Shown: positions 1 to 38,087 of the stretch, piece after piece
How the letters are laid out: each line of letters begins with the position of its first letter
Numbering within the stretch: the first letter of the stretch is position 1
NCBI GenBank assembly: GCA_044868695.1
Contig: JBIOWP010000074.1
Span: 1-38,087, forward strand
Direction of reading: 5' to 3'
DNA from: a bacterium
GTDB lineage: Bacteria > Sysuimicrobiota > Sysuimicrobiia > Sysuimicrobiales > Kaftiobacteriaceae
Length of the DNA: 38,087 nucleotides
Made by a program: the position numbers and the translations under genes
Notes under the pieces: generated by a model
The model's input: only the letters and a program-made list of their open reading frames with translations
Database searches by the model: none
What the model was told of the DNA's origin: nothing

Positions 1-2
1 TC

Positions 3-95
3 TGGTCGAAGGTCTTCGGTGAGCTCGGTCTAGAAGCGAGAGCCCTGGCACGACTAGAGGCCCAGGGCCCGCAGGCATCTATCCTCACGCTGTAG
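3..95 (+). CDS. Possible 3' end of an upstream gene (partial, hypothetical)
   Basis: Frame open from the window edge reads WSKVFGELGLEARALARLEAQGPQASILTL to TAG at 93-95, converging on the nuclease stop. Too short to assign a product. Confidence 0.3.
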   Translation, partial: WSKVFGELGLEARALARLEAQGPQASILTL

Positions 96-133
96 AGATT
101 TCTCTGCGGTCTGCTAGAATTCGCGCTTCTCTT

Positions 134-1990
134 CTACGGCCTCCCTATCATATTGATACGCGTCACCGACGGCTCGTGGTCCGAGGCCTGAACCGCGAAC
201 TCGGCGTTGACGTGGACGGTGTCGTAGACGGGCGACTGCGCGGCGATGCGGGGGCTGACCAGGATGTGGTCGAGCGTCTGCGCGTTGCCGTCGAAGACGA
301 ACGTGTAGCGCTCGTTCTCCTGGATGGTCTCCGTCAAGTTCGTGAGCACGCCGCCCTTCAGCGCCTCGAGCGCGTCCGAGAAGTGGAAGTCGTTGAAGTC
401 CCCGAGCACGATCACGTACGCGTTCGGGTCGATGGCCAGGATTCGGTCGACGAAGCCGTTCACGATCTGCGCCTGCGCGACCCGCTGCGGGACCGTCACC
501 TGGTTGGGCGGCTGGAAGCGCCCGAAGAGCGGGTTGTCGCCGGTCTTCGACTTCAGGTGGTTCGCGATCACGAACAGCTTCTTGCCGCGGAAGCGGAACT
601 CGCCGGCGAGCGGCTTGCGCGTCCCCTCCGGTTCGGCCCAAGTGACGTTCTGCGGGTCGACGCGTCCCGGGCTGAGCGTGAGCTGCGGGCCGCTCGGCGT
701 CGCCACCACTTCGGTCGGCTTCGTCGCGTCCCCACCGGGCCGGTCGATGAACGACAGGCCGCGGTCGGTTCGGAAGAGGAAGCCGACGCGGATGTTGCCA
801 CCGGGCACGCCCCCGTCTTCATTGTCCAGCGGGTCGATCTGCCGGAACTCGTACAGCGGGCCGCCGGCAGCGAGGACGGCTTCGATCAGCGCCCGGAAGG
901 TCGGCGCCCCATCGGTCGTCCCGTCGTCGACCTCGCCGTTCGCGTCCTGCATTTCCTGAAGTGCGATCAGGTCGGGCGACCTGAGGTTATCCACGATCTG
1001 CCTCGCGAGCACCGCCATCTGCGCCGCGTCCGCCGGGATCGGCGCGAGGTTCAGCACGTTGAACGTGGCGACCGCGAGTTCCTGATCGGCCGGCGCCGCG
1101 GTCGTCTCCGGGCTCAGTCCCGCGCGGACGACGGTCGGCATCTGGGTGAGCTGGAGCTTGAAGTTGCCGAAGCTGTAGTCCATGACGCCGACGAGCGGGC
1201 CGGCGAAATGGTCGCCCGCGTCGTTCGGCGGCGTCGTCGCGAGCGGCCGGAAGTTCTCGTCGTCGACGATCACCCGCTCAGGGTTGAAGTCGTGCGCGCG
1301 GACGACGATCGCGCCGCGCGGGCTGAGCAGGCCGGCGGTCCAGTTCTGGCTGACGACCGCGGTCTCGCCGAAGTTGTTGCGCGCGCTGACCGCGACCGGC
1401 GCGTCGACCTGCACGAGCATCCCCTCGAAGGTCTCGTAGAAGTCGATCCCGTCGCAGCATGGATCGAACACGCCGCTCGTCTCGACGTCGCCCGTGGAGT
1501 CGTCGTCTATCACCTCCGTCGGCGGCTGCGGGATCGAGGTGGGCGCCGGAACGGGGTTCCCGCTCGGGATGATCGTAACGGCGGGCCTGTCGAACTCCGT
1601 GATCGTCAGGTTGGCGCTAGCGGACCCGCCGGGACGGAACTCAATCACCCTTCCCGTGACGCTCACCCCGTCACCGGCACGCACAGTCGGCGCCGAAGAC
1701 GTGAACACAAAAATGCCGTCGGACGTCGCGGGGTCGCCGTCGCCCGTCGGGTCCTGCAAGTAGAAGCCTCTGGGGCTGACGCCCGTGCGCACTGCGGTCA
1801 CGATTCCTTCGACGACGGTCACGGTCATGCCGGCGAACGGCGAGATGTGCCCCGCACCCTGGATCTGGGGGATCGTGACTACCGTCTGGGCGACCGAGAT
1901 CTTTGGCGTTAGCGACAGTGCGAATGCAAGGACGAGGAGGAGGTACAGAAGGCCTCGACCGACGACAGCGAGTCTCTTCACGGCGCGCAC
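134..1990 (-). CDS. Secreted endonuclease/exonuclease/phosphatase (EEP) family nuclease with N-terminal OB-fold (ExeM/YhcR-like)
   Basis: N-terminal signal peptide (KRLAVV...LLLVLAFALSL); IPQIQGAGHISP, GFYLQDP and SDGIFV in the OB region; EEP motifs ATFNVLN, IALQE, ANHLKSK, LGDFND, LDHIL, SDHEP. Confidence 0.9.
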   Translation of the reverse strand: MRAVKRLAVVGRGLLYLLLVLAFALSLTPKISVAQTVVTIPQIQGAGHISPFAGMTVTVVEGIVTAVRTGVSPRGFYLQDPTGDGDPATSDGIFVFTSSAPTVRAGDGVSVTGRVIEFRPGGSASANLTITEFDRPAVTIIPSGNPVPAPTSIPQPPTEVIDDDSTGDVETSGVFDPCCDGIDFYETFEGMLVQVDAPVAVSARNNFGETAVVSQNWTAGLLSPRGAIVVRAHDFNPERVIVDDENFRPLATTPPNDAGDHFAGPLVGVMDYSFGNFKLQLTQMPTVVRAGLSPETTAAPADQELAVATFNVLNLAPIPADAAQMAVLARQIVDNLRSPDLIALQEMQDANGEVDDGTTDGAPTFRALIEAVLAAGGPLYEFRQIDPLDNEDGGVPGGNIRVGFLFRTDRGLSFIDRPGGDATKPTEVVATPSGPQLTLSPGRVDPQNVTWAEPEGTRKPLAGEFRFRGKKLFVIANHLKSKTGDNPLFGRFQPPNQVTVPQRVAQAQIVNGFVDRILAIDPNAYVIVLGDFNDFHFSDALEALKGGVLTNLTETIQENERYTFVFDGNAQTLDHILVSPRIAAQSPVYDTVHVNAEFAVQASDHEPSVTRINMIGRP

Positions 1991-2056
1991 TCCTAGGGCA
2001 GTCGACTGGGGGGAAAGTCACGCACTGGGTTCACCGCCCGCGAGTGCCGTTCCTGC

Positions 2057-2566
2057 CTAGTCGTCCTTCTCGCCGCCTGCGCCCGTCTCGCGCGCCAGAT
2101 AATCCTCGACGAAGAGCAGCCCGCTCTCTCCGGCGCGGCGCACCACGCTCAGCAGCTTGTCCATGCTGGACACCTCCTCCAGCTGTTCCTCGACGAACCA
2201 CTGCAGGAATTGCTGGGTGGTGTAGTCGTTTTCCTTGACCGCCAGCTCCAGGATCGCATGGATTTGCCTGGTAACTTCCTGCTCCCAGTCCAGGGAGAGC
2301 TTCACCATCTCCTCGGCCGTGGTAAACGTGCTCTTCGGGGCCGACACCGCCGGGATGGCGACGGCGGCACCCGCATCGATGACGTAGCGGATGAAGCGCA
2401 TTGCGTGGTCGCGTTCCTCGTCCGCCTGATTGTAGAAGTGCGCGGCCAGCCGGGGCAGGCTCTGGCCGTCGAAGTGCGCAGCAATGGCGACATACTGGAG
2501 GAAGGCGCCAAACTCCCGGCCGATCTGCGCATTAACGCTGTCACGCATTTTCTGACTGATGATCAT
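2057..2566 (-). CDS. ftnA: Non-heme ferritin
   Basis: NAQIGRE, QADEERDHAMRF, WEQEVT and FLQWFVEEQLEEV ferroxidase pattern. ATG at 2566 with GAGGAG SD is preferred over the 2581 start. Confidence 0.9.
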   Translation of the reverse strand: MIISQKMRDSVNAQIGREFGAFLQYVAIAAHFDGQSLPRLAAHFYNQADEERDHAMRFIRYVIDAGAAVAIPAVSAPKSTFTTAEEMVKLSLDWEQEVTRQIHAILELAVKENDYTTQQFLQWFVEEQLEEVSSMDKLLSVVRRAGESGLLFVEDYLARETGAGGEKDD

Positions 2567-2629
2567 GAATGCTCTCCTCACACGAGTGGGATAAGGGATG
2601 GGAGGGGGCTCGTCTTCAGCATACCACCG

Positions 2630-2658
2630 TTGACAGCGGTGAGTGCGCCTGCTATGAA
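2630..2658 (+). promoter_or_regulatory. Sigma70-type promoter for hom
   Basis: TTGACA (2630-2635), 17-nt spacer, TATGAA (2653-2658) preceded by TGn. A divergent extended -10 (TGgTATGCT, 2626-2618, minus strand) could serve ferritin. Confidence 0.55.
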
Positions 2659-2686
2659 GGGTGCATCTTCGCGTCCGGGTGAGCGC

Positions 2687-3979
2687 GTGGCAGAGCGGAA
2701 GTCAGTCGGGGTCGGGCTGCTGGGGCTGGGGACCGTCGGGGCCGAGGTCTACCGCCTGCTGCAGGATCGGGATGCCATCGCCCGGGCCGCAGGCATTCCG
2801 GTTCTCGTCAGGCGCGTGGCGGTGGCGCGTCGCGAGCGGCCGCGGCAGGTCCCGGTGCCCGCGGACCTCCTGTGCACCGACGGAGGGGACGTCGTGGCGT
2901 CGGCGGAGGTCGACATCGTCGTCGAGCTTATCGGCGGCGTTGACCCGGCCCGGGACTACGTTCGGCAAGCCCTGTCCCTCGGGAAGTCGGTGGTGACGGC
3001 CAACAAGACACTGCTGGCGGCCCACGGCCCGGAACTGTTTGCCGGCGCGGAGGCGTCCGGGGCTCACCTGTACTTCGAAGGCAGCGTCGGCGGCGGCATC
3101 CCTCTCATCAAACCCATCCAGGAATCCCTTGCTGCGGCACACCTGCAGGCGCTCACCGGCATCCTCAATGGGACGACCAACTTCATCCTGACCCGCATGG
3201 CCCACGAGGGGTGGGCGTTTGAAGAAGCCCTGGCTGAGGCCCGCCGGCGGGGGTTTGCCGAGGCGGATCCGGGCGACGACGTCGACGGCCACGATGCCGC
3301 AGCCAAACTGGCCATCCTGACCGCCGTCGCCTTCCGCACGCAGATTACCTGGTCAGACGTGTATCGCGAAGGGATCCGCCGCATTACTCCGCGAGACTTT
3401 GCCTACGCCAAGGAACTCGGCTTCGGCATCAAGCTGCTGGCGATCGCACGCAGGCACGACGGTGAGATTGAAGCACGCGTCCACCCGGCGCTCGTACCCC
3501 TCGACCATCCTCTGGCCCTGGTGCCCGACGAGTTCAACGCCGTGCTCGTGGAGGGGCAGGACGTGGGCCGGATCGTGTTCAGCGGCCGCGGGGCCGGCGG
3601 CGCGCCGACCGCGACGGCCGTCGTAGGCGATATCCTTACGGTAGCCAGGGCCCTCGCGTTAGGGGTCCGGGGGCGGTCGCCGCTGGGCGCGGCTCGGCCC
3701 TCCCGGGTCCGGCCGATCGACGACGTCGTGGTCCCCTACTTCGTCAGCCTGCAGGTCACCGACCGGCCGGGGGTGTTTGCCCAGGTGGCCACGGTGTTTG
3801 GGGAAGAGCAGGTGAGCATCGCGTCGATCGTGCAGAAGAGCCGCGGCGAGGTCGCCGACGCCATTCTCGTGAGCCACAACGCGCCTGAGCGCGCCATTCG
3901 ACGCGTGCAGGAGCGCCTGCGCGCGCTGGGCGTGGTGAAGGCGATCAGCAATATCATCCGAGTCGAGGGCAGTGTCTAG
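2687..3979 (+). CDS. hom: Homoserine dehydrogenase with C-terminal ACT domain
   Basis: GLGTVG Rossmann motif, VVTANK, FEGSVGGGIP, GILNGTTNFIL, AEADP..DVDGHDAAAK, GRGAG; ACT domain (DRPGVFA). GTG 2687 chosen because ATG 2654 lies inside the -10 box. Confidence 0.93.
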   Translation: MAERKSVGVGLLGLGTVGAEVYRLLQDRDAIARAAGIPVLVRRVAVARRERPRQVPVPADLLCTDGGDVVASAEVDIVVELIGGVDPARDYVRQALSLGKSVVTANKTLLAAHGPELFAGAEASGAHLYFEGSVGGGIPLIKPIQESLAAAHLQALTGILNGTTNFILTRMAHEGWAFEEALAEARRRGFAEADPGDDVDGHDAAAKLAILTAVAFRTQITWSDVYREGIRRITPRDFAYAKELGFGIKLLAIARRHDGEIEARVHPALVPLDHPLALVPDEFNAVLVEGQDVGRIVFSGRGAGGAPTATAVVGDILTVARALALGVRGRSPLGAARPSRVRPIDDVVVPYFVSLQVTDRPGVFAQVATVFGEEQVSIASIVQKSRGEVADAILVSHNAPERAIRRVQERLRALGVVKAISNIIRVEGSV

Positions 3980-4006
3980 CCTCGCGGTTCCGGCGCCGGC
4001 GCAGCG

Positions 4007-4363
4007 CTATTTGCGCAGGTAACTGTCTTCCTTATTAATCCAGTCCTGGCGCGGCGGGCTGAAGAAGTCCATCTCCACAGTCTCTTCCAGCATCTCCGCA
4101 CCGTGAGGCACACCGCCGGGGATCAACAGGACTTCACCGGGCCGCAGTGTCAGTTCCCGGTCCACCAGGTTGAACCGCATGAGGCCTGAGATGCAGTACG
4201 TGAGCTGCTCGTTCTCATGCTGGTGGACCGGGACGACGGCGCCCTTCTTGAATTCCAGGTACGCGGCCATCAGCCGGTCCCCCCACAGCATCCGCCGCCG
4301 GATCTGGGGATTGAGTGATTCGGCGTCCAGCTCGAGCAGGCGCTTGTGGACGACAGATTTCAT
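4007..4363 (-). CDS. Cupin-domain protein (cupin_2)
   Basis: VPVHQHENEQLTYCISG and IPGGVPHG cupin metal motifs; D-x-F-S-P-P-R-x-D-W tail; AGGAGGT SD before ATG 4363. Confidence 0.88.
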   Translation of the reverse strand: MKSVVHKRLLELDAESLNPQIRRRMLWGDRLMAAYLEFKKGAVVPVHQHENEQLTYCISGLMRFNLVDRELTLRPGEVLLIPGGVPHGAEMLEETVEMDFFSPPRQDWINKEDSYLRK

Positions 4364-4467
4364 ACATTGTACCTCCTTGCTCCCGCGAGCTTCTGGCATC
4401 GTTCGTCATTCCAAGAGTCGCCCCTGCCTCATTGCCCCGGTCCCAGTTGGCCTCCTCGCATGCGGGT

Positions 4468-4496
4468 TGGACACGACGGAGGCGGGCCGCTATGAT
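4468..4496 (+). promoter_or_regulatory. Sigma70-type promoter, probably for a leaderless MFS transcript
   Basis: TGGACA (4468-4473), 17-nt spacer, TATGAT (4491-4496), then 7 nt to ATG 4504 with no SD in between. Confidence 0.6.
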
Positions 4497-4503
4497 GTGA
4501 CCC

Positions 4504-5712
4504 ATGGCCACACCCGTCGGCCTGCGACAGGCCCTCCGCGAAATGCCGCGCGAGGCCTGGGTGCTCTTTGCCGGGACATTCGTCAACCGCTTCGGGAGCT
4601 TCGTTCTTCCCTTCCTGATCCTCTATCTGGTCAAGCGCGGCTACCCCACGGTCGCCGCGGGTGCCATCGTCGGTCTGTATGGAGCCGGGGCCTTGCTCGC
4701 GTCGATGGCCGGTGGCTATCTGGCAGACCATTTGGGACGGCGCACGGCGATCGCGCTGTCGATGTTCACCTCCGCCTCAGCCCTAATGCTGCTGTCGCAG
4801 GCGGAGCACCTGGGCTCGATCGCCGGACTCACGTTCCTGGCCGGGCTCACCGCCGAACTCTACCGTCCCGCCAGCGGCGCGCTCCTCGCGGATCTCGTCC
4901 CCGCCGGGCGGCGGGTCACCGCGTTTGCGCTCTACCGCCTGGCCATCAACGCGGGGTTTGCGATCGGGCCCGCGGCGGCGGGGTTTCTGGCCGACCGGTC
5001 GTTCCTGTGGCTGTTCGTTGGCGATGCGATTACATCGGTGGTGTTCGGCATCCTCGCCCTGACCGCGCTCCCGGCGGTCACACATGCGCGCGCCGAGCGG
5101 GAGGAGCGCGGAGAAACGATGCGGGCCATCCTGCGGGACCGCGCCTTCGTAGCGTTTCTCGCCGCGTCGCTGGCGATCGCCTTCGTATACATGCAGTCGG
5201 TGTCGACGTTCGCGCTCCACGTGCGCGATAGCGGCTTGAGCAACGCCGTGTACGGGGCGCTGGTTTCGCTGAACGGTCTGCTGATCATCTTCTTGGAGTT
5301 GCCGATCACCACGGTGACCCAGCGGCTGCGGCCGCGCCCGGTCATCGCCGCCGGCATGCTGCTTGTGGGAATCGGGTTCGGCCTGACTGCGCTGGCGCAC
5401 ACCGCACCGGCGCTGGTCCTCACGGTTCTGGTGTGGACGCTGGGTGAAATCGTCGGGGCGCCGGTGGGGTCCGCGTTCGTTGCCGACATCGCCCCGCAGC
5501 ACCTTCGCGGCCGGTATCAGGGCGCCTGGGGGTTGACCTGGGGTCTGGCCGCGGTCCTCGGGCCGACGCTGGGAACGCGGATGTATGCGTGGAGCCCCTC
5601 GGGGTTCTGGTCGATCTGCGCCGTCCTCGGAACTGTCGCGGCGGGCTTGGTCTTCCTGGGGCGGGAACCGGAACGGGCCCCCGCCCCCGTCGCAACCACC
5701 GCCCGCCCTTAG
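4504..5712 (+). CDS. MFS transporter (MdtH-like drug/H+ antiporter group)
   Basis: About 12 hydrophobic segments; motif A GGYLADHLGRR; ADIAPQHLRGRYQG. Confidence 0.9.
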   Translation: MATPVGLRQALREMPREAWVLFAGTFVNRFGSFVLPFLILYLVKRGYPTVAAGAIVGLYGAGALLASMAGGYLADHLGRRTAIALSMFTSASALMLLSQAEHLGSIAGLTFLAGLTAELYRPASGALLADLVPAGRRVTAFALYRLAINAGFAIGPAAAGFLADRSFLWLFVGDAITSVVFGILALTALPAVTHARAEREERGETMRAILRDRAFVAFLAASLAIAFVYMQSVSTFALHVRDSGLSNAVYGALVSLNGLLIIFLELPITTVTQRLRPRPVIAAGMLLVGIGFGLTALAHTAPALVLTVLVWTLGEIVGAPVGSAFVADIAPQHLRGRYQGAWGLTWGLAAVLGPTLGTRMYAWSPSGFWSICAVLGTVAAGLVFLGREPERAPAPVATTARP

Positions 5713-6347
5713 CGGGCCTTCCGCAGCTCCAGGCCGCTCCAGATCAGGAACACAACAGAGAGAGCAAACGACACCAGGAAGAACACTTCCGTAGTGGGGG
5801 AGAACACGGATAGGATCCCTGCGGCCCCACCCACCACGCCCACCCACGCGACCCCAGAGGTGAACGCTTTGCTGGTCATCGCAGCCCACCCGGCCAGCAG
5901 AAACGCCAACCCGACGGCCAGACTCCCGAACGCCTGCAGGCCCATATGCACGGCGCTCAGCGCCACCCACGCATGTCCGGCGGCAACCGGGTCGGGTCCC
6001 CTGATGATGGCAGGATCGCCCACCCACATCAGGACTGAGTTGAGCCCGTATGCGCCGACGCCCACCAGGCTGAAGTAGAGTACGCCGGTCGCGCGTGACG
6101 GTGTGCGGTCGCGGAGCCGCGCTGCCAGGCCTGGGAAGTAGAAGATCACCCCAACAATCGCCAGCGTGCCCACGATGCCGTCGAACCGCCAGCGGCTGAG
6201 GTTTCCACCGGCGAATGCCATGGCTTTGGCGGGATCGGTCATCGTATCCGGCGCGGCACCGCTGGTCATGAACGAAATAAAGAGGACGGCGAGCAGCACG
6301 CCGGCGACGATCCCAGCCGTTCCGGCGGTTTGTGGACGAGGATTCAT
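5709..6347 (-). CDS. Multi-pass membrane protein, DUF4386-like
   Basis: About 6 TM segments; GGAGG SD; clear paralog of 19827-20480. Confidence 0.7.
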   Translation of the reverse strand: MNPRPQTAGTAGIVAGVLLAVLFISFMTSGAAPDTMTDPAKAMAFAGGNLSRWRFDGIVGTLAIVGVIFYFPGLAARLRDRTPSRATGVLYFSLVGVGAYGLNSVLMWVGDPAIIRGPDPVAAGHAWVALSAVHMGLQAFGSLAVGLAFLLAGWAAMTSKAFTSGVAWVGVVGGAAGILSVFSPTTEVFFLVSFALSVVFLIWSGLELRKAR

Positions 6348-6521
6348 GATGCGCCTCCGGAGCCCGCCCTATGAGTGAACCGGCCGGGCCGGCCCCAGGG
6401 GGGCGTTTCGGCGGGTACGGTGAGTGGCCCTGCGGGTGGAACGGGTGAGGGGGTACAGGATTCAGCCTGGGGACGCGCGAACGGTGCTTCCTGCACCCCG
6501 GATCTGCCCAAGGAGGCCGTC

Positions 6522-7937
6522 ATGCGCGCGCCCAGAGTCGGCATTTTGACGTTTTCTGACGGGCGCCCGCACGTGCACAATGAGCTGCTCTCCTTGACCC
6601 GCGATTTTCAGGGGCGCCTGGCCGCCCGGCTGCGGGACGCGGGGTGGGAGGTAACCACCGGACGAGATATCGTCTGGACCACCGACCTCGCCAAGAGTGA
6701 AGGGCGATACCTGGCTGCAGCGGAAGTCGATGCCACGATCTTCAACTTCGCCATTTGGAGTTTCCCACATCTCCCAGCCATCGCCAGCCAGTTTGCCCCA
6801 GGTCCGTTCCTGCTGTTCAGCAACGTTAACCCCCGCTACCCCGGGCTGGTCGGGATGCTCGCGAGCGCCGGCGCGCTCGACCAGGTCGGCGCATTCTGCG
6901 CGCGCGTCTCGGGAGATGCCTCCGACGACGCCGTGTTTGCCCGTGCGCTGCAGTTTCTCCGCGCCGCGGCGGCCACCACTCGCCTGCGCGGTGAGACCTA
7001 CGGGTTGATCGGCGGCCGGTCGATGGGGATGTACACCGCGCAGAGCCCGCTGGACCAGTGGCGCCGCCAGTTTGGGATCGACGTGGAGCACATCGACCAG
7101 CTCGAGATCGTGCGCCGGGCGGGCCTGGTGTTGGAGGACCGTGTGGAAGACGGGTTTGCCTGGCTGGAGCAGCGCGTCGGCCAGATCCACTACGACGGCA
7201 AGAAACTCACCCCAGAACTGCTGAAGCGCCAGATCCGCAGCTACCACGCCGTCCGTGAGATCGTGGCCGACTGGCGGCTGGACTTCTGCGGTATCAAGGG
7301 GCAGCCCGAGCTGACCGACCACTTCTGCACGATGGATGTCGCAGAGGCGTTCTGCAACGACCCCTACGACTGGGAAGGTCCGCACGATCCGATCGTGTGC
7401 GCGACCGAGGCGGACATGGACGGCGCCCTGACGATGGAGGTTTTCAAGCATCTCGCCGGGACACCTGTGCTGTTTGCCGACGTGCGGCATTATGACGCGG
7501 GCGACGGAGTATGGGATTTGTGCAACTCCGGCCAGCACGCGACGTTCTTCGCCGGCCGGTCCACCGACCCGGCGGTGAATCTGCCCAAGGTCCGCTTCTA
7601 TCCGGAAATCATTTATTTCCCGGCGGGAGGCGCCTCGGTCGCGCATATCGCCGCCCCAGGTGGGGTGACGCTGGCGAGGCTGGCGCGGCGCCAGGGAAAG
7701 TACTGGATGGCGATCGTCCCCGCTCAGTTCGTCGAGTACGCTGAGCAGGTGGCGTGGAAGAAGGCCGAGGCAACCACCCCGGAGTGGCCGCACGCGTTCG
7801 CGAAGTTCCGCGTGAGCGCCGATGTCTTCCTGGCATCCTACGACAGCAACCACATCCACGGGGTCTACGGCGACTATACGCAAGAGCTGATCTGGGTGTG
7901 CAAGATTCTGGGGATGGACTACCAGGTGTTCGCCTGA
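6522..7937 (+). CDS. L-fucose/D-arabinose isomerase (FucI) family protein
   Basis: GGRSMGMY, CATEADMDGALTM (Mn-ligand E/D), LFADVR, SNHIHGVYG (His ligand); AGGAGG SD before ATG 6522. Confidence 0.85.
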   Translation: MRAPRVGILTFSDGRPHVHNELLSLTRDFQGRLAARLRDAGWEVTTGRDIVWTTDLAKSEGRYLAAAEVDATIFNFAIWSFPHLPAIASQFAPGPFLLFSNVNPRYPGLVGMLASAGALDQVGAFCARVSGDASDDAVFARALQFLRAAAATTRLRGETYGLIGGRSMGMYTAQSPLDQWRRQFGIDVEHIDQLEIVRRAGLVLEDRVEDGFAWLEQRVGQIHYDGKKLTPELLKRQIRSYHAVREIVADWRLDFCGIKGQPELTDHFCTMDVAEAFCNDPYDWEGPHDPIVCATEADMDGALTMEVFKHLAGTPVLFADVRHYDAGDGVWDLCNSGQHATFFAGRSTDPAVNLPKVRFYPEIIYFPAGGASVAHIAAPGGVTLARLARRQGKYWMAIVPAQFVEYAEQVAWKKAEATTPEWPHAFAKFRVSADVFLASYDSNHIHGVYGDYTQELIWVCKILGMDYQVFA

Positions 7938-7959
7938 GCAGTCGGCCCGGCCCGGACGC

Positions 7960-9600
7960 ATGCCCACATACACGGTCGGCATCGACTTTGGCACGGAGTC
8001 GGCCCGCGCGGTCGTCGTCGACACCGCCGGCGGGGGGGTGGCGGCCACCGCAACCTTCGCGTACCCGCACGGGGTGATCGACCGCGGCCTGCCCGGCCGC
8101 TCAGAACCGCTGCCTCCGGACTGGGCGCTGCAGCATCCGCAGGACTGGCTGCAGGCGCTGGAGACGCTGCTCCGCGCGGCGGCTGCGCGGGGGAATCCGG
8201 ACGAGATCGTGGGGATCGGGATCGACTTCACCTCCTGTACGGTGCTGCCGGCGACGGCCGGCGGGATTCCGCTGTGCCTTCTGCCTGATGTGGCCCCTGA
8301 TGCCCACGCGTGGCCGAAGCTCTGGAAGCATCATGCGGCTCAACCGTTTGCGGACCGGATCAACGCCGCGCGCGCGCGCCCGGGCGGAGAGTTCCTGGAG
8401 TTCTACGGCGGGAAGACGTCGTCCGAGTGGCTGTGGGCGAAGGGCTGGCAGGTGCTGGCCGAGTCGCCCGCCGTCGCCCGCGCCGCGGACCGGTGGATCG
8501 AGGGTGGAGACTGGATCGTCTGGCAGCTCACCGGCGCCGAGAGCCGCAGCGTGTGCCAGGCTGGCTACAAGGCGCACTGGCAGAAGGACACCGGATACCC
8601 CGCGGCCGCCTTTCTTGCCGCGCTGGATCCCCAATTGCCATCCCTGCTGCAGCGGTTGGGGCCCCCGAGTCCGGTGGCGCAGCGGGCCGGAGGGCTGCTG
8701 CCCGTCTGGGCGGTGCGCACCGGTCTGCGGGCCGGCACGCCCGTCGCGGTGGCGGTGATCGACGCGCACGCGGCGCTGCCCGCCGTCGGTGCCGCGGAGC
8801 CCGGGCGGCTGGTCGCCATCATGGGGACGTCGACCTGTCACCTGCTTGTGGACAGCCGCAGGCACACGGTGCCGGGGATTTCCGGCGTCGTGGAAGACGG
8901 CATCCTGCCCGGGCTTTTCGGCTACGAGGCCGGCCAGGCGTCCGTCGGAGACATCTTTCAGTGGTTCGTGCGCACCTTGGTGCCCTCGCACCTTGGTACC
9001 GGAGACGGCGCGTTCGCGGCCCTCCTGGACCAGGCGGCCCGCCTGCGTCCGGGGGAGGCGGGCGTGCTGGCCCTGGACTGGTGGAATGGATGCCGGACGC
9101 CGCTGGTGGACGCCGACCTGTCCGGCCTGCTGGTCGGGCTCACGGTGACGACGGAGCCCCATGAGATCTTCCGCGCGCTGCTGGAATCAACGGCGTTTGG
9201 GACGCGGCGCGTGATCGACACGTTCGAGGCGGGCGGCGTCTCCATCCGCGAGGTGATTGCCTGCGGCGGGCTGGCCGAACGCAACACCCTGCTGCTGCAG
9301 TTGACCGCCGACGTGACCGGCCGGGAGATCCTGGCTGTGCCCACGCCGCACGCGTCGGCGGTCGGCTCCGCGATCTACGCCGCCGCTGCGGCGGGCCCGG
9401 CCACCGGAGGGTACGCAGACCTTCGCGAGGCGATTCACCGGATGGGGGCCGCTGAGCGGACCTCCTACCGACCGCGGCCGGTGGAGCAGCGGGCCTACGA
9501 GTCCCTCTACCGCGACTACCTCGACCTGGCTCGATACTTTGGGGAAGGCGGCACGACGGTCATGCAACGCCTCCGGCGCCATCGCGCCGGCGTGAGGTGA
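7960..9600 (+). CDS. araB: Ribulokinase (FGGY family, AraB-type)
   Basis: GIDFGTESAR, WALQHP, GIGIDFTSCT, KLWKHHAAQ, YGGKTSSEW, IDAHA, IMGTSTCH, YEAGQ, LDWWNG.RTPL. Confidence 0.9.
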   Translation: MPTYTVGIDFGTESARAVVVDTAGGGVAATATFAYPHGVIDRGLPGRSEPLPPDWALQHPQDWLQALETLLRAAAARGNPDEIVGIGIDFTSCTVLPATAGGIPLCLLPDVAPDAHAWPKLWKHHAAQPFADRINAARARPGGEFLEFYGGKTSSEWLWAKGWQVLAESPAVARAADRWIEGGDWIVWQLTGAESRSVCQAGYKAHWQKDTGYPAAAFLAALDPQLPSLLQRLGPPSPVAQRAGGLLPVWAVRTGLRAGTPVAVAVIDAHAALPAVGAAEPGRLVAIMGTSTCHLLVDSRRHTVPGISGVVEDGILPGLFGYEAGQASVGDIFQWFVRTLVPSHLGTGDGAFAALLDQAARLRPGEAGVLALDWWNGCRTPLVDADLSGLLVGLTVTTEPHEIFRALLESTAFGTRRVIDTFEAGGVSIREVIACGGLAERNTLLLQLTADVTGREILAVPTPHASAVGSAIYAAAAAGPATGGYADLREAIHRMGAAERTSYRPRPVEQRAYESLYRDYLDLARYFGEGGTTVMQRLRRHRAGVR

Positions 9601-9679
9601 TGCGCACCAGGGATGCGGGTGTGGGAGGGGGTGACAGGGACGCACGGCCGGTTTCACTATCCGAGGAGGTGACCGTGGA

Positions 9680-11170
9680 ATGAGGCAACGTCTTTGCGTG
9701 CTCATCGTACTGGGTCTTATCCTGCTGCCGCTGGCGGCGGTCACGCCCGCCGCGTCGCAGGCCAAACCGTTTGACGGCGTGACCGTCAACGTGCTGACCT
9801 TTACGGGTCCGCAGATCGCAGAACCGCTGCAGCGCCGGGCGCCCGATTTCGGAAAGCTCACGGGGGCCAAGATCAACGTCGTCACTGTGCCGTTCAGCGA
9901 CCTCTACCAGAAGATGCTGACCGACATGGCCACGGGGACGAACAGCTTCCAGGCGTTTGTCTTCGCGCCGCAGTGGATGGCCGACTTCGTCACCGCCGGG
10001 TACCTGGAGGACATTACCACCCGGGCGAAAGCCGACAAGGCCCTTCAGTGGGACGACATCGGGCCCTTCTTCCGCAACTTCAGCGCTACCTTCGGCGGGC
10101 GCGTCTACACGATTCCGTTGGACGGCGACTTTCAAATGGTGTACTACCGGAGCGACCTGTTGAAGCAGGCCGGGCTGAAGGCGCCTTCTACCTGGGCCGA
10201 TTACATGAAAGTCGCCGAGGCCTTCAACAGGAAAGACCTCAACGGCGACGGCACGCCGGACTTCGGATCGTGCATCGCTAAGAAGCGGAACGCGCAGTCG
10301 TACTGGATGGTCTGGTCGGTGGCCGCCGACTTTCTGCAGACGCAGGGCACGCGCCAGGGATCGTTTTTCGACCTCGACACGATGAAGCCGCTAACCAACA
10401 ACGAGGCGTTTGCGGAGGCGCTGCGCATCTACGTGCAGACGGGACAGTACGGGCCTCCGGACGAGCTGAACTGGGACGTGGGTGATTCCCGGTCCGGGTT
10501 CGTCACCGGCCGCTGCGCGCTCAGCATCGACTGGGGCGACATCGGCACGCTGGCGATCGATCCGAAGAGCTCGAAGGTCCAGGACAAAGTGGGCGCGGTG
10601 ATTCTGCCCGGGACGTCGCGGGTGCTGGACCGGAAGACCGGCAAACTGGCGGCCTGCACCCGGCAGTCCTGCCCGCATGCGGTCAACGGCGTCAACCACG
10701 CGCCCTTTGCCGCGTTCGGCGGATGGTCGGGCGGGATCAACCACGCGGCGCCGGCAAAGGTCAAGGACGCGGCGTACGCGTTCATGTCCTATATGAGCCA
10801 GCCGGGTCAGGCCAACGTTGACGTGACCATCGGCATCACGGGGTTCAACCCGTATCGCGTCTCTCAGTTCAAGAGCCTGAGCCTGTGGCGGAAGGCCGGC
10901 ATGAGCGAGGAAGCCGCCAGGAACTATCTCGGGGCCATTGAGGCGAGCCTCAACAGCCCCAACATGGTACTCGACCTGCGCATCCCGCAGAATCAGCGCT
11001 ACCAGCAGGTCGTGCTGGACACGGCCATCGCCAAGCTGCTGGCCAAAGAGACGAGCATCGCCCAGGCCATGAAGGAGATCACGGACGGCTGGGAAGCGAT
11101 CACCAATGAGCTCGGCCGCGACACGCAGCTGAAGGCGTATCGCGAGAGCCTGGGCATCTCAATGAAGTAG
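9680..11170 (+). CDS. Carbohydrate ABC transporter substrate-binding protein (CUT1)
   Basis: Sec signal peptide; PLDGDFQMVYYRSDLL, P.TW.DY, FGGWSGGIN; GAGGAGG SD. Confidence 0.9.
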   Translation: MRQRLCVLIVLGLILLPLAAVTPAASQAKPFDGVTVNVLTFTGPQIAEPLQRRAPDFGKLTGAKINVVTVPFSDLYQKMLTDMATGTNSFQAFVFAPQWMADFVTAGYLEDITTRAKADKALQWDDIGPFFRNFSATFGGRVYTIPLDGDFQMVYYRSDLLKQAGLKAPSTWADYMKVAEAFNRKDLNGDGTPDFGSCIAKKRNAQSYWMVWSVAADFLQTQGTRQGSFFDLDTMKPLTNNEAFAEALRIYVQTGQYGPPDELNWDVGDSRSGFVTGRCALSIDWGDIGTLAIDPKSSKVQDKVGAVILPGTSRVLDRKTGKLAACTRQSCPHAVNGVNHAPFAAFGGWSGGINHAAPAKVKDAAYAFMSYMSQPGQANVDVTIGITGFNPYRVSQFKSLSLWRKAGMSEEAARNYLGAIEASLNSPNMVLDLRIPQNQRYQQVVLDTAIAKLLAKETSIAQAMKEITDGWEAITNELGRDTQLKAYRESLGISMK

Positions 11171-11212
11171 CGGGAGCGGTCCATTCGAGTCAGGACGTCG
11201 AAGGTCGTTGAT

Positions 11213-11250
11213 GCCGCCGGGGCGGAGCGTGCGCGTCCCGCCCCGGCGGC
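11213..11250 (+). other. GC-rich stem-loop after the SBP gene (mRNA stabiliser or attenuator)
   Basis: Perfect 13-bp inverted repeat GCCGCCGGGGCGG (11213-11225) / CCGCCCCGGCGGC (11238-11250); no long U-tract. Confidence 0.6.
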
Positions 11251-11317
11251 TGGGCTTCGTCAGGTACTGACGAACTGGCTGGAGCGCCAGGCGAACACCG
11301 CGTTCCTGGTCCCGGCG

Positions 11318-12352
11318 GTGCTACTGCTCTTTTTCCTGTCGATCTTCCCGCTGCTGGTGTCCGTCTATCTGTCCCTGACGCGCCTGCAGTTCGTCCCGGG
11401 CGGGTTCGTGTTTCGTTTCGTCGGCCTGGCGAACTATCAAAAACTCCTCGTCGGGATCGAGCGGCCGCACTTCCTCGGGGTGCTGGCGGCGCCTGGGGGG
11501 GTGGCGTGGCTGGTGGGAGCGCTGGCGGCGGCCGGGCTGGTGGTGTACGTCGCGCGGGGAATCCGCGGCGGACGCGGCTGGGGGCGCGTTCCCGGGCGGA
11601 TGCTGTTCGCGTTGGTCGCTGTCGCGGGGATCTGGCTTGTCGTGCGGTCGCTGCTCCCGGGAGGCCGTCCTGGGACGCTGGTCACGACCCTGATCTACGT
11701 CTTCGGGGGGATCACGCTCCAGTACTGGTTGGGGCTGGGCTTGGCGTTCCTCTGCGCGCAAAATCTCGCCGGCCGGCGCTTCTTTCGTGTGGCGTTCCTC
11801 CTGCCGATGATGATCACACCGGTGGGGATCGCGTACACCTTCCGGATTCTCATGGATCTCGGCAAAGGGCCGTTCGCGCCGCTGTGGCGGGCTCTGGGGC
11901 TGGCCGAAGTCTCCTGGGTCAATGACCCGTGGGGCGCGCGGGCCGCGGTGATGATCGGGGACATCTGGCAGTGGACGCCGTTCATGTTCATCGTCCTGCT
12001 GGCGGCGCTGGAGAGCCTGCCAGTCGAGCTGTTCGAGGCGGCCATGGTCGATGGCGCGAGCCGCTGGCAGGTGTTTTGGAAGGTGTCGTGGCCGCAACTG
12101 GTGCCGGTGAGCTCGACGCTGGTCTTGATCCGCATGCTGGAAGCGTTCAAGATTATCGATCTGCCCAACGTGTTGACGAACGGCGGGCCGGGCACGGCCA
12201 CCGAATCGCTCACGCTGCACGCGTTCATGGCGTGGCGGACGCTCGACATCGGCGGCTCGGCGGCGGTGGCGTATCTCCTCTTATTCGTGGTGACGTTTGC
12301 CGCCCTGTCCTACGTCAGCCTCGTGCACCGCCGGTTGGCGGAGCCGGCGTGA
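11318..12352 (+). CDS. Carbohydrate ABC permease (MalF-like); true start probably upstream of 11318
   Basis: FVGLANY, LLPMMITPV, WQWTPF, EAAMVDGA (EAA loop), T.GGPG. Frame is open back to 11171. Confidence 0.88.
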   Translation: MLLLFFLSIFPLLVSVYLSLTRLQFVPGGFVFRFVGLANYQKLLVGIERPHFLGVLAAPGGVAWLVGALAAAGLVVYVARGIRGGRGWGRVPGRMLFALVAVAGIWLVVRSLLPGGRPGTLVTTLIYVFGGITLQYWLGLGLAFLCAQNLAGRRFFRVAFLLPMMITPVGIAYTFRILMDLGKGPFAPLWRALGLAEVSWVNDPWGARAAVMIGDIWQWTPFMFIVLLAALESLPVELFEAAMVDGASRWQVFWKVSWPQLVPVSSTLVLIRMLEAFKIIDLPNVLTNGGPGTATESLTLHAFMAWRTLDIGGSAAVAYLLLFVVTFAALSYVSLVHRRLAEPA

Positions 12353-13380
12353 GGGAGCCCGGCGTGCGGGGCCGGCGGTCGGCCGCGGATCTGTCCCCCG
12401 CGGCGCGCGGCGCCGCGTACCTGGTGCTCGGGGTGTGGGCGGTCGTCGTCCTCTTTCCTATCTACTGGATCGTCGTGACATCGTTCAAGCTGCCGGTGCA
12501 CGTGTACGCCGGGCCCGTGTACCTGCCGTTTGTCGACTACCAGCCGTCGCTGCACGCCTGGCGGTACATCTTCGTGGATCTGCGCAACGACACGCTGCGG
12601 CCCTTCATGAACACCATCACCGTCGCGCTGACGAGCTCCGCCCTGGCCCTGGGGCTGGGGACGGCAGCGGGCTACGGGCTGCTGCGGTTTTCCTACCGCC
12701 CGCGCCTGAGCACCATTCTGCTGTTCACGCTCAGCGCGCTGCTGGGGATGGCTGCCGCCGCGAGGCAGGTGCCGTGGCCGCTGGCGCTGGCCGGCGGCGC
12801 GGCGGTGTTTGTCCTGCTGCGCCCGCTCGCGCGCCGGTGGGGACGGCGGACGGTCGCGAATGAGGACGTGGCCTTTTGGATGATCTCCCAGCGGATCCTT
12901 CCGCCGGTCGCGGTCGTGATTCCCATCTATGTGATGTTCCAGCGGCTGGGGCTGCTGGATACCCGGCCCGCGTTGATCATTACCTACACCGCGGTGAACC
13001 TGCCCATCGTGGTGTGGCTGATGCGCGACTACTTCCGGCAGATCTCCGTCGAACTCGAGGAAAGCGCGGCCATCGACGGGGCGTCGCCCTACCGCATCTT
13101 CCGCTCAATCGTGCTGCCGCTGTCGACCCCGGGGCTGGCGGCGACGTTCCTGCTGGTGCTGGTCTTCTCATGGAATGAGTACCTGCTGGCCCTCTTCCTG
13201 ACCAGCGCGAACGCCCAGACGCTGCCCCTGAGCATCGCGGCCCAGAATGCCACGCGCGGGCCGCAGTGGTGGTACATGTCGGTGTTAATTCTGATCATGA
13301 TCACGCCGGTGATCGCGATGGCGATCGCCCTGGAGCGTTACATCGCGAAGGGCCTGCTGGTAGGCGCGCTCAAGGGATGA
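12349..13380 (+). CDS. Carbohydrate ABC permease (MalG-like)
   Basis: GTGA overlap with the previous stop; FPIYWIVVTSFK, ELEESAAIDGAS, SWNEYL. Confidence 0.9.
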   Translation: MREPGVRGRRSAADLSPAARGAAYLVLGVWAVVVLFPIYWIVVTSFKLPVHVYAGPVYLPFVDYQPSLHAWRYIFVDLRNDTLRPFMNTITVALTSSALALGLGTAAGYGLLRFSYRPRLSTILLFTLSALLGMAAAARQVPWPLALAGGAAVFVLLRPLARRWGRRTVANEDVAFWMISQRILPPVAVVIPIYVMFQRLGLLDTRPALIITYTAVNLPIVVWLMRDYFRQISVELEESAAIDGASPYRIFRSIVLPLSTPGLAATFLLVLVFSWNEYLLALFLTSANAQTLPLSIAAQNATRGPQWWYMSVLILIMITPVIAMAIALERYIAKGLLVGALKG

Positions 13381-14339
13381 TCACGCGCACGCTGGGCACA
13401 ACGGGACTGCAGGTCACGCCTCTGGGCATCGGCGGCGGCGCGCTGGCCAGCATGCCGGAATCGTTCGGCTACAGCGTGCCGGAGGCGCAGGCGCTGCGGA
13501 CGCTGCGCGCCGTCTTCCGCAGCCCCATCAACTTTCTGGACACCGCCGCGGCGTATGGGGACGGGGAGAGCGAGCGCCGGATCGGACGAGTCCTGCACGA
13601 GCTGGGCGGTCTTCCCGCAGGGTATGTCCTCTCCACCAAAGCCGATCGCAACCTGCAGACGGGAGATTTCAGCGGCGACCAGGTCGCCCGATCGCTCGAG
13701 CGCAGCCTGCGTTTGTTGGGTCTGGACCGGCTGCACCTGGTCTTCCTGCACGACCCGGAGCACACTACGTTCGAGCAGGTGACGGGCCGCGGCGGGCCAT
13801 TGGACGTCCTGCGGCGGTACCAGGGCGAGGGCATGATCGCGCACCTGGGCGTCGCCGGTGGGCCGATCGACCTCATGCTCCGGTACGTCGAGACGCAGGC
13901 CTTCGAGGTCGTCATCACGCACAACCGCTACACGCTGCTGAACCGCAGCGCAGAGCCCCTCCTCGACCGCGCGGCCCGCCTGGGGGTCGCCGTCCTCAAC
14001 GCCGCGCCCTACGGCAGCGGCATCCTGGCGAAGGGCCCGGACGCCTATCCGCGGTACGCCTACGTGGATGCCGCGTCCGATATCGTCGAGCGCGCGCGGC
14101 GCGCTGCGGAGATCTGCCGCCGGCACCGCGTCCCGCTGGCCGCGGCGGCGCTGCAGTTTTCTCTCCGCGATCTTCGAATTGCCTCCACAATCGTGGGGGT
14201 GAGCCGCCCAGAGCGCATCGAGGACACGCTCGCCCTCGCAGCCCGCCCGATTCCCGACGAGTTGTGGCCGCAGCTGGACCGTCTCGCCGTGCGCGACGTC
14301 GATCCCGAAGCCGGCCGATGGCCGGCGGCGAGGGGATGA
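13377..14339 (+). CDS. Aldo/keto reductase, resembling D-threo-aldose (L-fucose/D-arabinose) 1-dehydrogenase-like AKRs
   Basis: ATGA overlap; DTAAAYG..ESERRIG, LSTK, LHDPE catalytic tetrad pattern; NRYTLL. The subfamily assignment is inference. Confidence 0.85.
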   Translation: MITRTLGTTGLQVTPLGIGGGALASMPESFGYSVPEAQALRTLRAVFRSPINFLDTAAAYGDGESERRIGRVLHELGGLPAGYVLSTKADRNLQTGDFSGDQVARSLERSLRLLGLDRLHLVFLHDPEHTTFEQVTGRGGPLDVLRRYQGEGMIAHLGVAGGPIDLMLRYVETQAFEVVITHNRYTLLNRSAEPLLDRAARLGVAVLNAAPYGSGILAKGPDAYPRYAYVDAASDIVERARRAAEICRRHRVPLAAAALQFSLRDLRIASTIVGVSRPERIEDTLALAARPIPDELWPQLDRLAVRDVDPEAGRWPAARG

Positions 14340-15106
14340 CCCCCATCGCCGTCGTGACCGGGGCGGGTCAGGGCATCGGCCGTGCCGTGGCCGAGCGGCT
14401 GGCGGCCGATGGGTTCGCGGTCGCCCTGGTGGACGTGGACGCCTCCGCCCTGGCGGAGACCACGGGGGCGCTGGACCGGCGCGACGCCGAGGCGTTGGTC
14501 ATTCACACCGACCTGGTGCAGATCGACAACGTTGCTCGCGCGATCGACCAGGTGATGGAGCGATGGGGACGGATCGACGCGCTGGTCAACAACGCGGGCC
14601 GCGAGATCACCAAACCGCTGCTGGACATTTCGCCGCCCGAGTGGGACGCCATGCTCGGTCTCAACCTCAAGACGGTGTTTTTCGCCACGCAGCTGGCCGC
14701 CCGGGCGATGATCGCCGGCGGGGTCCGCGGCCGGATCGTGAGCATGGCCTCCATCGCCGGCCGTTCCGGCCGGGCCGATCAGGCGCCGTACGCCGCGGCC
14801 AAGGCGGGCGTGATCAGCCTCACGCGGTCGGCGGCGCGGGCACTTGCGCCCCACGGGATCACGGTCAACGCCGTATGCCCCGGTGTGGTGGACACGGCGA
14901 TGACCCGGCGGATTCACGAGGTCCGCGCACAGGCGTTGGGCGTAACCCCCGACGAGTCGCTGGCGCGGATGGTCGGACGCATCCCGCTGGGGCGTATCGG
15001 AACTCCGGGGGACATCGCGGCCGCCGTGGCGTTCTTGTGCTCGCCGCACGCGGCGTACATTACCGGTCAGGCGCTCAACGTCTGCGGCGGTCTAGAAATG
15101 GACTGA
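14336..15106 (+). CDS. SDR family oxidoreductase (polyol/acetoin dehydrogenase-like)
   Basis: TGAGQGIG, NNAG, YAAAK, VNAVCPGVVDT, YITGQALNVCGG; ATGA overlap. Confidence 0.9.
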   Translation: MTPIAVVTGAGQGIGRAVAERLAADGFAVALVDVDASALAETTGALDRRDAEALVIHTDLVQIDNVARAIDQVMERWGRIDALVNNAGREITKPLLDISPPEWDAMLGLNLKTVFFATQLAARAMIAGGVRGRIVSMASIAGRSGRADQAPYAAAKAGVISLTRSAARALAPHGITVNAVCPGVVDTAMTRRIHEVRAQALGVTPDESLARMVGRIPLGRIGTPGDIAAAVAFLCSPHAAYITGQALNVCGGLEMD

Positions 15107-15124
15107 CAGAAGAGGATTGACCCG

Positions 15125-16285
15125 ATGCGCGAGCTCCACATTGCATTGATCAGCGGGCCGCAGTACGACCGCCTGCAGGGGCTGCTGCCCGCGTTTGAGC
15201 GGCGCGGCGGGTACCGTGTCGTCGTGGAGGTCGCCCTCCCCCATGTCGAGCTCAACGCGCGGATGGCCGCCGATCTGGGGACTCCGCGGGGGCGGTACGA
15301 CCTTATCTCCACGCACACCAAGTACGCGCCCTCCCAGGCTGCGCACCTGCGGGCGCTGGACAACCTGGTCGATGCGAGGGAGATCGCCGATTTCTTTCCG
15401 CGCGTCATGGAGCTGTGCCGCATCGGCGGCGAGCTGATGCAGCTGCCGCGGAACTTCGATGCCCGCCTGCTGTTCTACCGCGCCGACCTAATGCCGGCGC
15501 CGCCGACGTGGGACGATGCCGCGGCGCAGATGGCGCGCCACATCCGTCCCGGATTTTATGGGTTCGCCTTCCCCGGGCGGCACTCCGGCCTGTTCGGCAC
15601 GTTCTACGAACTGCTCGGGATGGCCGGTGGGGAGCTATTCGACGAAGAGCTGCGTCCGATCTTCAACAGCGACGCCGGCGTCTGGGCGCTGAGCTTCCTG
15701 CACCGGCTGTGCACCGCCGAGCGGCTGACCCCGCCGGATCTGCTCGAACGCTGGTACTATGACGAGGTGTCCGAGGGATTCCGCATGGGCCGGCTGCTGA
15801 TGGTGGGAGACTGGCCCGGATTCTACGGTCTGTACAAGGATCCCAAGACGTGCGCGGTCATCGGACAGTTCGACGTCGCCGTCTACCCAGCCGGACCGGC
15901 GGGGCTGCGGAAAGCCTATGCCGGGGGGCACTCGTTCGCCATTCCGAAGGCGGCCCGCGACCCGGACGGCGCGTTGGCGCTGCTGCGGTATCTGGTCGGC
16001 GCGGATGTGCAGTATGTCGAAGCGGCGGCCGGACACACGCCGGTGCGCCGCGCGGTCTTCGACCGCGTGAAGCGCGAGCTGGCCCCGGGCAGCCGGGATG
16101 CCAGGCGCACCGCGGCGCTGGAGGAGACGATCCTCCGCCATGCCATGATTCCGCCGCGGTTTGCGCGCTATCCGCTCGTCGAGGACATCCTCTGGGTGGG
16201 CGTCCAGCGGGCCGTGACCGGTGCGCAGGCGCCGCGCGATGCGCTGCAGGCGATGGCGCGGCAGGTCGAGGAGGTGCTCCGGTGA
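15125..16285 (+). CDS. Sugar-binding protein (CUT1 SBP fold) lacking a signal peptide
   Basis: LPRNFDARLLFYRADL, PPTWDD, GGHSFAIP, P.R motifs; AGAGGA SD; N-terminus has no hydrophobic leader. Confidence 0.8.
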   Translation: MRELHIALISGPQYDRLQGLLPAFERRGGYRVVVEVALPHVELNARMAADLGTPRGRYDLISTHTKYAPSQAAHLRALDNLVDAREIADFFPRVMELCRIGGELMQLPRNFDARLLFYRADLMPAPPTWDDAAAQMARHIRPGFYGFAFPGRHSGLFGTFYELLGMAGGELFDEELRPIFNSDAGVWALSFLHRLCTAERLTPPDLLERWYYDEVSEGFRMGRLLMVGDWPGFYGLYKDPKTCAVIGQFDVAVYPAGPAGLRKAYAGGHSFAIPKAARDPDGALALLRYLVGADVQYVEAAAGHTPVRRAVFDRVKRELAPGSRDARRTAALEETILRHAMIPPRFARYPLVEDILWVGVQRAVTGAQAPRDALQAMARQVEEVLR

Positions 16286-16319
16286 TCCGCGGGTTGCTGA
16301 TGCAGCCTCCGTAGGCATT

Positions 16320-18590
16320 ATGGCGACTTCGAGATTTCGCGGCGCACGTGTCAAGCGGATTGAAGATCCCAGGCTCCTGGTTGGGCGAGGCACCTATGTG
16401 GACGATTTCGCACCGCCCGGTCTGCTCCATGCCGCTGTAGTGCGCAGCCCCCATGCGCATGCCCGCGTCGGCCGCATCCGGGCACGGGGGCGCATTGAGG
16501 TGGTGACCGCCCGCAGCCTGGGCCGGCCGCTCCTGCTGCCCGGAGAGATCGAGGGAGGCGCGGTGGCGCACCACCCGGTCCTGGCCGGCGATCGCGTGCA
16601 CTATGTCGGCCAACCGGTGGCCGTGGTGATCGCCCGGACGCAGGCTGAAGCCCTGGACGCGGCCGCCGCGGTCGACGTGGACTACGTGCCGCTCCCGCCG
16701 GTGGTCGACGCCGAGCAGGCCCTGCGGGACGGCGCGCCCGTGCTCCATCCCAAGCTGCGCACCAACCTCGCCTACCGCACGGCATGGACCCGCGGGGCGG
16801 CAAAACGGGCGTTTGCCGGAGCCCCCGCGACCATTGCGCAGCGCATCTCTCACCAGCGGGTGGCCGCCATCGCGATCGAAGGCCGCGCCGTCCTGGCCAC
16901 GCCGCCGGCGGGGGCCGTCCGGACCCTGAGCGTCTGGTCGTCCACGCAGATGCCGCACGCGCTGCGCGATGAGCTGGCCGGGCACGTGCCCCGCCGGGTC
17001 ACCGTGCGGGTGATCGCCCCGGACGTCGGCGGCGGCTTTGGAGCCAAGGGCAGCATCTATCCGGAAGAACTCCTGATTCCGATGCTCGCCCTGCGCCTGG
17101 GTCGCCCGCTGAAGTGGGTGGAGAGCCGCCGCGAGCATCTGATGACGATCTGCCACGGGCGGGCGCAGTTCGCCGACGTCCAGCTGGCTGCGTCGTCCGA
17201 CGGGCAGATCGTCGGCCTGCGGCTCCGCGTCGTCGCGGACGTGGGCGCCTATCTCATGACCACGACCGCTGAAATTCCCCCCTTGACGCTGGAAATGGCC
17301 ACCGGTCCCTATCTGATCCGCGACGTCGAGGTCGAGCTGCTCGAAGCGTACACGAACAAGGTCCCCACCGGCGCCTACCGCGGTGCGGGCCGCCCGGAGG
17401 CCGCGTTCTACCTGGAGCGGGCGATCGACATTCTTGCGGGGACGCTCCACCGCGATCCGGCTGAAGTCCGGCGGCGGAACTTCATCCCCCCGGACGCGTT
17501 CCCCTACACCGCCCCCTCAGGGGCGGTGTACGACAGCGGCAACTACGCCGCCGCGCTCGACCGCGCGCTTCTTGCCGGTTCGTATGCGCAGTGGCGCGAT
17601 CGTCAGGCGCAGCTCGCGCGCGACGGCCGCTGCATCGGGATCGGGCTCTCCAGCTACGTGGAGACGTGCACGTACGGATCCGATGCGTCCCGTGTTGAGC
17701 TCGATACGAGCGGCAGCGTCACCGTCTACAGTGGAACCTCGCCGCACGGGCAGGGTGGAGCGACGGGGTTCGCGCAGATCGTCGCCGACGCGCTCGGCGT
17801 CGACGTCTCGCGCGTCAGCGTCATCACCGGCGACACCGCGCTCATTCCAGAAGGCGACGGCACAGCGGGGAGCCGCACGCTGGTGGTCGGCGGGTCGGCG
17901 GTGTACCGGGCGGCGCAGGGCCTGCGGCGCAAACTCCTGGAGCGGGCCGCCCGGCGCCTGGAAGCATCCGTCGAAGACCTTGTGCTCTCCGCCGGCCGGG
18001 TCGCCGTGGCGGGCGTCCCCGCGCGGAGCCTCTCATTAACGGAACTGGTGGGCCCCCGCCGGAAGGCCCTGGCGGCGAGCGGGCAGTACACGGTCCGGGG
18101 CTCCACCTTCCCGTTCGGCACCCACATCAGCGTGGTCGAGGTGGATCCTGACACGGGAGAGTTCCAGCTGCTGCAGCATGTGGCCGTGGACGACTGCGGT
18201 GTCGTGATCAACCCGCTGCTGGTGGAGGGCCAGGTGCACGGGGGAGTCGCCCAGGCCATCGGGCAGGCGCTGTACGAGGGGGTGGAGTACGACGAGACCG
18301 GACAGATCCTGACGGGGTCGCTGCTGGACTATGCGATCCCGCGGTCCCCGCATGTTCCTCCCATCATGACTCTCCGGACTGAGACGCCGTCTCCGCGCAA
18401 TCCCCTCGGGGCCAAAGGGATCGGCGAAGCCGGGACGATCGGAGCGACGCCCGCCGTGGTCAACGCGGTCATTGACGCGTTGGCCCGCTTTGGGGTGCGC
18501 CACCTCGAAATGCCGCTAACCCCGATGAAGATCTGGCGTGCGGCCCGTGCGCAGCGCCACGAGCAGTCCGTCGCGGATCGGCACGATTGA
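16320..18590 (+). CDS. Xanthine dehydrogenase family Mo-binding large subunit (CoxL form II / CutA-like)
   Basis: KRIEDPRLL.G, VRSPHAHA, DVGGGFGAK, AYRGAGRPEA, HGQG, GSR, GQVHGG..QAIGQAL, GAKGIGE. Confidence 0.92.
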   Translation: MATSRFRGARVKRIEDPRLLVGRGTYVDDFAPPGLLHAAVVRSPHAHARVGRIRARGRIEVVTARSLGRPLLLPGEIEGGAVAHHPVLAGDRVHYVGQPVAVVIARTQAEALDAAAAVDVDYVPLPPVVDAEQALRDGAPVLHPKLRTNLAYRTAWTRGAAKRAFAGAPATIAQRISHQRVAAIAIEGRAVLATPPAGAVRTLSVWSSTQMPHALRDELAGHVPRRVTVRVIAPDVGGGFGAKGSIYPEELLIPMLALRLGRPLKWVESRREHLMTICHGRAQFADVQLAASSDGQIVGLRLRVVADVGAYLMTTTAEIPPLTLEMATGPYLIRDVEVELLEAYTNKVPTGAYRGAGRPEAAFYLERAIDILAGTLHRDPAEVRRRNFIPPDAFPYTAPSGAVYDSGNYAAALDRALLAGSYAQWRDRQAQLARDGRCIGIGLSSYVETCTYGSDASRVELDTSGSVTVYSGTSPHGQGGATGFAQIVADALGVDVSRVSVITGDTALIPEGDGTAGSRTLVVGGSAVYRAAQGLRRKLLERAARRLEASVEDLVLSAGRVAVAGVPARSLSLTELVGPRRKALAASGQYTVRGSTFPFGTHISVVEVDPDTGEFQLLQHVAVDDCGVVINPLLVEGQVHGGVAQAIGQALYEGVEYDETGQILTGSLLDYAIPRSPHVPPIMTLRTETPSPRNPLGAKGIGEAGTIGATPAVVNAVIDALARFGVRHLEMPLTPMKIWRAARAQRHEQSVADRHD

Positions 18591-19184
18591 GCTGATCCAC
18601 GCCGGGTCGGATGCGACCAGGTGAGTCAGTTGCCGGATCGCGTCCGTTGCCGCCGACCGGTCGCCGGCGTCAAAGATCCGGCCGCTCCACAGCACATTGT
18701 CCACGAGGAGCACGCCGCCCACGCGCAGTTTGTCGGTGATGACGGGCAGCGACGCGGGATACCCTTCCTTGTTGATGTCGTTAAAGATGAGGTCAAACGG
18801 TCCATCTGTCTCGCGCAGGGTCTGGACGGCCTCACCGACGCGGTACTCGATCATGCCGTCGAACCCGAGCGCGGCGAGGTGTTTCCTGGCGCGGCGCGAG
18901 AGGGCGTCGTCCCACACCACGTGGTACACGGTTCCGCCGCCGTTTTCCACCACCGCCCTGGCGAACCACGCGGTGGAGTACCCGTATCCCGACCCCAGCT
19001 CAAAGATCCGCCGTGCGCCAATCATCCGCGCGATCAGATAGCACAGGTGGCCGGCGGCGGGGCCGATGATCGGAAAGTCCACCTCTTTCGCGTGGGCCTC
19101 CATGGCCACCATCTCCGGCGGCCGTGGAGGCACGAGCGTTTCCAGGTACGGCATCAGTTGCGGTGCGAACAGATCGCCAGCCAT
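18516..19184 (-). CDS. SAM-dependent O-methyltransferase (Methyltransf_3 / YrrM-like)
   Basis: FPIIGP, ELGSGYGYS, FDLIFNDINK..YP, GG.L.VDNVLWSG, PIRDGL; GGGAGG SD before ATG 19184. Confidence 0.9.
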   Translation of the reverse strand: MAGDLFAPQLMPYLETLVPPRPPEMVAMEAHAKEVDFPIIGPAAGHLCYLIARMIGARRIFELGSGYGYSTAWFARAVVENGGGTVYHVVWDDALSRRARKHLAALGFDGMIEYRVGEAVQTLRETDGPFDLIFNDINKEGYPASLPVITDKLRVGGVLLVDNVLWSGRIFDAGDRSAATDAIRQLTHLVASDPAWISSIVPIRDGLLVALRTGRTPDLHRG

Positions 19185-19275
19185 GCATCCCCGCCTCCCT
19201 CTCGATAGTCTTTCCTTCGCGGCCGGCCTAAGAATTCCCAGGAGTGGGGAATAAGAGAAGGTGAGGTGATCCCCC

Positions 19276-19686
19276 ATGAGGTTCGGAAACCGCATGATCG
19301 TCAAGGCGATGATTGCGGTGCTTCTGGTTGCGGGTATGGGAGGCGCCGTCGCAGCGCAGATGGCAGCCGTCAGCGTGTCCAGGGACGTCCTGGCCGCGTC
19401 GATCGTCGACAAGGAGCCGACGCCGGCGCCCTCGCCGGTCCCGGCTGACGTGGGTCGGCTGTGCTACTTCACCGAGGTCGCGGCCGAGAGCCCAACGACG
19501 GTCCAGCATGCCTGGCTCTGGGGCGACCGTGAGATGGCGGTCGTCACACTTCAGGTGAGCGGGCCGAAGTACCGCACCTGGAGCTGCAAGAACATCATGC
19601 CGGAGTGGATCGGCGCATGGAAGGTCGAACTCCGGTCCTCCGACGGTATGGTGCTGGCGTCGAAGACGTTCAGCGTCGGTCAGTAG
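19276..19686 (+). CDS. Secreted DUF2914-domain protein
   Basis: Signal peptide; YFTEV...H.W...V.L.V.G..YRTWS.K......G.WKVE pattern; GAGGTGA SD. Confidence 0.8.
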   Translation: MRFGNRMIVKAMIAVLLVAGMGGAVAAQMAAVSVSRDVLAASIVDKEPTPAPSPVPADVGRLCYFTEVAAESPTTVQHAWLWGDREMAVVTLQVSGPKYRTWSCKNIMPEWIGAWKVELRSSDGMVLASKTFSVGQ

Positions 19687-19703
19687 ACCGACCGACGGGC
19701 ATC

Positions 19704-19736
19704 CGGGGGCTCCTCAGACGAGGAGCCCCCGATTTC
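19704..19736 (+). terminator. Probable intrinsic terminator after the DUF2914 gene
   Basis: Perfect 12-bp stem CGGGGGCTCCTC-agac-GAGGAGCCCCCG followed by ATTTC (short U-tract). Confidence 0.65.
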
Positions 19737-19826
19737 ATGTGAGCCGGTTCCAGAACGGTCCGCGCAGGCCCGAGCGGCCCCCCTCATCGAAGTGGATTCC
19801 CGCAGACCGGCATCCGGAGGTGTGAG

Positions 19827-20480
19827 ATGGAGCAACTGCAGCGCCACGGCGGTACGGCAGGGTTCGTGGGTGCGTTCTGTGTGCTTGTGCTCTTCGTCCT
19901 CAACTTCAGCATTCCCGGGGCCGGCGCGACCTTCGCTGACCCGGTAAGGACGCTGACGTACATCGCAGGGCATCACTGGATGTGGCGGATCGCTCACATT
20001 GTCGCTGTGCTGGCCGCGGGAGCCGCCGTGATCTTTGCGGCCGGCCTGTCGAGCCGTCTCCGTGAACCCGCGCCGGCGCGGGCCCGGGTCCTCCTGTATC
20101 TCGCTCTGATCGGCCTGGGCGGGTACGCTCTGTCGAGCTTCGTCCTGTGGAAGGGCGGCAGCGCCATGGCCAGTTACATGGCGAAGGATCAGGTGGCGGC
20201 CAGTTACGCCTGGCTCGCGCTTCAGTACGGCGCCCGTGGGGCGGGTGACGTCGGCAACGCATTTGTCGGCGCCGCGCTCGTGGTCGCCGGCTGGGCGATT
20301 CGCACGACCGGCGCTCTCAGCCGAACCGCTGGGTGGCTGGCCATTGTGACAGGAGTGCTGACCTTGATGATTATCGTGTCTGTGCCTCTCTACCGCGTCG
20401 TTGAGCTCTTGCAGGCCATCTTCACCGTGGTGTGGCTGGCCTGGGGAGGCAGTCAGTTGCGCAGAGGTCTGCCGGGATGA
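19827..20480 (+). CDS. Multi-pass membrane protein, DUF4386-like (paralog of 5709-6347)
   Basis: GGAGGTG SD; about 6 TM segments; colinear with 5709-6347 (GTAG, DP, WR, GL..RLR...P.RA...LY, D.VAA..AW.AL, AGWA). Confidence 0.72.
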   Translation: MEQLQRHGGTAGFVGAFCVLVLFVLNFSIPGAGATFADPVRTLTYIAGHHWMWRIAHIVAVLAAGAAVIFAAGLSSRLREPAPARARVLLYLALIGLGGYALSSFVLWKGGSAMASYMAKDQVAASYAWLALQYGARGAGDVGNAFVGAALVVAGWAIRTTGALSRTAGWLAIVTGVLTLMIIVSVPLYRVVELLQAIFTVVWLAWGGSQLRRGLPG

Positions 20481-20584
20481 CCTTCAGCCGCGTCCCTTCT
20501 GAGCGCCGCGGAGCACGGAGGAATCATCACCGGGCAAGCGAAAGGCGCACCAGACTCGCACGGCGAGGAAGGGGCGCATCGACG

Positions 20585-21823
20585 ATGGCTCGATCCCGCG
20601 TTATGGGTGTGGTCGTGTTGTTGCTGACGCTGGCGGTGCCGGGGCTGAGCCGAGGCGGCGCACGTCAGACGATCACGTTCCTCACGGCTCCCTGGGGAGT
20701 ACCGCCTAATCAAGCCCTCCTGCAGGAGTTCCAGGATCGCAGCGGCATCAGTGTCCAGGTGATTTCGGCGCCGTCCGCCGAGATGTACACGAAGGTCCAG
20801 GTCGCGTCCGCCGGGCGGCGTGCGCCCGCGGATGTCATTTTCCTGACTGAGGAGGCGCCGTCGTTCATCGTGGCGCCGGGTTACATGGAACCGCTGGATG
20901 CGTATGTTGCCAAGAGCAAGGACCTCAACGTCGGGGACATCGAGCGGATGAACTTCTGGACCGTGGGCGGGAAGGTCCAGGGAATCACCACCTACGTTCA
21001 ACTCGTGATGATGGACTACAATGCTAAACGGCTGAAGGCTGGCGGTTTCAACCGGCCGGCCGCGACGTGGGAGGAACTCCGGCGGCAGGCGGTCGCCCTC
21101 AAGCAGAAGGGCGTGGACACCTTCCCCCTCGCGTTCGGAGCGATCGACTGGTCGTGGTTCCTCATGGCCCTGTCGGCGGGGGACCCCATGTTCGACGGCA
21201 GTCTGGCCCCCGTCTTCAGCAACGCCGGTTCCCCGGCCCGCAAGGCAATGGCGATGCTTGTCGGGTTCTTTACCACCGACAAGATCATCACGCCCGACCT
21301 GCTCACGAAGGTGACACCGCACGATGTGTTCATGGGTGGGACCGGCGTCTACCACCAGGCGTGGCAGGGTTCGCTCGCGGTCATGAACAATGCCAAGATT
21401 TCCAAGCAGGCTCCTGACGTCCAGTACGTGCTCATGCCCGAGCAGCACTTCACCTGGAGCCTGGACGCAGCGATCGGGTTATCGCGCTTCTCACCCAAGA
21501 AGGACGCCGGCTGGGAGTTTGTCAAGTGGTACGTGTCCGCCGAGAACCAGCGGGCGATCTACAAGGGCGTCGGCCTGGTGCCATCCCGCAAGTCTATGCA
21601 ACAGGCGCTGAACAGCGAGGGCGCCATCCAGGGGTTTGACGTGATGACGGCGCAGGCGTCGTATGTGCATCAGCTCCCTCGGACGGTAAAGTGGTGGGGG
21701 CCGTGGACGCAGAGTGTGACCGAAGCGATCCGCAAAGCGACGCAGGGACAGCTGACCTCTGATGCGGCGGTGGACGCGATCGCGAAGCGGTGGAACGAGC
21801 TCAAGGCGCAGTATAAGCAGTAG
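20585..21823 (+). CDS. Carbohydrate ABC transporter substrate-binding protein (CUT1)
   Basis: Signal peptide from ATG 20585; EPLD.Y, YN..L...G...PA.TWEEL, K.DAGWEFVKW. Confidence 0.88.
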   Translation: MARSRVMGVVVLLLTLAVPGLSRGGARQTITFLTAPWGVPPNQALLQEFQDRSGISVQVISAPSAEMYTKVQVASAGRRAPADVIFLTEEAPSFIVAPGYMEPLDAYVAKSKDLNVGDIERMNFWTVGGKVQGITTYVQLVMMDYNAKRLKAGGFNRPAATWEELRRQAVALKQKGVDTFPLAFGAIDWSWFLMALSAGDPMFDGSLAPVFSNAGSPARKAMAMLVGFFTTDKIITPDLLTKVTPHDVFMGGTGVYHQAWQGSLAVMNNAKISKQAPDVQYVLMPEQHFTWSLDAAIGLSRFSPKKDAGWEFVKWYVSAENQRAIYKGVGLVPSRKSMQQALNSEGAIQGFDVMTAQASYVHQLPRTVKWWGPWTQSVTEAIRKATQGQLTSDAAVDAIAKRWNELKAQYKQ

Positions 21824-22730
21824 TCGCACGCGCATTCGCAGCGAGGAGCGGACCGCATACCTGGCGCTACTGCCGGTGGGTCTGCTCCTCGCGTGTTTTG
21901 TGTACTACCCGGCCATCTCTACCTTCCTCCTCAGCCTGACCGACGCGAACCCACGGGTCCAGGGTCTGGACGGCGTCCCGCAGTTCATCGGAGTACGCAA
22001 CTACGCCCGCATCCTGGCGGCAGGGGAGTTCTGGGGGAGCGTCTGGCGGACCGTGCTGATCGTGCTGATGGTCCTTCCCCTGGAGCTGGCCATCGGGCTG
22101 GTCGCAGCCGTGATCCTCAATGCGGAGTTTCGGGGCCGGGCGGTGCTGCGGACCATCGCCATCGTTCCATGGATGCTGCCGCCTCTGGTCAACGGGTTTA
22201 TGTGGTCGTGGATCTTGAACGGGGACTACGGCGCGCTCAATGGACTTCTGTATCAATTCCATCTGATCTCTCAGTACCACTACTGGCTGGCCTCGCCGTC
22301 GGCTCAGCTGTTCTGGGTCGCCGTGGCGCAGGTATGGGCGAGGTTCCCGTTTGCGATGGTCGTGCTCCTGGCCGGCCTGCAGTCGATTCCGCACGAGGTG
22401 ATTGAGGCCGCCCGCGTCGATGGCGCCCGGCCGGCGCAGGTCTTTCGGTCGGTCACGTTCCCCATGCTGCTGCCGGCGTTCACCGTTGCGCTCGCCGTGG
22501 AGTTCATCGTGACGTTTCAGATCTTCGACGTCGTCTGGTCGCTGACGGCCGGTGGCGCTGCGGGTCAGGTCATCAACCCGTTTACCAAAGCCGTGATGAT
22601 CATGAACTACGAAGTCGTCTTCCGCAACCTGGATTTCGGCCTGGGTGCCGCCATCGCGTATCTCATTCTGATGTTGTCGATGGGCGTCGGATACGTGTTT
22701 GTCCGCATGCTCTATGAGCGGGGCGCGTAA
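21762..22730 (+). CDS. Carbohydrate ABC permease (MalF-like); start uncertain
   Basis: FIGVRNY, F.GR..LR...IVPWMLP, LAGLQSIP.EVIEAARVDGA, FD.VW.LT.GG. ATG 21762 overlaps the SBP by 62 nt without an SD. Confidence 0.87.
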   Translation: MRRWTRSRSGGTSSRRSISSSRTRIRSEERTAYLALLPVGLLLACFVYYPAISTFLLSLTDANPRVQGLDGVPQFIGVRNYARILAAGEFWGSVWRTVLIVLMVLPLELAIGLVAAVILNAEFRGRAVLRTIAIVPWMLPPLVNGFMWSWILNGDYGALNGLLYQFHLISQYHYWLASPSAQLFWVAVAQVWARFPFAMVVLLAGLQSIPHEVIEAARVDGARPAQVFRSVTFPMLLPAFTVALAVEFIVTFQIFDVVWSLTAGGAAGQVINPFTKAVMIMNYEVVFRNLDFGLGAAIAYLILMLSMGVGYVFVRMLYERGA

Positions 22731-22731
22731 C

Positions 22732-23595
22732 ATGCGGGTCGCCGGGCGCGCGGCCCTGTGGCTGGGGGTTGTGTTGCTGGCGCTGTGGAGTCTGGCCCCG
22801 ATCTTCTGGGTCGTGGTCAGCAGCATTTCCACGCGTGTGGAGCTGTACAGCGTGCCCTACAAGCACTGGATCCCCCAGGCGCCGACGCTGCAGAACTACA
22901 TCGACGTGTTCACCACCGGGCCGAAGTACCGCGCCGGGGGGTCCCTCCCGTCGGCGACGTTGCTGTACTCGGGCGTGCGCAACAGCCTGCTCGTGGCGCT
23001 CCTCTCGGCGGCGCTGCTCAGTCTGATGGCGTCGCTCGCGGGGTATGCCTTCGCGCGGCTGAACTTCCGCGGGCGGTCCGTTCTATTCTTCCTCATGCTG
23101 CTTCTCGTGCCGCTGCCGATCTGGGTGTCGCTCATCGCGCTGTTCCAGCTGATGAGCGTCCTGGGACTCATCGACACCAGGCTCGGTCTGGTCCTGCTGT
23201 TTGTCGCGTACGGCGCTCCGCTGTATGTGTGGCTGATGCAGACGTACATCCGGGCGACGCCCCGTGACATTGAGGAAGCGGCGTTGATCGACGGGGCGTC
23301 TCGGTTCCGGGCGCTGCGGTCGATTGTCCTGCCGGTGGCCCTTCCGGGGCTGGTCTCGGTCTTCCTTGTGGCGTTTCTGACCGTGTGGAATTCGTTTCTC
23401 ATCCCGTTGATCTTCACCAACTCCGAGGCCGCCCAGCCGCTCACCGTCGTCCTGTCTCTTTTCATCGGGCAGTATGAGGTGGCGTGGGAGGCGATGTCCG
23501 CGGCCGCGGTCGTGACGATGATCCCGCCGATCCTGATGGCCCTCTTCTTCCAGCGCTACGTGGTGCGGGGGCTTGCCATGGGAGCCGTGCAATAG
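22732..23595 (+). CDS. Carbohydrate ABC permease (MalG-like)
   Basis: PTLQNY, NS, AGYAFARLNFRGR, IEEAALIDGAS, WN.FL, FQRYVVRGL..GAV. Alternative ATG at 22714. Confidence 0.9.
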   Translation: MRVAGRAALWLGVVLLALWSLAPIFWVVVSSISTRVELYSVPYKHWIPQAPTLQNYIDVFTTGPKYRAGGSLPSATLLYSGVRNSLLVALLSAALLSLMASLAGYAFARLNFRGRSVLFFLMLLLVPLPIWVSLIALFQLMSVLGLIDTRLGLVLLFVAYGAPLYVWLMQTYIRATPRDIEEAALIDGASRFRALRSIVLPVALPGLVSVFLVAFLTVWNSFLIPLIFTNSEAAQPLTVVLSLFIGQYEVAWEAMSAAAVVTMIPPILMALFFQRYVVRGLAMGAVQ

Positions 23596-23609
23596 CCGTG
23601 CGGAACTCG

Positions 23610-25301
23610 ATGAACCCCGCGGCCCTGGTTGCGGGCATGACCGTGAAACAAAAAGTGGGCCAGATGTTCATGCTGGCGTTTGCCGGTCCCGCGGCCGCGC
23701 GTGCGGCGGGTCTGCTCCGTGAGCACGCGCTGGGAGCCTGCTATCTGAGCAACGACAACTTTGCCGACCCGGGGCAGGCGGCCGCGCTCATCGCGGAGCT
23801 GCGGGAGGCAGCGCGCGCAGGCGGTGGCATTGCTCCGCTGCTGGCCGCCGATCAGGAAGGCGCCTGGGCCGTGCTCACGCCGCATTCATGTCCGGGCCCC
23901 GGCAACATGGGTCTGGGAGCGACATGGTCCCCAAAGGACACTCGCGCCATGTACGCAGTGTTCGGGCGGGAACTGCGCGCCGTCGGTCTCACCACCGACC
24001 TCGCTCCGGTCGCAGACGTCAACAGCAACCCGCTGAACCCCATCATCGGGATGCGGTCATTTGGGGAAGATCCCGAGATGGTGGCCCGGCATGTGCGGGC
24101 AGGAGTCGCCGGGCTGCACGACGCCGGGGTCATGGCGGCGGCCAAGCACTTTCCGGGGCACGGTGATACGACCGGCGATTCCCACCGCGGCCTGGCCCGC
24201 GTGGACCGGCCGCGGGAAGTCCTCGAGCGGCGCGAGCTCGTACCGTTCCGCGCAGCCGTCGATGCCGGCGTGGACATCGTCATGACGGCGCATGTGGTTT
24301 TCCCGGCCCTCGACGCGGAGCGGCCGGCGACGCTCTCCCCCCTGATCTTGCATGAGGTGCTGCGCCGCACGATGGGATTTCAGGGAGTGATTCTTACGGA
24401 CTCTTTCAACATGGGAGCGGTGCGGCGCGTCTATGATCCGCTGGACGCCGTCGTGCAGACCGTGGGGGCAGGCGCGGATATGGTGTTGTTGGCGGAAGAG
24501 CGCTATGGCGATGAGTTCGGGGACTATCTCGCTCGCCAGGTGCGGTTGGTGGAAGGGCTAGCTGCCGCCGTGGATGCGGGGCGAGTGCCGGAAAGCCGGA
24601 TTGATGAGGCGGTCACAAGGATTCTGACTCTCAAGGCTCGGTACGCCGCTGCGGACCAGCCGGCCCCGGATCCGGAGGCTGCGGCCGAGGTGGTCGGGGC
24701 GCCCGCGCACAGGGAGGTCGAGCGAGAGGTTGCGGAAGGCGCGGTGGTACTGGTGCAGAATCACGCCCGGATTGTCCCGCTGCACGGCGCCTCCGCTGGT
24801 CGGCTGGTGATGCTGTCGGCCACCGACCCTGAGGGCTACCGGCGCATGTCGGCGGGACGCGGCATTGGGCCCAATGTGGTGGAACGCCCCGCGGACATCG
24901 CCGCGGCCGAGATCAGCCGGCGGCATCCGGGCATGCAGAGCCTGGTGTTCCGGGGTGACGAGTGGGACTCCCACACCGAGACGCTGGCAGGCGCGAGCGC
25001 GATCGTGGTCGTGACGGAAAAGCTTCCACTGGCGGGGTTTGACTTTCCCGATGAATCGCAGCGCCGTCTCGTGCAGTGGCTGCTGGCGCGCCGTTTTGCG
25101 CCGGTGATCGTGCTCGCGTGCCGCGATCCGTATGAACTGGCCGGCTTTCCGGGGGTGGATGCGTACGTCTGTGCGATGGGCTACAGGCCAGCCTGCGTGC
25201 GCGCGGCCGTCGGAGTATTGTTTGGTGAGATCCCGGCGCGCGGGCGCCTCCCGGTGTCCGTGCCCGGACGATATCCCGTTGGGCATGGACTCCCGTTGTA
25301 G
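23610..25301 (+). CDS. nagZ: GH3 beta-N-acetylhexosaminidase (NagZ-type, two-domain, cytoplasmic)
   Basis: KVGQM, DQEG, LAPVADV, RSFGEDP, KHFPGHGDTTGDSH (Asp-His dyad), ILTD nucleophile, C-terminal GRLPV; no signal peptide. Confidence 0.85.
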   Translation: MNPAALVAGMTVKQKVGQMFMLAFAGPAAARAAGLLREHALGACYLSNDNFADPGQAAALIAELREAARAGGGIAPLLAADQEGAWAVLTPHSCPGPGNMGLGATWSPKDTRAMYAVFGRELRAVGLTTDLAPVADVNSNPLNPIIGMRSFGEDPEMVARHVRAGVAGLHDAGVMAAAKHFPGHGDTTGDSHRGLARVDRPREVLERRELVPFRAAVDAGVDIVMTAHVVFPALDAERPATLSPLILHEVLRRTMGFQGVILTDSFNMGAVRRVYDPLDAVVQTVGAGADMVLLAEERYGDEFGDYLARQVRLVEGLAAAVDAGRVPESRIDEAVTRILTLKARYAAADQPAPDPEAAAEVVGAPAHREVEREVAEGAVVLVQNHARIVPLHGASAGRLVMLSATDPEGYRRMSAGRGIGPNVVERPADIAAAEISRRHPGMQSLVFRGDEWDSHTETLAGASAIVVVTEKLPLAGFDFPDESQRRLVQWLLARRFAPVIVLACRDPYELAGFPGVDAYVCAMGYRPACVRAAVGVLFGEIPARGRLPVSVPGRYPVGHGLPL

Positions 25302-25363
25302 CCGTCTGCAGAGCCCTTGGGGCGGGCACATAAGAAGACGCACGGCGCGCGGGGGGTATCGGC

Positions 25364-25618
25364 GTGGGTCGTCTCACGGTCTGGCTGGTGGTGATCCTCC
25401 TTGTCGGCGGCGGCGCATACACCGCGGTCAAGAACCGCTATGTGTACGCCACGGAGGGGCAGACGCAGATGCGCACGGACCGGTGGACAGGGGACGTCCA
25501 GGTCTGGGGATGCGCGGCCTACGAGTTCCGCGGCACCGAGACCGCCTTTGCGCCCCTGACGGTGGAATCCACCCCCAACAAGCCCTGTACCCGGTACGGC
25601 TGGGTCACCAGGAAGTAG
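25364..25618 (+). CDS. Small membrane-anchored hypothetical protein (84 aa)
   Basis: GGGGGT SD; N-terminal TM segment; DRWTG motif; two Cys; fills the gap between GH3 and CHRD without overlap. Confidence 0.6.
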   Translation: MGRLTVWLVVILLVGGGAYTAVKNRYVYATEGQTQMRTDRWTGDVQVWGCAAYEFRGTETAFAPLTVESTPNKPCTRYGWVTRK

Positions 25619-25631
25619 GGATTCGCCGCTC

Positions 25632-26078
25632 CTACCTCGACAGCTGCCCTCGCAGTGCGCCGGCTGGAAAGTCCGTCGTGTGGACATTCACGTAGTACTG
25701 CTCAGGCGATTCGATGATCGCAAGGATCAGATCCCGCGCGACGCCATCGGTGCAGCCACGGGAGAGCCCGGTCATGTCCGGGGGTGACAGCGGGACGACG
25801 ATCGGTCCGGCGACACCTTCGGGGGCGGCGTGGATGTGCGCGCCGATCGCCGGGAGCGTGATGCCGGTGACGGCAATCGCCCAGCACACTTCGCCCATCC
25901 CGGGGTTGAGGACGAGGAACGCCACTCCACTGCCATCAGGATCGCCCGGTCCGGGGACCTCCGCGGCTCCGGAGAGTACGGTAATGAACGGCTTCCCTCC
26001 GGGCGCCGCCAGGACTCCGGCGGTCGCGAGCAGCATGACCACGGCGGTGGCAAGCGACAACTGCGCAATCCTTCTCAT
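25632..26078 (-). CDS. Secreted CHRD-domain protein
   Basis: Signal peptide; LSGAAEVP..GDPDGSG.A, AHIH..P.GVAGPIV, YVNVHT.DFP.G.LRGQL; GGAGGTGA SD. Confidence 0.9.
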   Translation of the reverse strand: MRRIAQLSLATAVVMLLATAGVLAAPGGKPFITVLSGAAEVPGPGDPDGSGVAFLVLNPGMGEVCWAIAVTGITLPAIGAHIHAAPEGVAGPIVVPLSPPDMTGLSRGCTDGVARDLILAIIESPEQYYVNVHTTDFPAGALRGQLSR

Positions 26079-26164
26079 CTCGATCACCTCCAAGCGCCAG
26101 GGTATGGCGGTTAGGTAACAGAATCGTTGCGGATGGTAGGGTAAATCCCTGAGGGTGGTGCCGC

Positions 26165-26347
26165 ATGGAGGACCCCGAACCGCTGTACGTGACCTGCAAA
26201 ACGTGCGCCCGTCCGGTGCCCACGGGTGTCGGCCTCACGGGCCGAATCTATGAGGTCCCCGTCTCACAAGGCTATGAACTCAAGTGTCCAACCTGCGGGG
26301 CCGTGACGACGTACACGAAAGCCGAATTTCACATTCTGGCGACGTAG
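26165..26347 (+). CDS. Small zinc-ribbon protein (60 aa, CxxC...CPxCG)
   Basis: CKTC and CPTCG pairs; GAGGG SD; intergenic with no overlap. Confidence 0.7.
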   Translation: MEDPEPLYVTCKTCARPVPTGVGLTGRIYEVPVSQGYELKCPTCGAVTTYTKAEFHILAT

Positions 26348-26402
26348 GGTCTCGTCCTCGCGCTCGCGTACGCCGACACCGATCAGCGCCGGCGCGTGAT
26401 GC

Positions 26403-29400
26403 CTATCGCGAAGCGTTCTTGCGTGCAACCGCGAGGCGTTCGATCTGGTCGATGTCGCCGAGCTGCTCCAGGATACGTTCCGCTGTCGCGAATGCCCCGC
26501 TCTCGCCTGCGACGATGGCGTGTTCACACCGCGCGCGCGCCTCATAGGGGACAGCTTTGGTTTCCTGGAACAGCGTCGCGGCCCGGCCGAGCTCATCCGC
26601 ATCTGCGGCCATCACGCCCAGCGCCCTCCGGGCCTGCGCTTCGAGCGGCCGGTAGTGGAACTCAGCCGCGAACGCGGCGATCCGGCGGACGAGGTCAGGC
26701 GCCACCGGGTGCCGGTAGTCCGTCAGGAGCGACAGCGTACGCTCGTAATGCTCGATCGATGGGAGATGGCGAAAGGGGAACCTCCCGACATAGTGCGTCA
26801 TCGCCTCAAAGTTCAAGCGGAGATAGGGTTCGATACGCGTGACCACGGGAGAATCGGTGCGAGCCGTTCGAAATTTCTGGAGGATTTCGTCAATAATCTG
26901 TCCGAATTCCTCGATGGTTCGTTCGTCGCGCCGGGCCCGAGCGACGTCCAGCGCGGCCACGAACCCCCGGACCGCGTAGCCCGCAGCACTCCGGTTGCTG
27001 TCGATCCAGAGATGCTTCGCTTTGACCGCAGCGGCCAGCGCGTCGTCCCAGTTCCCTCGCAGGGTCAGCGCGTAGATCCGCCAGGCCGCCACGTGGAGCG
27101 CCCAGTGGGGAATTTGCCCCGGCTGGACGATCGCCAGCCCGGCGGCCGAAATCCCCTCGGCTTTTTCGAGTTCTCCGCCCAGCGCGCAGCCCCAGGCGAC
27201 CATCGCATGCGCGTCGACGCGCTCGACCAAATCCAGCCGGTCCTGAAGGCTTAGTCGCCGTTCGGCCAGTTGGATCACCTCCGGCCAGGCTCCTCTCGCC
27301 TCTGCGCATCCGCTGAGCGCGTCCAGGGCCATGCTCCGCAGCTTGGTATCGTCGAGTTGTTCGGCGATGTCGAGACCGCGGCGGGCACCCGCTTCGGCCG
27401 TCCGGATGTCCTCCTCGGTGGAGTCCGCCAGCCGCCAGAACGGGTAGAAGGCGTCGCCGATGAGGAAGGCCGCGATCGCCCGCCGATCGGTCGCCCGCGC
27501 CATGAGGGCGTGGCCCTCTGCCCGCAACCGGGCCATGGTTTCATCCGACGGTCGGGAGGCAACGGATCCCTGGCTTCTCATAAACAGGGTGATGAGTTTG
27601 GCCAGGACCCGGAGCTCCTGGTCGGGAGCGCGTCTGGCTTCCCTGTGCAGCCTCAGCGCGGTCCCATACGCTTCGGCGCCGGGGTCACCACCGAGCTGGA
27701 CGTCGCCCAGTCGCTCATACAGGTCGGGGTGGTCGGCGGGGTCGGCGAGTTCGATCGCGGCGCGCAAGTGTCTCGCGGCTTCAGCGTGAGCGGCCCCAGC
27801 CTGAGCCATGCCCGCCGCGCGTCCAAGCCAGTGGACGGCGCGTGCACGAATCTTCTCGTCGCCGGCCGCCTGCCGCAGCGTGGAGCCCAGGTGCGCCGCT
27901 TCCCGGTAGTGGTAGGCGATGAGCTCGGCCAGCGCGTCTTCCCTGCCGGCTGCCTGCCCTTCCATCCATTCCGCGGCGGTCGCGTGGAGGGCGGCGCGTT
28001 CACTTCGCGGCAGCGTTTGGTAGGCGACTTCCCGGATCAGGATGTGCCGGAAGCTGAACCGTTCCGCGTCGGCGGGCCGGATGAGGTCTCGCTCCACCAA
28101 ACGGTCGGTGAGCCCCGCGACCTGTCCGGCGAGGGCGGAGTCGAGGGCGGCGATACCGGGAACCAAAAAGCTCCGCCCAAAGACCGCACCGAGCTGCAGG
28201 ACCCGCCGCTCGGCGTGCTGCAGCAGGTCGAGACGCGCGAGCACCGTCGCCTGGACGGTGTCCGGCAGTTGGGCAAGAATGTGCGAGACGGCGGCTTCAT
28301 CATCGAGGGAGCCGACGCGGTCCATGACGGACCGGACGATTTCTCCGGCATAGAATGGGTTGCCGTCGGCCCGCTCCACGACCCGGGCAACAACCTGCGA
28401 CGACGACCGGCCCAGGAGATGCTCGACGAGAGCCTCCACCGCCGTGTCCGGGAGCGGCTCGAGCGCGAGCGAGACGTAATTCCGCCGTCCTCCGCCCCAT
28501 GCGGTGCGCCGGTCTAACAGTTCGGGGCGTGCCAGGGCAATGATCAGAACGGATGACTCCCCCCGCGGCTGCATGACGAATTCGACCAGATCGAGCAGGC
28601 TGTCGCTCGACCAGTGGAGATCTTCAAACACCAGGACAAGCGGCCGGCGCCGGGACGCCGACTCGACGAGGGTCCGCCACGCCCCAAAGAGGGCGTCACG
28701 GTCGATCGCTTCGAGTTCGGCGGCGCCGACGGTAGCGGCAAGCAGGTCGGCCATCCGCTGCGGCTGCTCCACCCCGGCATCGTGGGTCCACGCGGAGACC
28801 GCCGCGCGAATGCGTTCAGGCGGCGCGTCTTCTGGAATGCCGATGATGCGGAACAGCACGGCGCGCAGCGGCCAGTACGTCAGTCGCTGGCCGTACGGGA
28901 GGCACTGGGCGATGGCGATGCTGGCGTGAGGTGCCAGCGATGGGAGGCGGTCCAGAAACTCTTCGAGCAGGCGCGTCTTGCCTGTCCCGGCGGGGGCCAC
29001 CAGGCTGACCAGGAAGGGACGGCGCTGAGCAAACGCCTGGCGGGCCACCACTTCCAGGTGCGCGAGCTCCGTATCCCGCCCGATCAGAGGGCTCCGTCTC
29101 ACCGCGCGGGCCGCGCGTCCCAGGACGGTGACGGCTCTGACCGGCTGCGCCTTGCCCTTCGTCGCCACCTCCACGGGCTGGCTGAAGGCAAAGGCCTCGC
29201 CCGCGGCGCGGGCTGTTCGCTCGCTGCAGAGAATGCTCCAGGAATCTGCGGCCTGCTGGAGCCTGGCCGCCACGTTCACCGCGTCGCCGGTGATCAGGAA
29301 ATCCCCCGCTGCGGCGTCGCGGGCGGCGACCACTTCTCCTGTGTTGACCCCCACGCGAACCGGCAGCCGCTCCCGGAGGGTCGAATCCTGCCGCAGGCGG

Positions 29401-29657
29401 TCCCGCAATTCCAGGGCCGCATTGAGGGCTCGCTGACCATCGTCCCCGTGCGCCTGGGGCAGCCCAAAGACGGCCATCACGGCGTCCCCGATGAACTTCT
29501 CGAGCGTGCCTCCGTGGGCGGCGATGACCTCCTTGCAGATCGAGTAGAATTGGCTCATCAGTGCGCGGACGTCCTCTGGATCCAGCGTCTCGCCAAGCGC
29601 CGTGGACCCGGTGACGTCCGCAAAGAGGATTGTGACAAGCCGTCGTTCTTCGGCCAT
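26403..29657 (-). CDS. Class III adenylate/guanylate cyclase - STAND (AAA_16-type) ATPase - helical/TPR-like protein
   Basis: ERRLVTILFADVTGST, EKFIGDAVMA, RVGVNTG, GDAVNVAARL; Walker A APAGTGKT, Walker B VFEDLHW, GNPFY, FRHILIREVAY. The ORF-track extension to 30104 is antisense to the NIPSNAP gene. Confidence 0.92.
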   Translation of the reverse strand: MAEERRLVTILFADVTGSTALGETLDPEDVRALMSQFYSICKEVIAAHGGTLEKFIGDAVMAVFGLPQAHGDDGQRALNAALELRDRLRQDSTLRERLPVRVGVNTGEVVAARDAAAGDFLITGDAVNVAARLQQAADSWSILCSERTARAAGEAFAFSQPVEVATKGKAQPVRAVTVLGRAARAVRRSPLIGRDTELAHLEVVARQAFAQRRPFLVSLVAPAGTGKTRLLEEFLDRLPSLAPHASIAIAQCLPYGQRLTYWPLRAVLFRIIGIPEDAPPERIRAAVSAWTHDAGVEQPQRMADLLAATVGAAELEAIDRDALFGAWRTLVESASRRRPLVLVFEDLHWSSDSLLDLVEFVMQPRGESSVLIIALARPELLDRRTAWGGGRRNYVSLALEPLPDTAVEALVEHLLGRSSSQVVARVVERADGNPFYAGEIVRSVMDRVGSLDDEAAVSHILAQLPDTVQATVLARLDLLQHAERRVLQLGAVFGRSFLVPGIAALDSALAGQVAGLTDRLVERDLIRPADAERFSFRHILIREVAYQTLPRSERAALHATAAEWMEGQAAGREDALAELIAYHYREAAHLGSTLRQAAGDEKIRARAVHWLGRAAGMAQAGAAHAEAARHLRAAIELADPADHPDLYERLGDVQLGGDPGAEAYGTALRLHREARRAPDQELRVLAKLITLFMRSQGSVASRPSDETMARLRAEGHALMARATDRRAIAAFLIGDAFYPFWRLADSTEEDIRTAEAGARRGLDIAEQLDDTKLRSMALDALSGCAEARGAWPEVIQLAERRLSLQDRLDLVERVDAHAMVAWGCALGGELEKAEGISAAGLAIVQPGQIPHWALHVAAWRIYALTLRGNWDDALAAAVKAKHLWIDSNRSAAGYAVRGFVAALDVARARRDERTIEEFGQIIDEILQKFRTARTDSPVVTRIEPYLRLNFEAMTHYVGRFPFRHLPSIEHYERTLSLLTDYRHPVAPDLVRRIAAFAAEFHYRPLEAQARRALGVMAADADELGRAATLFQETKAVPYEARARCEHAIVAGESGAFATAERILEQLGDIDQIERLAVARKNASR

Positions 29658-29762
29658 CTGCGTTTGATGGAGCACGAGACCGTCGAGATTAGGTAGGCAG
29701 TTCTGTTCCAGCGAAAGGATTCCTGGACGGATGCGGCGCGATCGCCGACGGGAGTGATGAGG

Positions 29763-30062
29763 ATGAGGACCGAATTGCGAGTGTACACGATCAACCGGGG
29801 GAAGATGGACGAATTCGTCCGCGCCTGGAAGACGGGCGTCTATCCCCTGCGGCAGAAGGTCGGTTTCCGCATCGACGGCGCCTGGGTGCTCAAAGAGCGA
29901 AACCAGTTTGTGTGGCTGATGAGCTACGACGGCGACGACTGGGAGGCCAAAGACAGCGCGTACTATGCGTCTCCGGAACGGAAGGCGCTCAACCCCGATC
30001 CCGCCCAGTTCATCGCGCTGGCGGAGCACTGGTTTCTGACCGAGGTCGTCCCGCGCCGGTGA
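29763..30062 (+). CDS. NIPSNAP family protein
   Basis: ELRVYTINRGKMDEF...W, FVWL.SY, YYASPER; GGGAG SD. Alternative starts at 29754 and 29757. Confidence 0.8.
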   Translation: MRTELRVYTINRGKMDEFVRAWKTGVYPLRQKVGFRIDGAWVLKERNQFVWLMSYDGDDWEAKDSAYYASPERKALNPDPAQFIALAEHWFLTEVVPRR

Positions 30063-30181
30063 CTGTACGCGTGGAGCGCGCCAACCCCCACTACGTCCCG
30101 GCAAACTGGGACATCCAACCGCTCTTTTCGTGACGTCCGGCTCATGGAGAGCTGTGGCATCGGTGTTAGTCTAAGAGGGAA

Positions 30182-30937
30182 ATGAGCCCGGCACAGGTCG
30201 AGGACACGCAGAGCCGTCCTAGCGCCCTGACGATGGCAGGAGTGGCGATCGTTGTCATCGTCACTATGGCCTGGCTGTATGTAGAGCCAACGGGCTCAAA
30301 CAAGAATGTGATCTTGGCCGGGGCGGTGGTAGTAATCGCAGGGCTGGTCTGTGTGTCCGCAATCAGGCGTATGCGGCATCGGCAATCCGCGTTGGCCCAG
30401 ATCGCTTCCGTCCTTGGGTTCTCGTTTCGGGTCGCCGATGAGGAGTGGACGGCGTGTATGGCCACGCTGCCGTTCATGAAGCGCAAAGGTTCGCCGAACA
30501 TTCGGAACGTCATGAGGGGTGTCACGGAGAGCCGGGAGGTCGTGCTCTGCGATTACATGTTCATTGATGGTGACACAGTTCGCAGGCAAACGGCGGCCGT
30601 CTTCCGGTTGCGGAAGGACCGGCTTCCTCCGTTCGAGCTGCAGCCGGAGGGATTCCTTCAGAATCTCTTCGGTGGCGGCGATATCGACTTCGCGAGTCAT
30701 CGTGAGTTTTCGGCGCGGTACTTTCTTCGGAGTCCGGACGAACAGGCAGTCCGGGCCCTGTTCCAGCCGCGTGTGCTCGACGCGCTCAGCGCGAAACACG
30801 AGACCTGGGTTGTGCAGGGAGACCGCGAGTATCTCGCAATGTACCGGCCTCACGTCACCGTGCGGCCCACCCCCGACGCGATGAGGGCATTCCTGAACGA
30901 GGCGAGTTCGATCGTCGCCGTATTCGGGAAAGTGTGA
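30182..30937 (+). CDS. Hypothetical membrane protein (2 N-terminal TM segments plus soluble domain)
   Basis: AAGAGGG SD; two hydrophobic segments; LP.F.L.PE, DIDF.SH.EFS.RY.L tail. Confidence 0.7.
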   Translation: MSPAQVEDTQSRPSALTMAGVAIVVIVTMAWLYVEPTGSNKNVILAGAVVVIAGLVCVSAIRRMRHRQSALAQIASVLGFSFRVADEEWTACMATLPFMKRKGSPNIRNVMRGVTESREVVLCDYMFIDGDTVRRQTAAVFRLRKDRLPPFELQPEGFLQNLFGGGDIDFASHREFSARYFLRSPDEQAVRALFQPRVLDALSAKHETWVVQGDREYLAMYRPHVTVRPTPDAMRAFLNEASSIVAVFGKV

Positions 30938-31078
30938 CACTGGCGAACGTGGAGGGCCGGCCTTCTCATGACGGCGCCCTCGCGGGCCAATCCCCCTTCC
31001 CAAGGCCGGAATCGCGCCTCACAAAGGATGCGGCCACCGGTCACCGAACGTCACCGTGACGAGTCGGGGGGACGCGTC

Positions 31079-33841
31079 GTGCCCGAGTTGCCTACAGGAA
31101 CCGTCACCTTTCTGTTTACCGACATCGAGGGGAGTACCAGGTTGTGGGAGGAGTATCCCCAGGCGATGCGGGAGGCCCTGGCACGCCATGACGCGCTGGT
31201 CCGCGCCGCGATCGAGGGGCACCACGGCCATGTATTCAAAACGATGGGTGATGCGTTCGACGCGGTGTTCGCGGACACGGGCGATGCCGTGTCCGCCGCC
31301 GCGGCCATTCAGCGTGCGCTGCAGGCGGAACACTGGGGGGTTCCGGGCGGGCTGCGGGCGCGGATTGCGCTGCATACCGGCGCTGCCGAGGGAAGGGAGC
31401 GCGACTACTTCGGACCATCGCTGAACCGCGCCGCGCGCCTGCTGGCCGCTGGTCACGGGGAGCAAACCCTCATCTCTGAGGCCACCCGGGCCCTGATCGA
31501 ATCATCTCTGCCGGAGGGCGTCGGCCTCCGCGACCTCGGCCAGCATCGCCTGAAAGACCTCGCGCACCCTGAGCACGTGTTTCAGCTGCTGGTGGCGGGA
31601 CTGCGTGACGACTTTCCCCCGCTGCGGTCGCTGAACGTGCTGCCCAACAACCTCCCACGCCAGCTCACCAGCTTCATCGGCCGGACCAGAGAACTGGCCG
31701 AGGTGAAGTCGCATCTGGGGAAGACATCGCTGCTCACGCTCACCGGCTCGGGCGGCGCGGGGAAGACCCGGCTGGCCCTGCAGGCGGCCGCGGATCTCAT
31801 TGAGTCATTCGCCGACGGCGTGTGGCTGGCTGAACTGACACCGCTCACCGATCCGGCGCTGGTCACCCAGACGGTAGCCACCGCGGTCGGTGTGCGCGAA
31901 GAACACCGTCCGCTCATCCAGACCCTGACCGACTCCCTGGTCCCAAAATCCACCCTCCTGGTCATCGACAACTGCGAGCATGTGCTGGCGGGATGCGCGG
32001 CCCTCGTGCAGACGCTGCTGCAGGTATGCCCGCGGCTGCGGGTGCTGGCGACCAGCCAGGAGGCGCTCGGCGTTGGCGGGGAGATCACCTACCGCGTGCC
32101 GTCGCTGTCGATGCCGGATCCGGACCGTCTGCCTCCTCTTGACCATCTGACCCAGTTCGAGTCCATCGGGCTGTTCGTCGAGCGCGCGGGGGCGAGCCGG
32201 CCGGGGTTTGTGCTTACGGCAGCTAATGCGTCCGCGGTCGCGCAGATCTGCGCCCGGCTCGACGGTATCCCGCTGGCGATCGAGCTGGCTGCCGCCCGGG
32301 TGAGGGTGCTCTCCGTCGAGGAAATTGCCGGCCGGCTGGACGACCGGTTCAAGCTGTTGACTGCCGGCAGCCGTACTGCGCCTCCCCGCCACCAGACGCT
32401 CCGGGCTGCGCTGGACTGGAGCCACGACCTGCTGGCCGGCAAGGAACAGGTCCTCCTGCGACGGCTGTCCGTCTTTGCGGGCGGCTGGACCCTTCCCGCG
32501 GCCGAGGCGGTGTGCGCGGACGAACGGTGCGAGGCCTCCGAGGTGCTGGACGTGCTGACCCGGCTGGTCGACCGTTCGCTGGTCATCGTCGGCGACCGCG
32601 AGCAACGCGAGACCTGGTACCGGATGCTCGACACCGTGCGCCTGTACGCGAGGGAGAAGCTCGCGGCAGCTGGCGAAGAAGAGGCGGTGCGGCGCCGGCA
32701 CCGTGATTGGTACCTGCAGTTTGTGGAGCAGGCGGAGCCCCAACTCCAGGGACCGGCTCTCGAATCCTGGCTGGGTCGCCTCGAGGCCGAGCACGACAAC
32801 ATCCGCGCCGCGCTCGAGTGGTGCAAGGCCGCGGAACCACACCCCGAGTACGGTCTGCGTCTCGCCGCCTCGATGTGGCACTTCTGGGAGGTGCGGGGAT
32901 ATTGGACCGAGGGCCGCGAGTGGCTGGAGGGTGCACTGACCAAAGGGCGCGAGGTGCTGATCCCCCCGCGGGTGAGAGCGCTGAACGGTGCGGCCAATCT
33001 GGCGTTCTTCCAGGGCGACTACGCGCGGGCGGTGGCATTGGGCGAAGAAAGTCTGGACCTCAGTCGCAAGCTTGGGGACAAGCGCGGGATCGCGTCGTGC
33101 CTGAACATTCTCGGCATGGAGGCCTGCCGCCTGGAGAAGTACGACCGGGCGGCGCAGCTCGGAGAAGAGAGCCTGGCGCTCAGCAGCGAAGTGGGCGACC
33201 GGTGGGGCGTGGCCGGCGCCCGGCTGGTCCTCGGGCTCGTCACACGCGGGCAGGGGGACTACGCGCGCGCCGCGACGCTGCTGGAGGAAAGCCTTGAGCA
33301 GTTCCGGCAGCTGGGAGACAAATGGGCGATTGCGATTACGCTGAATAACCTCGGCCTGGTGATGAGGGAGAAAGGTGAGTATGCCCGCGCGAGGGCGCTG
33401 CTCGAGGAGACTCTGGCGCTCTTCCGTGATCTCGGCGACCGGTGGGGGATCGCGTTCTCACTGGCCAACCTGGGCATCGTCGCCTGGAACGGTCAGGAGT
33501 ATGAGCGGGCCGCCGGCATGTACAGGGAAAGTCTGATCTTACGGAAGGAACTGCGCGATCGCCGCGGCATTTCCACCAGCCTGACCGGCCTGGCGGTCGT
33601 CGAGTCGGCGCTCGGTCGCGCGGAGCACGCCGCCGTGCTGTACGGAGCGGCCGAGGCCCTGCGCGAGGCCCTAGGCATCCCGCCGCCGCCGTTCATCCGG
33701 GACGACTACGACCGGCACGTGGCCGCGGCGCGGCAGCAGTTAGGCGACGCTGAGTTTGCGGCGGCTTGGCAGCGGGGCCGCGCGCTGACCCCCGAAGAGG
33801 CGATCGACTATGCGGTCGCCCAGCCGTCGTCCGTCAGGTAG
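31079..33841 (+). CDS. Class III adenylate cyclase - NB-ARC-like STAND ATPase - TPR protein
   Basis: LPTGTVTFLFTDIEGST, KTMGDAF, DYFGPSLNRAARL; NNLP..LTSFIGR, Walker A GSGGAGKT, Walker B LVIDNCEH, LDGIPLAIELAAAR; repeated GD.WG.A..L.NLG TPRs. Alternative ATG at 31028. Confidence 0.93.
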   Translation: MPELPTGTVTFLFTDIEGSTRLWEEYPQAMREALARHDALVRAAIEGHHGHVFKTMGDAFDAVFADTGDAVSAAAAIQRALQAEHWGVPGGLRARIALHTGAAEGRERDYFGPSLNRAARLLAAGHGEQTLISEATRALIESSLPEGVGLRDLGQHRLKDLAHPEHVFQLLVAGLRDDFPPLRSLNVLPNNLPRQLTSFIGRTRELAEVKSHLGKTSLLTLTGSGGAGKTRLALQAAADLIESFADGVWLAELTPLTDPALVTQTVATAVGVREEHRPLIQTLTDSLVPKSTLLVIDNCEHVLAGCAALVQTLLQVCPRLRVLATSQEALGVGGEITYRVPSLSMPDPDRLPPLDHLTQFESIGLFVERAGASRPGFVLTAANASAVAQICARLDGIPLAIELAAARVRVLSVEEIAGRLDDRFKLLTAGSRTAPPRHQTLRAALDWSHDLLAGKEQVLLRRLSVFAGGWTLPAAEAVCADERCEASEVLDVLTRLVDRSLVIVGDREQRETWYRMLDTVRLYAREKLAAAGEEEAVRRRHRDWYLQFVEQAEPQLQGPALESWLGRLEAEHDNIRAALEWCKAAEPHPEYGLRLAASMWHFWEVRGYWTEGREWLEGALTKGREVLIPPRVRALNGAANLAFFQGDYARAVALGEESLDLSRKLGDKRGIASCLNILGMEACRLEKYDRAAQLGEESLALSSEVGDRWGVAGARLVLGLVTRGQGDYARAATLLEESLEQFRQLGDKWAIAITLNNLGLVMREKGEYARARALLEETLALFRDLGDRWGIAFSLANLGIVAWNGQEYERAAGMYRESLILRKELRDRRGISTSLTGLAVVESALGRAEHAAVLYGAAEALREALGIPPPPFIRDDYDRHVAAARQQLGDAEFAAAWQRGRALTPEEAIDYAVAQPSSVR

Positions 33842-35276
33842 CCGATCCCCCGGTCCCGCGAGGGGCAGTTCGCCGCTCTCTTCCGGCGGGTTCAGTGTAA
33901 TCCCCGTTTCCTCCGCCCGTGGGCTTGGAAGCGTCCAGGTGTAGCACAATCCCGCCGTCCTCGTCGGGGCGGGTCTTCTCGAACACGGCCCGCCAGTCGG
34001 GCCGCAGTCTCTGCTCCCGGATCAGCCACGTCTCAAGCGCACGCACGACCTTCGGGTCGAACTGCGTCTCCACGTGGCGATACAGCTCCGTCATCGCGAC
34101 CTCGTGAGGCTTGTGCGCCCGGTGCGGGCGGTCGGATGTGATCGTATCGTAGGCGTCGCACGCCGCGAGGATGCGGCCACCCAGGCCGATGTCGTCGCTC
34201 TTCAGCCCAAGCGGGTATCCACGGCCGTCCAGCCGCTCGTGATGCTCGGCGAGGGTAGCGAGGTGTGGTCTCAGAACGGACAGGTGGCTGAGGATTCGCC
34301 GGCCGGCCTCCACGTGGGCTTCCATCTCCGCCCGCTCTCGGGCGGTGAGCTCCGCGGCCTTCAAGAGCACGCCGTCGCGTACCACGATCTTGCCGACGTC
34401 GTGGACGCGGGCCACCGCTTTGATCATGAGCGCCTGCTCTTCGGGGACGTTCAGCATGCGGGCGACGCCGTAGCTCATCTCTGAGACGCGCAGCGAGTGG
34501 TTGCCGGTCGTGTCGTCGCGCATGTCAATCACGTCAGCGAGGGCCGCCAGCATCGATTCCGCCTCGGTGCGCAGATGCGTGTACCGTTCGTACCCAAGCT
34601 TGACCATGAAGAGGGGCGGCACCAGGATCGCTGCAGCAGAAGGGTGAATGAGCCAGAGCTGCGCCATCACCACGCTGATGGCGATGAGCGTGAGGTTGAC
34701 CTGGGCGGAGTCTCGGAACCCCCAGGCCACCATCTGGGCAAGCCGGATCCGGTCGATGCGTGAAAGGACCAGCATCAGCAGCGTCAAGTTCATCACGTAG
34801 TATGCGACGCCGGCGGCAAGCTGGGCGAAGATCGTTCTCCAAACCGGCGGAAACGCCGGGTGCAGATGCTGCAGCTGGGCCGTGACGACCGCGAATGCGA
34901 TCGCGGCCGCCCCCGTGGATATCGCATACATCGAGGCGTTGAACAGGAGCTTGTAGTACGGTTTGTTGGACGCTAAGTCGGCGACAATGACCGCTAGCAC
35001 GGCCAGGAGAAGCGCGGTCGGCCAGTCGAACGTGTAGAGCGTCAACAGGATGATGGTAATTGTCAAACTCTCGTCCTTGTGGGCGGCGCGGCCCAGCGTG
35101 AAGGGCACCGGCTTGAGCTCGCTGATGATCGCGAGCACAAGCAGCATCAGGAACCAGCCTGGGCCGATGTCGAACAGACGCGGCGTGGTCGACAGGAGGG
35201 AGTGAATGGCCCCCCACGCCGTTATGGCGCCCCCGAGCCACAAGAGAGGAAGGATCACCCGCAGTTGGCCGGTCAT
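33834..35276 (-). CDS. Membrane-sensor HD-GYP phosphodiesterase (multi-TM N-terminus, MASE9-like)
   Basis: About 7-8 hydrophobic segments including K..FN; HD-GYP motifs HSLRV, HDVGK, HHERLDGRGYP.GL, CDAYD.ITSDRP. Start overlaps the DUF5317 stop (ATGA). The MASE9 label is tentative. Confidence 0.92.
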   Translation of the reverse strand: MTGQLRVILPLLWLGGAITAWGAIHSLLSTTPRLFDIGPGWFLMLLVLAIISELKPVPFTLGRAAHKDESLTITIILLTLYTFDWPTALLLAVLAVIVADLASNKPYYKLLFNASMYAISTGAAAIAFAVVTAQLQHLHPAFPPVWRTIFAQLAAGVAYYVMNLTLLMLVLSRIDRIRLAQMVAWGFRDSAQVNLTLIAISVVMAQLWLIHPSAAAILVPPLFMVKLGYERYTHLRTEAESMLAALADVIDMRDDTTGNHSLRVSEMSYGVARMLNVPEEQALMIKAVARVHDVGKIVVRDGVLLKAAELTARERAEMEAHVEAGRRILSHLSVLRPHLATLAEHHERLDGRGYPLGLKSDDIGLGGRILAACDAYDTITSDRPHRAHKPHEVAMTELYRHVETQFDPKVVRALETWLIREQRLRPDWRAVFEKTRPDEDGGIVLHLDASKPTGGGNGDYTEPAGRERRTAPRGTGGSAT

Positions 35277-35833
35277 CTGGCCTCCCCCGCGCCACGATGG
35301 GCACGCATCAATCGCTGGACCAGCGCGAATGCGCCGATGGCGACCAGCGAGTCACCGCCGCTAAATTCCCGTCTCAGCGGAAGCCACTCAGGAGTTTGGA
35401 AGACGTCTCCAAGGGCCCACAGCCGTGTCCCCTGGTCGAGCAGCACCGAGTTATTATGGACGCCTGCCGCGGCGACCCGAGCGTCCGCCACCCCCTCGAG
35501 CGCAGATGGCGCGACAGGCATGAAGCCGCCGTTGGCAAGGATGACGGCGGTGTTGGCGGCGAGGCCCAGGCCGATCAGCCAGATCCATGACGTGCGTCGA
35601 TTGGACCAGACAAACGTGAGCATGATGAGATACGACACGATATGGAGCACGGCCGCAAACATCCGGGCCGGATGTGAGGCGCTTTCATCGGGGAGGAAGG
35701 CGAGGATCTGCGCACCGAGCGCAAGGAATGGCAAAGCCGGAAGCCGCCACCGGTGGCCGCCAAACGCGCTGATGCGCCCGCCGCGGACCACCCCGACCAG
35801 AAGGGCCAGGATGACTACACTGAGGAGGAGCAT
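35273..35833 (-). CDS. DUF5317 family membrane protein (putative LspA-like peptidase)
   Basis: G..RGGR, GLAAN..VI.ANGG.MPV, L..LGD, FS.GD pattern; GGAGGG SD before ATG 35833. Confidence 0.85.
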   Translation of the reverse strand: MLLLSVVILALLVGVVRGGRISAFGGHRWRLPALPFLALGAQILAFLPDESASHPARMFAAVLHIVSYLIMLTFVWSNRRTSWIWLIGLGLAANTAVILANGGFMPVAPSALEGVADARVAAAGVHNNSVLLDQGTRLWALGDVFQTPEWLPLRREFSGGDSLVAIGAFALVQRLMRAHRGAGEAR

Positions 35834-35850
35834 GATGCCCTCCAATAGGA

Positions 35851-35887
35851 GGCGGCCGACCGCGTCATCCTGCCACGGCCGGCCGCC
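35851..35887 (-). other. Stem-loop between the micropeptide gene and the DUF5317 gene
   Basis: Minus-strand RNA GGCGGCCGGCCGUG...CGCGGUCGGCCGCC forms a 14-bp stem. Both non-Watson-Crick positions are G-U pairs only on the minus strand. Confidence 0.65.
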
Positions 35888-35894
35888 GAAACGC

Positions 35895-35987
35895 CTACCG
35901 CCACTTCCCGCCTGCCCCGCTCGCGATGATCAGCGAAGCGAACATCAGGAGCGTCACAAGCAGGCCAAGAAATCTCCTCCACCGCAT
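35895..35987 (-). CDS. 30-aa micropeptide MRWRRFLGLLVTLLMFASLIIASGAGGKWR (putative signalling-peptide precursor)
   Basis: ATG 35987 preceded by a G-rich SD tract (GGGGAGGGGGGTGGG); TAG at 35897-35895; basic N-terminus, hydrophobic core and short polar tail; first gene of the DUF5317-HD-GYP operon. Confidence 0.75.
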   Translation of the reverse strand: MRWRRFLGLLVTLLMFASLIIASGAGGKWR

Positions 35988-36216
35988 TCCGGCCCACCCC
36001 CCTCCCCGACCTTCCGTCCAACCCTGACTACCTGACATTGCCTGAGGAGTACGTCGCTGCCCAAGAGGAAACGGTAGAAAGACCCCTATATAGGTCACAT
36101 CGGCAGGATTCGTGGAGGCTAAAGTCCGAGCGGGCAGGAACCAGGCACCCGAAGGTGGCAAATCGGGACCTGGAGCCGAACGAGCCGCCCCCATTCGGCA
36201 TGAAAGGACCAGCACG

Positions 36217-37053
36217 ATGACGCTCCAACCAAACAGCGTGGCCCTCGTCACCGGCGCGGCGCGCGGCCTGGGATGGGGCATTGCCCGGGCGTTTGGCCGC
36301 GCGGGCGCGCGGGTCTGTGTCACTGATATTGATCAGAACGAGCTGACGCGCTGCGTCCGCGACCTGGCCGCCGACGGCGCGGCATGTCAAGTCTATCGCT
36401 CAGATGTCGCCGACCTCACCGAGTGCAAGCGTGTCGTGCAGAAGATTGTGGATCGCTGGGGCCGGCTGGATGTCGTGGTGCACAACGCGATCTACATGCC
36501 GCTGGTCGAGTTCGAGGCGACCACGCCGGACGACTGGACCCGCCAGCTGAATGTTGGCATCGGCGGGCTGTACAATTGCGCGTCCGCCGCCTGGAAGCAG
36601 ATGAAGGCGCAGGGCGCGGGCCACATCATCGGAATCGCCAGCGGTTCGAGTCTGCGCGGTTACCGCCAGGAAGTCGCGTACTGCACGGTTAAGCACGGCA
36701 TCGAGGGGTTTGTGAAAGCGCTCGCGCTCGAAGCCAAACCCCACAACATCGCCCTCAATACCATCGGTCCCGGCGCACGGATCAAGCCGACGCGCATGAC
36801 GTGGACCGAGTACGACCAGGTCCCGGAGGACGTGCGCGCGGGCTGGGCGGATCCGATCGAACTCGGCCGGGCGTGGGTGTGGCTGGCCTCGCAGCCGCCG
36901 GCGCGGTTCAGCGGCTATCGCTTTGACGCCGCGCGGGTTGTCGAGACCCTCGCCCGAGAGGGAAACGACTTCGAGTTCACCCCTGAGAAGGTGACGCTGT
37001 ATCCGGACGATTTTCGCGTCCGGGCGGAGTGGTACCGTGAAAACGATCTATGA
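36217..37053 (+). CDS. SDR family oxidoreductase
   Basis: TGAARGLG.GIA, DVAD, VHNA, YCTVK; AAAGGA SD before ATG 36217. Confidence 0.88.
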   Translation: MTLQPNSVALVTGAARGLGWGIARAFGRAGARVCVTDIDQNELTRCVRDLAADGAACQVYRSDVADLTECKRVVQKIVDRWGRLDVVVHNAIYMPLVEFEATTPDDWTRQLNVGIGGLYNCASAAWKQMKAQGAGHIIGIASGSSLRGYRQEVAYCTVKHGIEGFVKALALEAKPHNIALNTIGPGARIKPTRMTWTEYDQVPEDVRAGWADPIELGRAWVWLASQPPARFSGYRFDAARVVETLAREGNDFEFTPEKVTLYPDDFRVRAEWYRENDL

Positions 37054-37972
37054 ATCACTAGTCTGGCACGAGGTCCGCGTCACCGCCCACGCGGCCGCCC
37101 AGTCCATTCCCCTCAAGTTTGGCGAGGCCGGCGCCTCCGGAACCCGCGCGACGCTCATTGCCGGAACCCACGGCGACGAAGGTCCCTGGTCCGCGCTGGC
37201 CATCAAGATGCTGTGCCGGCATCCTGTAGCCAGGCTCACCGGGCGCCTGCGTGTCATCTTCACCGCGAATGCGCTCGCCGCCGAGGTTGAACGCCGCAAT
37301 GCCTGGATCGACTCCCCAAACGCTCTTGACCTGGACGGCGTGTTCCCGGGCAGCGCAGAAGGCTCGCACACCGCGCGCCTCGCCGGAGCGATTGCCCCGT
37401 TGATCGCGGACAGTGACGTGGTCATCGACCTCCACGGCGGCGGCACGTGGTGCGTCAACGCGTTTGTGAAGCGGTTTGAGGGATCCGAACAGCTGGCCTC
37501 CGATCTAGGTGCGCCCTTCATCAGCAACGCGCCCAACAAGCCCGGCGGCTTGACCACCTACGCGCGCTCGCTAGGCATCAAAGTGGCCAATGTCGAAGTC
37601 GGCGGGCGTTCGAGCAGGGAAATGTACTGGACCGGGCGCAACGCCGAGGGCCTTGAGCGCGCGCTCCACCGTCTCGATGTGCTGGCGCTCGACCCTCCCC
37701 CCGCTCCGGCCCCGAAATCGATCGATGTCGGCGCTACGGAGGCCATGCGCGCCGCCGTGGGTGGGATTTTTGTACCCACGTTGCGGGAAGACGCCGTCGG
37801 GACAATCGTGCCTGCCGGGACGGAGATGGGCAAGATCCTCGATCTGCACACGCTGACGGAGTTGCAGGTGTTCACCGCCCCGTACGAGCACACCGCCCTG
37901 ATGCTCCTGCGTCCGCAGATCTGCACCGTTGAGGGCTCAGCCCTCGTGTATGTCGTTGCCAGACCGGCGTAG
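37037..37972 (+). CDS. Succinylglutamate desuccinylase / aspartoacylase family (M14) Zn deacylase
   Basis: GTHGDE (HxxE), RRN, DLD..FPG, IDLHGG, VEVGG; GGAG SD; 17-nt overlap with the SDR. Confidence 0.88.
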   Translation: MKTIYESLVWHEVRVTAHAAAQSIPLKFGEAGASGTRATLIAGTHGDEGPWSALAIKMLCRHPVARLTGRLRVIFTANALAAEVERRNAWIDSPNALDLDGVFPGSAEGSHTARLAGAIAPLIADSDVVIDLHGGGTWCVNAFVKRFEGSEQLASDLGAPFISNAPNKPGGLTTYARSLGIKVANVEVGGRSSREMYWTGRNAEGLERALHRLDVLALDPPPAPAPKSIDVGATEAMRAAVGGIFVPTLREDAVGTIVPAGTEMGKILDLHTLTELQVFTAPYEHTALMLLRPQICTVEGSALVYVVARPA

Positions 37973-37981
37973 GCGGCGGTC

Positions 37982-38087
37982 GTGAGGAGAATCACGCGCC
38001 GGCGATTTCTCCGGTACGCGGGCGCCGGTCTTGCGTCCCTGGCAGCCGGTGACCGATTGGCCGGGATGCCGGCTGCGCAGGAGCAGG
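37982..38087 (+). CDS. Partial gene with twin-arginine signal peptide (probably an exported solute-binding protein)
   Basis: GTG 37982 reads MRRITRRRFLRYAGAGLASLAAGDRLAGMPAAQEQ to the window end; T-R-R-x-F-L Tat motif. Confidence 0.7.
   Translation, partial: MRRITRRRFLRYAGAGLASLAAGDRLAGMPAAQEQ

Follow-up and report, generated by a model that had tools for sequence, protein, structure and literature searches.

Does a three-gene operon with a first gene of only 30 codons both make and read a short peptide? On the minus strand of the window (the whole stretch of 38,087 nt analyzed here), a micropeptide gene, a DUF5317 gene and a gene encoding a 480-aa sensor protein (35276-33834) are located between genes for an SDR and for a cyclase-STAND-TPR protein (Table 1). 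Judged from sequence comparison, this combination of a tiny, unannotated gene, a probable membrane protease and a c-di-GMP-destroying membrane sensor is a module conserved in several bacterial phyla, and it resembles a mode of short-peptide signalling that has not been described before. The reading preferred here, to which we give an even chance, is that DUF5317 releases a peptide of 5-7 residues that is sensed by MASE9.

Organization of the operon

The co-orientation of the three genes, the small ORF hidden in a larger frame, its spacing from DUF5317 and the coupling of DUF5317 to the sensor gene had all been described in the original prediction and were found again when the sequence was re-read. 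The micropeptide ORF forms the tail of the 35895-36323 frame, begins with the basic MRWRR, ends with SGAGGKWR and lies 61 nt from the ATG of DUF5317, whose TGA overlaps the ATG of the sensor gene as ATGA. The predicted multi-TM HD-GYP protein was likewise recovered by its Pfam match and by its motifs.

The ribosome-binding site of the micropeptide is modest, with GGAGG located 13 nt upstream and a match of just 4 nt at -16..-4. For the 61-nt gap a folding energy of -36.5 kcal/mol was calculated (z -3.9), and the z values of other loci were -3.6 (L062), -3.9 (L002) and, in three further ones, -1.5, -0.3 and -1.3. The hairpin may raise the peptide mRNA above the downstream mRNA. No Rfam family, riboswitches included, was detected between 33000 and 37000 (one match, E 3.1), and a search around the locus found neither a sigma-70 promoter nor a terminator.

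Table 1. Features of the three-gene operon in the window
Feature	Position	Strand	Basis
Precursor-like micropeptide, 30 aa, with a basic N-region followed by a hydrophobic helix, the A-x-G-A motif (A22, G24, A25) and the tail GGKWR	35895..35987	-	Sequence and conservation
Ribosome-binding site for the micropeptide, rich in G (GGAGG, followed by GGGG)	35997..36005	-	Read from sequence; GGAGG/AAGGAGG similarly placed in close relatives
GC-rich hairpin without U-run, micropeptide-DUF5317 gap	35851..35888	-	Folding of the gap
DUF5317 (PF17248), 186-aa membrane protein, candidate aspartyl peptidase	35273..35833	-	Pfam PF17248, E 1e-29
Putative catalytic residues D143 and D161 of DUF5317	codons 35407-35405 and 35353-35351	-	Alignment
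MASE9-type membrane sensor domain, predicted ECF S-component fold	34566..35240	-	AF2 model and structural comparison
Phosphodiesterase domain of HD-GYP type, spanning residues 246-410 of the product of the 33834-35276 gene	34047..34541	-	Pfam HD_5, E 1.8e-28, and motifs

Conservation of the micropeptide

A peptide profile trained on other loci was applied to 80 held-out DUF5317 loci. In 51 it detected the micropeptide upstream and on the same strand, in 29 it made no call, and it gave no match downstream, on the opposite strand or in the 30 control loci. In the whole of its own genome the only profile match was the one at this locus (E 8e-7). Computed over eight relatives, pN/pS was 0.51 in the reading frame, compared with 1.04 and 2.17 when the frame was shifted. 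On the basis of this conservation, the 30-codon ORF is real. It has no match in Pfam or NCBIfam; a search of the ESM Atlas returned only unnamed clusters of 29-32 aa (0.87-0.89), which are a lead at most.

The original prediction had also called for conserved small ORFs upstream of DUF5317 homologues and for membrane sensors downstream of them. Both turned up: the conserved ORFs end in G-A-x(4-5) and adjoin membrane HD-GYP or GGDEF sensors, and 48 of the 58 tails contain Trp. The helix is conserved and the small-residue motif at its end is near-invariant, G24/A25 fitting in 58 of 63 MASE-class peptides, although both positions were selected for in the defining motif. Tails diverge faster than leaders (identity 0.55 versus 0.88 in 11 pairs with DUF5317 identity of at least 0.8).

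Genomic contexts of DUF5317

The DUF5317 family comprised 2,257 representatives at E<=0.001. It was present in 41 of the 101 genomes of one phylum sample and in 55 of the 151 of another, and Thermus thermophilus also carries it. D143 and D161 were kept in 162 of 163 DUF5317 loci, covering all contexts. Three kinds of precursor adjoin DUF5317. The G-A-x(4-5) peptides accounted for all 51 held-out calls, every one at a MASE9 locus. The Pro-bearing G-A-P peptides occurred without MASE9 at 23 loci, 21 of them with a TPR/BTAD regulator directly upstream, and Pro directly followed G-A in 25 of 26 MASE-less peptides; the tail type differs between MASE9 and non-MASE9 loci. The third kind is AgrD, AgrB-AgrD being found beside DUF5317 at eight loci. 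The BTAD regulator may be just an activator, since 3 of 67 MASE9 loci also carry one.

No MASE9-like match was found in four genomes that have both the peptide and DUF5317. G095 and G099 each contained two operon types, every type with its own peptide and DUF5317. In family f4 (14 genomes), DUF5317 with both Asp residues precedes the mraZ cluster and the best peptide match was at E 0.038. A tree, a quick version that leaves out the window's own row, suggested that the contexts arose in few events: agr in one clade, the TPR type from one origin and the f4 orphans in one clade. DUF5317 domains were also detected in long fusions of up to 927 aa, including one EAL-annotated protein. In the literature library searched, DUF5317 was mentioned by name in no paper.

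These contexts bear on a second explanation, in which the 30-mer stays whole in the membrane, its helix and Trp tail docking on MASE9 and/or DUF5317 and tuning the phosphodiesterase as an internal feedback, with DUF5317 as partner or peptide degrader. Intact small membrane regulators such as MgrB and SafA provide the model, and a Trp next to a basic residue, as at the end of this peptide, is a fitting membrane-interface anchor. The conserved helix agrees with this explanation, as do c-di-GMP riboswitches, which immediately precede the peptide in 6 of the 20 loci scanned (from 5 genomes). Small membrane proteins under riboswitch control have a precedent in PMC13724677, which concerns a different, 58-aa family. 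However, an intact regulator leaves unexplained why the peptide accompanies DUF5317 without MASE9 at 23 loci, why DUF5317 occurs within agrBD operons, why the motif at the helix end is near-invariant and why the tail changes faster. We regard it as unlikely, though the strongest of the alternatives.

DUF5317 as a candidate aspartyl peptidase

The invariant Asp pair of DUF5317 and its place in agrBD operons lend indirect support to a role as peptidase. In DUF5317 as in LspA (peptidase A8, PF01252; 5DIR, 6RYO/6RYP, 9EMZ), two Asp residues with similar flanks stand 18 residues apart before the last helix, the preceding helix carries G-x3-N-x7-G, and the order of the helices agrees when model residues 26-186 are compared with chain residues 3-160. 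The precursor has L-A-G/A/S at positions 21-23, which resembles a lipobox. Unlike LspA, DUF5317 falls outside PF01252 and has an extra N-terminal helix and a 35-residue insert, and unlike the LspA substrate with diacylglyceryl-Cys at +1, the putative precursor contains no Cys and has G24/A25 instead. The genome also carries a separate LspA.

Hhalign placed the Asp pair, weakly, on the invariant LspA Asp columns, pairing LgD with VvDF and SiGD with NvAD (38 columns, P 0.003, probability 11%). PF01252 matched 2 of 113 DUF5317 members (best E 1.6), and a local LspA HMM reached at best 10.3 bits among 419 domains. In the structural comparison, the DUF5317 model aligned over 100 residues with 6ryp_A (Z 5.2, rmsd 5.7) and 5dir_A (Z 5.2, rmsd 6.2), LspA chains ranking 12-13 of 48,161, and unrelated helical bundles scored equally. 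In a second comparison with 281 chains, the best match was a designed bundle (Z 6.3). Foldseek gave nothing at E<=0.001, and the ESM Atlas gave no usable named match. A complex prediction for DUF5317 and precursor reached 0.26 and 0.22 against a mark of 0.32, which is evidence neither way.

Two other peptidase types were considered. A pepsin alignment (E 0.36) covered a non-catalytic stretch and was taken as chance. A GxGD-type (prepilin peptidase) enzyme is less probable, as the first Asp lies just 18 residues upstream, a distance in better agreement with LspA.

Alternatively, the signal could be released by the housekeeping signal peptidase I. DUF5317 would then have no catalytic role and would bind the peptide through its acidic and polar residues, as a co-receptor, carrier or exporter. 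Signal peptidase I follows a -3/-1 small-residue rule, with which S23-G24-A25 agrees; the statistical weakness of the LspA match and the long fusions also speak for this view. Against it stand the Pro right after G-A in the MASE-less peptides, a residue that blocks signal peptidase I cleavage at that position, and the two invariant Asp residues, which with their LspA-like spacing and flanks look catalytic. We consider this explanation improbable.

Relation to the agr system

The original prediction had compared DUF5317 with AgrB. This comparison did not hold, as profile scans assigned the three genes of the window to no family, to DUF5317 and to MASE9/HD, and none to AgrB (PF04647). In clostridia DUF5317 adjoins AgrB itself, which fits a second, leader-removing step. 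Two primers from PMC2706048 have exact matches in G459. The one for CPE1563 lies immediately next to the DUF5317 match, and AgrB begins roughly 1 kb farther along. By this primer match, DUF5317 is CPE1563, the first gene in the agr operon published for C. perfringens; this gene was listed as hypothetical in the 2009 paper and is co-transcribed with agrBD (PMC2706048). The agrBD genes alone failed to complement (PMC2706048), a failure that can be explained by a missing promoter and thus does not demonstrate a need for DUF5317. Clostridial agrBD operons with DUF5317 as first gene end in a GGDEF/HD-GYP gene.

In six of eight AgrD leaders, the highest score on the peptide profile was obtained with the A/C junction aligned to G-A/x; in the remaining two, this placement scored no more than 1 bit below the top. 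Clostridial AgrD leaders are removed before the Cys, and the linear form of the clostridial peptide was inactive, according to PMC8251862. By analogy, the AgrD leaders would put the precursor cut after G-A, giving GGKWR, and the likeness may also be a generic signal-peptide pattern.

Like agr (AgrD/AgrB/AgrC/AgrA, with MroQ as leader protease), the module would combine a precursor with a membrane leader and short aromatic core, processing in the membrane and a membrane receptor. Unlike agr, there is no Cys/Ser core with an acidic follower and hence no ring, the sequence stops five residues past G-A, and the place of kinase and response regulator is taken by a putative one-component receptor, a phosphodiesterase whose sensor domain has the predicted S-component fold. 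At E<=1, 62 peptides together hit 15 families, and TIGR04223 (AgrD) was not one of them; 3 of 3 clostridial AgrD tested matched it. Neither an AgrC kinase nor an AgrA regulator was found in the operon, its output domain being HD-GYP. Going by these profile results, the window module is not a member of the agr family. In a search for agrD with HD-GYP, no title or abstract start described this module.

The MASE9-HD-GYP sensor

The 480-aa protein matched MASE9 (PF20972) below threshold (20.3-22 bits, cut-off 24.3), and 79 of 93 aligned relatives matched it at E<=0.1 (best 4e-26). The AF2 model of the sensor domain (pLDDT 92.5) aligned with 5kbw_A at Z 15.6 (rmsd 3.0, 162 of 170 residues). Ranks 1-15 were ECF S components or similar, the next row having Z 7.9, and Foldseek gave the same S-component proteins (best E 4e-3). 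According to the model, the MASE9 sensor adopts the six-helix fold known from the vitamin-binding S components of ECF transporters, which fits a sensor taking a ligand from outside. Judging by the titles of their structure entries, the S components matched bind vitamins and metals. The predicted domain resembles RibU, FolT, BioY, ThiT and CbiM (Z 11-15.6), with weak Pfam matches to such families in 4 and 2 of the 93 sensor members; in contrast to them it is fused to an enzyme, and the operon has no ECF ATPase module.

HDVGK (292), HVEAG (321), DAYD (374) and RPHR (383) are taken as HD-GYP motifs, and HHERLDGRGYP lies at 345. The published form is HHExh[D/N]GxGYP (Galperin preprint, bioRxiv 10.1101/2021.11.05.467447). 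The available part of that source describes the same architecture in T. maritima TM1467 and S. venezuelae HdgA and proposes that the MASE9 ligand binds within the membrane; unlike the present account, it contains no DUF5317 partner or fold, and the word 'peptide' is absent from its main text. Searches on TM1466-TM1468 yielded nothing beyond this preprint, those on S components as sensors nothing relevant by title, and those linking small protein, HD-GYP, peptide signal, c-di-GMP and Thermus nothing at all. HD-GYP domains hydrolyse c-di-GMP or 3'3'-cGAMP. The genome carries four c-di-GMP riboswitches elsewhere, which together with those of the relatives point to c-di-GMP as the candidate HD-GYP substrate.

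The S-component fold and the MASE9-like domains without adjacent peptide (L132 in the same genome, L223-L230) favour a sensor for a small metabolite, with peptide and DUF5317 as a separate module (feeding, e.g., TPR regulators) that is merely co-regulated with the phosphodiesterase, but this is the least probable explanation and a very doubtful one, given that all held-out peptides lie at MASE9 loci, that the four best MASE9 matches, found regardless of DUF5317, all have the peptide upstream, and that tails differ with the presence of MASE9. No co-variation of tail and sensor was detected (partial rho -0.04, 45 non-independent pairs).

Proposed mechanism and candidate products

In the preferred reading, release by DUF5317 and sensing by MASE9, the 30-aa precursor would insert so that its basic N-terminus faces inward and its tail outward. 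DUF5317, with D143/D161 on the outer face, would cut at the helix end like lipoprotein signal peptidase. The freed linear peptide would enter an outward pocket of MASE9 and change HD-GYP activity and thereby c-di-GMP; in relatives, the upstream riboswitch would close a feedback loop. The operon would thus make and read a short peptide, which might either travel between cells or act on the same cell. In favour of this reading are the recurrence of DUF5317 with three precursor kinds, the invariant Asp pair, the AgrD leader alignment, the faster divergence of the tails, the four genomes lacking a MASE9-like match, the paired operon types of G095 and G099 and the ligand-binding fold of the sensor. 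Against it stand the weakness of the LspA match, the f4 genomes, the 29 held-out loci with no peptide call, the small number of events behind the contexts, the BTAD regulator at some MASE9 loci, the undetected co-variation of tail and sensor, the inactive linear clostridial peptide and the vitamin and metal ligands of S components. If so, the widespread family DUF5317 would gain a function, clostridial agr operons a candidate leader-removing protease and MASE9 sensors a ligand, and peptide signalling would be linked directly to c-di-GMP.

RRNPP systems (Rap/Phr, NprR/NprX, PlcR/PapR) use a short linear peptide released by cleavage of a precursor that resembles a signal peptide. The variant of the module found in Chloroflexota is similar to them in adjoining TPR regulators; these regulators are, however, MalT-like STAND/BTAD proteins and not RRNPP members, and the neighbour in the window is a membrane sensor.

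A broader proposal, advanced only tentatively, is that DUF5317 represents a new LspA-like family of aspartyl leader peptidases on which several systems of peptide signalling depend, clostridial agr with its leader removal among them. In the window it would free a linear five-residue pheromone for a receptor of vitamin-transporter fold wired to c-di-GMP breakdown, a kinase-free form of cell-to-cell signalling across thermophiles, anaerobes and uncultured phyla.

Among the candidate cuts, the one after A25, yielding GGKWR, stands at about one chance in two; a cut after S23, yielding GAGGKWR, is possible but somewhat less probable, and one after G24, yielding AGGKWR, is rather unlikely. Of the two products originally predicted, GAGGKWR or AGGKWR, the former stays possible, and GGKWR, which had not been listed, may be the product. 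The calculated [M+H]+ values of the three candidate tails, from the shortest to the longest, are 603.34, 674.37 and 731.40.

The three-gene operon

A layout of three co-oriented genes had been proposed for this locus, namely a small ORF, a DUF5317 gene and, joined to the latter by an ATGA overlap, an HD-GYP membrane protein gene. It was borne out by the sequence, with all three on the minus strand and a gap of 61 nt between the micropeptide ORF and DUF5317. The closest labelled relatives were records of Armatimonadota and Candidatus Sysuimicrobiota. Two large cyclase-STAND proteins are encoded beside the operon, one at 30968-33841 (+; Guanylate_cyc, AAA and TPR in a domain scan) and the other at 26403-30104 (-; read by eye). 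There was no indication that either is part of the module.

Genes of the operon in the window
Feature	Position	Strand	Basis
30-codon micropeptide ORF	35987-35895	-	sequence reading
DUF5317 gene	35833-35273	-	PF17248, E 1e-29
480-aa membrane protein with HD-GYP domain		-	start overlaps DUF5317 end (ATGA)

Conservation of the predicted micropeptide gene

The module is real and occurs widely, and the literature searched yielded no published description of it. Under a fixed ORF rule, formulated after inspection of the ORFs upstream of DUF5317, many DUF5317 operons were headed by similar small ORFs, against a background of 2 matches in 635 kb on the opposite strand and a single match in 190 kb surrounding lspA genes. 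A peptide profile was trained on 37 peptides (loci L001-L067) and applied to 80 held-out loci. These came from two phylum samples, one built around a Bacillota record, from which 60 of 61 matches were used, and one built around a Deinococcus record, from which 20 of 44 were hand-picked. On the same strand upstream of DUF5317, the peptide was detected in 38/60 and 13/20 of these loci, kin among them not being independent, and no match occurred downstream or on the opposite strand. The original prediction of a conserved small ORF upstream of DUF5317 homologs was thus confirmed (51/80 held-out loci vs 0/30 lspA loci). A MASE9-like domain was present at all 51 loci with a peptide match.

Among 62 distinct MASE-linked peptides, 58 were divisible at G-A; the tails of these 58 had 4-5 residues in 49 cases, Trp in 48 and an aromatic residue in 57. 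The SD count of the MASE-linked peptides is weak evidence, because their start codons were picked by best SD match. Compared with eight relatives, the micropeptide ORF had a pN/pS of 0.51 in frame, and of 1.04 and 2.17 out of frame. A profile search found one peptide copy in the genome that carries the window.

Peptide genes stood in tandem duplicate upstream of DUF5317 at L004, L007, L014 and L029, with identical or slightly different tails. At L144, L169, L170 and L177, one peptide gene was followed by a tandem pair of MASE9-HD-GYP genes and one DUF5317. In family f5 of the same phylum, the full peptide gene at L112 (~4200-4240), L113 and L128 was preceded by a five-codon ORF (M/V-N-K-W-G-stop), which has a separate ribosome-binding site in L112 and L128. 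The full peptide behind it starts with MNKWG and ends with GKWG, and the short ORF is possibly a collapsed tandem copy.

Genomic contexts and the proposed fate of the peptide

We give about even chances to processing of the peptide by DUF5317 combined with sensing by MASE9. AgrD leaders aligned to the peptide profile fitted best with A|C on G-A|x in 6/8 cases (shuffle p 0.001-0.11), and clostridial AgrD leaders are removed before Cys according to the part of PMC8251862 consulted; the cleavage product would therefore be GGKWR. Positions 21-23 are lipobox-like (L/I/V 51/58, A 57/58, G/A/S 54/58), from which GAGGKWR would follow. Across 11 close pairs, the tail (identity 0.55) diverged faster than the leader (0.88) and MASE9 (0.72) faster than HD-GYP (0.81). 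Signal variants would be expected to diverge in this way; C-terminal ends vary anyway, and no pairwise tail-sensor co-variation was found.

In the first context, DUF5317 occurs with the peptide and MASE9-HD-GYP or GGDEF, in both gene orders. In the second, 23 Chloroflexota loci carry the peptide and DUF5317 without MASE9, a MalT-like TPR/BTAD gene lying directly upstream in 21. MASE9-less peptides have G-A-P in 25/26 and longer, Gly-rich tails. No MASE9-like match was found in four genomes of this type, whose completeness is not given. Both operon types co-occur in G095 and G099, where neither type shares its peptide or DUF5317 with the other. One Chloroflexota locus (L012:4632-5282) has a signal peptidase I (S26) gene immediately downstream of DUF5317. 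In the third, eight clostridial loci encode DUF5317, a 155-179-aa protein without family match, AgrB, AgrD and GGDEF/HD-GYP in order.

DUF5317 was also present in 22/23 genomes of family f4; in the regions read, it precedes the mraZ cluster without HD-GYP. Orphan genes were located at L115-L123, L125-L127, L129 and L130, in most cases with the mraZ-rsmH-ftsI cell-division cluster immediately downstream. On a quick tree, each of the special contexts (agr, TPR type and f4 orphans) represented one event. In 14 f4 genomes with orphan DUF5317, where both Asp (D143, D161) are kept, no credible peptide match was found, which speaks against a universal DUF5317-peptide substrate link. That the peptide acts instead as an intact regulator, the main rival reading, is rather unlikely.

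DUF5317 and LspA

Invariant residues in 113 DUF5317 homologs were Q42, N78, G90, N101, P106, D143, S158, G160 and D161. D143 and D161 were conserved at 162/163 loci across all contexts, the sole exception being a truncated row. The structure model (pLDDT 86) has five long helices, and by the positive-inside rule both Asp probably lie on the outer face. The likeness to LspA was spotted prior to any LspA look-up and tested afterwards. With hhalign, 419 DUF5317 domains against 30 LspA sequences aligned both Asp over 38 columns (probability 10.7, P 0.003). On an LspA HMM, DUF5317 domains scored a median of 1.9 bits, compared with -0.7 for reversed sequences and -0.3 for 84 membrane segments from the genome. 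A wide structural search placed two LspA chains at ranks 12 and 13 (Z 5.2), tied with unrelated bundles. The active-site layout is LspA-like, with homology unproven, and DUF5317 is not a member of peptidase A8. A reading in which signal peptidase I makes the cut and DUF5317 is non-catalytic is improbable.

The MASE9 sensor

The N-terminal domain of the HD-GYP protein is of MASE9 type. A structural search with its model (pLDDT 92.5) returned ECF S components at ranks 1-15 (best Z 15.6, rmsd 3.0, 162 residues), the next row having Z 7.9, and Foldseek again returned S components (E 4e-3). S components bind small ligands in an outward-open pocket, which would suit a metabolite as well as a peptide of 600-730 Da. 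The S-component fold is probably shared by 5TMR-LYT and other related sensor domains. A role of MASE9 as a separate metabolite sensor is the least probable reading. The MASE9 ligand is left unknown in the part of the Galperin preprint consulted (bioRxiv 10.1101/2021.11.05.467447).

The genome that carries the window encodes a second strong MASE9-like domain (L132, G000:C72:30441-33911; 151.7 bits), on a 1080-aa frame that also has a GGDEF motif. No peptide lies next to it, and it could sense the operon's peptide in trans.

Relation to clostridial agr

CPE1563-CPE1562-agrB-agrD of C. perfringens are co-transcribed, as described in the part of PMC2706048 consulted. A CPE1563 primer given there matched genome G459 exactly at 1533964-1533987, where the DUF5317 match starts at 1533986; further along, the agrB primer and the AgrB match occupy 1534974-1535556. 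CPE1563 is therefore a DUF5317 gene. In that paper, agr complementation required all four genes. This does not establish a requirement for DUF5317, because the shorter plasmids may have been without the promoter and the disruption in the chromosome did not affect the genes upstream. In the five genomes tested (5 of 6 primer hits), 3/8 AgrB matches lacked an adjoining DUF5317. In how it would work, the module most resembles agr, as a linear version without a kinase, but it does not belong to the agr family.

Regulatory elements

A c-di-GMP riboswitch was located just upstream of the peptide in 6/20 loci scanned (5 genomes), and none was found at 33000-37000 in the window. Downstream of the peptide gene, the sequence folds into a stable hairpin in the window and in 2 of the 5 relatives examined by folding. 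Both elements are compatible with feedback under both main readings. Sigma-54-like motifs (consensus TGGCAC-N5-TTGC) were observed between the peptide and HD-GYP genes at L111 and L113, with one further motif upstream on the opposite strand.

Follow-up and report, generated by a model that had tools for sequence, protein, structure and literature searches.

The window, by which we mean the whole stretch of 38,087 nucleotides that was analysed, carries on its minus strand a gene of 186 codons (35273..35833) whose ATG is preceded by GGAGG. DUF5317 (PF17248, E 1e-29) was the sole Pfam match of the encoded protein at E up to 0.1, and five membrane helices were predicted in it. An ORF of 30 codons without annotation (35895-35987, minus strand), which ends 61 bases upstream, likely encodes a signal precursor that is also the substrate of the DUF5317 protein. 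Downstream, the stop codon of the DUF5317 gene overlaps (ATGA) the start of a gene for a protein of 480 residues (33834..35276, minus strand), in which a MASE9-like membrane domain is joined to an HD-GYP domain (HD_5, E 1.8e-28) with both the HD and the GYP motifs present. The MASE9 domain scored 20.3 bits, under the Pfam cut-off of 24.3, and this protein is likely to be a receptor and c-di-GMP phosphodiesterase. By Pfam, two class III cyclase-ATPase genes lie beyond it, one at 26403-30104 on the minus strand and one with TPR repeats at 30968-33841 on the plus strand; the latter converges on the HD-GYP gene, their ends overlapping by 8 bases. A search upstream in the window found no riboswitch, promoter or terminator. 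Two relatives have a c-di-GMP-I riboswitch immediately ahead of the peptide gene (L015:1061-1140, plus strand; L009:2332-2418, minus strand), which suggests feedback.

The sequence-only reading of this DNA had noted in the DUF5317 protein a GLAAN in a membrane helix, an LGD-x17-D pattern and an FSGGD, and had likened them to the active site of signal peptidase II (LspA). All three were confirmed. G90-L-A-A-N94 (35552..35566, minus strand) lies in helix 4, predicted at residues 84-100; D143 (35405..35407, minus strand), the candidate first catalytic Asp, ends L141-G-D143; and D161 (35351..35353, minus strand), the candidate second one, ends F157-S-G-G-D161, an S-x-G-D motif, with 17 residues between the two. 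The second Asp had been placed in FSGGD, which was correct; its placement just before the last helix needs refining, since in the model D161 already belongs to the first turn of that helix (159-184). Both Asp were invariant in an alignment of 110 homologues, drawn from 120 listed ones with ten omitted that were mostly shorter or without a contig. They were found in 264/266 (D143) and 262/266 (D161) DUF5317 proteins, and in 340/348 and 338/348 non-redundant homologues spanning many phyla and phages, where the exceptions were nearly all gaps. This conservation is beyond chance, and the DNA pattern used to collect the loci did not contain the two Asp positions. The same pattern did contain G90, N94, I98, N101, G102, G103, M105 and P106, so that the conservation of these residues over the 348 rows is partly circular; over the 266 proteins it is not, and there G90 was kept in 266 and N94 in 265. 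The spacing between the Asp also proved similar to that of LspA, as had been suggested: of 333 DUF5317 sequences caught by the search expression, 224 have a spacing of 18, and in LspA it is 14-19 for 57 of 59 sequences. A motif count of 1/149 hydrophobic ORFs was set aside, since its filter also overlooked the LspA of the genome itself.

The DUF5317 family comprises 7,424 clusters at 50% identity, and no paper naming it was found in a literature library with few subscription journals. Short DUF5317-like proteins of about 100-190 residues on viral contigs (L066-L085; L207, L237, L240, L261, L282) keep both Asp motifs, many of them without the two N-terminal helices, and may be minimal phage peptidases. 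In addition, eight loci (L087, L088, L094, L117, L125, L140, L141, L143) carry fusions of DUF5317 with MFS transporters, and others (L065; P0202, P0221) fusions with EAL- or GGDEF-type proteins.

A review describes LspA as unique at the sequence level (PMC12067869). DUF5317 gave no PF01252 (Peptidase_A8) match in Pfam at E up to 0.1, a sequence search of the PDB listed no LspA among its matches, and the ESM Atlas returned no usable match; pepsin (E ~1) and IF2, which did appear in the PDB search, were dismissed as chance. A scan of viral DNA for LspA gave one locus. With hhalign, shallow profiles paired D143 and D161 with the catalytic Asp pair of LspA at a probability of 13-15%, and profiles of 348 DUF5317 and 60 LspA sequences again paired both Asp, at a probability of 46.6% (P 2e-4). 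The latter comparison scored 30.5; reversed profiles reached 20.0 and 20.5, and none of 60 block shuffles exceeded 17.7. FSxGD of DUF5317 was paired with FNxAD of LspA and D143 with the Asp of VxD, and the flanking F and G were paired as well. The confident stretch covers 48 columns, GLAAN lying outside it, and when the alignment was forced to full length the GAxGN of LspA was paired with residues other than GLAAN. G90-x3-N94 is conserved, but the profile alignment did not equate it with GAxGN, so that the proposed correspondence of the two motifs is no more than possible.

The full-length model of the DUF5317 protein (pLDDT 87) drew LspA at ranks 8 and 13 in VIA-align. A search of the viral library gave nothing. 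A trimmed model of residues 52-182 (pLDDT 91.7), the limits of which were chosen after LspA was suspected, was based on an alignment of 144 rows, comprising the window protein and 143 of 158 candidate rows, with six short or contig-end rows removed by hand and nine others left out to limit the size of the alignment. When this model was compared with 48,161 chains by VIA-align, LspA took ranks 1 and 2, with a Z of 6.5 (89 residues at an rmsd of 2.8 A) and 6.3 (88 residues at 3.2 A), the next row having a Z of 5.9, and LspA showed the highest sequence identity among the 50 listed rows in both runs (18% and 17%). Foldseek, one of the comparisons proposed by the sequence-only reading, gave a divided answer: the trimmed model had LspA chains at ranks 1, 3, 4 and 6 (E 0.6-2.9; TM 0.54 to 6ryp; both 6ryp and 5dir were identified as LspA), whereas the full-length model gave no hit, LspA being absent from its list. 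Every LspA score is below the significance threshold of its own method (hhalign under 50%, Z under 8, Foldseek E of at least 0.6). The structural match covers about residues 60-158 of LspA, beginning at 59-61 in three of four rows, and the N-terminal third of LspA (residues 1-59, with the first helix and the cradle strands) has no counterpart in DUF5317.

The predicted topology and couplings agree with this picture. K and R make up 17-21% of the loops after helices 1, 3 and 5 and 6.5% of the Asp-bearing loop (348 sequences); by the positive-inside rule the latter loop is therefore likely to face outward, like the LspA dyad, for which the review gives an outward orientation (PMC12067869). The top coupling, F145-F157, corresponds to a hairpin, and together with the model strands 143-146 and 156-157 it implies, within the model, that D143 lies near the last helix, which bears D161. 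Couplings of D143 and D161 themselves were discounted, since incomplete rows can create them.

These data might also be read to mean that the Asp of DUF5317 catalyse a different reaction of the peptide, for instance acylation or transpeptidation, the likeness to LspA reflecting a common arrangement of helices. The Z scores of LspA are within 1 of those of unrelated bundles, DUF5317 has invariant residues of its own (Q42, N78, N101-G-G-x-M-P106), and its conserved columns lack the NxGxAF motif and the Arg that are invariant in LspA sequences. We nevertheless regard this as improbable, since the sequence profiles, which are free of any model, pair the same two Asp with their flanking F and G, and LspA leads the listed rows in identity. 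The sequence and structure methods agree, and DUF5317 is in our judgement quite likely a remote homologue of the catalytic half of LspA. For the proposed LspA-fold protease, the pairing of the Asp and the top fold ranks speak in favour, and the scores short of significance and the match limited to about residues 60-158 speak against; the proposal is partly supported.

In DUF5317 and in LspA (PF01252; 6RYP, 5DIR), the two Asp are similarly spaced. As in LspA, the DUF5317 model has the first of them on a strand and the second at the beginning of the last helix, and it appears to superpose on the last three helices and the hairpin of LspA. DUF5317 differs, however, in having about 30 inserted residues ahead of the first Asp and two extra N-terminal helices, and its likely substrate has no Cys, whereas LspA substrates carry a lipobox with a lipid-modified Cys at +1. 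DUF5317 is, moreover, patchily distributed. The source genome carries its own lspA, and a separate lspA was found in 34/34 genomes, 33 of which had been picked for carrying DUF5317; because lspA is kept separately, replacement of LspA by DUF5317 was ruled out.

The 30-codon ORF encodes a basic N-terminus, a hydrophobic helix, A-S-G-A and a tail G-G-K-W-R, and similar small ORFs stand first in, or within, most of the operons in the loci collected. A peptide profile was built from 56 ORFs of the GTDB loci, picked by motif and by eye, with the window peptide left out. At 17.7 bits, the window ORF was the only one to reach 12 bits among 28,003 small ORFs in its genome. The profile matched 38/78 held-out metagenome loci (18/25 of those with wide flanks), 9/9 HD-GYP-type loci of relatives, three of which had been seen before, and 8/11 Clostridiaceae loci other than the agr type. 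Two collections of lspA loci, of 99 kb and 97 kb, contained no match at 12 bits. Second codon positions varied least in 6/6 comparisons with relatives, as in a real gene. NCBIfam holds no family for these peptides, and nothing appeared among the 37 aligned ones beyond single weak matches. Tandem copies of the peptide gene, two or three in number, occur in seven loci (L236, L285, L248, L214, L160, L096, L103). Elsewhere in the source genome (G000), the minus strand of contig C53 carries a signal-peptide-like ORF of 49 codons (10.8 bits; stop about 17,540 bases from the strand start) with three tandem S-A-T-W-E repeats, which may be a multi-copy peptide precursor.

A GTDB pattern scan gave 80 loci with flanks, of which 79 were DUF5317 (one of these, L093, comes from genome G099, which is flagged unpublished). 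Their neighbours and fusion partners, of which 89 of 164 proteins entered the Pfam survey, include HD-GYP, GGDEF and EAL enzymes, BTAD-TPR activators, AgrB and MFS fusions. By profiles built from Pfam matches, 58 of the 79 loci contain a c-di-GMP enzyme domain, HD-GYP or GGDEF among them, 16 a domain of BTAD or TPR-like type and five AgrB. A signalling domain of any kind was present in 67/79 loci (63/79 within 1.5 kb) and in 40/78 metagenome loci, many of which are short, compared with 0/59 lspA control loci. In two loci, genes for family 5 (oligopeptide-type) solute-binding proteins directly follow DUF5317 (L107:1607-3229, L119:639-2345).

The association was also examined from the side of the sensor. 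The peptide profile matched directly upstream in 8/30 actinobacterial MASE9 loci, and a related ORF was recognised by eye in 22/30, many with an amphipathic leader that escapes the profile. DUF5317 occurs in 21/30 actinobacterial genomes with MASE9 and in 6/19 without it (one of these six, G236, is flagged unpublished). Six actinobacterial genomes, of unstated completeness, have the peptide and the MASE9 gene with no DUF5317 match; five of them were rechecked with a broader profile, a search run without a positive control. The idea that DUF5317 is required in all peptide-MASE9 operons was therefore rejected.

The aligned peptides bear on whether DUF5317 cuts at all. Around the proposed site, position -2 is G in 28/37 peptides, -1 is A or S in 37/37, +3 is K or R in 32/37 and +4 is W in 22/37. 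DUF5317 might accordingly be a non-catalytic partner or co-receptor, its Asp holding the basic residue of the tail, with the peptide an uncut membrane micro-protein or a substrate of signal peptidase I; the nearly constant K/R at one tail position and the small residue at -1, which suits signal peptidase I, would fit, as would the six genomes with peptide and sensor alone, the overlap of the DUF5317 stop with the sensor start and the GGDEF/EAL fusions. Indeed, the compatibility of many precursors with signal peptidase I counts against the proposal of a signal released by DUF5317. However, Pro directly follows the proposed site in 6/37 peptides, and also in the G-A-P class, and Pro at +1 blocks signal peptidase I. 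In addition, the fold comparisons favour a protease, the dyad of which aligns with the Asp pair of DUF5317, and the agr-linked clade described below keeps both Asp beside AgrD tails that have no basic residue. We consider a non-catalytic role unlikely, though it deserves more weight than the other alternatives.

A second question is what would be cut. In one clade (L008, L010-L014, L054-L064, L332-L335), DUF5317 with both Asp is flanked by a small ORF that has two CxxC motifs and by a gene that, from its sequence, we take to be mraZ-like, and the peptide profile matched nearby in 0/4 loci; this, too, counts against the proposal. The mraZ-linked clade and the short phage versions, which likewise keep both Asp, together with the dispensability of DUF5317 in related operons, would suit an LspA-like protease with another substrate, acting in the removal of leader remnants or in the clipping of the sensor or some different membrane protein. 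On the other hand, the peptide gene stays with DUF5317 where BTAD-TPR activators, MFS fusions or AgrB take the place of the usual partner, and a defined cut site would account for the short tail and the conservation of small residues; we therefore give little credence to a different substrate.

A divergent clostridial clade shows the order DUF5317, a membrane ORF of 150-170 residues, agrB and agrD, followed by a GGDEF-HD-GYP protein in the four loci checked. AgrB was confirmed downstream of DUF5317 in 18 loci; the agr-linked members form a single branch (SH-aLRT 90 in a quick tree of 89 rows), so that these 18 loci may represent one event. In 16/16 AgrD inside these loci, the leader ends in A-[ST]-S-A before the Cys, in register with the A-S-G-A of the linear peptides. 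A published table gives the signals of C. perfringens and C. acetobutylicum as rings starting at Cys (PMC12312760), so that in these species the leader must be cut just before Cys, a position like that at which LspA cuts (PMC9360617). According to a C. perfringens study, the transcript of agrB and agrD also covers two hypothetical genes upstream of them, and an agrB mutant was complemented solely by a four-gene plasmid (PMC2706048), which a promoter effect explains equally well. Locus L374 shows the agr-clade gene order, and the five ring residues of its AgrD are those of that paper, from which the first gene of the published operon would appear to be a DUF5317 gene.

AgrB was also present in 31/52 Clostridiaceae genomes that lack DUF5317, and the same operon type was found in 11 of 30 AgrB loci examined from such genomes. 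Nine genomes with this operon remained DUF5317-negative with a broader profile, a search in which the positive control was detected. Hence a requirement for DUF5317 in all agr operons was rejected, and the protein is accessory or replaceable there. The hydrophobic ORF of 150-170 residues, which belongs to no Pfam family, is found ahead of agrB whether DUF5317 is there or not (L381-L397, L447-L468), in two or three tandem copies in some loci. On a viral contig (L073:1948-5117), a DUF5317 of agr-clade type is accompanied by a membrane ORF, by a small ORF that is AgrD-like but lacks the ring Cys, and by an ORF resembling AgrB.

The conserved Asp pair, the predicted LspA-like fold and the peptide and c-di-GMP genes next to DUF5317 suggest that it likely cuts the peptide and so releases a signal. 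On balance, we hold it probable that DUF5317 is a membrane aspartic peptidase that cuts the peptide of the adjacent gene, and that the released signal is sensed by the neighbouring membrane c-di-GMP enzyme. From the observed gene order, Asp pair, conserved peptide gene and co-occurrence with signalling enzymes, and from the predicted fold and topology, we infer cleavage, cut site, release, binding and an effect in either direction. The prediction is of five helices with the Asp pair on the outside: a beta-hairpin carries D143 next to the point where the final helix, bearing D161, begins. The precursor would insert with its basic N-terminus inside, and the dyad would cut after the small residues that end the helix, in the window peptide after A25, give or take one residue. 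This cut would free about five residues, G-G-K-W-R, which may bind the MASE9-like domain and alter the HD-GYP activity, and hence c-di-GMP. In the clostridial agr clade, DUF5317 would remove the AgrD leader ahead of the ring Cys.

Literature searches on the combination of peptide, DUF5317 and sensor turned up nothing on such a system, and comparison with known ones reveals partial likenesses. The gene downstream of DUF5317 resembles in architecture those of the MASE9-HD-GYP proteins TM1467 of T. maritima and HdgA of S. venezuelae, but its MASE9 score is under the Pfam cut-off. A preprint on MASE9 states that the ligand is unknown and proposes binding within the membrane, and its main text does not contain the word "peptide" (bioRxiv 10.1101/2021.11.05.467447). 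The hdgA mutants had no developmental phenotype, and the authors suspected that an activating signal was missing (PMC6205966). As in RRNPP systems (Phr, NprX and others), a signal-peptide-like precursor ends in a short linear C-terminal peptide, and in Chloroflexota DUF5317 is adjoined by TPR-bearing regulators. Unlike those systems, however, the receptor candidate of the window is a membrane HD-GYP enzyme and not a cytoplasmic TPR protein, the cyclase-ATPase-TPR gene lies further on and on the other strand, and the candidate protease is encoded in the operon. Staphylococcal agr (AgrD, AgrB, MroQ, AgrC) has the same logic of precursor, membrane protease and membrane receptor, and in the clostridial agrB-agrD operons DUF5317 would take the part that MroQ plays in S. 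aureus (PMC12312760). The window operon, in contrast, has no AgrB, ring Cys or kinase, its output would be c-di-GMP, and MroQ is a CAAX-type metalloprotease whereas the candidate chemistry of DUF5317 is aspartic. DUF5317 would thus have LspA-like chemistry and agr-like logic and yet is a member of neither system.

A broader reading, which we put forward tentatively and would not yet call probable, is that DUF5317 represents a second LspA-like family of intramembrane aspartic proteases for the maturation of signal peptides, that the pentapeptide is the missing ligand of MASE9-type c-di-GMP enzymes, and that the whole forms a widespread system that has not been described. If this is true, a relative of LspA with 7,424 clusters that acts on unlipidated peptides would be a new protease family, and a candidate enzyme would be named for the removal of the AgrD leader in some clostridia. 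The MASE9 sensors would gain a candidate ligand open to immediate synthesis and testing, and in phyla that include Actinomycetota, Bacillota and Chloroflexota, peptide-based signalling between cells would have a direct tie to c-di-GMP.
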